Shown: in pieces, positions 1-64,000 of the stretch
Numbering within the stretch: the first letter of the stretch is position 1
Layout of the letters: every line of letters begins with the position of its first letter
NCBI GenBank assembly: GCA_010015585.1
Contig: ML975166.1
Length of the DNA: 64,000 nt
Reading direction: 5' to 3' (one strand)
DNA from: Eremomyces bilateralis CBS 781.70
Lineage: Eukaryota
Made by a program: the position numbers and the translations under genes
The notes under the pieces: model-generated
Seen by the model: only the letters and a program-made list of their open reading frames with translations
Databases searched by the model: none
What the model was told of the DNA's origin: nothing

Positions 1-1
1 A

Positions 2-70
2 GAGGCGAGGTCATTTGGACAACTGACCGAAGAAGACTTTGAGAAAGCGATTGTGTTCTGGTCGAGGTAA
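2..70 (+). CDS. Possible 3' end of a gene entering from the left edge (EARSFGQLTEEDFEKAIVFWSR*)
   Basis: Frame 2 is open from the window edge to TAA at 68-70 and reads protein-like; too short to identify. Confidence 0.25.
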   Translation, partial: EARSFGQLTEEDFEKAIVFWSR

Positions 71-889
71 CAAATGTGGATTGTTTTGGCGAGTCCATTC
101 CTTCTCCTGCAACCATGGCTGTACGGCAATTCTTTGATCAGGCTATTCTTCGTCTCCGATAGCGAATTGAGATGCTCCGAACTCGGGAAATGTAGCCTCG
201 CTGCATGAACGACAGTATGGTAGTCTTCAATGGAGGCGCGGCATGCTGTAGGCAGACCTGGCACAGCATGGCTTCGTTCCAGCTATTCCGTATCTACCTA
301 ACGCCCAACAGGCGTTCTAACATGCTCTGGACCGAATCGCGATTGGCAAACTAACCTTTCAGCTCCGACTCGCTTTGGTTTTGTTGATGCAAGGCTGAAA
401 TTGTTCACCAATCCATCTTGACATGAAGCATCCACGGCCAGTGCCTAATCAGCAATCAATTGAGGTGGAAGAATAGTTGGATCTTCACCTTTAATGTCCT
501 CTTCCAGCCTACAAAAACAGGGACTCGTAATTATCGACTTTCCTAATTAACGAATGTAAGACATACTTAGCTCGAAAGGTAAAGTGAGGCGAAAAGAAAC
601 CGAAGGAGGCGATTGAGGATCGTCGACGCCTTGCGGATATTGTTCCAGACCAGCCACCTCATCGTCCACCCGGGGGGACTCAAATGTTCAAAACTTCTAG
701 GCCCCATTGACAACAAGCTATTTATTTATCAACACTCAGTAAAATTCAATACCTTACCTACAGCCTTGGATTAAGCTCTCCTTTGTTGCTTTCTAAACCT
801 TCGTAAGCTTTAACATCCGGCAGAAACCTAGTTGTGCAATTGACCTGCTGCTGTCTGGCGTTGTATTCGAGCCTCACGACCCCGCGACA

Positions 890-2020
890 ATGCCCGGTCC
901 TACCACCGTGACCGCTGAACTCGACTTCCTCAAGAAAGATATCAAGCATTCGACGGAGAAGCCCTATAAGCTGCAATACGACCCTGGTCCCGATCTTCCC
1001 CGCTGGAACTGCGAGAACGTCTCTCAATCGGACATACCGGTCCATGACATTCGGGGACACGAGAATGAGTATACACTGGAGAAGAATGGGTTTGTGGTTC
1101 TGAAACTCGAGAGCCGGTTGGTACCCGAGGACTTCTATGATGAGAAGAAGGTGAAAGAGGTGTACTATGAGGAGGTTAAGGAGGTGCTGAAGAGAGAACG
1201 GGGAGCGAAGAGGGTGGAGATATTGGAGCATGGAGTATACCCGCCCAGACCCTTTTCCGTTCCCATGAGTCTATATTGCGCTACAAGTCTTAGCCCTTGC
1301 AACTGTTCTATCTATTGTCAAAGTCATGGGATGTCCTTTCGGATTATTGTTGACTAATTATGGTAGATTCGAAAGAGGCATGAGGAGTTTCCGATTTCAA
1401 CCGGCGGAGATTACCAATATCTTCAACCAACTTCAGTGATTCATATTGGCATGTTGGCTATCTAGCATACAGAGTGTCACGGTTTGCTAACTTAGATAGA
1501 CTTCACTCCTGAAGCAGCCCTAGAATCCAGTGCGAATATCCTCAAGGTCCCTTCGTCCGAGTACGAACGCGTTCAATGCATGAAGTATGCCATAAAGCGT
1601 TACTGATGGAGCTCGCGCTTACCGCTTCCTTAGCATCTGGAAACCTCTCCGCGGCCCACTGACGGACTGGCCACTCACCGTCTGCGATGTGCAAACGCTC
1701 GACGTCGAGCGAGACTGCGTGGCTACCGATGTGGTGACACGGGATGGATTCACGGAGAACTATCAGATCTACTACAATCCCGAACATCGATGGTACTATC
1801 TCAACAAGCAGATGCCCGATGAATTGATTGCGTTCCGCCAGACCGATACGGATGAGCGATATACTACGGGTAAGGACATTGAATTGATGGACTGAGAAGA
1901 ATCAGAGAGGGCTAACTGCGCTGTTCAGGGGTGCCGCATGCCGGGTTTAGAAACCCAATGGCTGTGAAGGGGGAAACTCCCCGTGAAAGCATCGAGATGC
2001 GAGTGTTTTTATACTTCTAA
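890..2020 (+). CDS. AsaB/CmcJ/GA4-desaturase family hydroxylase-desaturase, 5 exons
   Basis: Introns 1235-1366, 1449-1499 (GC-AG), 1585-1633, 1870-1928. Spliced protein has family motifs VHDIRG..YTLEKNGF, HID, NIWKPLRGPLTDWPLTVCD, HRWYYL, VPH and RESIEMR; stop TAA at 2018-2020. Confidence 0.85.
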
Positions 2021-2138
2021 AGAAGATACTTTGGAGAGGGGTATCCAGTAAACCTCGAAGAGGCAGATGTCGACTAAGCACAGTTAATGAGGGAACACGG
2101 TTATATGTGTCAGCAAAGCGACCTAGGGACTGTATGTT

Positions 2139-2198
2139 ATTGAGGACGAACCCGTCAGTGGAGTCGTCATTAAGGACGAGCCCGTCAGTGGAGTCATC
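2139..2198 (+). repeat. Tandem duplication, 2 x 30 bp
   Basis: attgaggacgaacccgtcagtggagtcgtc / attaaggacgagcccgtcagtggagtcatc; 27/30 identical, all three differences are G/A transitions. Confidence 0.85.
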
Positions 2199-2587
2199 AT
2201 CAAAGTTGCGATTTCTGTCATGTGAAAGGCGAACGGATCACAGCGAAATTTCACCGTTTCAGACAACCATGTGCATTGCGGGTATTACTTTGGAATTAAG
2301 CACTAAGTGAGGTTCTCTCTAGGTGCTAACCACCTTCGAGACAGAGGTAATAGGCAAGTTTCATGACTAACATGAGAATCGCTCGGTGAAGTTGATTGGT
2401 CATGCTGGTAATGATATATCGAATAACGCCCGCTGCATGAATTGATGTCATACGCCTAGTACTGAAGAAGAATCCCTTCCACTCGTTCCATCATGATAGT
2501 TCCTCATCCCCTATGCCAGTCCCAGAGTATCAGGAGTGACGCGTACCGGGAAGCTCAATACTCGGAAGAGTGATGATGACAAGTGAT

Positions 2588-2758
2588 CTACTGCTCCTTG
2601 TCCTCAGCAGGCGCAGGATGAGCACCAGCGGATCCCTCAAGCTTGATGGTCTCGCCTTTTTTGAAGCCGTGGGTCTCGCCAGCTTGAACCGGAGTGGTCG
2701 GAGGCCAGTGGACCTTCCACGGCTGAGACTTCTGAGCAGATTGAGTGGAGGCAGGCAT
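2588..2758 (-). CDS. Putative small protein (56 aa), below the ORF-track cutoff
   Basis: MPASTQSAQKSQPWKVHWPPTTPVQAGETHGFKKGETIKLEGSAGAHPAPAEDKEQ*; start context gtcgccATG; upstream 47-nt intron-like element 2799-2845 (GTTAGT..CTAAT..ACAG); CT-rich leader. Confidence 0.5.
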   Translation of the reverse strand: MPASTQSAQKSQPWKVHWPPTTPVQAGETHGFKKGETIKLEGSAGAHPAPAEDKEQ

Positions 2759-5700
2759 GGCGACTAATAGATTCGAGTTGATTTGATGGGCTGATGGACT
2801 GTATTAGTTTGATGGGCATTAATAAGGCGCTTGCGAGAAACTAACATTTGCCGGTGAGGGTTGGATAGCTAATGAGGGACTTGGATTGAGAGGTGGGACC
2901 GAGCGAGGTTCTGTTGCAGTAGAAACTGGAGATCAATTGACAGGTGAATGAATTCCGAAAGACGACGACGAAAGACGGAAAACGACGGATTAGTTGAAGG
3001 ATAAGTAAATGTCGAAGAAGAAGGTATTCTTGTATCCTGCACCGACCGATCATGTGCTACTGGGCGCTGGTGGCGACAAGTATAGAGTCCAAACCGAAGG
3101 ACCCAATCCCCCTTCCAATATTGGCGACATCGGACTTGAACTTCCACAAGCTCAATGTCAACGACTCAACTCAACTCCGTCCGAACAGCGAATTGACGAA
3201 CAACGCAGTGAACTAGTTATCGGTCGGGACATGTCATGAGGATAAAATCTCTCAATCTAGGCTGGTTTGAAACGGCGCCATGCAAGCTGATATGTACCTA
3301 CCTTGCATGACCTTTGACATATTGCCACGTCCTAGACATATCTTCTGTTGTACCGCACTGAATCGGGTCGGTCTTCATTATCGTTAGTCAATTATTCCCC
3401 TTTGTCAGTCTTCCAAAATCCATCCATGGCCAGTGGATAAGCATGTGAGTCTCTCTTGGTGCGGGGTACAAATACGTCGGTCGACAACCCAATTTGTCCG
3501 GGTATGTCTTATCGCAATAGATTTGCAAGATGACTCCAGACTCTTGTCGACTCGGCAATCGGAGTCCAAGAGTCAAGATGCCTGTGCCAACTCGGCCAAT
3601 CCGCCCCTCATGACAAGCAGCAGCGTCGTATCGTGGACAATCGATATCCGTTGCTCCGCCTGGATTCGCTTCTGCGCCCCTCGAAGAGCGGTGTGTACCA
3701 TATCCTACCGGAGAGCAACCATATCACCAGGTCGGAAGCTGTCCGGTTGGCCGGCACCGAAGTCTGCGATAACAGCATTCGATAGACGGAGGGTCATGTC
3801 TACGAATATCAGGTCGTGGAATCTGAGTTTCGGAGAATTGGTTGAGAGGTGGAAACTGCACTGAAGAGATATCTTAAGGGTTTTGTTCCTCTCCACTTGT
3901 TTCGATGGCCCCAGGGCCCCATGGGAAGGTTCCCCGAATGGTCGAGCCTGGGGTTCGGCAACCAAGCGCAGCCTTTCAACTTTTGGCATAGCCGCAATCT
4001 TTGAAAGAAAGAAACCCGCTGCCCCGTCTTGAAGACCCTTGAAACCTCGCTCGCTTTAGAGTTTGGAATACCTACTGTGCCGCAACTAGGCCCATATCGC
4101 ATGAGCATATTCCACCATGTTCATCTTTCAAGATGGCGATCCTGGTCTCGGTGGTGGGGGAGCCGGTTGTTCTAGAGGCTTCGTCTTACCCTACCATACC
4201 CGCCGAGCTGCTTAGTCCAATATCAGGGTTGACGGTATATTTTAGAAAGGTAAGGTAACAATCAACTGTTGAAGCCCTGGGCGTATACTTTAAGGCTATC
4301 AATTCCTTCAACTCCTGATGCTGCAGCTGTATCCTCATTTTATGTCCATCCCGCCCTCGAGGGCTATGCCGTGGCGTTGTCACACGCGTCATATTTCAGA
4401 TCAAGTCTTCCGCCATGTACCCATCGTCGATCCAACAATCTCGCCGCAATCCCATATTAACGATCACCAAGGATGTTCACTCTATCCGGATACTACGCAT
4501 ATTCCGAAGTCTCCTGCAGTATCCTGGCCGTTGGATACAGAGACCTTGATGGTCCAATGCTGCCATTCTGGCCATGATATGAATATTAACTGCAATACGT
4601 GCATTCTATCGGGTAGGTTGCAGCCTCAAATTTAACACAATAAACGAGGTCATCCTAAATAGGATGCAATTGTTGGTAAGTACTGTATAACAACAATTTC
4701 CCAACCTTGAACTTCCGGTCAGAACACTAACCAGACTTCTGATCAGGTGCAGACGTGCAGCAATGATGCCTGGTGGGCTGCTTTCCTTCTGTCACTCGGA
4801 ACCAAGCAACTGGTAACACGACAGCCCGGGGGGGAGAGGTGGGCTTCGCAGCCCATTCTACACGGATATCCTAGCCTTCGAGTCCAAGTAGGTTCGAAAG
4901 TGTCTCCGAGTTCTGATTTTACTGAAGGCGATAGTGTGATATTTGACATACCGCGGAGAGGGAGGCGAGAAGGCTGGGCGATGCCTATTCGCTATCGAAC
5001 ACGCTCTACTCGCTCGCGATACCATCTACGTCACAGCGATGGGGTCATTCTAGACTTGCACTGCGAGACAGGCAGCGCTTAAGGTACCAAATATATCTCT
5101 AATAACAATGGTGTTGACTACCACTTACTCCGATGCCAGGCGTCAACTCTCAGTCAAAACTCAGAACAGTGCCGAGGGACTAAATAGAGACTGGCTCGGT
5201 GGCTCCCGCTCGGGCGACCCACCCAATGACGATCTCTCGTGAACACTTGGTCCTTGTCCAAGTTCCATGCGGGCTGAATGGGGCCTCCTAGCCATCAGCG
5301 AACAAGCATTTATCCAGATGAACTGATTCGAAAAGATCAAAGATCCAAGGTCAATTTAACTGAGGCTTCCAAGCGCTGAGCCAGGGTCGGATTGGATGGT
5401 GGGTCCGAGCTGAAGTAGCCGCCAATGAGAGGCGAAACGCCCTGCGCGATTCCCGATGATCTGGGGCTCTTCGGCGGCTACACAGCCTATTGTATGCGCT
5501 ACACAGCCGACAAGACGGTCTATCCAACAGCCTACGAGACACCCTAGCAGTCAACACGACAGCCAACTCTGGCTGCACGCCAACCCCCGGGGGCTCTCTT
5601 CAGCCCACCCCTCCAGCCTCAAACCTCTCCCCAACCCACTCTCCTCCTGCCATTGGCTCCCCACACATTGACTTCAGCCATCCCGTTGCCAGCTTTGATC

Positions 5701-5857
5701 CCAATCCCCGTCCAGCTTCATCCACCACCTCCATCCATCTCCCTGGGACACAACATTCCAATCGTGCTCCTCCAAACCCCAACATTTTGCCTCCCGGAAT
5801 ATTTGCGGTGCCCACAAAGTCGTACAACACTACAACCCCATGAAAGCTGTGTGCACA

Positions 5858-7325
5858 ATGTCGAGCCTCGCAAGCTGGGAAGAGAGAACTCCCTGGCTAC
5901 TCCAGATTTCCAACATCCCAACACCCTCCACCATGGCCGTCATGCCTGTTGGGCATGTGCAGCCGTTGCTCGTCCCGAAAGGTAAGGGTTTATACTAGGT
6001 GGGCGCCTGCTGTTACACAGTTTCTTCTAAAATTCCCGCCTGCATACCCCTCTGAGTCTGAGATTACTTATGTTTAGATTGCATCGCCTTTCAGTCTGAT
6101 CTCCTTCCCTCACTTCTCTACGCCTGTCGTTAATGCTGTGCCCGGTCTTCTGGAAACGTTGCTGCCGCGGAGTGGGATATCAATAGCACCATCGAGGATG
6201 GAGCATCACGAACTTGAGGCGGGGCGTCTCTATCACGCTCGCTCCAACTCGGTGAATAGCTCGCGGGCACCGCTCACGAAACATGGCCTCCCACGAGAAC
6301 CCGCTCAGAAAGGACAGACTTGCCATAATTGCGGGACATGCATTGCTTCGGCCATGCCAGATCCTTCGCAAGTTGCCAGGACTTCGACCCCACCCGTCCT
6401 GACGAGGCCTTCAGGAAAGAAGACATCTTTCGGTACTGTCCAGACCGGTGATGGAGACACACAGGCTCTTCGCCCCGTTCGTCTCTCGCCTCGCCCCCTC
6501 GAGTCATCCCCAGAGTCCCCCATCTCATCAAGCTTCTCGGATCAATTGTCCTCCAGCTCTGGAAGAACCTCCAGTCCGTCCAGTCCCGACGATGGACGAA
6601 GTATGAGGTCCTATCAGAGCTCCCTCCCCGTCCCAAGCTCCGGAACCGCCTCCCCTAATGCCTCCACCAAACCCCCTCTTCCACTCTCCAGCTCGACCTT
6701 AGAGACCACTCAGCCTAGCATCGCCGAGAAACTTTCCCGCCATGACAGTGCCACAGGCCGTATCTCCAGAACCGCCGCACTATCATCGCACCCCACGACA
6801 ACCGCCGTCTCGCCTCCAACTATCGCTGCCCGGCGTGCATCTCGTAAATATCGAACCTCCATCACCTCCACCCACTCGATCACCGACACCATCATCTCCG
6901 AGAGCCCACAAGTATCCACCTTCCATGACCTTGTCGTCCTCCCCCTCCATGAACGCCGGGGACGCGCCACCACGCAGCTCAACATCGACTCTCAACCTCG
7001 CCCAACGGCCCGCAGCCTCTCTCCGCCTCGCCAACGCCGTGTCCAAGTCGAGCATCAGGCGAGCACGCCACTACGGGAGGAGTTCTCACCGCGTTTCCGG
7101 CCGGAAACGGAGACCGAGGATGGATCCGCGGCGCCGAACGCGGGAATGTTGTCGAGGCTTGGGAGCAAGCTCAAGCGGCATAACTTTTTGAATCGCAAGG
7201 GCACCGTGACTACAGAAGCCGAGAAGGAGAAGGAGGCGCCGGTGGCCGTCAAGAAGGGTTTAAGCAAGAGTGGGCATCAGGTTGTGGAGCAGAAGGCCGA
7301 GGTGGTGCATTGGACAGAAGCATAG
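5858..7325 (+). CDS. Ser/Pro/Thr-rich low-complexity hypothetical protein
   Basis: Long ORF to 7325 (first in-frame ATG at 6198). A possible upstream exon 5858-5981 with a GTAAGG donor at 5982 joins in phase at the TAG acceptor at 6186; the start is uncertain. Confidence 0.55.
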
Positions 7326-8106
7326 ACCCAACACCGTGCTACAGTGCCAAGCAACCTGACTTCACTTCTCTTCAACTGGAATCGATTGAGACGGGCCTAT
7401 CCTGTTCAATCAATCCCTATGCGTCATCTTTCGATTCACGCGGTCTAGCTTTTCTGTTGTTCCTTTAGCGTCATGATGGATGGGGTATGTCTGGAGTTTT
7501 TGCGCGGAACAGCGCTTTTGGATTGGTTTATGGGACACGATTTCGAGTTTCCCCCGGTAAAAGCACGGAGGGCCTCTTTCCCAGCATATTACCTATCGTT
7601 GACAACCGAGACATGGTCTTTAGAGGCCAGTGAGGAGCTGCCGTGTCACGGTGGTGTTATGGTCGCTTCATGCTCCATAGATGCCAGAATAAAATGGTCC
7701 CTGGGGTGGAAGAAATTGATAGTCCGGAAGCACATCCCAAGGCTTCGAAACTCCCTCCCTTGTTAAACTATATTTCACCTCTTACGATATACAATTGTCG
7801 TGACATGTTCCTTTGGCTATATATGTCTAAATAACTGGAGTGCACGCCAAGCTCACAAGGCCATCAATTCCACTCATAAGTACTTGATGAGGGCTTATTC
7901 ACCCAACATCATTATCCTATCAGCCTATGAAGGTATTTGTAGGAAGTTGCACATGCGGTAAAGTGGTATTGTATGTACATATATAATGGACTGCCATCCA
8001 TTTCGCCTGGGTATCTTTAAACACCGAGGCACCCCTAGACGCCGATAATCGGCATACCTTTCGCCAAACCTCATCGTTTCGAAATCAGATCAAGTCATAA
8101 CATCCT

Positions 8107-11100
8107 TCAAACAGCAAGGCCTCCTCCCCCCTTAACCCACCGATAATGCGAGAGAACCTCTCGCCGCTTCGCCTGATGCTCACCCTTGTTTTCCTCGCTT
8201 AGGCGCCCACGCACCTGGGCCAGAGCGGATCGCATGACTTTCCGAAAACTTCGCTGCCAGGGTATGGTGGTTAGCTGCTGATTCACTGGAAGGACATCCA
8301 TGCATGGGAGGAAAAAAGCGCCGGCTTACCTGATATTCCGTATTCAGAGTCACCACGCACGCCTCATGCGCCCTGACAATAGTTTCGCACGCCTTCACCA
8401 CACTCTCACTTGCCTCACCCTGCAGCTTATCCGCGATGAGCAGTAGTAGGAAGCTCCCCTGCAGTAGATAAATCCCGAAGAAAAACGGCATGAAGCTCAG
8501 ATCCGGATCGTATTCTAGCACGTCGTTCAGGGCCTCGGCAGCGGATACCGCATGGCCCGTGGCGGCGAGGAAGGTCGGGGAGGAGATGAAAAGGTCGTTG
8601 TCGTCGAGCATGTCGATGGGGTCCCATTTGCCGCTGAGCAGCACGTGCATGGTATGGATCAGGTAGGTGGAATAAGCGATGATGATCTTGGTGCGGAGGG
8701 AAGTTTCATTGTAGCGGGTGGCCGATGAGCTGACGGAATTGGCCGAGGGGGTGCCGGCATCGTGGGCAAGCGGTACGGATTGCGATGGTTGCCCGCTACC
8801 GTTGGTGGCGGTGGAATCAGTGGGAGCGGCCGCATCTTTGATCGAAGCAGCGCTGCGTGCTTCGAAGTCACGCAAGCTTTGTTCGAACACGGCTAGATGC
8901 TGGCTGATCTCCGCCGTCGAGTTGTCCCACCCTGCACCATTAAGGAAGGCTCCGAATCGAGGATGATTCCTAGCATGGACGAGGTCGACGATTTCGCCTA
9001 ATAACGTCATGAGGGGTGTGAAATACCCAAAGATACTCGGACCAGCAAGCTCGATCGACGGCCCGGGATGTCGGAAATAGCGAGACGACGGGTCGCTGCA
9101 GAAACCGGATGGAATGGAAAAGGTGTCACCAGCTTGCCAGATTTCTTCCTCGATTGGTTGCAGCAGCCCGTCGCATTCGGAGTCGTGGAAGAAGAGCGGC
9201 TTATTATAGCACAACGCCAGGTGTCGGTCCATGGTATACAACAGCCACCAGACACGCCGCCGTTCTTCACGCTCTTCCTCAGTAAATTGACGGATAGGAT
9301 TGCCGGTGATGGGGTTAATAGCCAAGGATTGAGTTGCCATGCCAGCTTCATCAACTGTGCCATTCAAGTAGCGATCGATTGAAGGGGCAATGTTGGAGGT
9401 TGGCACCTCTGTGCCCAGTCGGAGTTCTCGTGCCATGGACCACGCTGTATTCCAGAAACGTAGGCTGGCGGATTTATACTCCGTTGCCGAGATCACAGTT
9501 GCAATGTGCATGTACGTGATGACGTTGTCGAGATCAGCCGATGCTGTGGCCGCCGGATCCTCTGTCTCGAAGTTCAACCCAAACGCGCCAAATGATGCGC
9601 CGTTGGCAAATGGATTGTTCATAAATGTCACAGCCGGTTCGTTGGCCCCGCTGGCATCGTGCACCAGTGGCTTCAACAAGGAAATGGTCAGCTCCCAGAG
9701 CCTCGAGCAGATCTTGCTCCGCGCTGATGGTGATCGAAAAAATGGCGATTCGCACGTCTGCGCGCCGATCCAGAGCATACTAGCTAGCAGGGCGGGGGAG
9801 CACATCCTGGGATTCGACTGCCGCAGCAATGACTTTTTGCGGAAGACGAAGCCGACCACATACGGGGACTGTGGTTGCATGTACGCGGATGATGTGCTCT
9901 GGAAATACACATCCAGCAGCTCGCATGCCAAGTTCGTCGGTATCAAGTTGCCAAGATGAGGCAAGAGAGGCTGTAAAACCGGGTACCGTACTGGCTGCGG
10001 AGGCGTTATGCCTCGATTGGTCGTGTATAGCGCTGCGGAGGGCGATGGAACAAACCAACCTGGGGAGTTCATCGCCGGGGGAGATGGAAAGTAATTGGGC
10101 ATGGGTCGCATTGTGTCGGCTTCAAAGCCCATCGTTGTCACGGTCCCTCCTTGAGGGGCAGGACTTTCGCGGAAGCCAGCCGTGTTGTAAGCACCGCCCG
10201 AGTCCCCGGAGGCGGTGGAACGCGGTCCAGGGCCCCCGAAATTGGTTAGAAACTCGCTATTCGATGACATGCTGCGGAAGTTATCAAAGCTCGGGAGTGA
10301 GTTTGAGTTCGGGTTCGAGTTAACGCTTGTTCCGACACCGACACCACCATGATTCTGAATCTGATCAAGCCGGTTGATGTTATCCAGACCGGTGCCAGCA
10401 TTGAGGGCGGCTGGCTGAGGAGCCTCCTGGGTCGATTTCGCATAGTGCATGGATCGCTGAATTGATAAATCCGGAAGCTGGACATTACTCTGGCTAGCCT
10501 GCATGGAAAGCAGCACCTGCGCTGGTCCCGCATGGAGTTCTGGCAGCGACGGAGGCTGATGTGCCTGTTCTTCTTGTCTCTTGACATTTCCTCCCGCGCC
10601 TGAATCGCTAACTGACCTATTGTGGGCATTCCCCGTAGGCTGCTCTACGGCCACCTCTTTCCGAGATGCTTTGCCACGTTTTCGCTGAACGCGTATATAT
10701 TCGCATGTAAGGCCATACTCTGCACTGATTCAGATATGGAACACGCTGAAAATTTAGCATCGGAGCTCACGTACCACTGCAATGCGCGCAAGGGCTCCTT
10801 CCATCGCATTTGGTCCTCAATTGATTGCACTGGTCGCAAGCACGGCTGATCCTGCGCCGTACAGGCGTACTCGACACCATGATGTCGGATTGTTGACCCG
10901 GGGTGCGCGACGCAGAGCGACCAGAAAATAATTGGGTACTGAATTCGGGCACAAAATCCTCTTTTTTGGCGTGATCGATCCAGGTCAGAGTAGCTTCGGC
11001 CCTCTCCAAGCGGCTTCGCGCAAATTCTTCTCCTCGGACAACCGACTCGAAATCCGGGAGTTCCAGCTGTCCGGAAGGCGGTTGATCATTGCTCGACGAA

Positions 11101-11162
11101 TAGGTGATGGGGGAAAAATGAGAAACAGAAAGAAGAGGCGGGTGTAATGGATTCGAAAGCAT
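8107..11162 (-). CDS. xlnR: Xylanolytic transcriptional activator XlnR/Xyr1 (Zn2Cys6 plus fungal TF domain)
   Basis: N-terminal [114 protein letters not shown]. Introns 10720-10774 and 8254-8329. Confidence 0.96.
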
Positions 11163-11492
11163 GACAGACTTGACTATCGCAAAAGTGCTTTGGATTTAGG
11201 ACGCGTGTGGTTCACGTTATGGGAACTAGCGTCGTAAGACTGACGGCGGGCGATGCGATCTGGTCCGCGAGACCGTTGCGGTTTGCCATACAACGGCATC
11301 CGCCGAAGACTTTGGGAGAAATGAAAATAACGAACACTCTTTTTTCAGCGGATTAATCGATCGATACGCACTATTCATAGTATGGCTTCGGCCTCTTGCC
11401 TCCTCCGAGCATACCAGGAGAGACTTGGCTCGATGGCGGTAAGATGATCCTCATGGCGTTGCCGGTTGCATGGAGGATGGAGCGTTGCATGA

Positions 11493-11510
11493 GTGGAGTT
11501 CGCGGGGTAA
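11493..11510 (+). promoter_or_regulatory. Paired CreA-type (SYGGRG) sites upstream of xlnR
   Basis: GTGGAG (11493-11498) and GCGGGG (11502-11507) lie 3 bp apart, about 330 bp upstream of the xlnR ATG; GGGTAA overlaps at 11505-11510. Confidence 0.4.
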
Positions 11511-12968
11511 CAATAATGGTACAGGATTGAGTCCGTCCTGGTGAGAGACGACGGAGCAGAGAACTTTTTCGAGCTATATGCCCGTTAAGACGGTTAGATC
11601 CACGCCGGAAATCCCGGTAGATGGCTGATAGAAATATTGCCCAGCGTGAGACACGGTCCGTCGCCTGCGGCTGAGACGTTGGGAACTCTAGATGGAGCTA
11701 AGTGGATGGACAGAAGGGATGTGATCATGTGAAGCACGGAATACTACTCTGTACTATGTAATAATAACTGATTATGGGAGTTCATGGGTGGCGCCGGTAC
11801 CGGTATCGTGGCAATAGGTTGAACTTCGCTGCAGGCAATTGATAATATTGTTCTTCTGAATCCCAAGTCATTGTCTGGTGCTCGGAAACATCCGACTGCA
11901 CGACATCAAGCCATATGACTGCAACGATTTTCACTCCTGTCCATTGACTGGTGGAACTTCTTAGGGCCGGCCAACGTGAGCTGTTGGATGCAACGCCACT
12001 CCCTCTATTCCGTATGGAGTAGCATTCTGATCATCACTATTCACAGCATAGCCATTTCGAGGTCCGAACCTGATCCGGTAGATGGACTCCGTGTACGTTA
12101 ATAGGTTCAAGATTGTGGTTCACTTTTGATCAGGGCTACGTATGCTCCTCGACGACAGCCGTAAGGAATGACTAGACTTAGCAAAAGCCACAGTCGTATT
12201 GGGGAAGTGGAGGACCACACTCCGCAAGTCCGCATACCGAAGATCTTCCAGAGAAAGGATCTGAATGGCTGACCTCGCATACCGTAGTGTGTCCAACCCT
12301 GATGATTTGATGAAGAGATAATCGATTCTGTGCCATTGGCGTGGCTTGCATCCCGACGGGAACGAAAGCTAAACAACTGCCCAAGACTCAGGAGAGCAGC
12401 CTGCGATGGTGACTTCATGCACAAAGAGTTTCCTATTCAGACCCGGATATGAATCTCCGCGGAGGAAACAGCTCCCTTCTAGAAGGATTTGGAAGCACTG
12501 GTACCCCTCGCTGTTGAAACATCGAATTTGGCGCTTGAGTATTATTAACGGCAGCTAGGAAGTAGGAGAAGAGCGGAAAACGATGGTCCTGGAACTTTTG
12601 ACATCCACATCCATCCTACCTACTGAAATGGAGACAGGACAATTGTCTCGATAGCCGGACCAAATAGAGCAGTGGCAACGAAGGGCTAATAGATATTTGT
12701 AATAACTAACTAGGGTAATAGCAATTCTGTAGAGTCGATACGGAAGTATTCGGTCCAAGGTGGAGATGGAAACACAGTAGTGAGGGGGCGAGGGGGAAAG
12801 GGTTGGTGCACGTGACCACGCGTCATTATTGTCCTCCGCCTTATCTCCGAACATCTCCATCCCTCCACTTCGTTTATTCATTGTGAGCAGATAAGAACAA
12901 TAATATCTTACTTATTTACTCGCTATATTGCACGGTACCCCCCCGAAATCCGGTCTTAATTCAACACC

Positions 12969-14478
12969 ATGGCCGCCGAAACGTTGACGACAATATCTCC
13001 AATTACGAACAAGCCCATCATTACCCGTACCGGAGTAACCAATGATGAACTATCGGCCATCGTAGATCGTTCCCAAAAAGCCTTCGAGAGCTTCCGGAAT
13101 ACCAGTCTCGAACATCGTCAGACCATCGTGAAGAAAGCGCTATCGTTGCTGAATGACAAGCAAGATGAGCTGGCGAAGGAGCTCACGGAGCAGATGGGAA
13201 GACCAATTGCATATACAGCCAAAGAAATCACGACCGCTGTAGCACGTGCTCAATATCTGCTCAAGATATCTTCCGCTACTCTGACCGATACGCCGGGTGA
13301 GCCAGAGCCCGGTTTCAAGAGATTTATCAGAAAGCTCCCGGTTGGCCCAGTGCTGGTCCTTTTCGCGTGGAACGCGAGTCTTCCCTTCCCAGATTCAAAT
13401 CGAGGACTTATGCTAACGCGCCGAAGTATCCGTATCTAATACTCATCAATTCGATCATTCCCGCTCTCCTCGCCGGAAATACCGTCATCCTGAAGCCATC
13501 CCCCCAGACCCCGACGATCGTCGAGCACATCCAACAGGTCTTTTCCGAAGTGGGTTTGGACAAGGATGTGATTCAATATTTCCACAGTGGGAACTTCCAC
13601 CAGATCGAAGAAGTTATACAGAACCCTAAGATGCAGCTGGTGTGCTTCACCGGCTCCGTTGCTGGTGGGCTCGCGGTCCAAAAAGCCGCCAGTGATCGCA
13701 TCGATGTCCGGGTTGGCCTGGAACTCGGCGGTAAAGATCCAGCATACATTCGTGACGACGTGGATGTCAAGTGGGCCGCGGAGGAGATCGTTGATGGTTC
13801 GGTATTTAATTCTGGCCAGAGTTGCTGCAGTATCGAGCGGGTCTACGTTCATGAGAGCGTTCACGATGCTTTCGTTGCGGCGGTCGTCGAGGTTCTCAAT
13901 GGATACAAGCTTGGAGATCCCTTTGACCAGTCCACGAACGTGGGACCGGTGATCTCCCAGAAGTCGGCGTCGGCGATTAAGGCACATATCAAGAATGCCA
14001 TGGATAAGGGCGCAAAGGACATGACTCCCTATCATCCTAACTTCGCTCTTCCCAACGAGGGTAACTTTGTTGTTCCGACTCTTCTGACGGGGGTGAGCCA
14101 TGAGATGGACGTCATGACCGAAGAGACGTTCGGTCCAGTCATCCCGGTTATGCGCGTATCCGGCGACGAAGAGGCTGTACGACTTATGAATGACAGCAAG
14201 TACGGACTTACTGCTAGCATATGGACTAAAGACGGTGTCGCTGCAGCGAAACTGTGCGATCGAGTAGACGCGGGTACGGTCTACGTCAACCGCTGCGATT
14301 TCCCTAGCCCGGTAAGCAGAGCATACGAACAACTATCTCCTGTATTTGGCTAACTGCATCCAAGGATCTCGCTTGGACGGGGTGGAAGCACTCTGGGAAG
14401 GGGCAGACGCTAAGCAAGTTCGGGTACGATCAGTTTGTGAAGCTGAAGAGCTACCACATCAAAGACTACCCGTTGTGA
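12969..14478 (+). CDS. NAD(P)-dependent aldehyde dehydrogenase
   Basis: AWN|YP, LKPS, FTGS, LELGGKDP, FNSGQSCC, EETFGP, YGLTAS motifs. Introns 13374-13426 (GC..AAG) and 14312-14364 (GT..AAG); TGA at 14476-14478. Confidence 0.93.
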
Positions 14479-15898
14479 GCGACATTGGGTCATACCGTGT
14501 ACGCGTCGATGCGACGAGATGCAAGGACGAGGTTTTGCTTATTCGGTCACACGGTGCACTGGTGATCGTTGTCCTCGTACCTTCGTAGGGCAGTCTCACC
14601 ACCGTTGGAATGGATCGCTGTGTAAGTGTAACACGGACTCGCTGCCAAACGATCTGCGTGTATCCGGGCAACACATCTTCAACGACGATATCACTCTCTA
14701 GCGGTAAGTAGCAGAATCATGGAATCGCAGAACCATGGCATCACAGAAACATCCGAATTGGAGCGTTTGTTTTTCCTCTCTCGACTTTCGACGGATTGCG
14801 TTTGGTACTTCGGCTCTGCGGAGGGGGTGGTAGAGTTGCTGTCCCACCATATCTCGTTTCAGGTGGGCTTCCACAAGGAATGTAGGAATAGATCCCATAA
14901 ACGCAAGGAACAATAGTATAACTTGAATTTCTGACTATTACTACGGAGTCTCAATTCTCTTGATCAGTATGGCCAAATATAGAATTCATTCTCAGCGGTG
15001 GTTTATAAATGCAGGCATCGCTTCTATACTGGTTATCTTCTTTTATCTACACCTGTACCATTAGTCGTTCTTTTCAGATTGCTGCTTCAAGTTCTGCTCT
15101 TACGTTTTTCTGCGATATCCCTCTCGCTTTCGGTTGCAATTCTATTTCGCTCTCGGTTTTTCTCTACATTATGTATTGGGCCACGGTGAAACGATCCATG
15201 AAGCATTGGATATCACGACTAGTTTGTTGTGATAGAGACGATAGCCAGCCTTTAGAGATTGTTCGTGGTGGTTTTGCCCCTATCCAAGAAGTTGTCATGA
15301 CTAACGAAGCAGCAGGGTCGGCCATTTAACTTTCGGAAGGAGGAAATTCGGATCGAGGAGCTCACCGAAGAAGAGTGCGTCTATCCTGCACAGATATGAC
15401 ACGAATGAAACAGAGTGCTGATACACACTAGGCAAACATTCTGGCGTGAGAAAGCGGCGGTGGATGCCTCCTTGATGTTTGCTAACAGGACATCGTCGCC
15501 ACGGACAAACATCCCTCCGCAATCGCACTCGAAGCTGGATCGAGTTCGACGATTAAGCTCGAGGTTCTGCGGGTATCGCCCTGTCAGTCGTGAATACAGA
15601 GAACCGATTGGGCTCGGTACATGCCGGATGGAGAAGGGCTTTGAAGAAGGATTGAAGATCCGATTCTCGGGGTCAGGGGACTCCATCACCTTGGCGGAGC
15701 TAGAGACGCCCACCGGAATTCGTGTGATGTAAATTGGCGAATATACACTGTGCACTTATTAATATGATGCCGCTCGTCAGCATAGAACGGAATAGCAGGA
15801 TCAGGGAAGCGAGATAATCAAATTACAAACGACAGGTCATAAGTTGAAGGGTCATCGTGATGGTAGCAAAAACAAACGGAGACGGATTCATTCCACCG

Positions 15899-17184
15899 CT
15901 AGGACGGTTTAATTAGGAGCAACAAGAGAGCCATGACCATGGCTCCTGCAGCTGCGCTCTCAATCGCAAGCACCGTCTGATCCACTTTTTTCATAGGAAC
16001 GGTTCGGTCGCTAAACAAGTCCTTGGTGGTGTTCTGCAACCGGACTGCAACCGGGTGTTGGGCGAATATGGCGAGGCCTGAGGCGAGACCGGGCTCATCG
16101 CTTGTCTGCTCTAGCGCTTCGACCGGCAGCTCATCGAGGACCTGCTCGATGCCAGCGATATCAGGGGCGGACACGGCGTTCGGTGTTTCCACGCTATCGG
16201 ATGCTGTGGTCTCGACGGTCGCCGAAACCTCTTCGGCCCCGGTTGCAGTATTGGATAGCTGTATTTCGGTCTGCTCTGCGAGCGCAGCTTTGATTTCCCT
16301 GACCAGCCTTCTCCTCCTCCGCGGTTCAATGATAGCCACGTTGGAGAGCAATAGGGCGATATTGAGTCCCATCAACCCAATCGTGACCCAAGTGCTGTTT
16401 CGACGGATCGTATCGCTCCATATCTGTTCTTCGTGATATTGCTGCCTCTCCTTCTTCTCCAGTCTTGTACGCACTTCTTCCAAGCCTCTCTCCGCTCCGG
16501 CGAGACCGTCCTTCGCTGTCTGGATCGCCTGTTCGTTGACATGCTCGGACCGTATCAGGGACATGTATCGTTCGAGATCGCCGGCAGACCATGAATGCTT
16601 CCGCTCTAGAAGTCCGACGACTTCTTTTTGGGAGGAAGCTTGTTGTATATGGGCTTTATCGACAGACTCCTTGGCGGTTCGGACGTCGTTTAATCGGTCT
16701 TTGACCATGGCCTCTACGAAAGATTTAGCATAGGTCCACCGGGCATGGCATACAACGTACCAGAAGCTTTTATATCCCGTCTCAATGCCTCGATTCCGGA
16801 ATAGTCCGTTCCAGTATATGTATTCATACGCTGCGTGTACAGAACCAGCTTCGCCTGCAGGTCGTCCATGATCTGCGAAAAGTGTTTGGAAGTCCCCCAT
16901 CGCTGCTCCTCCCGTTCTGAAGGGAGCGGCTCTGTTGACTCCGGTGGTATTTTCGAGGGCCGTTTCTCGGTTTCGGAGGCGGTCGAGTAGAACCGTGTCT
17001 TATTGAGATACGACAAGCGGGCAGCTATCGGTTGATGGGGTGCTCGCTCCGCCGGCGATATTGTTCGGGCGCGACATTGTGTGCATATCAGCCCGGCGGT
17101 TGGGCGACTTGTCGCTGATCCAAGAAGCTTGGTAAGAGCATTTGCTCGTTCGGATATGGATGTCCTAAAGATCGATGCGCGCAT
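15899..17184 (-). CDS. SHE9: Mitochondrial inner-membrane protein She9/Mdm33
   Basis: Presequence-like N-terminus; N.YTGTDYSGIEALR, SQKEVVGLLERKHSWS.DLERYMSLIRSEH, YHEEQIWSDTIRRNSTWVT; intron 16714-16760. Confidence 0.93.
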
Positions 17185-17605
17185 CTCGAGAGGAAGTGTG
17201 GAGGGAGCTCATGAAATGGGATAGAAGAACGCTCAAAAACCCGCCATTCGCTGAGTGACACACGTTTTTGTTGCTAGCACGAAAGCTTTCTCATTCTATC
17301 ATCTGCAAATCTCTACTGTGTTAGAAGCATAAGAAAGACAGCACGAGTAATTTGCGGAAGCTGTATTGCGGAACTGGTCTCCAAACGATAACATAAATTT
17401 ATGGAGACCGGGATTGCGTTCTCGGACACGGCGAAACAGAAGGCGAAAGCAGATGCGAAGATCTTTACTCCTTATCGTGGCGTATTTAAGACTTAAGTCC
17501 TTCGCGTTCACTACAGTCCTTACCAAAGTTTCATTCCGGGCTTCCTATTGTCCTTCTTAAACAATAGAGTTGACATATTCGTTCCTACGATCCATCTTTG
17601 CCAAA

Positions 17606-18756
17606 ATGAGTGTTAACGGGGCGGCGCCTTTGCCGGCCATGGCGACGAATCCCAAGTTTATCTTCTTTACGGATTTTGATGGCACGGTTACTTTGTCAGA
17701 CAGTAATTCTCACTTTCATATTCTTTAGATTTGAAGCGTTCACAACGCGGCTTGAACCGACGGTGAAGGAAGATGCTGACCACAGTTTTCATTTCCTGTA
17801 GGCAATGATTATATAGTTAGTCTCCTCTCGACCGTGAATAGAGCCCATTCTTACCAATAGTCTAGACGGACAATCTTGGGTTTGGACACAGCAAAAGGCG
17901 GCAGTTGAATTTCGATGTCTTGGAGGACAAGATGCCCTTCAGGTACGTCCCGTCCGTCCCATCGCGAACTTAATCGATAACACAAAGATAGGGACTCCTT
18001 TAAGCAGATGATGGATAGCATCACGACCTCATTCCCTGAGTGCATGGAAACGCTCAGGAAAAACATCAAGCTCGATCCTCACTTCAAGGATTTCTTGGAT
18101 TGGTCGATCTCTGCCAACGTCCCCATTGTCGTGCTCTCAGGGGGGATGGAGCCGGTTATCCGTGCCCTCTTCGAAGAGCTCGTTGGGAAGGATGCCGAGA
18201 GGATCCAGATCGTGAGCAACGATGTCGCTGCCCGCCCTGGAAAATCGATTGATCAAGTGGGAGGGTGGGAAATCCAGTTCCTCCACCCGGAGAGGTAAGT
18301 TCACTTCAGCGTGAGTCGATGGCGAGGCTGACCAGGAGTAGTGGGTTTGGACATGACAAATCAGTCGAAATCAGAAAGTATTCCACTCTTCCCGAGAGAC
18401 CGGTTCTCTTCTATGCAGGGGATGGAGTGTCTGATCTATCAGCGGCGAGAGAAACCGATCTGCTCTTTGCGAAGAAGGGACATGGTAGGACCCCAGTGTA
18501 ATGACGAAAGGTGGATGGCCTGCTAATGGTATTTTTCAGATCTCGTGAATTACTGCGTGAGAGAGGATGTCCCGTTCACCATCTTCCAAGACTGGAGTGC
18601 GATCCTCGAAGGCTGCAAAGAAATTGCGTAAGTAATCATAGCCCCAATAGTCAAATAGTTCCCACTAAAAATCTACATAGGGAAGGGAGGATCACAGTCA
18701 AAGAAGCGGCTCAGAGAGGGTTTGAGCAGTACAAGAAGGATAAGGCTGGTGCTTAG
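17606..18756 (+). CDS. HAD-superfamily phosphatase (YNL010W/Pyp1-, Ptf1-like), 7 exons
   Basis: FTDFDGTVT..DSNDY..DNLGFG, VVLSGG, FGHDKS, YAGDGVSDLSAA motifs; six GT-AG introns, including a 14-nt microexon at 17802-17815. Confidence 0.88.
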
Positions 18757-19383
18757 TAGAGTCAATACTATTTCACTACTATCAGAGGCTCTATATGTTT
18801 ATGTTGTTGGTAACGCTGGGCAGCGTCTGACAAAGTGGTACAAGACTAGAGCTCAGAATAGATGATGATAGAAAGGCCATAGACAATAGATGGGTAGCTT
18901 TCACGTGCGCCTCTGCTAGTGCCATTTTTGGAGTTAAGTGTAGCGGCATGTTCATAAGGCGGATGGAAGATGGTCTCAAGTATTTTGCTAGACGTTCGGA
19001 GTCTGACGTGAAGTATCATGTGCCATTCCGGTAGCCATTCTAAACTTAACGGAAATATGATATCTCGATCATCATCTGAGTCTTATGCTCTATGATGCCA
19101 TATCCCTCTCCGCTACTGCCCCGGCTTTTAACCAATGGTCTTCAGAATGGCTTCATGAGTGCTGTCTCCCCTATAACTGCAGTGACAGCAACCGCCATGA
19201 ACACCGAGACTACTCTATGACCCGCTGAAAAGCCTACTCCATCCGTCAACTAAGTTTCCATTGTATCTCCAGATACATCTCCAAGCCGAACCTGATCGCT
19301 TCACTCAAGGGCTCGAAAGCTTCGGTCAGAGAATTCAAGCACTTGGGGCTCTTGCTCCCGCCCAACGCAATGACTGCAAAGTC

Positions 19384-20175
19384 TCAGGCCGCCCCATAGT
19401 AGGGTTCATCGTAGGGTTCATCATAAGGTTCATCACAAGGTTCATCATAGGGTTCATCATATTCATAGGGTTCATCGTACGGTTCATCTACCGGCCCATC
19501 GTACAGTTCATTTACCAGCCCATCGTACAGTTCATCTACCAGCCCATCGTACGGTTCATAGATCGGCCCATCGAACGGTTCATCGACCGGCCCATCGAAC
19601 GTCCCATAGAACGGCCCATCAAACGGTTCCTCGAACGGGTCATAGGACGGCCCATCGGACGGTTCGGTGCTCCCAGCCTCGTCTAATGCTTTGTTGGCAA
19701 GATCATCAGCGTCAACGATTAGCCGGCGGGGCTGCTGAAAGAGATCGTATGAGATGCCGCGGTCTGCTAAAGATTCAAAATCCTCGTGTAGTCCTTTGAG
19801 CGCCGCGAAGTGTTTAACCAGATTTCCCTGCACCGTCAATCCACCATTGGTAGCCCAGTGGTCCATGTAAGAATTTATAGATTTGACCAGGTAGTCCGAA
19901 TCAGACACAAATATGACTCGGTCAATGGAGGGGTCAGCCTTCGCGATGTCACTAACGAGCTCCCGGGCTTGGACCAAAGCCTCGATTTCTGCACGAGAGC
20001 TGGTTAGTGGAATGGTCGGAGGGATGACATCGCAGGTATTGTAACTGGACCCGGGACCGAAGTAGATTCCATAGGCTGCTTGAGCACCTAGCTTGCCATT
20101 GTTCCGACAAGCGCCGTCAATATGCACAACTATGCTGGGCTTGTCCGTTCGCGGAGGGGGATCCCGAGAGGACAT
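19384..20175 (-). CDS. Ribonuclease H (RNase HI-like) domain protein with an acidic tandem-repeat C-terminus
   Basis: HIDGACRNNG, AAYGIYFG, SRAEIEAL, SDSDYLV, ADDLA supply the D-E-D-D acidic residues. First ATG at 20175; the frame stays open further upstream, so the start is uncertain. Confidence 0.8.
   Translation of the reverse strand: MSSRDPPPRTDKPSIVVHIDGACRNNGKLGAQAAYGIYFGPGSSYNTCDVIPPTIPLTSSRAEIEALVQARELVSDIAKADPSIDRVIFVSDSDYLVKSINSYMDHWATNGGLTVQGNLVKHFAALKGLHEDFESLADRGISYDLFQQPRRLIVDADDLANKALDEAGSTEPSDGPSYDPFEEPFDGPFYGTFDGPVDEPFDGPIYEPYDGLVDELYDGLVNELYDGPVDEPYDEPYEYDEPYDEPCDEPYDEPYDEPYYGAA
19397..19672 (-). repeat. Coding minisatellite, 12-bp unit, about 23 copies encoding (Y/F/V)-D-(E/G)-P
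   Basis: The plus strand shows repeated gggttcatcgta/cggcccatcgaa units; the translation contains FDGP-VDEP, YDGL-VDEL and YDEP runs. Confidence 0.92.
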
Positions 20176-21056
20176 CCCTTGCTTCTCCCTGTCTGGGTAT
20201 GACACTGCTTGATACACGCCCGCACCAGGAAACGAGGAGGCAGAGTGAAAGTGAAGAATCAGAGACTTGACGGTTTCCCGGGTGTTATGAAAAGACTAGA
20301 ATGGAAAGCGTGATAAGCCTTGCTGGTTGGGACAGATAAAGGTCGGGCTGAACAGACAGTGAGACGTTTAGCTTCAGGCTTGACTTTATATTCAGTATGG
20401 AGAGATTCTAAAGCACTCTTAGATGGCGAACTGCACAGATGACGGGAGATAAACAAACAGCGAGAAGACGCGGAAGCGACGGGGCAGAAATGGAAAGAGC
20501 AACCTGAAGAAACACCTGTACGCCGGCAGTGGCCACCAGTTCCCTACATCACTCACTACCTGGACATATCAACCTGATCTAATTATAGGATATATGTAGG
20601 CGCTTTAGTTACGTGCATTGCAGTATTGTATTGACTAAAAAGTGACAAACTGACGATGAATTCGAAATGACGGGTCGACAAATTGACGAGCACAGTAACG
20701 TCACTACGCTATCGCATACGAGGTGTTTCCGTCCCTCCACCGACAACCATTGCTATCGTCGCGGAGACGCTGACATGGCGACGCATCTAGAGAAGACAGA
20801 TCCATGTTTGGATGAAGTTGAAAACATTCAAAGCGGAGTCGAAAAGGAGTCGAATGTTCGTGACGTCTGCAACAAGGGACATCCTTGCCACTTCAAATTT
20901 CCAAACCGCGGAGCGCGTTTAGCTCTGACGCGCTTTTTGACATCCGACCATTTTCCAAATGACTCCTTGGACAAGTCAATTCCCAACAATAGACGGTACA
21001 ATCCATTGTTCGAAGATCCCCAGTTTCCCGCATCTCCATTCCTAAGTCCAATCGAT

Positions 21057-22197
21057 ATGTCGACCGATGTCGTTCGCAAGCGCGGGCGTCCACGCAAAAA
21101 TCCCATCGACCCCCCCTCCGCCACTCCAGAGCAACCCGCCAATCCGGATCAGATACCCGTACCGGTAACCACAAAGCGCAAAGCCTCGACGGCGGCAAGC
21201 AAGGCGACGTCAAGCAAGACAGCATCAAGCAAAACGGTATCCGGCAAGACGGCATCAAGCAAAACGGCATCAAGCAAGACGCCATCAGACAAGACGACGT
21301 CAAGCAAGACCACTCCAAGCAAGACAGCATCAAAGTCCACGACGCCCAAGTCCCCGAAAGCAACCAAATCTTCCAAGACCGCGCCCCAGGTACCCGAGTC
21401 ACAGGCTGCGACCGAATCGCCAATCCTCCAGCAAGTGGCAGCCAAGGAGGCCGCTCGAACCAGCAAGGCCAAAATATCGAATGACGAGAAGCCGAAGAGC
21501 AAGGGGACGGAAATCCCACCGGAAGATATCAAGGAGTCGACAATAGCCCCTGCAAAACATACCACCTCACCACCGAAACCGGACGTCCAACCGCTCTCGC
21601 AATCCACGAAGTCCGTCCCTAACAGCGTGGAATCTCCACAGCAGCCATCGACATCGTCTGTATCGGCCAATACCTCCGCCTCGACATCAGCTCCGCAGGT
21701 CATGAAATCGCCTCCCCTCCCCACCTCACGACCTTTAAATCCGGTATCCTCCCCATTCACCTCGAAATACGCCCCCCCCGCGGCCCCCTCCCCCCCTCTG
21801 AAGCCCTCATTCGGCGACCGCTTCTTCGGCCGGCCCCCGCCCGGGTCACCCAAGCAGCCGATAAATGCCGAGAAGTTAAAGAGAGCAAAGCGAAGGTACG
21901 AGGCCGAGGCCGAGATCTCGTCGACGAGGCGAATGCCGTGGGCTAATTTATAAATAGGGTCCTGATGATGTATATCGCCATCCCGGTGTTTATCGCGACG
22001 ACGCCGATCATGTATAAACGCGGTGAGTAGGGAACCCAGATTACACGTTCTTCGTGTGATGGGACGAAACCATGCTGATTTCTGCCGCCATAGTGATCTT
22101 GAAGGAGGAACCCAGGACGGTTGGCGAACGACCGTTTGAGATCGTGAAGCACCCCGAAATGGAACGGGAGGCGGAAAAGGGAACGCGGTTGGAGTAG
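21057..22197 (+). CDS. Hypothetical protein: N-terminal AT-hook, basic K/T/S repeats, Pro-rich linker, one C-terminal hydrophobic helix
   Basis: MSTDVVRKRGRPRK; introns 21896-21957 and 22023-22093 give RRVLMMYIAIPVFIATTPIMYKRVILKEEP..; TAG at 22195-22197. Confidence 0.72.
21201..21332 (+). repeat. Coding 15-bp tandem repeat, about 9 copies (KTASS consensus)
   Basis: aagacggcatcaagc-like units in phase from 21201. Confidence 0.9.
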
Positions 22198-22807
22198 CCG
22201 AAAGCCTCGACGACGGTTTGGATACGAGACTTACGGGCACATGACTCGAGATGTTCATATGGCATGAGATGGAGCATCTGTACATAGATGATCAAAAGGG
22301 TAAAGCACTGTGTATAAACAATGGTGATCACGACTCATTATATTGTCAAACCAGAGGACCTTCGGAATCCACACGTGAAAAAGCCGGAATCGAAACCGTT
22401 GCATTTTGTCTATTTATTTTTATTCTCGCCTAAGACATCGACAGCTACATGAGTCACCGAAGTATACAAGCCAAACAACTCCGTTATGATCTTCTAGCCA
22501 ATTCCCTCGTACGAATCATACCCTCAAAGCTCGTGCGACTCGTATTGAGGCCGTTACCCGTCCCTTACCCGCATCAGAGGCTACAGCAGCAATCAGATTC
22601 ATCGACACATTCCAAGCTAACAGCACAACTTGTTGCATTTCTCTTCTGCAAATCTAAAACATTCAACATTCATACGTTAGCACAAACGCCCACAATCAAT
22701 CTTTGCGACGACCTTCGATCGAGATGGATGGTAGGAAGGATGCGACGGGCTGGACGTCCGGGTAGTGCTAGGCGGAGGCTAGCGGGGGCTCAATCGGGCG
22801 GGCGGGA

Positions 22808-24703
22808 TTAGTCGGTTTGCAACCCTAGATCTTTCGTCGCCACGACGATGCGTAGCGTGTTGGTGTGGCCCATGCCGCCGCGCCAGCCCTGGACACAGAC
22901 GACGGGGTCGCCTTCCTTGAGGACGCCGAGATTGATGGCGTTTTGGATGCCCCATTTCAGTCGCGCGTCGACGTCCTCTTGCCACGGGACTGTCTTGAAG
23001 TCGGGCTTGGGTTGGGGGAAGTAGAAGGGGTAGACCCCGCGGTAGAGATGCGAGTACTGTTCCGTGTTAGTGACGAGAAACGAGGGTGGAATCTAGGGGA
23101 TGCTTACTCGAGCTGCGCGCTCATTTCGGGTGACCATGATGATCGGGCAGACAGGTCGGTATTTGGAGACGAGACGAGCAGTGTTTCCGCTAGCTTTCGT
23201 GAGCAATCAATGTTAGAGTACGGGGAGCACATGGAATTACCTCGTAGACAAGACAAGAATGGCTCCTGCAACCTGTTCCAGACTCGCACTGACGGCGGCC
23301 ATCGCGCAGGTTTCCGTGGTGGGAATCGGGACCGGGGTGACGCGTCGGAACTCGTCGAATGCGCTGACGTACGGGATGGCCACTTCGGCCAGCAGGCAGG
23401 TCTCGTGCATGATGGACACGGCCTCTTTGGGGTAATTGCCCTTGGCCGTCTCCCCCGACAACATGACGCAATCCGCTCCGTCGAGAACAGCGTTGCCCAC
23501 ATCGGACACTTCGGCACGGGTGGGACGAGGGTTATAGGTCATGCTCTCCAGCATCTGCGTGGCGCAAATGACGGGCTTGCCAGCAAGATTGCACTTGGTG
23601 ATCATCATCTTCTGGGCAATGAACACCTGTGCAGGAGGGATCTCGATGCCAAGGTCACCACGCGCAACCATGACACCGTCGGTCTCCTTCAGGATCTCGT
23701 TGAAGTTGTTCACACCTTGCTGATTCTCGATCTTGGAGATGATCTGGATGTCCTTTCCTTCTTCACCGAGAACTTCGCGAATGGCCAGGACATCGGATGC
23801 CGAGCGAATGAAGGATGCAAAGACCATGTCGACTCCGTTCTCGACACCGAATCGGAGATCCTTCTTATCTTTCTCGGATAGAGGGGGGAGATCGACATCA
23901 GTCTTGGGAAGGTTGACACCCTTGCGCGACGAAATTTTGCCATTGTTCATGCAGCGGCACCGAAGGGTCTTATCGTCCACAATCTCGAGGACTTCAAAGG
24001 AGAGGACACCGTCGTCGACGTAAATGGTTCGACCCTTTTCGATGACCTTGGTGATGTTCTTGTAGTCAACATACCTTGGCGTCTCAATCAGCAGGAGCAT
24101 ATTGAGTTACGGACATCGACCACTTACATGACCTTGTTGTCGCTCTCGGTAGCGTATTGATCGTCCGTGCTCAAGAGGATCTCGTCATCGATGCTAATGG
24201 GGAAGTCCTCGTCGCCTTTCGTGTTTCCAGTACGGATCTCTGGTCCTTTCTGATCGGACGTCAGCATATGCATCGCAGTACCCTCACGGTAGCTCGTACC
24301 GTGTCCAGAGCGATGGCAACCGGACGACCGTCCATTTGGCGCTCGGCCTCTTTGGCATGGTCAATGACAGACTTATGGTACTGTGTACGTGGTTCGTTAG
24401 CCATGTTTATGACATCGCACGGAATCCTCGTTTCTCACCTCGTATGAGCCGTGGGAAAAGTTCATTCGGACAACATTCAGCCCTGCCTTTCGAAGCATGT
24501 TGATCTTCTCCACGGAGTTTGTCTTGGGACCTATCCGGGCATCAGCTCACCCCTCCATGAGGACGGAACATGTTCTTCTCACCGATGGTGCAGATAATCG
24601 AGGTACGCCGGTAGTTCTTGGGGGGTTGGTATTCGGTGTTGAGCTGAGACAGCCACTCGACACGAGTGCGTCCAGCATTCATATGGTCCAATGCGTTGGC
24701 CAT
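22808..24703 (-). CDS. pkiA: Pyruvate kinase
   Basis: [78 protein letters not shown]; six coding introns; TAA at 22808-22810. Confidence 0.97.
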
Positions 24704-27064
24704 GCTGATGAGGTGACTATCAAATTTCCCTTGCCGTAGTCAGTATCCTGTTTAGATGTTGATTCTTGGTCGAACGAAGAGCGAACCAATTGAGGAAAAC
24801 AAGATCGAAAACTGAGCAAGCAAAAGAGGACGATGGGACAAGAGCAGAGAAGAAATCTTCTAAGCCAGATAGGCGGTAGTAATAGAGGGGGAAATGGTGG
24901 TCTCAACTCTCAACAGAAAGCACTAGATCGAAGCTCTAGTGTATGAGGGAGAAAAAAAAGAGCTTGCTTACAGTTGTGGGATATGACGTGGGGAAATCAA
25001 TTCTCAGGACGACAGGATGCTGACGGCAGCAGAAGCGAAGAGGAGAAAAGTTGTCAGAAAAACAGTCTGGGAGATGCGTGGGATGAGGGCGAAGAAGAAG
25101 CAAAAGTTGTTGAACGATCTTGTGGTGATTATTTGGTGATGATTCGTGTTGCTGTGGTGGTTGTGTAATGGCTGCTGTAGTAGATGTGTGATGCAAGTCA
25201 TGCAATTATCAGCCAGTTGGGCAAGGAAGCGACGTGGGAGTGACAGGGATGTGGTAGGGATTCAACAAGGGGCCCCCGGTCAGTTGGTACAAGATCCGCG
25301 CTCTAGAAACCTTATTGCCTGAAAATTGCCTGGAAATTGCCAATCCCTGGTGTTGGGCGGACAGTTGGGCCTAGAGCGGACCCAAGCGGGATGCTTGGAC
25401 TTGGTAGTGGTCAAAGCTTCAATATCATTTATCCAAATTCCAACTCCAGTATCAATTTATCCACAGTCCACGTGTTCGTCACCTGATAAGATTCCCAGCC
25501 TAACCAGAAATAGAAGGGTTGTTCGGGGCCTTGGACCCTGGTGCTAAATCTCGGAACAATAGAATTTCCAGGCTGCCTTTTGAAGTTTTGATCCATTTCA
25601 CGTGATCCGTCTCGTGTTGCTTCTTGCACATGTTTGTGTTGTCCCCTCAATCAGCCTGGAGACGTCCGTGGTCATATCGTGACACTCATATCGCCGCCAA
25701 CTGATCAACTGCCCCAACTCCTTAAATTGAATCTCCTCGGTTTGGATCCATTGCAGACCTCTACCGGACTCCCTCTATCAATCATGGTGGTGCGTGTAGC
25801 CCTCTTTCCTGCCCAAGACCACCCCGCTGACCCATTCACCCCAGCTCGGACGAATCACCCACATCGCTTTCGATGCCGTATTAGGTGCGTAAACCTTTGC
25901 CGCTATGCTTCTTCCCATAGACAGCACTAATCCTTCGTTCACAGTCTCGGCCTTTCTTGCCGGAGTCAAGCGCTCGACCGGCCTTTCGTATGTTGATCGT
26001 TGCCAAGAACCCCTTCGGAATCATATGAGTCCTCACGTTTGATGATGGCTAATGCGTACCCATCTGTGGGATTCTCTAGCCCTAGTTTCCGATCCGAACA
26101 CGTCTCGCAAAACACCGAAGTCCGAAAATGGCTCGATACCTATCTCTGGGTCGGCGAGGTCGTCATGGACCAGAGCGTCGCATTCATGAGCACGAGCAGT
26201 TATTTCGAGCGGAAACGATAGTCTGCGATGCAACGTCATCACTGGGCTTCGATCCTGGTTTACCATGACGAGCGTATTGACCTTGGATCGTGCGCACATG
26301 TTCCTGTGTCGTTGTCTATACCTCCTGGCGTTAGGAATTGGTGGGTCGGACTATGTCTGAGGATTGGGATGCGTTGCAGCTATTGTCAATGACATCGGGC
26401 GTCTGGATCATGTCTCCCAACCTGGTTTGTGGTGGATTTATACTCTCTTCTCTGTGGAGAACATGGAGAACGACTGTTATTTGAGAATACAATTGCAGGA
26501 GACCGCCAGACTCAGGCAATCCACTGAATGCAAATCAAAAGAGGTGTTTCATCAGTTAAGGATTTCTGCAGCACATTACCATATCCAGATTTGATTTGGT
26601 TTGGAGTCACGAGTCTCTCCTAAAGTGTATCATTCACCGATCTGATCACGTGTGGTTCTAGAGCAGGTCACGTGGCAACGACATCTCTCCATATACAGCA
26701 ACAGCATCGCGAGTTTGTCGGTCAACTAGGTATTAATAACCTCCTTTAACCGGAATAAAAGCATCAAGTCCATATGAATTCGACCGCTATGATGGCTCCT
26801 AAGTCTGCGCACCGCTTTAGATGATTATTCGTATCGGACGGGTGGAAGAATGTGCACTACTCGATGGTATGTAGGTCATGGAGGATCAGAACAATAGTAA
26901 GGAGAACAATATCAACATCAACAACATGTGGGCTCTTTGCTGTTTCCGGTTGCATGTCATTGCTTTCTTACAATGTTTTCATTCGTTCTCACCATGGAGG
27001 GTCTTCTTCCTTTATATGGAATCTTTCTTTCCTACACTAGCGATCGTGGAATAACTCGCACTCA

Positions 27065-30000
27065 ATGTCATCGGATCAGCATCACCATGGCCCAGAATCG
27101 GCTGCTGAAAAGGGCCTTCGATCGGGTTCTCGGCCGGCTACCAAACGAAGAACTTTCCGTCCCCGACGAAGAGAAAGCCTTGCTCATTCAGAACCAGATC
27201 GACACTCCCAAGCAACCGAAGATATTAAACAAGGAACACAAAAGGCCTCATGGAAGGCATTATTCGCCTTCACTACACGACGACATCTGGGACCTCTCTC
27301 TATTGCATCATTCTTCAGCATCGTCGCTGGTTTTTCAACTCCTGCACAGGCATTTTTGCTCGGCAAGTTAATCAATTCGTTTGTGGAATTTCAGACTGCG
27401 TCCATCACCAGCGATTTCTTTCTAAGCGAGATCCAAAAGTATTGTATTTATTTCGCAATCCTCGGCACCCTCAGGTGGTTTACTGCCGGAGGGATGTTGA
27501 TGACCTGGATGTTCTTTGGCGAGTTACAAGCCCGGAGCGCTCGAGAGCGAGCCTTCCATGGCATAATGAGGAAAGATATTGAGTGGTTTGATCTCCGGCA
27601 GCATGGGATTTCCGCGTTCTGTACCCGCATGCAAACGTAAGTCGAGTTCGAGTTCTACTGACGCTCCTGCTAAGATTTCAAAGGGGAATATCCGAGCTTC
27701 GAACCGCCACATCCTCTCCGTTCGGTTACTGTACCCAGCATATCTCCACTTGCTTATCGTCTCTGGGGTTGGCCCTGTTCTACTCATGGAAGCTCACACT
27801 TGTCACCCTAGCGACTTGGCCACTGGCCGTCGGTGCGTTGTTCTTCTGCTCGTCTCGAATCTCGCCAAATGTCGAGAGACAAGCGCAGAAACTCTCAGAA
27901 GCAGCAAAGATCACCAACACGGCATTCTCCTGCATCGAGACAGTGAAGTGCTTTAACGCTCACGATTCCGAGCTCTTCAAATACTCCGGAAGCATCTCCG
28001 AGGCGGCGAACTTTTACTTTCGACAGGCGAACTGGACGGGAGCTCAAGCGTCGGCCATGCGGCTTGCGACGTTGGCGATGTTTGTGCAAGGCTTCTGGTA
28101 CGGTAACACGCTGATCGCGGCAGGCGAAATGGATGCTGGCGATGTGGTGACTACTTTCTGGTGCGCCATCATGTCGACTCAGGCGCTGATGCACATTATG
28201 CCGATCATGATAATGTTTGAAAAGGGAAAGGTGGCGGCCGTACGCCTCTGCCTGGCCTTGGATCAAACATTCATCCGTGGTCGCCGGATGGAGCGCGGCG
28301 GGGACGTGAGGCTGGAGAGGTGCGTTGGAGACATTGAATTCAAAAAGGTACGACTTCCAGCGGACCATCCCTTTCGATGTCTAACGGTTCACAGGTCGCG
28401 TTTGCCTACCCAACACGTCCCGAGCAGATGGCCTTACGGGATGCATCCCTCTTCTTCCCCGCGGGCGAGATGACTTTCGTCATTGGGAAGAGCGGCTCGG
28501 GAAAGAGCACGCTTGGACAGCTCCTCGCAGGTTTCTACTATCCTTCGAAAGGGGATATCTTGCTTGATGGTCACGGTTTTGAGACCCTGGACATGAACGG
28601 CGTTCGCGAGAATATCACCCTGGTGCAGCAGGAATCCATTCTGTTTTCTGGGACGATACGCGAAAACATTGCGCTCGGTTCGCGGAGCTTTCCAACCGTC
28701 GACGATGGAGAAGTGCAGGATGCCGTAGCATTTTCGTTGCTCGACGGTACGATTCGAGACATGGCAAAGGGCCTCGAAACCCCCGTTGGACTGAAGGGCA
28801 ACACTCTGAGCGGTGGCCAGCGTCAACGAATGGCCATCGCCCGAGCGCGACTGCGCGATACCCCGATCCTCATCCTGGATGAGTCGACTAGCGCATTGGA
28901 TTACATCAATCGTTCCTTGATTATGGACAGCATTCGGAAATGGCGCCGAGGCAAAACAACGATTGTGATCACGCACGACATATCGCAAATCCTCCCGGAA
29001 GATTATGTCTATGTCATGAAGAGTGGCGAAGTTGTCCAAGAGGGTTTCCGAAAGTCCCTGTCCGATCAGCGCGAGACGCATTTCCAAGAATTTCTGCAGC
29101 CGGAGCCAGAACCAGCCGATGTCTTTGTCCACACGACGGAAACCGGGAGCGCTCTCAGTGGCGAGATCGATCTGTACTACGACGAAGACGGCGCAGAACA
29201 GAGCATGGTACCCAGCTTTTTTACCGGACGGTTCGGCAATTCCCCCAATCGAGACTCCATGCGCCTTCCTCCGATTGTGTCACCATTCTGGAAACTGATG
29301 CCACCGATAAACCAATCCGAACCTGGATCGCACACGTCGGCGTTCGCTCTCCCGGAGAGAGCCTCGGTGTTCTTTGGTGCCATAGATCGGCCCGAAATTC
29401 TCGACCAGTTTCTGGAGCGGACCGAAAACGTTGCCGCAAATGGCAGAAAGAATTCAGTGGCCCTGGGGATTCTTGGGTCTCCACGCCAGGGAGCGAAGAT
29501 GGAGCCAGAGAAGCGCAAGGTGAAGGAAACACCGAAAAAGCTGTCGCACATCTTGAAAACGGTATGGCCTCGATTGCCATGGCACGGTCGAGTCAGTCTT
29601 GTCCTCGCGGTGGTGGCGACAGTAACGTATTCCGCCGCCACGCCGGTCTTCGCTTTTGTCTTCTCCAAGCTCCTGGCGACGTATTTTGACCCGTCGAACC
29701 TGCAGGCGCAAGCTCGGACATATTCCCTCTCGATCATCGGGATCGCCGTGGGCGATGTCATCGCCTTGTTTTGCATGTACTCGCAGTTTCATCGAGTCGG
29801 TCAACTTTGGGTCAACCAGATCCGAATCGATGCAATGAAGCGGATCCTTGCGCAGCCTCGAGACTTCTTCGACCAGGAAGAATACAGCGTCTCGAAGCTC
29901 ACGGAGTGCCTGGACAATCGAGCAGAGGAAATGCAGTACATTATCTCCCGATTCGTCGGAAACATCCTCGTGGTGACCGTCATGATGAGCATCGCCGTCG

Positions 30001-31385
30001 TTTGGAGCATGACCACGAACTGGAAGCTGACCCTCGTCGCGGTTGCGACCGCGCCGATCATCTACGGAGTCTCGTCAAAGTTTACCAAAATGAATGGATT
30101 TCATGACCGGAAATGTAACGATGCCTCGGAATGGGCGGCCAGCATTTTTCTCGAGACCTTTTCGAATATCAAGACGATCCGATCGCTCACCATTGAGGGC
30201 CATTTTGAGGACAAATACATCCGGGAAACCAAACGCATATTCAGGAAGGGTGTGTTTCGAGCGATATCTGGCGGCTGCTTTTTTGGCCTGTCGGAATCCA
30301 GTTTCATCTACGTCACCGCGCTGATTTTCCACTACTCGGGCGTCTTGGTCAATTCTCAAGGTGCCCCAGTGGCGGGGATTCTGCAAGTCATCACGTTGCT
30401 CCTCTTCAGCTTGACCAACATCCAGATGATCATCGCTTTCATCCCGCAGCTGAGTGAAGCCAGGGATGCTGCCACGCGCTTGTTGAAGTTGAGCGAGCTT
30501 CCCACCACCTCCCACGAAGACGAAGGCAGTACGCGAATCTCCTCGATTGGTGACATCCACTTCTCCCGACTCAACTTCCGATACCCATCGCAACCTTCTC
30601 AACCCATTCTTCAAGACCTCTCCCTAGTATTGCCGTCAGGCACCTGCACCGCGCTTGTCGGAGCATCAGGGTCGGGAAAGTCGACGGTGGCTTCATTGCT
30701 TGTGAAATTGTACACCACCCATACGGCGGCTTCATCATCCGGCAACATCACCCTCTCCGGCCGGGACATATTCCGCTTGCACACTCCGACCTTGCGGAAT
30801 CTCATCACCATCGTTCCCCAAACCCCGGTTCTTTTCCCCGTGTCCCTCGCTGACAATATTGCTTATGGTATCCATCCCACCTCACACTTGGCCTCTCTCG
30901 CTAGCATCCGTGAAGCGGCCGAAGCGGCAGGGATACACGAATTTATATCCAGTTTACCCCAAGGCTATGACACGCTCGTGGGCGATGGTGGCATGGGACT
31001 ATCCGGCGGGCAGGCACAACGCGTTGCCATTGCCCGCGCCATCGCCCGACATCCGCGGGTGTTGGTCCTCGACGAAGCGACCGCATCACTAGATATGGAG
31101 AGCGCCGGAATCATACGAGACACGGTGAAAAGATTGATCGGCGAGGGACCGGGAAGCGCAAGACGATCGTCGAATGGGTGGAGGACGGCCACGAGCGGGA
31201 GGAGCGGTGGCAGGGATGAAGAGATGACAGTGCTGATCATCACGCATGCGAGGGAGATGATGAGCGTGGCGGATCAGATTGTCATGCTGGAGAAGGGACA
31301 GGTGGTAGAAGAAGGGGGGTTCGAGGAGTTGAAGGCGAGGAATGGTTGGTTTGCGAAGCTGTTGCAAGGAGAACGTGGAGAGTGA
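27065..31385 (+). CDS. STE6: Full-length ABCB transporter, STE6/HST6-type lipopeptide pheromone exporter
   Basis: WKALFAFTTRRH N-terminal motif; TMD-NBD-TMD-NBD with GKSGSGKST/LSGGQRQR/ILDE and GASGSGKST/LSGGQAQR/VLDE; introns 27637-27683 (or 27674) and 28348-28394. Confidence 0.85.
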
Positions 31386-31768
31386 GCGGATCCGGCAAAG
31401 GAGGCTGCTGCACACGGGGTTGACGCGAGGCTCACAAGGTTACAATCGATTAAATACAGCTTTCTTAGGACCAATTTCGGGGTAGAAACATACTCTCTAC
31501 ATAGTTCTCACAGCGTACCCCATTAAGACCGAATTAATAGGTGTATTAATTACGTGCAGACTGTAACGTCATGGCACCGATTTGTATGCGGCTAGGTAAT
31601 CACGTGGAGATAAAGTTTGTTGTCTGGGCAACAGGCAACAACGTCAACACCTCAACTGACCAACATCAGACGACCTCATAAACGCATTCAACTCTACACC
31701 ATATCTTCTACCACGAAAGAAACCTCTTCAAATCCGATATAAGTGACGATCGAGTATCCAATTCCAGT

Positions 31769-34618
31769 ATGGCGCCTGTAACGCGCGCACGAGCTGCGAA
31801 GACGAAGCCACCCGCCTCACCGAAGAGGTCCAAATCTCCCAAGAAGCCGACGTTGAAAGCTCCACCAAAGCGTGCCAGAAAACCTACAGCTGCTCCACCG
31901 CCGGAGACTAAAGTGGAGGAAGACAAGCCCGTTCCGGCTGCGCCCAAAGCGACCGCATCTACGAGGGCTTCTCGAACAAAAGCAGCCGCGATTGGCAAAC
32001 CAACCACGGGATCGCGGGCAAGAGCAGCTCCCAAGACCACCACAACCACATCTACGTCCTCTCGGACCACGAGAAAGCGACCTGCGAAGGATGAAGATGA
32101 CCCTGTATGCTGCTCCAGTCAATATTGTCCTACATCATTTATTCTAACCCAGCATCCCAACTTTAGCCCAAAGCATCAGCACCACCACGAAAGCGAACAA
32201 GAAGCGCTGCCAAAGCCAAGCCCGACCAGGTTCCTGAGCCGACGCCTGCTCCCGTGCCAGAACCTGAGCCTGAATTTGAAGCAGAGGTTTCCGCTGAAGC
32301 CATCCCGACCGAGACGGGGGTGGGATCCGAGGCTCACAACGAGGATACGGAGGCCGCACCAATTGAGGGCCAGGGCAACACAACCACGGAAACCACCATG
32401 ACAGTATCAACGCCGGCATCTCCATCGAAAGTCTCTCGTATCCCAAGACCCTCTCCACAGACCACTCCACAAAGCACGTCAAGGAAAGCAAGTGCGCCAC
32501 ACTTTAGCCCGCAGCTGTTTACCCACAGCATTGGGAGATCAAAAACGGCGCATTCAACGAAGAATGGCCTGAAGGAGTCGCTCCTCGGTGTGTCTCCGAG
32601 GAAGCTCAAACTTCCTTCGGTTACGAAATCAGGGACCAATATCCCAGCCCCAGCCTCCCCGAGCAAGGAGCATGTACAAGAGCTGACCCCCAAGGTCGTC
32701 GGAGCAGGGACGGATCCCTTCTGCCTTAACACGCCCGTTGCCAGTGGATTTAAGACTGCGCCGGTTGAAGGGATTGAGCAGTCTCCAGCACCAGATGCCA
32801 ACCTTGATGGCGATGATGGATACCTGCCAGAAATCGTGGAGTCCCAGTTCGAGGCGGCACTTGCCGCGCTTGAAGAGCCGGCTCCATCTATACCACTATC
32901 CACACCGGCAGTAGCTTCTCCAGAACGGCACATGGAAATCCACGTCGATGAGCCGGCGAGTCATTATCCTAACGAAACAGAGCACACCGTCATCCAATCC
33001 CCAATGACGCCGACTCGCCCACCACAGACACCAAGGACGGCAAAGTCGCATTGTGAAGGATTCGGCGCAGCCATCAAACAACCTGTCTTTGCAGACACGC
33101 CAAATGAGCCTCTCGTCCGAACAACGTCCATCTTCTCCTCCACCAAGTCCTTTGGTTCGGCGCGACGACCACCAGCAAAAGAGAAATTCCTTCAGTCGGC
33201 GCCTAGGCGATCATGCCTCACCGTACCCCCCAAGTTCCGACAAATGGCCGCTCGAATCCCTGATCGTCTATCCAGCTTGAATACCTCGCCGACAAAAGCG
33301 GGTGTTCAGAAGCAATCCGGTGTCCGGGCATCGCCTGGGAAACTGAGCGCAAGTTACAGTGCGGTCTCATCACCTACCAAATCACCAAAGAGGTCTCCGC
33401 TCAAAGAGATTACGGAGGAACTAGGGACCATGGCCTTTGATCAGAACCTTTGCATGCCGAGAGATGCTTCGTTGGAACCGATTTCTCGCCCCGTCTTTGT
33501 CGACCATGAAGAGACTGAGACTCCCGATGCAACCATTACGCTAGAAGAGTTCATCAACACACCGTTTCTTCAGCGGACCCCTACCGCCAAGGCAGAGTCA
33601 GCAGTAGAGTCAGCGGTGTCCTTCGCTCCTCTGGGCAAAGTACCGGAATTGAACAAGCCCATCTGTTCGCCGACGAAATCATCCATCCGATCACCGGAGC
33701 GGCGGTTGTCGCCCAAAAAGTCGGTCACATTCCAGGAAGAGAAGAGTCCATTGAGCAGCCCGAATTCATCGCTCCTGGAGGGCGTTATTGCCTTTGTTGA
33801 CGTGAACACCAACGATGGAGCCGATGCGACGCACCTATTCAAGCCGTTGCTTGAAGAGATGGGCGCAGTCTGCGTCCCGCAGTGGACAAGTAATTCCATG
33901 AGCATAACACATGTCATCTTCAAAGACGGGGATAGTATGACGCTTGAGAAGGTCGTTGCCAGTAATGATGCAGTTCTTGCCGTGAACATTGCGTGGCCAA
34001 TTGAGTAGGCATTCCATCCAGGATCATTTGACAGCATTCACTAACATTCCCAGCTGTGAACGCTTCAACAAGCGGCTTGATGAGCAATCATACCTCATCA
34101 ACCTATCCCATATCCCGGGGAGCCCACGGCCGCTGCACAGCCGAAGCCCGAACGCAAGTCCCGTACACGACGCTAAAACTCCGGCTTGCCCAACGCCCGT
34201 CCACTTCAAATCCACACCGTCACGGCCCAGAACGCCCAGACCGGGGTACTCATCCTCACGCTTTGCCATCAAAACCCCGGCATGGCTTGCTGGGAGCATC
34301 AACAAGCATGCGAGCACACCCAATCTCCGGCTCTGCTCGCCTGAAAACAAGGAGAACGAAGAAAACCTCGCCAATTTTCCATGCGGCGAGAGTGAAGGGG
34401 GTTATTCACCGACGACCCCGTACTTCCTGAAGCCGAGCAACCTGGTGCAGCAGACATGTCCACCCAAGCAACACGGACAATCCATGTTTTTGGTGGACGA
34501 TGCGCAGACGTCGTTTAAGCAGCGGCTGATGTTGGCGAAACGCAGGAGTCTGGAGTTTGCACCGAAAGTGCCCAGCCCATTGAGGGCCATGAGACAGAAT
34601 CCGAAGTTCGGGTACTAA
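31769..34618 (+). CDS. Low-complexity protein with a C-terminal microcephalin-like BRCT domain
   Basis: LEGVIAFVDV..DG.D....F..LL.EMGA..THVIFKDG..TL.K..V...W..DC BRCT pattern; C-terminal PTTPYFL..QQTCPPKQ..RRSLEFAPKVPSPL; introns 32105-32166 and 34005-34053. Confidence 0.8.
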
Positions 34619-35010
34619 TTCTCCGCTTAACGACATTGCAAAGCTTATCTTGAGTTGGAATTCACAATCAGATTGTATAGCTTCGTCTCTTCGTTTGCTG
34701 AGGTTTAAATTGATACCACGCATGGCTAGCGGGAGTTTCTTCTGGGGTTGGAAGGTAGCATGCTGGATTGGACTGGAACGATAAGGATCGTTGCTCCGTT
34801 ATTGCTTTTGTAACCTTAGCTGGAAATATCATCAGCCTGAACAAGACAACCCCCGGTGGCTGGATGCTGCATACAGTGTCCTGCCGATATTATGATCGCA
34901 TCTGAACCCTTCCCACAACGCCGTCTAACGACTCATCGCATAAAACCTCCTGGTCTCATATATGGCCACTTCTGACAATGTGTACGGTCGGAGGGGGTTT
35001 CGAGGGGTCG

Positions 35011-35429
35011 CTATGCCCATGCCACATCCAGAACATATGACTTCATAGCCCTGATCGCGTCGCCTTCATGCTTCTTGAGCAGTTCCGTAGCCTTAGCCTT
35101 CGGCATCTCTAGTTCATTCATCTACATGCCATCGCATCAGCGTTCGCTCGTCCAGTGCCTTGCATATCCACGCTCCGACTTACCACTAGCGTAATATCGG
35201 CCGTCTCGACCTTCACCTTCTTCGCCTCCGCATCCTCTTTCTTATCCTTGACTTCCAATGCCCTCATCGCCTGGCCGAGTGCCTCAGCGGCGTCGACATT
35301 CCGTGTAGCTCGTTCGTCCGCATCGTGGGCGTCGAGCGCTTCAAGGGCGGCGGCAGCCTTGCGGTCTTCGGCACTGCCGGGGCCAGTGGCTTGTGGCTCT
35401 TCGTCTTGTTCAGTCTCGTGGGAAGCCAT
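35011..35429 (-). CDS. Huntingtin-interacting protein K (HYPK)-like protein with a UBA-like C-terminus
   Basis: AEDRKAAAAL..VKV...DI.LV|MNELEMPKAKATELLKKHEGD; intron 35122-35183; TAG at 35011-35013. Confidence 0.85.
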
Positions 35430-35859
35430 TTTGACCGGAAATTATAGGGAAATGATCGCGGATGGTCTTGGAAAAGATGAGGTCGAGACATTCGCCAAAA
35501 ATGCCCGAAATGGTTTCGAGGCGCTAGTCGTTGAGTGGTCGCTGGTTATTGGTCTGTTACAGTACGGTATTAAAACTAGTTTTAAAACGGCTGATGGAAA
35601 TCGAAGGTCGATGAATCAGATGGATTTGCATCGCCTGAGAGAATCATGAATATTACATCTCAACATCTTTAATAAATAGAACAATTGCAAGGAATCTTGA
35701 TGGGTTTTAATCCGTTCATGCTACGAGAGACATTCTAAGAGACAACCCTCCGAACCAAGTATCGGTAGGACCTATATGTACCTTGTCTCCTTCCTCAATT
35801 CAGGTCTCCCAGATCCGCCTCCCTTGCCCTGTCCGCATTTTGGTATCAAAAATATTCCA

Positions 35860-35866
35860 TGAGTCA
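35860..35866 (-). promoter_or_regulatory. CpcA/Gcn4 recognition element (TGACTCA)
   Basis: ATGAGTCAC on the plus strand, about 165 bp upstream of the DAHP synthase ATG. Confidence 0.55.
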
Positions 35867-36028
35867 CAAGGAATTCTATCGTCTCCATATTAGACACATA
35901 TTAGACATATGATCGCCTAATCGCTTGGATCCTTTACCAACAAATCAAATTTCAAGAATTGTATTCGAACCACTCAACCCCCCTACCGCTTCTCTTTCCC
36001 CATCGTCACTATATTTCTCGATTTTGCC

Positions 36029-37552
36029 ATGTCGAATCAGGCGAACGTTTCCCAGAACCAGTGGTCCCCATCATGTAAGTCAACTCGCGCTATCCTCACC
36101 TGAGTTCCAGTGCTAACCCGCGCTGAATAGCATGGCGATTGAAGCCCATCAAACAAGAGGTGGTTTACGAAGACAGCAAGGCAGTTGAGGCTGCTATTTC
36201 GAAGCTCCAGACCCTCCCTCCATTGGTGACACCGACGGAAATCGTCCGACTAAAGTCGAGCCTTCGAGATGTTGCGCTCGGCAAAGCCTTCCTTCTTCAA
36301 GGTGGCGATTGTGCCGAACTCTTTTCTTACTGCGAGGAGGGTGCGATTGACTCGAAAATCAAGCTCATCCTCCAGATGAGCTTGGTCTTAATTTGGGGAG
36401 CAAACAAACCTGTGGTTCGAATAGCTCGAATGGCTGGGCAGTATGCGAAGCCAAGGTCGAGCCCCGTCGAAAAGGTGGATGGAAAGGAAATCCCGTCGTT
36501 CAGAGGAGATATCTTGAATGGATATTCACCCGAAGACAGGAGAATTGACCCGGAGCGACTTGTCAGCGCCTACCACCATTCCGCCGCTACGTTGAATTAC
36601 ACGCGAGCACAGCTAGGATCCGGTATGGCAGACCTACACAACTCGCTGGACTGGGAACTTGGCCATGTGAAAGACAAGGAATTACAAGCGAAGTACCAGC
36701 GGATCGTCTCAAGCATCACCGACTCCTTGCGATTCATGCGAACTGTTGGTGCCGACACCGCCGGCCAGTTGCAGACGGTTGACCTATTCACCAGCCATGA
36801 GGCCCTAGTCTTGGAGTACGAGCAGAGTTTGACAAGAAGCTTACGGCATCCCTCGCGATCGGCTACGGCCTCCGGGGACTCTACAAACTCCAACGATAAG
36901 GGCTGGTACGATACTTCTGCCCATTTTGTGTGGATTGGTGATCGCACGAGACAGTTGGATGGCGCCCATGTCGAGTTCTTTAGGGGAATCGAAAACCCGA
37001 TCGGTATCAAAGTGGGACCAACAATGGAAGCGGAAGAGCTAGTGAACCTTTTGGATATTGTGAATCCCCGGAAAGAAATCGGAAAAGTAACCTTGATCAC
37101 AAGATACGGCCAAGATAAGGTAGAGAAGATGCTCGGACAACATATCGTGGCGGTAAAGGCTACGGATCATGTCGTGGTCTGGCAATGTGATCCAATGCAC
37201 GGGTATGCGAGCAGACCAATATACCATCCTTGATGCCGTGCTAATTGATTCTAGAAACACCCGAACAACGAATACCGGAATTAAGACACGTCATTTCAGC
37301 AGCATCCTTTCCGAAGTATCATCTGCCCTACGGATTCATCGAGAGCATGGCTCGTTCCTGGGCGGCGTCCATTTGGAATTGACGGGCGATGCCGTGACCG
37401 AGTGTGTCGGAGGCAGCGAGGGATTGGCCGAAGCAGATTTAAGCCTGAACTATACCACGTTCTGCGATCCCCGGCTTAATGAGAAACAGGCATTGGAGCT
37501 TGCGTTTCTCGTTGCAGGGCATTATCGAGGAGAATCGTCAGAAGCGGCTTGA
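36029..37552 (+). CDS. Class II DAHP synthase (phospho-2-dehydro-3-deoxyheptonate aldolase)
   Basis: LQGGDCAE, RMAGQYAKPRS, TSHEAL..YE, WIGDRTRQ, NPIGIKVGP, CDPMHGN, GGVHLE, CDPRLN; introns 36075-36130 and 37203-37254. Confidence 0.95.
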
Positions 37553-38148
37553 TTTCACTCAGACTGTGTGAAACAGGTTCCATTCTCACCGTCCTTGAAA
37601 TCAGGATGGGGCGTGACCTGGAGCGAGTTCTCACATCGGTTTTCAGCCCAAAGGACATTCTCCCCGAGCTACAGTACACGACTTGGCCGTACCTTAAGTA
37701 CGGAGTATCTTGGGCCAAATTACTGGAGGCTGTGTTGAGAAATCAAGAGAGATTCCTTTGTGGTGCGACGGATTCTGACAGGGTGGTGTAACTGTAGAGT
37801 ACGGTAGTGCTCGACGACAGGCTGGGTTAGCGGCGAACTGACCAGTGCCGAAACAAGTCTATAATAGGAATTGATTCTCAATACACACAAACACACCGTT
37901 CTTAAGTAGAGTTTGGCTCGAGCTTGATCTCGAGAATGAAAAGGGCATCTCAATGTCGGATATTACATACCATAAACCAAGGGCACTAAAATCACGGGTG
38001 CGATCGCTAAGAACTGGAGCTTGGATCCAGCACTTACCATAGTACTCCTGTGGTCCCTTGGGGAAATCATCATCTCCAATTTCGCAATACCAAAAAGAGA
38101 ATGAAACCTCAACGCATTCACATCTTTGTCCAACTATAAACGGTGACA

Positions 38149-40014
38149 ATGTCTGTTTTCCCGAAGCAAATGGACACCTGGCAGGAGACTGTTGCGGTTG
38201 TCCAGCAGTATCGGGACAACAGCCTCGATATCGATCCGCCGTTGTCTGGCATACCCCTAAACCTTCCATCGAATGTTTCGGAGATCCCTCGTAAATTTCT
38301 CTCTGCTATCGAATTGGATATCACGGAAACGCCACCCGAGCACCTGTTGGAAAAGCTGGCAAGCGGTGAACTCAGTAGTGTCGCAGTCACCCAGGCATTC
38401 TTGAGGAGAGCTGCATTGGCACAACGGCTGGTTCGGACCTTTCTACCCACGACCTCTCGGGTATTTGGGCGAAAAACTGATATATCCCCAGACGAATTGC
38501 CTCACGGAGCTTCTCCCCAGGCGAGCGCTCGCCCGCGCTAAGGAGCTTGATGACCACCTTTCTCAGCATGGGAAGCCAATCGGCCCTCTCCATGGCCTTC
38601 CTGTCTCCATCAAAGAACAAATCACGCTAGCAGATCATCCCCTTAACTACTCGTACGTTTCTTGGGTTGACAATGTGCCGCGTCATTCGGCCTACCTTAT
38701 AGACCTTCTCGAGACCGCTGGGGCGGTCATCCATGCGCGTACGACGCAGCCGCAGCTCATCATGCACCTTGAATGCGCGTCAAACCTGTATGGCACAACT
38801 GTGAATCCATTCAATTGTAGCCTCACATCGGGTGGGTCTTCTGGCGGTGAAGGCGCGCTTTTAGCCTTGAAAGGAAGCGCTCTTGGGGTGGGTACCGACA
38901 TTGGCGGCTCCGTTCGAAGCCCAGCTGCGAACTGTGGAGTGTGGGCACTCAGACCTACGACGGGAAGGGTCCCGATGCTAGGGATCGATGAGGACTATAT
39001 AGGCCAGGAGGCAATCAGGGCCGTGGCAGGGCCAATGAGTACGAGTTTCGAGGGGTTAAGGTCATTCATGAGGGCAGTCCTAAGAGGAAGAAAACCAGAA
39101 CTGAAAGAGCCTGGACTGATACCGCTTGGGTGGAGGGATGATGAAGCAAAATCACATTTCTGGAGTGAAGAGAAGGGCTGGAGGCTAAAGATCGGGGTTA
39201 TGTGGGATGACGGAGTTGTCAAACCCCATCCTCCAGTTCAAAGAGCTTTAAGGGAGCTCGTGGAAGCACTCAAGGAGATTGACGGTGTTGAGATACGCGA
39301 TTGGGAACCGTACCACCACGACCAGGCGTGGTCGATCGCGGTATAACCCCTTGAGGTCAATTCTCGGTCGGTTGGCGCTGATATATTCCGACAGGCAAGC
39401 CTATACTTTCCAGATGGCGGAGCGGACGAAGAGCGTGAGTTACGAGCCTCTGGCGAACCTTGGCTCCCATTGTCTCGCTGGATTGTGAAGGACAATCCCT
39501 TCTGCAAAGAGCTAGGCATGCATGATTTGTGGGATTGGACCGCAAAGCGAGAGCAATATCGCATTAAGTATGCCTCTCGGTGGCTCGAAACAGCAACCGG
39601 GGATGATGAGCGAGGTGTACCAACTGGTATGGTTGATGTCCTGCTATGTCCGGCTGGACCAGGGGCAGCACCACCACTGGAAAATTCGAAATACTGGGGT
39701 TACCTTGCCCAGTGGAATGTGTTAGATTACCCAGCTGCTGTTTTCCCGGTCACTACTGTCGATAAAGGCGCGGACAAGAAGGACCAAAGTTACAGGCCAA
39801 GAAACGAGCAGGATGCCTTCAATCATGAACTTTGTAGGTGGATTCAATGTCTTCGCTTGCAAGACTACTGACTTTTGCAGACGAACCGGAACGATACACG
39901 GATGCTCCAGTCGGATTGCAACTGGTCGGGCGAATATATGAGGATGAGAAAGTGCTTGCTGCTTTAGATTTCATATCTTCTCGGATCCAGCTTCCGCTGA
40001 GAAAAGCTACATGA
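38149..40014 (+). CDS. Amidase-signature family amidase (acetamidase/general amidase type)
   Basis: GPLHGLPVSIKE, GGSSGGEGA, GVGTDIGGSVRSPA; introns 38431-38491, 39341-39394, 39834-39880; TATAAA just upstream. Confidence 0.92.
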
Positions 40015-40139
40015 GTACAAAACATTTCGGTCACTGCTTGATCGTTTACTACACACCTATACTTGGCAAAGGGGTTCTAGGGAAGAAGTGTACACTCAAA
40101 TAACGGTATCGAAGGGAAGAGAATGATGAATTGCATCAC

Positions 40140-41239
40140 CTATGCCGCACGCCGCTCTTTACCGCTCAGCAGATATAGGTCTGCGCGGAACTGAAGGATA
40201 GGGTCATCCGAGGGTTCGATCCCCGCGACTCTAGGAATGGGGTCTACGGCGTGGTCAGATACAAATTTGTCGATATCAAGGCAATGCCACTTACCGAAGA
40301 TTATTTTCTTCTGCGTCGCCAGCAGATCCTCCTCGACAGTCTCAAGTTTCACGGTTCCGAGCTTCACTAGCTTCCGACTCTCCGGCCATACCTCAGTGAC
40401 ATCGTTTGTCGAATCGCCCGGCTCTGCAATTTGTGCCAGCAGTTTGTATTCAACAGGGCCGGCCGCCAGCTTCTGGGGTAGTTCATCAAACAAATAACTC
40501 GGCCCTTTGCCGGCAACCTCCTCATCCTTCAAATGCTTCAAACCCTCCACCGGCTGCACCTGGTACCTCACGAAAGTCTCCTTCCCCTCTTGATCGATAA
40601 ACTTGAAAGCGTTGAGCATATAGAACGCCTCATTTGCAAAACTCTCCGGAAATGGCTTTGGGAACGTGACGAACTTGAACGCTGCCGGATGCCCCCCCAA
40701 AAACGTCTCAATCGGCTTCGGCTTACCCTCTTCCGCTGTCGCTGACGTCGCAACTGCTGTGAGGAACTCCAGAAATTCAGCGCCGGTCTTCACAGGAAAG
40801 ACGGGAGTGCTGTGGCCGATGATGTCGGTATGCTGCCGCCTGCTAGAGGCATCTGTGCCCAGATTGAAGCGGATTGCAAGGCCCCGTGGGTTGGCGTTTA
40901 GGTCAGTATCCGGGATCTCGGGGATCCCAGTGGAGGAAGAAAATCGGGCGGTGATGGGGGTGGACGGGGCGTGGAAGTGAGGGGCGGTCGTTAGGGAGGC
41001 TGCTTCAGGAGTGGGTGAGAAGGTCCCGTGGATAACCAGGCCGCGGGCATGAGCTGTCGAAGTCAAGATCAGTCTCGTCTTTTACACTCTGTTATTCATT
41101 TAAGATAGGAGAGGGGGAGCTTTAAGGAGTCAGTGGACGAACCTGGTCGAAATCCCGGATGAGGCCCAAAGACCTTATGGAACAGCCCCAGCAGCTCCTC
41201 AGCGGTCTTCAAACCAGCTTGATCATTTGAGAAGGGCAT
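40140..41239 (-). CDS. Catalase-related heme peroxidase (SrpA-like short catalase)
   Basis: HPGFRP|AHARG, ARFS, PRGLAIRF, GIEPSDDPILQFRADLYLLS..RR; introns 41054-41142 and 40244-40294. Confidence 0.9.
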
Positions 41240-41846
41240 TTTGCTGCGATGAAATATGCTTCTGGTTATTTGTGCACTGGGTGACACTGATCGCGAGCGT
41301 CCACCCGGCCATTTATAAATTCTACCAAGATCGCATCCTGAGTATTAACAGTTGCCAATACCGGTATCGATTATCGTGTCATAGCCTTACTAGTCCACTC
41401 TTGCCTCGGGGGCTGACATGCAGCAGAAATTGATTACTGATTGCATGAGAATGAAATCCGAGTTTCCTTATTGGTCTGCCCTGCGGATGGGAGCACCGGC
41501 CCCGCATGGTTGGGAACCGGTGATGTGAGTTTGATGCCATTTAATAATCTGAATAGAAGATAGGATAGACATTTGCATGGGATTTGGAAATCGCCAAGGG
41601 CTAATCCAAACCAGAGTCACTGGTTGTTTTCAGTAGAGAGCTTCACAAGGAATTGCACCTTCGCGGGCAAACATGAGCGCGTCACTAATCAAAAGGAAGG
41701 CTGTCCGGATGCTCTCAGTCAGAAATTTTGTTTCCCAGCTTGGGAAAGTGTACATAAACCCTATCCGAATCAAGTCGATCAAGAGGGTTCATTTAACGAG
41801 AGGGACAGCCTGTCTCCATCACAGCCGTTGAGCTTCTGAATACTTA

Positions 41847-43021
41847 TTAGGTATTAGTTATATCCGATATGTTTATTGGTTTCCCAAGTGTGATGGATCG
41901 CTTAATCGCCTCGCAGACAATAAGGGCACGCAGTCCATCTTCCGCAGAGCACACGGGCTTCTCCTCGCCACGCACGACGTTTACAAAGTGCTTCACCTGA
42001 AGTTTAAAAGGAACGTCTGGCTTGATAATCACGTCCTCCGCTTGGATTATGTTTGTCCAGCTTGGTCCAGCCTCGTCGTAGCTCCATCTTTTCATATCTC
42101 CGAGACTCACGCTCGCGTCACTCCCTAAGATCCGTAGAAACGCTTCCCCGGACCTTGGAATGGTCGGGTTCTCGCCGGTGCCATGCTCGAAGCTCCAGGG
42201 GCTGGTGACGGCATCACTGAGTATAAAAGTCCCAACCACTCCACTCGCAAACCGCAAAATTATTGCGGCGCCTTCTTCGGCTTCAAAGTTTCGCTGGTTG
42301 ATCGTTCCTTCAGCGTGCACGCGGATGATGGGACCAAGCAGGTATTGTAGGATATCGACTTCGTGAATAAGATTGATGAGAATGACACCCCCTGAAGCGG
42401 CATATCGGCGCCAGGTGGTGGGTTCTTCAAAGTACGATGCCGGCTTGAAAACACCCCAGATACCACAGATAGCAATTACCCGGCCAAGAGATTTGGCTTC
42501 CAGGAGGGATTTGGCAGCTCGGACGTAAGGGTTGAAGCGACGATGATGACCAACAAGAAGATGGAGGTTTTGGCGCGCTGGTCGTGAGATCTGTAATATC
42601 TTAGTGCCTGGAGTTGCTGAACTATCCTCACCGCGGCGGACCGATCCAATTCCGTGCCACCCTATTTCCACACCTCCCGCCGTCGAGAACTTACCAACTT
42701 TTGCCCGCTCACAATATCGGTCGAAATCGGCTTTTCAACCAGCACATGTATTCCATGATCTAGTAACTCTTCGGAAAGTGCGACATGTGTATGGTTGGGT
42801 GTACACACAATGGCTGCATCCGGTCGATCATTAGAGTTGATCAAGTTTCTTATAGTTCGATATAGCGGTACGCCCAATCGGACTGCAACAGCTTCGGCTG
42901 CCGGGCTCGGATCGACGATGCATGTTAGCTCTGCCTCATCCTCCTCTTGAACGGCTTGTGCATGACGAGGGCCGATCAGCCCGGTGCCGATGATGGCTAT
43001 TTTGATCTTGGGACATGACAT
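41847..43021 (-). CDS. Gfo/Idh/MocA oxidoreductase, QutH-like
   Basis: IAIIGTGLIGPRHA, CTPNHTH, VLVEKP, LVGHHRRFNPY, INLIHEVD, FEHGTGENP; intron 42591-42694. Confidence 0.88.
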
Positions 43022-44022
43022 TGCAATGGTCTTGATATAAGGATCCGAGTTCGGCTTCGTAGTATCGGACGAAATCATGAGCGTCCTTCAGATCGAGTGA
43101 TAGGAGATTGACACAATAGAGAGATCTGCAATGATTGACTATCGGAGCCCCCAACGGTCGCGAGCGGCTATGGTATCACCGTCGAGGCTCGAGAGTACAT
43201 CATATTTTGCTGCCACTATTTGGACTTGAATAGAAATTGCGCGACTCAGACTAAAATACAAAGAAATGCCGAGTTTGGTACCGTTATTCACCATCGGGAA
43301 AACCTTACTCCAACAATCCTTAGCTCGAAATTAGACTAACTAACAATCATCGACTTTAGATCTTCATGATTTCAGGAAGTCACACGAGATACGCTCATAT
43401 GCTGGCTGGTAGAACAGGTTCCAATTCCCCGGACAAGCGGCACTCCATACCGTATAATACAGCCCCTCGTAGGCCACAAAGCTTGCGACATGGGAGTTGA
43501 TGTTGATAATGAATGACATTTGGATTTTTGTCTTACTGAAGGAAGAAAGACACGAGAAGTCTTAGAAATAGCCGTGGAAGCACGTGATGGGTACATCTCC
43601 AGTGTCAACAACGTTGACCCATCAAGTTATCAAGCCCTCTTCATGTATTAATACAAATAATGATTTCGCTTTAACATTGGACTTGACAAGGTCTCCTCCC
43701 GATCACTGTCATACGGGTTAGAACCAACTCCACTGCGGGGTCTGCAAATATATTAGGTGATTAGGTCATGGTTTGCTGCGTGATGCCCTGTCGTTGGGCA
43801 AGGGAGCATCCGATGTGAACTTCCTTGGTGCTGTCCCGCACCATTGAGGACTGCATTGTTCCCCTTCATTGTCAAAGGGTCATTCTTTTCGTCTGGATTA
43901 TCAGAGCAAGAGCTCATACTGCGCATCCATTACTTTTTCCAGACTAATCGCGAGCAAACTACCCGGTTGGGCGTTCTTGATATTGGAATATCAAACATCC
44001 TCGTCCCCTCAAATGGTCAGTA

Positions 44023-45089
44023 ATGGTTCTCACAACTAAGAGCCGTCTAGCTCTTCGAGCCTGGAACGTGGGATTTGTGACGCGGCGTACGATCGCCCAG
44101 TATGCCCTACCACGATATTTAGTCACCCCCGACGAACTACACACCGCGTTACAGAAGAACGTCCCGACACGCATCTCGACGGCACCACGCATCATCCCCC
44201 TCTGCGCAAGCTGGTTCCTCCCCAACGACCCCGAGAAGCGGACCGGGCATTCGACCTTTATAACGTCCCGTATCCCTCAATCCCGATTCTTCGACCTGGA
44301 TGCGATCAAGGACCGTCAGTCGCCGTATCCGCACATGCTACCGACACCAACCGCCTTCGCGGATGCGATGGGAAAGTTGGGCATACGTCGCGATGATTCG
44401 TTAGTAGTGTACGACACCAAAGAGCTGGGAATCTTCTCCGCGCCTCGCGTCGCGTGGACATTACGGGTTTTTGGCCATTCCAATGTGCACATTCTGAACA
44501 ACTTTCGGCTCTGGGTTGAATTGGGATACCCACTGGATAAGGGAGAACCGGCACCCGTGGATGAGACGGACTATCGCCCGGTACCAGATCTGGATGCCAG
44601 CAAGGTCGCCACGTTCGAGGAAATTCACGAGCGGATTCTGGAAAAAGGCAAGGAAGGGGCAGAGGAAGTGCAGATTCTTGACGCTCGAAGCACGGGACGG
44701 TGGGAAGGGAAGGACCCAGAGCCCCGCGAAGGTATGTCTTGAATGGGTGAACTTAGGTCTCCAAGTCTAGTGCACTGAACCGTTTCCTAGGCCTCTCCTC
44801 TGGCCACATCCCCCGATCATCCTCCATCCCCTTTTCATCCGTCTTGGATCCGACGACCAAGACGTTCTTACCCTCTTCGGAGCTTCGAGCGCTATTCAAA
44901 GAAAAGGGCGTTGACCCTTCAAAGGCCATTATCAACAGTTGCGGGACTGGCGTGAGCGCTGCCGTTCTGGATGCTGCCTTGGCAGAAGCCGGCTTTGCGG
45001 ATGAGGGAAGACGTCTCTATGATGGCAGCTGGACAGAATGGGCACAGAGGGTGAAACCGGAAGAGAACTTAATTCACAAGAAAGCTTGA
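44023..45089 (+). CDS. TUM1: 3-mercaptopyruvate/thiosulfate sulfurtransferase (tandem rhodanese)
   Basis: FFDLD..SPYPHMLP, SAPRVAW, DARS.GR..G.DPEPR, SGHIP, CGTGVSA active loop, YDGSWTEW; intron 44732-44790. Confidence 0.92.
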
Positions 45090-45479
45090 AAGCGGCAGAG
45101 GATGTTCTGGTGCCTTGTTTGTTTCCATGCCACGCTATCCAGCAGACTCTACGATTGTGTGATACCCCAGTCTCGTTTGTTGTGTATGGACTGTCCATAA
45201 TACTATACCTTATGATCGCTTTCAAATAGTACATACTGTATGTACCTGGAGTTTCCATATGATATGTCTGCTCGAAGTTACTTGGCGTACCATAAGGGGC
45301 CGTGCCGTATCCATATGACGTGAATCGGTCTTGCAATTTGTTCCGTACCAACGTGCTCCTCTGGCCAACTACAACCCTCCTATAAAAACACAACGTCACA
45401 CTGCGGGGCACCGATCAACATAATTCTGCAACATCCAAACAACTGAACGCAAGACTACATTTTCTCACAGAAGTCCATC

Positions 45480-46112
45480 ATGGCAGATCTCAGTCCGGCC
45501 GAGCAAGAAAAGGTCGACCAGGAGCTCCAGGCCAAACAATTCGCGGAGCAGGCCGCATTACCATACAAATGGACGCAAACGATCAAAGACGTCGATGTCA
45601 CCGCACAAGTCCCCGCCAACATGCGAGGAAAAGACTTTGATGTCAAGATCACCAAGACCAAATTACGGGTCGGATTGAAGGGTCAGGAACCGATTATCGA
45701 CGTACGTTGAAACGGATTCGATTGGTGTCGCGCAAGAACGCTGGCTGATCCGCCGCATTATCAGGGCGACCTCCCCCACCCCATCCACGTTGACGAGTCG
45801 ACATGGACCCTCGAATCGACGAAGGACGGCAAGGAGATCAGCATCCACCTAGATAAGGTCAACAAGATGGAATGGTGGGCGCACGTCATCACCTCTGCGC
45901 CGAAGATCGACACGACCAAGATCCAGCCGGAGAACAGCAACCTGGGCGACCTCGACGGGGAGACGCGGCAGATGGTCGAGAAGATGATGTTCGATCAGCG
46001 GCAGAAGGAGATGGGGAAGCCGACGTCGGACGAGATCAAGAAGACGGAGATTTTGGAGAAGTTTAAGAAGGAGCATCCGGAGATGGATTTCTCGAATGCG
46101 AAGCTGGGATGA
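45480..46112 (+). CDS. nudC: Nuclear movement protein NudC
   Basis: [61 protein letters not shown]; intron 45702-45764. Confidence 0.95.
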
Positions 46113-46323
46113 TTAGAACTGGTCGAACGCGAGATTGGTTGCAGAACATGGCCTTAAGCTAGAAGCCAGAGGACAGAGCTCACGGGTCGAGGATAAGAGG
46201 AAAGCATGCTTCAGAAGAGGTGTTTGTAAGTATATATACAGTATCAGACAAATCGAGCAGAGAGACGACCTGTTCCCGATGGCCCTGGGATTACACGTTT
46301 TACGCCGTCTAAGAGTCTCCCTA

Positions 46324-48465
46324 TCATGATTTTGAGAGCGCTAAATGGTATGTCTTGAGCTGCTCGGCCGTCATCCTCGACGGACTCTTGACAAGGGGAT
46401 CTTCACCACTCCCGGTTTTTGGGAACGCAATCACATCCCTCACCGAATTCCTACCTAGCATGACCGCAACCAGCCGGTCGAGACCCAACGCGATGCCCGC
46501 ATGCGGTGGACACCCCATACGCAGGACATCCAGCAGATGTTTGAAGTCCCCAAGCCGTGCCTCGCTAAGCTTCAGGATATCCTTCAGCATATATTCCTGG
46601 AACTTCGCATCGTGGATCCGACGACTTCCTCCGCCGAGCTCCACGCCATTCACCACGATATCGTAATGATCCGCCTTCGCGAGCAATGGATCCGTGTCGA
46701 GCAGCGCCACGTCGTCCGCCGTCTTCGGCGCCGTGAACGGATGATGCGTCGATGCCAGCCCGGTCATGCTTCCCTGGCCAACTTCGCCGTCTTCGCATTT
46801 CGAGAGGAGCGGGAAGTCCTTGACCCACAGGAACTGGAATCCGGAAGGAGGCTCCACCATCCCCGTGGTGACAGCCACTGCGTGTAACGCGAGGCGCAAC
46901 CGACCCATCGCGGTCGATCCGCCGGACAACGGTGCGTTTGCTCGGGCTTGCATGATGACCAGGTCTCCGCTCTCCAAGTCCCACTGATCCTCCAATGTCT
47001 CCGCCGCCTCGAAGCCAAGCGGTTGGAGACCACGCAACGGTTTGGTGGTGTCGTAGATGAAGATTCCCGGCTGCCCGTCGGGATTTCGTAGAAACGGCAC
47101 CGCCTCCGGGGAATCCATGAATTTCGCGGCGAAGGCGCGCGTTTCGTTGGGATTGTCCGAGACTTGGAACCGCATGGCATCGACGATCGGTATGGTCAAG
47201 GGGCTGATTTTGCCGACCAGATCCGCCGGAATCACATGCTCGCATCGAGAAATCTCCATCCCGAAACGCATGTCGGGCTTGTCGGACCCGTAGCGAGCCA
47301 TGGCATCGTCGTACGGCATGCGAAGAAACGGTCCGGGGATGTCCATGCCCAAGAGCTCTTTCCACAGCCGCGTCAGTAATGTTTCAATGCCGTTCATGAC
47401 ATCGGCGGATGTTGCGAAGCTCATCTCAAGGTCCAGCTGGGTGAATTCCGGCTGCCGGTCGGCACGTAAATCCTCATCCCGGAAACATTTCGCGATCTGA
47501 TAGTACTTGGGAATTCCGCTGGCCATAAGGATCTGTTTGTATTGCTGCGGGCTTTGCGGGAGCGCGTATGCGAGCCCTCGTTCTCGTGTCGGCACCAAGA
47601 ACTCCCGTGCACCTTCCGGTGTCGATTTGAACAGGATGGGGGTCTCGACCTCGAGGAATCGTTGGTTCGATCCTAATTCGTCCCGGCACAGTTTGGTAAC
47701 GTCGGCGCGAAACCGCAGTGCACGCTGCAGGTCGAAGTCGAAACGAAGTTGCAGGTTCCGCTCCTCCGCCGGGAATCTGGTCCCTTCAGCAATGAGGACA
47801 TCACTGGGGAATTGACCTAGCGCCTGGATCCTCTGCAGCTCCAACTCGAGAGATTGGAATTTGCGTTGGTCGAACGAGTCGCTTTTGCTAGGCTTCTTAG
47901 CCTTCAACTTCCCGGTGATGGTAACCGGGCTCTGCGGAGTAATCGTCCTGAGAATCGCGTGGGGGGCCGATGGGTCAACAGTCCCGTCTTTTGAGACATT
48001 TGCTACGGATACAACCTGTAAAATCTTGCTCAGGTCTTTGCTATATAGGGGAGCAAAAGAGAGTTTCTTGGACAGGTCGGATCTTGGGCCGAGATAGCCA
48101 TGGAGGGTCACATCGGTTCCGATAAGGGAATTCGACAAATCGCTGATGTCGCAGGTCGCTATCGGAAATTCAACTTGGAATTCTTAGCTCATTCAACAGG
48201 ATCACAGTTTGGGAGACTTACATGATCGTAAATAGGTGGACCCTTGGAAAGCGTTTTTATCATCAAACAGATGTCGAGCGGTGGAGAATCCTCTCTCCCC
48301 TATTTTGCCATTCAGGCATGTGTGTTCCTCTACTGGGTGCCATGACAAGTAGGATAGACAAGGTGGTACTCGAGGGAATCGCCGTTTTGCAGATGCCCCT
48401 GAAGTTCGGCGAAGAATGGGGACTTCCTTAGTTGCGGTATTCCATGCTCTTTTAAAGGGGGACAT
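46324..48465 (-). CDS. MSD1: Mitochondrial aspartyl-tRNA synthetase
   Basis: STPEGAREFLVP, LPQSPQQYKQ, CFRDEDLRADRQPEFTQLDLE, YGSDKPD, HHPFT, ELGGGSRRIH, PPHAGIALGLDR, VIAFPK; presequence exon 48465-48222; intron 48174-48221 (AAG acceptor). Confidence 0.94.
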
Positions 48466-48718
48466 ATGCTCTTGACCTGTCGGCAGGATGGGGATTAAAC
48501 AGACTATTTAATTCATTGGCCAATGGATTATTGCGATACCTGCTGTAGAACAAGATTAAATTATTGTTGAAACTTTGATAGACGCGATGGATTCATGTGG
48601 TGGAGCAGGGAACCAGAACTTCGTGTTAAGGCGACAAGGCGATAAGGCCGCTACACCACAGTTCCCAACCTTAAAACAAATCTTCAGATGCGATCTCTCC
48701 CACTCTTTTTTCTTCTTC

Positions 48719-48970
48719 AATGATCCTTCCAAGTTTAACTAAAGTGAGTCCTCTGAATTTCGCTATTCGCACGTTACCTGATGCTAACAAGGTTCTCTCC
48801 CAGATGATGAAAGCCTGGCGTGTAATCGATGAGCTGGCCTCCGATCGTCGCTGGGCAACTCTCCCTTCGCGGGCTTCAGTGGTTGCTCAGCGGCTCGGAT
48901 GGTTTGCATGATATCGGCGTTCGGCACACCCTATCTTGTTACTCCGACGGACGCGATGGCATCTCTGATA
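48719..48970 (+). ncRNA. snR45: snR45/U13 (SNORD13)-type box C/D snoRNA, interrupted by a spliceosomal intron (48744-48803)
   Basis: 5' AATGATCCTTCC (48719-48730) is complementary to the 18S 3' end GGAAGGAUCAUU; CTTGTTAC (48935-48942) is complementary to 18S GUAACAAG; box C ATGATGA 48804-48810; box D CTGA 48965-48968; internal hairpin 48841-48898; intron GTGAGT..GCTAAC..CCCAG. Confidence 0.85.
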
Positions 48971-49738
48971 TGATTTACTTGGAAGGTATTGGGTGGATCT
49001 GGGAACGGTTTGCTGGAGGAGAGTTAGTGATGCGAAGGGGATATTTCCCGGTTTGCTTCCAGCGTGTACATAGACGGAATAGATATTTCGTGTCAACTGA
49101 ACAACCAAGCGCCATGATATTCAGGCCGTATATCCATTCAATGGGCCGTTTCCGTCTTAAATGTTCTCGTATGCCTTGTTCCAATTGTCTCCAGCACTAG
49201 CTGCGTTCTGGACTTGTACATGAATTGCACTGTCCCGGAAATGATTCCAACCTGGTGGACTGATAGGCTACGTAACAAACAAAAGGCCCTGAAAGCCAAA
49301 GGGTCATTTCATCTGGACCATCTTGAAATTCTATGTCTCACCATCGACTGTACTGACAATAGGGATTAAATATGAATATGAATATTAATTCTGGCTGCTG
49401 CCGAATCTCGTCGACCACCTCCACCAAGATCCCCCCCCTGCTGTGCTGCATGTGTCTGAGTTGTTCTCATGCCGTGACGGCCGTATTCTCGTACTTCGCA
49501 AACCCCCAATCTCACAGTATGCCGACCACATAACCTCCACCACTTTCTTCCAAATCCACCACGAAATCCCTCTGTGCAGCTCTCAAACTCTACTGCGGCC
49601 TCCTTATAATACCCTGAGCGTCCAGCCTCCCACTCATCCCCCACGCGAGCGACCCACTTGGCCATGGCTTGACGACATCGATCGAACCTCTGAATTCCGA
49701 TTCCATATCCAGGACTGAAAAGTCCCTCATAACAGCAG

Positions 49739-52000
49739 ATGGCGAGTACTTTCGCGAAATCTGTCTCCGGAGCCACAAAGATTAAGGTAAATTGACACTA
49801 TGCGACCATCGCTGCCGGAAACTGACGACCCCAAGCTCGCCGCTCCCAAGTCGAAATACATCGAGCACATCCTCATTGCCACCCATTCCGGCGAACATGG
49901 CGTTGCAGAGATCTTTCGGGCGCTGCAAAACCGGCTCCGCGATTCCACATGGACCGTGGTCTTCAAATCGCTCATCGTGGTCCACCTTATGATTCGGGAG
50001 GGCCAGCCGGAGGTGACGTTGAAACACCTGGCGCAATCACCGCACCGGAAGTTGGCGATTAGCAACTTTACAGAGGGTACGTACGCGATCCGTCCATGTG
50101 GTCGACAATTCATCCCCTAGCTTGTGCACCAAGAAGAAGTTGTGGTTGGATCGAGACCTTGAGCCACAGGTTTGCGTGTTAGGGACATCATTGGGAGAAG
50201 AGGGCTAATGCTCTTGGGTCAACCAGCTCAAACACAAGGCCGGAACATCCGCACGTACGCAGAATACCTCCTCCAACGCGCCGTTTCATATAGCGCCACC
50301 AAGGTCGACTATGTCCGTGGCGGGGAAGGTCGCCTCAAGCGGCTCACGGTCGAGAAAGGATTGCTTCGGGAGACGGAGAGCGTACAAGATCAGATCCGCG
50401 CACTCCTCAGATGCGACGTACGTAAAGATTCTGTTCTCGGAAAATTCACACTAAAGCTCCGTTGCAGTTCCTTTCCAACGAACTGGAGAATGAAATCACC
50501 GTTACCGCATTCCGGTTGTTGACCATGGATCTCCTGGCGCTTTTCCACGTCATGAATGAGGGCACCATCAATGTCTTAGGTATGGGCTATATGAAGAGCC
50601 AGTAGCCCTCGCAACTGACCACAACAGAGCATTACCTCGAAATGTCAAAATCGGACGCCGAACGAGCCCTTAAGCTATACAAGAGCTTCACCAAGCAGAC
50701 GGACCACGTGGTGAAATACCTCAGCACCGCAAGGCAGTTCGAGTACGCCACACGGCTGGAAATCCCAAAGATCAAGCATGCGCCGACGAGCTTGTCTCAA
50801 TCCCTCGAGGAGCATCTCCATGACAAGGACTTCGAGATCAACCGAAGACAATACCTGGCTCAGATGGAAGCGAAACGGACCGGAAAGCCGATCTCGAGTA
50901 CCGCCAAATCATCCGCAGAGCCGAAGGCGAGTGAGAAGAAGCCTGCCACCTCTCAAGCGTTCCCCGAGCCAAAGGCATCCCAATCAACGGCGCAACCCAA
51001 AGCACCGGCGCCGGATCTGATGGACTTTTTCGAATCCATCGAACAGAACCAGCAGACCATGGCGCAGCCGTCGGGGAGTGCTTTCCATCCACAGCAGCAG
51101 CAACAGCAGCAGCAAGCGTACATGCAGCAGACCGGCAACCCCTGGCAAGGAGGCGTTCCGCAAGCAATGCCAGGGGTAGCGTTTCCGCAGCAGAACACCG
51201 GCTTCGCTCCGCAACCGCAGCAAAATATCGGCTTCGCTCAACAGCCGCAGCCATCGGGGGCAGGGTTTGCGACGTCGACCAACCCCTTCGGCCCGGGTCC
51301 GCAGCAAGCACCGCCTGCACAGCAACCGATGTTCCCTGGATCGAACGCGTTTTCGTCCGTGTCGCAGCCGGCCTTCAATCCACAGCAACCGACCCTCTCG
51401 GCCATACCGCAGAACGGCGTCGCGTCATTCACACCCCCGCAACAGGAACCGAATCCGTCACCGTTCCCGAACCCCCAGAACTCAGGGCAGCCGCCTTTCA
51501 GCAACCCCTTCCGCCAATCCATGATGCCAACCGGTGCCAGCAACCCAACCAGTCCTGCCACCCCATCGAATCCCATGCCCGCGTCGTCCCTCGCACCCAC
51601 CCCAACCGGGACCAACCCATTCGCGAAAGCTCCCTTCCAACCTTCTCCCTTCCCCTCCTCCCTCCCACCCCCGTCCAGCCCGCCCTTCTTCCAGCCCCCT
51701 CAGCAGCCAGGCGCCCTCCAACCGCAACCCACCGGCACCAACCCGTTCGCTCGCGACGCGTCGCCGTCCTCCCCGCCGCCACCGTCACTCTCCCCGCCCG
51801 CGCCTGTGACCGCCCATGTGACCGGCAGCACGAACCCGTTCCGGCAGAGCGCGTTCGTGAACCCGCAGACTGGCGCCGGGTGGCAGCATCAGCAGCAGCA
51901 GGCGACGGGGCTGAACCATCTGGAGACGATCCCGGTGTTTCCGAGGCCGGGGCTGCCGCAACAACAACAGCCACAGCAGCAGAACCCATCGTGGGGTTGA
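49739..52000 (+). CDS. ANTH-domain clathrin assembly protein (AP180/Yap1801-like)
   Basis: GATKIK.AAPKSKY, WTVVFKSLIVVHLMIREG, VEKGLLRE, MNEGTINVLEHY.EMSK.DA, KHAPTSL; Q/P-rich tail with five NPF motifs and Q.TG motifs; introns 49787-49835, 50077-50226, 50418-50467, 50580-50627. Confidence 0.92.
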
Positions 52001-52419
52001 TCCGAGTGGGAGAGCAGGTGGGGGAGATGATAATTCAATGGGCTGGATTTGACCCGAGGATTAGGAATCGGGGAACACTTAGTGGTTGTACTGGATTATG
52101 GAGAGCAATGTATCCTGCTTAGGTTTCGATCTGGAGCGACCATCTGTGCGTTTTATAATGCTGAAGTTTAGCGGTTGACGGCGATTGATCGTCTCCTTCC
52201 TATCCCTTCAGTCCGACACTGGCCGAGTCGACCGTGATTTAACAAAATACCAAGTGATCCGACGTTTCAACTGAAGTAATGCGTGTCTAATTGTGGTCCC
52301 GTATGAATACATGAACGTAGGCAAACCATGCATCGCAGCATCTCCTGATGCACCCTCCCCATCTATTCCGGCTAGAAATACAACATGTAGAATGCAGAAT
52401 GCTCATCCCTCGTCACTAT

Positions 52420-54109
52420 CTATAATTTCATCCCCAGTGCCTGATGCACCTTCAACGCCTGCCGGATGCTCAGGTCCAACATGATCTCCTCGCTGCCGCC
52501 CGGGATCGCATACGCCCTTACATCCCGATACAACCGCTCGACCTTGCCGCCCTGGCCGCCGCGGCTGTAGCTCAACCCCCCGAAAATCTGGCTCGCCTCC
52601 CGGGCGCAGAACTCAAACGTCGTAGTGCTCTGCGCCTTCAGGCTCGCGATGGCGCCCCCGAGCTTTAGCATGGCCTCCGTCTCGTCCATCCGCTGGCACT
52701 GGAACGTCAGGTTCTCCAGCCAGGCGTAGGTGGCTTCGATCTGGCGCGCCATGTGCGCGAGCTTGAGCCGGATGACTGGGTGCTCGATGAGCTTCTTGCC
52801 GAAGGTCTTCCGCTTGTGGGCGTACTTCATCGACTCCTCGTAGCAGACGCGCGAGAAGCGCACGCACTGGATGATGATGCCCATGCGCTCGTGGTTGAAG
52901 TTGGTCATGATGACGCGGAAGCCCTGGTTCTCCTTGCCGATGAGGTTCTCGACGGGCACCTTGACGTCTTCGAAGGTGATGTAGGTGGTCCCGCTGCTCC
53001 AGACACCCTGGCAGTCCATCTTGCGCGTCGACACACCGCCGGCGGATCGCTCGATCAGCAGGACCGACACGCCGTTCATGCCGGGCTTGCCCGTGCGGAC
53101 CGCGGTGGTGAAGTAGTCGGACCAGATGCCGTTGGTGATCCACTTCTTCTCGCCGTTGACAATGTAGTGTTTCCCGTCCTCGCTCAGCTTCGCCTCGCAG
53201 TTCAGGCCGGCGACGTCCGACCCACCGTCTGGCTCGGTGATGGCGAGGCAGATGCGCTTGTCGCCGTTCAAGATGCCCGGCATGATGCGGTCGACGAGCG
53301 CTTTCTGGCCGTATTTGAGGACGGGCGGGCAGCCGATGCCGAACCCGCCGATCAGGTTCCACACCAGGCCGCCGGAGCCGGCGCGGGACAGCTCGTCGGT
53401 GATGATCATCTCGTGGAAAAAGTCCCAGTCGTCTGGATGGACCGACTTGATGGTGTTCTGGACGAGATCGCGCGGGTACATGGCGCCCATGAGCCCCGCG
53501 AGGTATCCGCGGGTCCCCATCTCCTTGTAGATCGCGTGGGGGACCTCCTTGGCCTCGTCCCATTCGGTCACGTTAGGCATGATCTTCTCCTCGACCCATT
53601 CGCGCACCTCGGCGCGCAACGCTGCGTGCGTCTCATTTACGTATGGGGAGTGGTAGGATTGGTACCAGTTGGGGTCGGCGTAGGGAACCAGGTCGCCGTA
53701 CATGTCCATCGGCTCCGGATCTTCCTCGTCGTCGGACTTGGGCTTCTTGCGGAGGGGCTCGGCCGGTTTGGCGGACACGGCGGCGGGCTCGGGGGTTGGT
53801 GCGGCGCCCTCCGGTGCGGGTTTGCTGTCCAACGATCCCACCATCAATTTCGGCTTGAATTTCTTGAGGATGCCCTCATTGTGGTATTTCCAGAACTGCT
53901 TTGAGGCATCTTTGCCGGCGACTCTTTGCAAGACTGTTGCACGATTAGCGACGGACTCCTCAACCATGGCGAGCGTTCATACTCTTCTTTCCACCGGGAT
54001 GCTCGTTCTGGAAAGTGGTCAGGTCATAGACGTCTTGGTCGACGACGATGTACAAGCTATCGGACTTGTTGTGTGTGGCCACGTCGGCCTCAGAGAATCG
54101 TTGTGACAT
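52420..54109 (-). CDS. Acyl-CoA dehydrogenase with an N-terminal cytochrome b5-like domain
   Basis: VYDLT.F..EHPGG..AGKDAS.QF.KYH (both b5 His residues present); CLAITEPDGGSDVA, NGEKKWITNG, NFNHER, QIFGG, AIPGGSEEIM; intron 53934-53982. Confidence 0.93.
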
Positions 54110-56468
54110 GGTCGGAGTTGGATATCAAGGAGTGAAAAGGAAGCGAAGTAAGAGAAGAACCAAAGAGAAAGGATGGATTAGCGGTACAGATTCTTACAGT
54201 ATGTAGGTGGACAGAAGAGGGTATATGACATGAAGGCCTTTCACATGTCAAAATCTAATGCAGAACATTTATCTGCGTTGAAGGTTCAGGTAAGACCGTG
54301 ACGCGATGTAGACTTTCCCCGGAACTTGGCGTGTGAAGCGGAGAGTCTAGCTATTCGTGGATTCAGTATCCAAGTATCTAACCAAGTAGCTCTGGTGTAT
54401 CCTGATCAATGGACAGCCAGCGACTGGATTAGAGGAAGGATATCTGACATGTGATGCAACCGCGAGATCAGAAGACTGGGGATCATGCGACGGGGTCCAG
54501 CCTTAGTTGAATTGTTTGGTCGTCTGGCCACTTGATCCGCCGCATATGTCATGCCGAGGCTTGCTGGCAGGCTTGCTGACGAGGTCACAATGCAATCACG
54601 TGGCCGCCTTACAATCCAAATACCAGTCTCAAATTCCATCAAAGTGAAACCATCCCACCAATCAATCTATCCACCCCAAGGAATCAATCAAACTCGGACC
54701 GATCCGACATGAGATGGGACGTGGGAGATCCATGTTAAACGGACCATCATCCACATTCCACACATTCCCTCCGGCTCCGGTGCCGGCCCTGCTTGGAAAA
54801 GCTTCCAGAAGGGTTGATATTCGATAAGAAGGTTGGCATGTGCCTCCGTCCCTCGAGGTGCCTCTAATTTCGCGATTCGGTGACATACCCCTTCCGAGTA
54901 AGTGCCTAGGTACGCTTGTTCATTAAGATTCTGTTCATCCAGATCGCATACATTCCTTTGGATTCAGATCGCGTGATCATAGAGTAGAGCATGAAGGATG
55001 AGAATAGGTAGTATCCCTTTCCTAGATGCAAGCGGTCATGGAGAAAGAGCGGGTTATCCATTCCGGTATCATTTCAATTTCATTCGTCATGCAACATTCT
55101 AATATAAACCTGTCGTTTTTGATTCGTTTCGCCAGCTGCCAACTCGTGGCTCTTCCTCTGGTACCACGGTCCGAGTCGCAATTCCGGATTCAATGTTCAA
55201 CGACGTCTCGGAGAGTCGGAATCCTTCCGGTCGGGAATCAATTTCCAAGGATTGCGGCTTGTCAGTGGCGTGGTGCTGGAATCAGGTCGACATGCGAGTC
55301 CGTGACCTCCAGCCTCAGGAATCATCAAGGTGCTTCGCCAATCGTCATACGACCAGAACAGTTCGATGTGGGAAAGATGCCACTCATGAACCATAGCACT
55401 TGGCAGAATCACGGAACTTCTACGGAGGATGTCCAATCTGTAGTGATCCAACATGAATCCATGGCATCTTGGCTGTTTGGCTTTCCCCATTCCGTGTGCA
55501 ACGATGGATTCTTCCCTCGTACACGGCATGAATTGACAGTATCCCCCGGGGAAACAGTAAGAACTGTCGTTCAAGGAATGCGCTGTGCGATAGCCGGAAC
55601 AATGCAGGAATGGATCCCCTACGTGCCTGGACTCTGGAGCGTGTATGTTCCACTGCTACCTACTTTTCCCATCTCGTTGGAGTGACTTTGGCAGATAAAA
55701 TGGCCCGTTTATATCCGTACTTTATACATCTTGATTGCGCAACCTTCTTCCTCCATGCTCCTCTTCGTCCTCTTCGTCACCACCTCGAGGAAGACCCGTT
55801 CAATATCGATGTTGGGATTTACAAACGCTCCAAGTCAGCTGTAGTCCGAGTTCCTTACACTGAATCCCCTTACAGCGGCTCGTACTGGTGCTGCGTCGGA
55901 GTCCTCCATCGGAGGTTTAATGTCCGTATGGCTGATATCTTTCTATCCTCATTGGCCGATAAATCTATGATACACTGCAGTTGGATCATACAAATGTCCA
56001 TGGATGAGGGAAGATTGGTTTCTTTGTCCTGGTTCTGTGTCACTGCTCAACCTTGGGACCGGTGGCGATCTCGCAATAACAATATCAATTGTATTCTTTT
56101 AATTCAGACTGGAGCGGTGGTGAGTGGTAGCTGGTGAGTGGTAACTTGGAGCATGCCTGCTGCTGCGGTGAGTGTGGTCATGAGATGGCGGCTGGGAGTG
56201 CGGCTTGCAGTAGTGGCCATGCACCTATGAAACACAAATGCCGCAACTTGACCAGTGACAGACAGAGGGGTGGACCCGCCAAACACCCTGATCATCGGGT
56301 GGGCGGCGCCAGGGGGAGGTTTCTGAGCCAGTTGCGTCAGCACTCAGCAGCTCAGCACCCACGAGGTCTCCCTTCCCCTCCATCACTGTAGGGTGGGCGT
56401 AACGAAATAATGAAATAAATAGGTCCGAGTAAATTACGAAAACAATGAAATTTATTCTTTTATTTATT

Positions 56469-56881
56469 GGAGGGTTTCTGCCAGGAATTATGGGCACCTG
56501 GAAATTGCGTTTTGTGTAATATTCGACAGCGTAGCGCGTTTTATTTGCCCATACCCAGTTAGNNNNNNNNNNNNNNNNNNNNNNNNNNNNNNNNNNNNNN
56601 NNNNNNNNNNNNNNNNNNNNNNNNNNNNNNNNNNNNNNNNNNNNNNNNNNNNNNNNNNNNNNNNNNNNNNNNNNNNNNNNNNNNNNNNNNNNNNNNNNNN
56701 NNNNNNNNNNNNNNNNNNNNNNNNNNNNNNNNNNNNNNNNNNNNNNNNNNNNNNNNNNNNNNNNNNNNNNNNNNNNNNNNNNNNNNNAATAAAAGAGGTA
56801 TAGCGGCACCGCTTAATCAGCGGATTACAGCTGTCGAGCCTGATTTTCAGGTGTTCCACATATTCCTGGCAGAAACCCTCC
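56469..56881. mobile_element. TIR (MITE-like) DNA transposon spanning the assembly gap
   Basis: Perfect 20-bp inverted repeats GGAGGGTTTCTGCCAGGAAT (56469-56488 / 56862-56881) extend imperfectly to about 60 bp (cacctg.aaat, tcgacagc); flanked by ATT on both sides; interior is N. Confidence 0.75.
56563..56787. other. Assembly gap (N run)
   Basis: Run of n characters. Confidence 0.99.
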
Positions 56882-58047
56882 ATTGCATTTATTTCCTTAC
56901 CTAATCAGGAATCCCATGACGGACCGCTGGAGGCTGTATCCCCATCGTATTCTTGTCTGCACCGTTTCAACAAAGATATGGTGTCACATGATGTGCTAAC
57001 CCCTTTTGGGTTAGCTTATTTTTTAGTAATATTCAACTGAAATAAATGTTTATTGCAAGGCTTCAGTGTTTCTTAGGTAAGAAGTATTTATTTCATATTG
57101 TAAGGGTCTCACTGTAGGGAATCTCCAATCGTGAGGCAAACATTGAACTGTTGCTATGAAGGAGGAATCTATCTAAAGTGTGCGAGGCGTTATGTCCTGA
57201 TGCTGCACAGCAAACGGGCCACAAGGCCACAAGGCATCCAGGTCTGCGGACCTCTGATCCATCACACATATATTATACCCGCCCTACCTCCATGTGGTGT
57301 GGCGGGGTGGTGGGGTTGACCTCCCCCAGGCATCAGCGACTCCCAATTCCCACTATAGCTTCCCCTGTTGTTCCAAGCCGCTCGCCGGCTCGCAGCAGGA
57401 TGCAGGCGCTTGGACCAGCCGTTAACTACTACCCGTGATCCTCGCCGCCGCCATTCTCAACCAAGACCCCAAGAGTCAAGCTTGCTGCTTGAAGATGGGC
57501 CTCGCCAAGAGGCCTGACGGGCGTATGAATCTCTCTCTCTCTTGCTGCTTGAAGCTCAAAACAGCCAAGAGCACAGGGCTTTTGCTTGGTCGAGTTTTGT
57601 TCCCTGTTCGTGTCGATATCAGGTTTCATGCAACTAAGCCTTCCGCACGCCTCTCTACCTTGCCTGATGGAATGAATACCTAGCACTCCGTACTCCTCTC
57701 ATATATCTTGGGGAAGATCAGCGTCTGCCCGTAAGTCGTGCTCCTTCAACCTTATCTCTAATTATATCCTTCTCAATTTCTCATCCTCCTTCTCTTCTTC
57801 TTCTTCTTCCTCCTCCGCATCATCTTGCCTTCCTTGCCTTGAACAGAGTGACCGCTTAGTACCTTACTTAGCACGTCTTATGTGCCGATCCTGAACCATG
57901 TTGCCGCCTAGCTAGATCCCACCTTACGTTATCCATCGTCGATTGTCCATCAGGCCCCAATTCTCCTCCGTGCTTGTTGGCCTTTCGCATTCGAGGTCCT
58001 GTTTAGCATCGCCATCGTTATCGCCATTATCATTACTATCTTCAATC

Positions 58048-60865
58048 ATGTCTCTCGCAAACAAAGCCATGAACTTCGTAGATCTGATGGGTCGCGCCAC
58101 CGCGCCCACCAATGCATCCACCAATTCCACCAACCGGGCTCCTCCTCAAGGAGGCATTCTGGACGGTGCCAATCCAGTCACGTACAGCCCCAAAGACCCC
58201 ATCATCCTATTCATCGTCCAGGTATATCCGCCAGTTACACCCACCCTAGCCACCGCAGTCCGAAGCTCACCATTCGCAGGCCAGTATCATCGTCATCTTC
58301 TGCCGCCTGCTCGAATGGCCCCTCTCCAAAATCCGCCAGCCGCGTGTCATCGCCGAAGTCATCGGCGGTATCCTTCTCGGGCCCTCGGTCATGGGCCGGA
58401 TCCCAGGCTTCACCGAGTCCATATTCCCCACCGTCGCCATGGATAACCTTAATCTGGTAGCCAACCTGGGGCTGGTCCTCTACCTGTTCTTTGTCGGTGT
58501 CGAGGTCGATTTGCGTTTCCTCGTGTCAAACTGGAAGGTTGCGCTGAGCGTCGGTCTGGTCGGTATGATTCTGCCGTTTGGGCTGGGCAGTGCTATTGCC
58601 TGGGGACTGTATCATGAGTTTGGCGACGAGCCAGGGTTAGTGCCCATCAGCTTCGGCGTGTTCATGCTGTTCGTCGGAGTGGCCATGGCCATCACCGCTT
58701 TCCCGGTCTTGTGCAGAATCCTCACTGAGTTGAAACTGCTGTCCACCACGGTCGGTGTCATCGTCCTGTCCGCGGGTGTGGGAAACGACGTCGTGGGCTG
58801 GATCCTCCTCGCGCTGTGCGTCGCCCTGGTCAACGCCGGGAGCGGGCTGACGGCCCTGTGGGTCCTCCTCATCTGCGTCGGTTACACCCTCTTCCTCGTG
58901 TTTGCGGTTCGCCCACCGTTTATCTGGGTCCTACGTCGGACCCGAAGCCTCCAAGACGGGCCCAGCCAGAGTGTTGTGGCGCTCACGCTGTTGATCGCCT
59001 TGGCCTCGGCCTTCTTCACCGGCGTGATCGGGGTGCACCCTATTTTCGGCGCGTTCATGGCCGGCTTGATTTGCCCGCACGAAGGTGGGTTTGCCATCAA
59101 GTTGACGGAGAAACTGGAAGATCTGATCGGCTCGATCTTCTTGCCGCTCTATTTTGCCTTGTCAGGCCTGAATACGAACTTGGGACTACTGAATACGGGC
59201 CTTACGTGGGGATATGTCATTGGCATTATTGTCATTGCGTTCACTACCAAATTCGCCGGCGCCTCGGTTGCGGCGCGGCTGAATGGGCTGGTATGGAGGG
59301 AGAGTTTCACCATCGGGGCACTGATGAGTTGTAAGGGTCTGGTGGAACTGATTGTGTTGGTGAGTATATCTATCCCAGTTGGGGTTCCAATCTAACATTC
59401 CCAGAACATCGGCCTGCAAGCCAAGATTCTCAGCACGCGCACGTTTACCATGTTCGTGGTCATGGCCCTGATCACCACGTTGGTGACGACGCCACTGACG
59501 TCCGCATTGTATCCGCCATGGTACCAACAGAAGCTGGAGAAGTGGAAGCGAGGTGAGATCGATTGGGACACGGGCAAGCCCTTGAACGACTCGACTTCAG
59601 GATCCGGCGAAGAACAGATGGCAGAAGAGAAGATGGAACTCACCCGAGTCCGAAAGATGCTCGTTTACCTACGTCTCGACAACATGCCCGCGCTTCTCAT
59701 GTTCATGACCCTGATCGGTGGCAAGCCTCAAGACGCAGCACCGCGATCGCATCCGAGCGAGCGACAGCCGACGGACGAGGGTGAGGAGATCATCGCTCCA
59801 GTCGCGCCTGTTCAAGCCCACGGTATCCGCCTCATCGAACTCACCGAGCGTGACTCCTCGGTCATGAGAGTCACGGAAGTGGAAGAATTCAGTATCCACG
59901 ATCCGGTGATCAACACGTTCCGCACTTTCGGGAAAATGCATAACCTCGCCGTGTCCGGCGAAACCAGCATTATTCCCTCCACATCCTTCGCCGAAGCGCT
60001 AGTTTCCCGTGCGTCCAGTATGTCATCGGACCTGGTGCTCCTGCCCTGGAGCGAAACCGGCAGCATGTCGGAGGCCCAGGATATCCGCGACGAGACCATC
60101 AGGAATAAGTTGGATGATACCAGCTACGTCCAATTCGTCACGGAGGCATTCGCGGACGCGACCTGCAACATGGCCGTGTTCGTCAACCGCAATTTCGGTG
60201 GCACGGTGAAGCGGCAGCGGCCGCAACTCTCCCGATCCAAGTCCGCCTTGAGCGTATCGAGCGGCAAAGATGCCACCCCTTCCGCACCCATCACGGACGC
60301 GTCCCACCACGTGTTCGTCCCCTTCTTCGGCGGTTCCGATGACCGCATCGCCGTCCGTCTCGTCCTCCAGCTCGCCGCGAACCCGGAAATCACGGCGACG
60401 ATCGTGCACTTCGACGTGCCCGACAACTACTTCGACGATCCCCTGGGCGTGGGACCGGACCTGGGGTCGAAGGCGACGGACTCCCGGGTGATCACCTACA
60501 TCCCCAGCAAGTCCGAGGACACGACGTTCTTCGCCGCCATCAAGAACACCCTGACGGACGACCTCGCGCCACGGGTGCGGTTCAAGACGGTGTCGACGCT
60601 GACGCCGCGCGCGACGGCAATCGAGACGATGCAGGAGGAGTTGGGTCAGAACGTGCGGAACGCCGGGGATCTGCTGGTGGTGGGCAGGAATGTCGGGATG
60701 AGTGCCGCGTTGGGCAGGGAGGGGTTGGACCCCAAGGAGAGCACGGGAGGGGTGCAGACGGATGCGAATCGATGTATTGGGGTGCTGGCTGAGGAGGTAG
60801 TCAGGAGTGGGTTGTTGGCGAGCGTATTGGTCGTTCAGGCCAGAGGGAGTGGCTTGGAGTTGTGA
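58048..60865 (+). CDS. KHA1: K+(Na+)/H+ antiporter, CPA2 family (Kha1-like)
   Basis: QGGILDGANP, RQPRVIAEVIGGILLGPS, ITAFPVLCRIL, GVGNDVVGW, GVHPIFGAF, MSCKGLVELIVLNIGL, MALITT..TTP; introns 58222-58279 and 59360-59404. Confidence 0.93.
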
Positions 60866-62279
60866 TGAATGGCAACTGAGGGGCGACTACAACTCGCATA
60901 CATGGGCGGAGATGGTGCGTTTCTCGGGATTCTATGTCTGGCGACGGCTTCTGATGAATCATTTCGGGTATGTGAATGCATGCGAGGCGCCTTTTCCTGT
61001 TCCTATTTAGGTAATCTATTGACAATATGGCCACACCCGGTTGTGGCCTTGGTCAGCATGAGCAAGAGGGCTGAGACTGTCTTATGGAGGCATCAGATGA
61101 CGCCTACATGTGTCCGGAATCGCATGTGATACGACTTTCGTTCCAGCTTACTCAAAACGAGACCTTGGTTGTTTCGTTCCCACTAAACACCTCACTCCAA
61201 GCAACGGATGCACGAGAATCTGGTCTGCTCATTCAGTATGCACCATGCATACCTGCTCATTCGCTTCCAAGTCGCTTGTACCACGACGATCTAGACCCGC
61301 TCCGCCACCTTAATCAAAATCATTGGGGCTACCTCTTAAGGAGGCTCTTGCATCATGGCAAATCGGCTGATCGAGAAGCCGCGGGGTTGTATACCAGCTT
61401 CACTTGGAGCAACATGACGGTTCCTCTCATGATTGGGCTTTATCACCATGTCGATGCCAGGGTACAAACTCGGCGCTGCGACTGACTACGAGCTGGCCAG
61501 CTCAGCTGGTCCCGGACCCATGTAGCCCGAACCCTCGTCCTTTCAGGGAATCGGATGCTTTCCATCTGCTCACGAGACACAGCAAGAAAGACTACGTAGT
61601 AACCAGTACGGAGGTACTCCGTATACGTGTCATATTATTTGTCGGGTACAATAGAGGAAAGAGAAGAGGACAGTGGTGGCGCTGTCTTCAATGACTTCCG
61701 AAGAACTCGATGCCAGAAATAGATCCTTTCACTTCATTTGGTGTTGTGCTCACTTCCCTTTTAGTCACGATGAGTTCGAATCTTTGCTGTCACCATCTGG
61801 TACGTGGAACCTCCAACCTGTTTCACGAGATATTAGAGGCCCTTGAGATCGGGGGCATGCGACCCCGAGAGACGTCATCTCTCCGTTCCCTGTCCACCAC
61901 CCGATTGGAGGTCCGTCCTGGAATATTTTCTGATACAAGCAATTGCTGAACGTCGAGGGATATCTTATATGTACAGTCCGAATTAATCCGCGCTCGGGTC
62001 GAAATGATCCATCCAGTATCGTTCCCGTTCTCCTGACGACGGCATACGTGCACCTCATCAGTCCGATGATCCCACAAAACTCTCCGCATCGACATCCCAC
62101 GGGTCCATCCCGCCCCATACATCCCCGCCGATTTAACCGTTAGCCCGCAAGAGGTACAGCATGCGCGTACGGATCTTTATATCCGGACAATAATTCCGCT
62201 TCATCCCTTCATTTCTACCCTCTCGACCTTTTACCATTTCACTTCCAGCGACCATAACGGATGGCATTGCGCGTTCGCA

Positions 62280-64000
62280 ATGTCTTACCTCGATCCATCC
62301 GTTCTGGGTCCGTCTGCGCTGCATGACGGGGCCGGTTGTGTCGCGGATAGAAATAGCCGAACCAAACGGTTGCGGAAGTCGCAAAGCCATGGATTGCTGT
62401 CGCCGTTGTTACGTTTGGCCAAAGATCCGGTCGGCACCTTGGGCGAGCTGCGGGAATCGTGGACGGAGCAGGGGAAAAGTGAGATTCAAGATATCGGGGA
62501 GCAGAGGCAAGTGTTGTATCTGCGTATGAAACATGTAAGCGTCCAGACCTGATGTGAGACCACAGGTGCCAATGACGTGACCAGGCCGGAACATACGACG
62601 ACTGGAAAGCGGCGGCGACCGAACTCGACCATATCGAAGGCAACGATCAGTGGAAAGTACAGGACGACTCCCTCGAATACAATGTCAAACTCTTGGAAAC
62701 GCGGCTGAAGGAGCTGGATGATGCGCGGCTCAACTGCGATATCAAGCGCATGCTGTTCCTGATCCGAACCTCGCTGACTCGAGATCTGGGCGGTATGGGA
62801 GATGCCCAACTATATCGACATTCACATATCGGAACCAAGGCGCTCATCGAGCGATATATCGAGTCCTCCAGGCGGACGATCGAGTCGCTCTTGGAGGTCT
62901 CTGCCAAACAAAAGACCGTCCAAGTTGATCCTCGGCAACTTCTCGAGCAATTGCTCGAGGCGCGCCAGGCATTTGGGAGAAGCGCTTTATTGTTGTCGGG
63001 AGGAGGGACTTTTGGGATGAGCCATATCGGCGTCGTCAAATGTCTATGGGAGCAGAAGCTCCTTCCACGGATCGTTTCCGGCTCCTCAGCTGGAAGCATC
63101 GTATGTGCCGTGCTGTGTACGAAGACCGATGCCGAAGTGCCCCAGGTCTTGAACGATTTCTGTTACGGCGATTTGAGCGTGTTCATCAACGAGGAGGAAG
63201 GTCTCCTGGAGGTGGCAGCGAGGTTTCTCAAACACGGGACCGTGTTTGATATCTCGAACCTTACCCGCGCCATGCGGAATCTCATTGGCGATATAACCTT
63301 CCAGGAGGCGTATAACCGGACCAGGAGGATATTGAACATCAACGTATCCAGTGCCAGCCTGTACGAACTTCCGCAGCTTCTAAACTACGTCACGGCTCCG
63401 AACGTTATTATCTGGTCGGCAGTGTAAGTGTTGGTCCCACTGTCCCAGACTGTGCTAATATTTGTAGCGCCGCATCTTGTTCCGTCCCACTCGTCTTCTC
63501 GGCAGCCTCTCTCCTAGCGAAGGACCCAAAGACCGGAGAGCATGTCCAATGGAACCCATCCCCGCAAAGATGGATTGATGGATCCGTAGACAGTGATCTT
63601 CCCATGACCCGTGTTGCCGAAATGTTCAATGTCAACCATTTCATCGTCTCTCAAGTCAATCCGCATGTTGTCCCTTTCCTCGACCGTGAGGCTATCGCGC
63701 CTTATCCACTCAACGGCAAAAATCCCTCCACCGGCTCTACATGGCTGCACAGCGTGGCAAACCTCGCAAAAGATGAAGCCATGCATCGCATGCACGTTCT
63801 CGCAGAAATTGGCGTCTTCCCAACCTACCTCACCAAACTCCGATCCGTCCTTGCGCAGCGCTATTCGGGCGACATCACCATCCTCCCCGAGATTTCATAC
63901 GCACAGTTCCCCCGAGTGCTGCAGAACCCCACCACCGAATTTATGCTCGATGCAACTATTAGCGGTGAGCGGGCCACCTGGCCCAAACTCAGCATGATCC
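62280..64000 (+). CDS. Patatin-like phospholipase / triacylglycerol lipase (Tgl3/4/5 family), truncated by the window end
   Basis: W..AA.ELD..EGN..WK, GTKALIERY, FGRSALLLSGGGTFG, GSSAG nucleophile, WIDGS..DLP, NVNHFIVSQVNPH; introns 62535-62584 and 63424-63467. Confidence 0.92.

Follow-up and report, generated by a model that had tools for sequence, protein, structure and literature searches.

A candidate snR45/SNORD13-type guide RNA gene with a predicted intron in a filamentous ascomycete

Introduction

The closest described relatives of the locus reported here are the box C/D RNAs that guide acetylation at helix 45 of 18S rRNA. In Saccharomyces cerevisiae, the 5′ end of snR45 is a conserved 18S-complementary segment, GS1 (nt 1–15), which lies ahead of box C, the bulk of the molecule is a variable helical region, and a second segment, GS2, sits in a loop beside a helix (Sharma 2017, PMC5464676). 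The same paper gives GS2 as 8 nt (nt 120–127) that pair with 18S 1760–1767 and reports that acetylation of C1773 needs both guides. Vertebrate SNORD13 (U13), as portrayed in the parts of Bortolin-Cavaille 2022 (PMC9226516) on which we draw, carries one antisense element at its capped 5′ end and an internal one before box D. Sections of the Thalalla Gamage 2022 preprint describe how the 5′ antisense elements of SNORD13 pair ~15 nt past the mature 3′ end, forming stems IV/V; disruption of stem IV abolishes accumulation of the RNA, and compensatory changes restore it. The preprint accordingly proposes, in those sections, that a 3′-extended precursor masks the 5′ antisense of SNORD13. The Diptera form of SNORD13, Drosophila Or-CD1, also has boxes C and D and guides helix-45 acetylation, in the partial account available.

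Interruption by introns is unusual among RNAs of this kind. U3 has been called the only snoRNA that is frequently intron-interrupted, and U3 and U6 alone among small RNAs with a defined structure are known to be interrupted often (Canzler 2017, PMC5832005). The introns of fungal U3 genes have the consensus GTRWGT and RCTRAC and strongly prefer CAG, with a mean branch-to-acceptor distance of 15 nt (Canzler 2017, PMC5832005).

The fungal range of the helix-45 guide has been drawn narrowly. Canzler et al. 2018 found the snR45 family confined to Saccharomycetaceae, and Bortolin-Cavaille 2022 (PMC9226516), in the parts used here, identified no SNORD13 counterparts in fungi beyond budding yeasts, leaving open whether SNORD13 was lost in other fungi or is hard to detect. 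The listings and abstracts returned by our own literature search described no snR45/SNORD13 homologue in fungi outside yeast. Here, we describe a candidate that is concrete and expressed, from a filamentous ascomycete, with which the question of loss or difficult detection in fungi becomes testable.

Results

Locus and genomic setting

The candidate gene lies at 48719 to about 48990 on the plus strand of the window, by which we mean the whole 64-kb stretch of DNA that was analysed, and we propose it as an independently transcribed gene of the snR45/SNORD13 type. A preliminary description of this stretch had listed the motifs of such an RNA here, and a script that re-read the sequence found every one of them on the plus strand where it had been placed, confirming the observation. 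The same description had named a tRNA-synthetase gene and an ANTH gene as neighbours, and both were borne out. On one side lies an ORF on the minus strand (46324–48183) for a class II aminoacyl-tRNA synthetase of the D/K/N type (PF00152, 1.9e-100); on the other, a domain search located ANTH-domain exons on the plus strand from 49791 onwards. The likely start codon of the synthetase gene is the ATG at 48465 on the minus strand, and its N-terminus resembles a mitochondrial presequence. This start would place the candidate 253 bp from the divergent gene, and the 253-bp divergent intergenic region is common to the synthetase gene and to the tract upstream of the candidate. The tract in question (48689–48718, plus strand) lies directly 5′ of the presumed start and is rich in pyrimidines, with C or T at 26 of 30 bases (87%). 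As in fungal promoters generally, it may provide promoter or start-site context.

Beyond the immediate neighbours, a CS-domain gene (PF04969, 8.7e-05) is found at 45447–46112 on the plus strand, downstream of the synthetase gene. The only gap in the window consists of 225 consecutive N at 56563–56787, either masked or unsequenced.

A protein-coding reading of the locus was rejected. The 124-aa stop-to-stop frame at 48826–49200 has no Pfam match, and removal of the predicted intron lengthens no frame at the locus (58 versus 78 aa). An ATG-initiated frame of 36 codons runs from box C to a TGA within the RNA body (48804–48914), and we took it as a chance occurrence.

Guides, boxes and architecture

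The putative first exon is 25 nt long (48719–48743, plus strand; 48719 is the presumed start of the RNA) and consists of guide 1, the 12-mer AATGATCCTTCC (48719–48730), followed by a 13-nt spacer, AAGTTTAACTAAA (48731–48743). Guide 1 is the exact complement of GGAAGGAUCAUU, and guide 2, the 8-mer CTTGTTAC on the same strand (48935–48942), is complementary to GUAACAAG. The helix-45 rows of S. cerevisiae, S. pombe and human read ...GGUUUCCGUAGGUGAACCUGCGGAAGGA (Bortolin-Cavaille supplement, PMC9226516), and in all three rows helix 45 is followed by GGAAGGA, which fits the target of guide 1. Both guides are single-copy sequences, with one exact occurrence apiece of the 12-mer and the 8-mer when both strands of the 64-kb window are counted; by our arithmetic, ~0.008 exact occurrences of the 12-mer would be expected per window by chance. 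The remaining letters of the 18S targets, at the 3′ end and in the stretch 5′ of helix 45, are presumed from 18S sequences in general; the host's own 18S does not lie in the window.

When up to one mismatch was allowed, the 12-mer had 2 matches against 0.50 expected, and at least two matches also appeared in 11 of 100 shuffles. This count falls within the shuffle range, so weight attaches only to the exact 12-mer. A one-mismatch copy of the guide, AATGATCCATCC, stands at 62003–62014 on the plus strand and is consistent with chance by the same shuffles.

The two boxes come in the order typical of the family. Box C (ATGATGA, 48804–48810) has its first base directly after the predicted splice acceptor, and box D (CTGA) occupies 48965–48968; both are on the plus strand, and they stand near the ends of the RNA that accumulates (contigs 48804/48813–48971). 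The predicted second exon, which forms the RNA body, is placed at 48804–48971 on the plus strand and carries this contig cover. Guide 2 ends 22 nt before box D, and guide 1 would come to lie 13 nt before box C once the predicted intron is removed. In the fold computed for the unspliced precursor, guide 2 sits in a loop closed by a short helix (~48917–48923 with 48948–48954); other folds pair this region differently. Between box C and guide 2, a long hairpin (48836–48904, plus strand) was seen in all four folds computed. Its energy is −37.8 kcal/mol (z = −4.77), and none of 200 shuffles folds as well. Exon 2 as a whole folds no better than its shuffles (z = −0.71; 44 of 200 as good). By analogy, the hairpin would correspond to the variable helical domain of snR45.

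The likeness to S. cerevisiae snR45 extends over several features. Like snR45, the candidate would be a box C/D RNA from an intergenic independent gene. Ahead of box C comes a 5′-terminal guide for pairing downstream of helix 45, and before box D an 8-nt second guide in a loop by a helix (CUUGUUAC here); a large variable helical domain is common to the two as well. The two differ in that no intron is reported for snR45 and no sequence or covariance-model similarity was detected between them; moreover, guide 1 here offers 12 contiguous pairs, whereas yeast uses nt 1–15 against 18S 1781–1798. The C′/D′ motifs and the proposed pseudoknot are further features of snR45 for which no counterpart was established in the candidate. 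Vertebrate SNORD13 has the same placement of a 5′ and an internal antisense element, but is shorter and, in the accounts used here, has three antisense segments with bulges and no intron in its RNA-coding sequence. If both duplexes form as the sequence predicts, helix 45 and its CCG would loop out between the two, which is the published 'pocket'.

The predicted intron

Between the spacer and box C lies a predicted spliceosomal intron of 60 nt (48744–48803, plus strand). The canonical signals reported in the preliminary description are all present: the donor GTGAGT at 48744–48749, the branch site GCTAAC at 48783–48788 (branch A at 48787) and, after a pyrimidine run, the acceptor CAG at 48801–48803, 16 nt past the branch A. 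The donor, the branch site, the CAG and the 16-nt distance agree with the published consensus of U3 introns. With fungal U3 (PMC5832005), the proposed gene would further have in common that it is an independent box C/D gene with a short canonical intron in its 5′ rRNA-binding domain, U3 being a different RNA with a different function.

We then asked how often such signals arise by chance. The window contains 4 matches to a strict intron pattern (GT[AG]AGT, RCTRAC and YAG, under limits on length), whereas 200 dinucleotide shuffles averaged 0.695 and never exceeded 3, so that 0/200 reach 4. Each of the three remaining matches falls within a coding frame that becomes longer once the match is taken out (142 versus 123, 157 versus 82 and 351 versus 67 aa), indicating that the strict pattern detects introns well in this genome. 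Between 48600 and 49800, the plus strand has no strict donor other than the GTGAGT at 48744, and no branch site besides that of GCTAAC/CAG has a YAG at the usual distance; one other branch/acceptor pair, 49352/49362, stands at the minimum distance of 6 nt.

The distribution of these signals bears on a different arrangement, in which the snoRNA would be embedded in, and cut from, exon 2 of a longer spliced non-coding or 5′-UTR host, possibly that of the ANTH gene, with guide 1 separated from it. Exon- and intron-encoded snoRNAs within spliced hosts are known in Neurospora crassa (CD6, in the part of the source used), and the ANTH gene does lie downstream on the same strand. However, no usable combination of branch site and acceptor exists between box D and 49352, and such a host would leave unexplained the presence of guide 1 and its 10-bp partner, described below, on either side of the box C/D body. 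We consider this arrangement quite improbable.

A stem between guide 1 and the 3′ extension

The region also contains a feature that was absent from the preliminary description, a perfect 10-bp inverted repeat on the plus strand. Its 5′ arm, CCTTCCAAGT (48725–48734), overlaps the 3′ half of guide 1 and the spacer, and all 10 of its 10 bases pair with the 3′ arm, ACTTGGAAGG (48977–48986), which lies 8 nt past box D. Whether the precursor is folded spliced or unspliced, its minimum-energy structure contains the resulting stem. When the tail was shuffled 20,000 times, exon 1 and the 30 nt past box D reached a complementarity of at least 10 in 11 cases (p ~5e-4), and exon 1 reached it with 11 of 19,925 random 30-mers of the window as well. 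Because the stem links exon 1 to the box C/D body, it provides independent support for their belonging to one molecule. By analogy, we presume that the precursor continues into a 3′ extension which includes the 3′ arm and masks guide 1, and the 10-bp stem would thus mirror stems IV/V of vertebrate SNORD13. Pairing between the 5′ guide and the 3′ extension suggests an ancient origin for precursor masking of the human SNORD13 type.

The distances from the stem arms to boxes C and D are 9 and 8 nt without the intron and 69 and 8 nt with it. These distances enter into the question of whether the insert might instead be retained, giving a mature RNA of ~253 nt with 48744–48803 as an additional domain that separates guide 1 from box C. 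In favour of retention, the 10-bp terminal stem is found in the unspliced precursor too, and variable domains are tolerated by snR45-type RNAs. Retention is nevertheless opposed by the asymmetry of the stem arms, 69 and 8 nt from the boxes, and by the splice signals themselves, because a donor, branch site, pyrimidine run and acceptor in order and correctly spaced are expected only ~4e-4 times in the interval. A further point against it is that the alignment of an RNA contig from a relative, presented in the next section, stops exactly at 48804. We therefore regard a retained insert as highly improbable.

Expression of the RNA body

Part of the stretch is present in only two public runs, X1 and X2. 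In X1, 56 contig pieces fall on the region, and the 8 pieces listed span 48813–48971. One 86-nt contig of this run reaches a depth of 11,669.6, compared with 255.8 over the first exon of the neighbouring synthetase gene. Such a contrast in depth is impossible from a single-copy DNA locus, and X1 thus behaves as RNA, its record being only a guess. X2 is a soil metatranscriptome, in which a 157-nt contig from a relative matches 48804–48957 with 12 differences. From the depth contrast in X1 together with the X2 contig, we conclude that the body, running from box C to box D, is an abundant small RNA. The contigs reveal neither the strand nor the ends of the RNA, and its plus orientation rests on the orientation of the boxes. 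X1 also covers 48400–48461, within the likely first coding exon of the synthetase gene (minus strand), at a depth of about 140–256.

Contig cover is lacking from 48462 to the body (where X1 begins at 48813 and X2 at 48804) and again over 48989–49300, gaps that prove nothing. The furthest X1 piece among those listed ends at 48971, short of the 3′ arm of the stem. Among the X1 and X2 contigs, none contains the 48743|48804 joint and none lies on exon 1, gaps that are equally uninformative given that X1 misses box C too. The X2 contig aligns from exactly 48804, with its first 3 letters unaligned, whereas an unspliced copy with a conserved AG would align two bases further; the edge is therefore a weak hint of splicing, and a diverged intron-free leader could look alike.

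The claim that splicing joins guide 1 to box C thus stands in part. In its favour are the rare canonical signals, the acceptor flush with box C and the symmetry of the stem; against it, a contig across 48743|48804 did not appear. Judging from the sequence, we consider splicing of 48744–48803 probable. That splicing gates acetylation is speculation.

The contigs also bear on another reading, in which the snoRNA consists of the body alone. Such an RNA would be ~170 nt long, start a few bases before box C and finish shortly past box D, the leader 48719–48803 being removed by exonucleases. Guide 1 would then act at most in the precursor, or as a partner of the 3′ extension that helps assembly, and guide 2 alone would guide, as in Drosophila Or-CD1. 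The contig pieces agree with this to the extent that those listed fall within 48804–48971 and the X2 contig begins 3 letters before 48804. A body-only RNA could also be functional, since the SNORD13 of Diptera guides acetylation even though it has no 5′ antisense, in the part of the literature we draw on; the gene described here differs from Or-CD1, which is reported there to have no 5′ guide at all, in containing a perfect one. Several observations oppose this reading. It leaves unexplained the exact 12-mer complement, expected ~0.008 times, as well as the 10-bp stem and a canonical intron whose last base abuts box C. Guide 1 is essential in yeast (Sharma 2017, PMC5464676). The sequence offers no terminal stem right at the boxes, as the bases that immediately precede box C do not pair with those that immediately follow box D. 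Nor is the left edge of X1, at 48813, an RNA end, since X1 leaves even box C uncovered. Overall, we judge a body-only snoRNA unlikely.

Proposed pathway and its implications

The bipartite snR45/U13 guide identity put forward in the preliminary description is well supported by the order and spacings of the elements, which match the published architecture, by the abundance of the body and by the SNORD13-like stem. It is very probable that the locus encodes a bipartite guide of the snR45/SNORD13 (U13) type for 18S helix 45. On balance, we also lean towards the full model with splicing included, namely that a split snR45/SNORD13 gene guides Kre33/NAT10 to one cytosine. Apart from the expression of exon 2, all of its steps are ones that we infer.

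In this model, RNA polymerase II would start at ~A48719, just past the pyrimidine tract, a start that would put guide 1 at the capped 5′ end of the transcript. Transcription would pass box D, and the 3′ extension at 48977–48986 would pair with 48725–48734, masking half of guide 1. The spliceosome would then take out 48744–48803, bringing guide 1 to a position 13 nt before box C and the stem to 9 and 8 nt from the boxes, after which boxes C and D would be able to form a kink-turn and bind the core proteins. Trimming of the 3′ extension to ~48971 would free guide 1. Finally, the mature RNA of ~193 nt would pair with GGAAGGAUCAUU through guide 1 and with GUAACAAG(GU) through guide 2, presenting helix 45, with its CCG looped out, for acetylation.

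If the intron is real, the gene would be the second kind of snoRNA gene with a spliceosomal intron, after U3, and would serve as a practical warning that genes of this sort escape searches of genomic DNA by homology or covariance. A broader proposal, which we offer tentatively and think doubtful, is that intron-split genes are the normal form in filamentous ascomycetes and that the 5′ guide needs two licensing steps, splicing followed by 3′ trimming. Were this true, it would explain why surveys found the guide only in budding yeasts among fungi. It would also mean that helix-45 acetylation depends on spliceosome activity and that a masking stem in the precursor is common to fungi and humans.

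Family models and homologue searches

Comparison with the Rfam snR45/U13 models, which the preliminary description had suggested as a check of its assignment, gave no match on unspliced sequence or on exon 2: none reached the gathering score in the unspliced window, and none appeared at E up to 10 on 48600–49100 or 48796–48976 (the unspliced locus and exon 2, respectively). Known snR45/SNORD13 members, in the accounts available in part, have little sequence in common outside the guides, so the Rfam miss weighs little; membership at the level of sequence is still without a match. The family's architectural features are thus present, similarity to its sequence models was not found, and the RNA would be expected to work like snR45/SNORD13. 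The area of box C gave weak matches to the SNORD10 and sR17 C/D models. Matches to the SNORD10, sR17 and mir-9033 models were rejected because they lie far below the gathering scores and pick up no more than box C or the hairpin.

Orthologues were sought in seven scans of metagenome, prokaryote-genome and viral collections. The queries were the intronless, spliced form (metagenome and viral collections), the intron-containing form (metagenomes, prokaryote genomes and viral collections) and an exact 22-mer of the guide-2 region. The scans returned 0 loci from these collections, which hold little fungal DNA, a result that is silent on conservation.

Published fungal catalogues were compared as well. 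The N. crassa catalogue (Liu 2009 supplement) contains no C/D RNA with CUUGUUAC, the orphans CD53 and CD55 being checked too. The Aspergillus fumigatus catalogue (Jochl 2008) includes several intergenic RNAs of 160–270 nt, none of them matched to the locus through its flanking gene names. A Pezizomycotina structure of 144 nt with 24 covariations, 'Intergenic structure 2' (Gao et al. 2021), might be the same RNA.

One further entry of the N. crassa catalogue drew our attention for its layout. Nc CD52 (Liu et al. 2009 supplement) is an intergenic RNA of 177 nt with a 17-nt extension before box C, and conservation of its published tRNA targets was not found by Canzler 2018. On its layout alone, Nc CD52 might be a snR4-type partner, that is, the guide for helix-34 acetylation.
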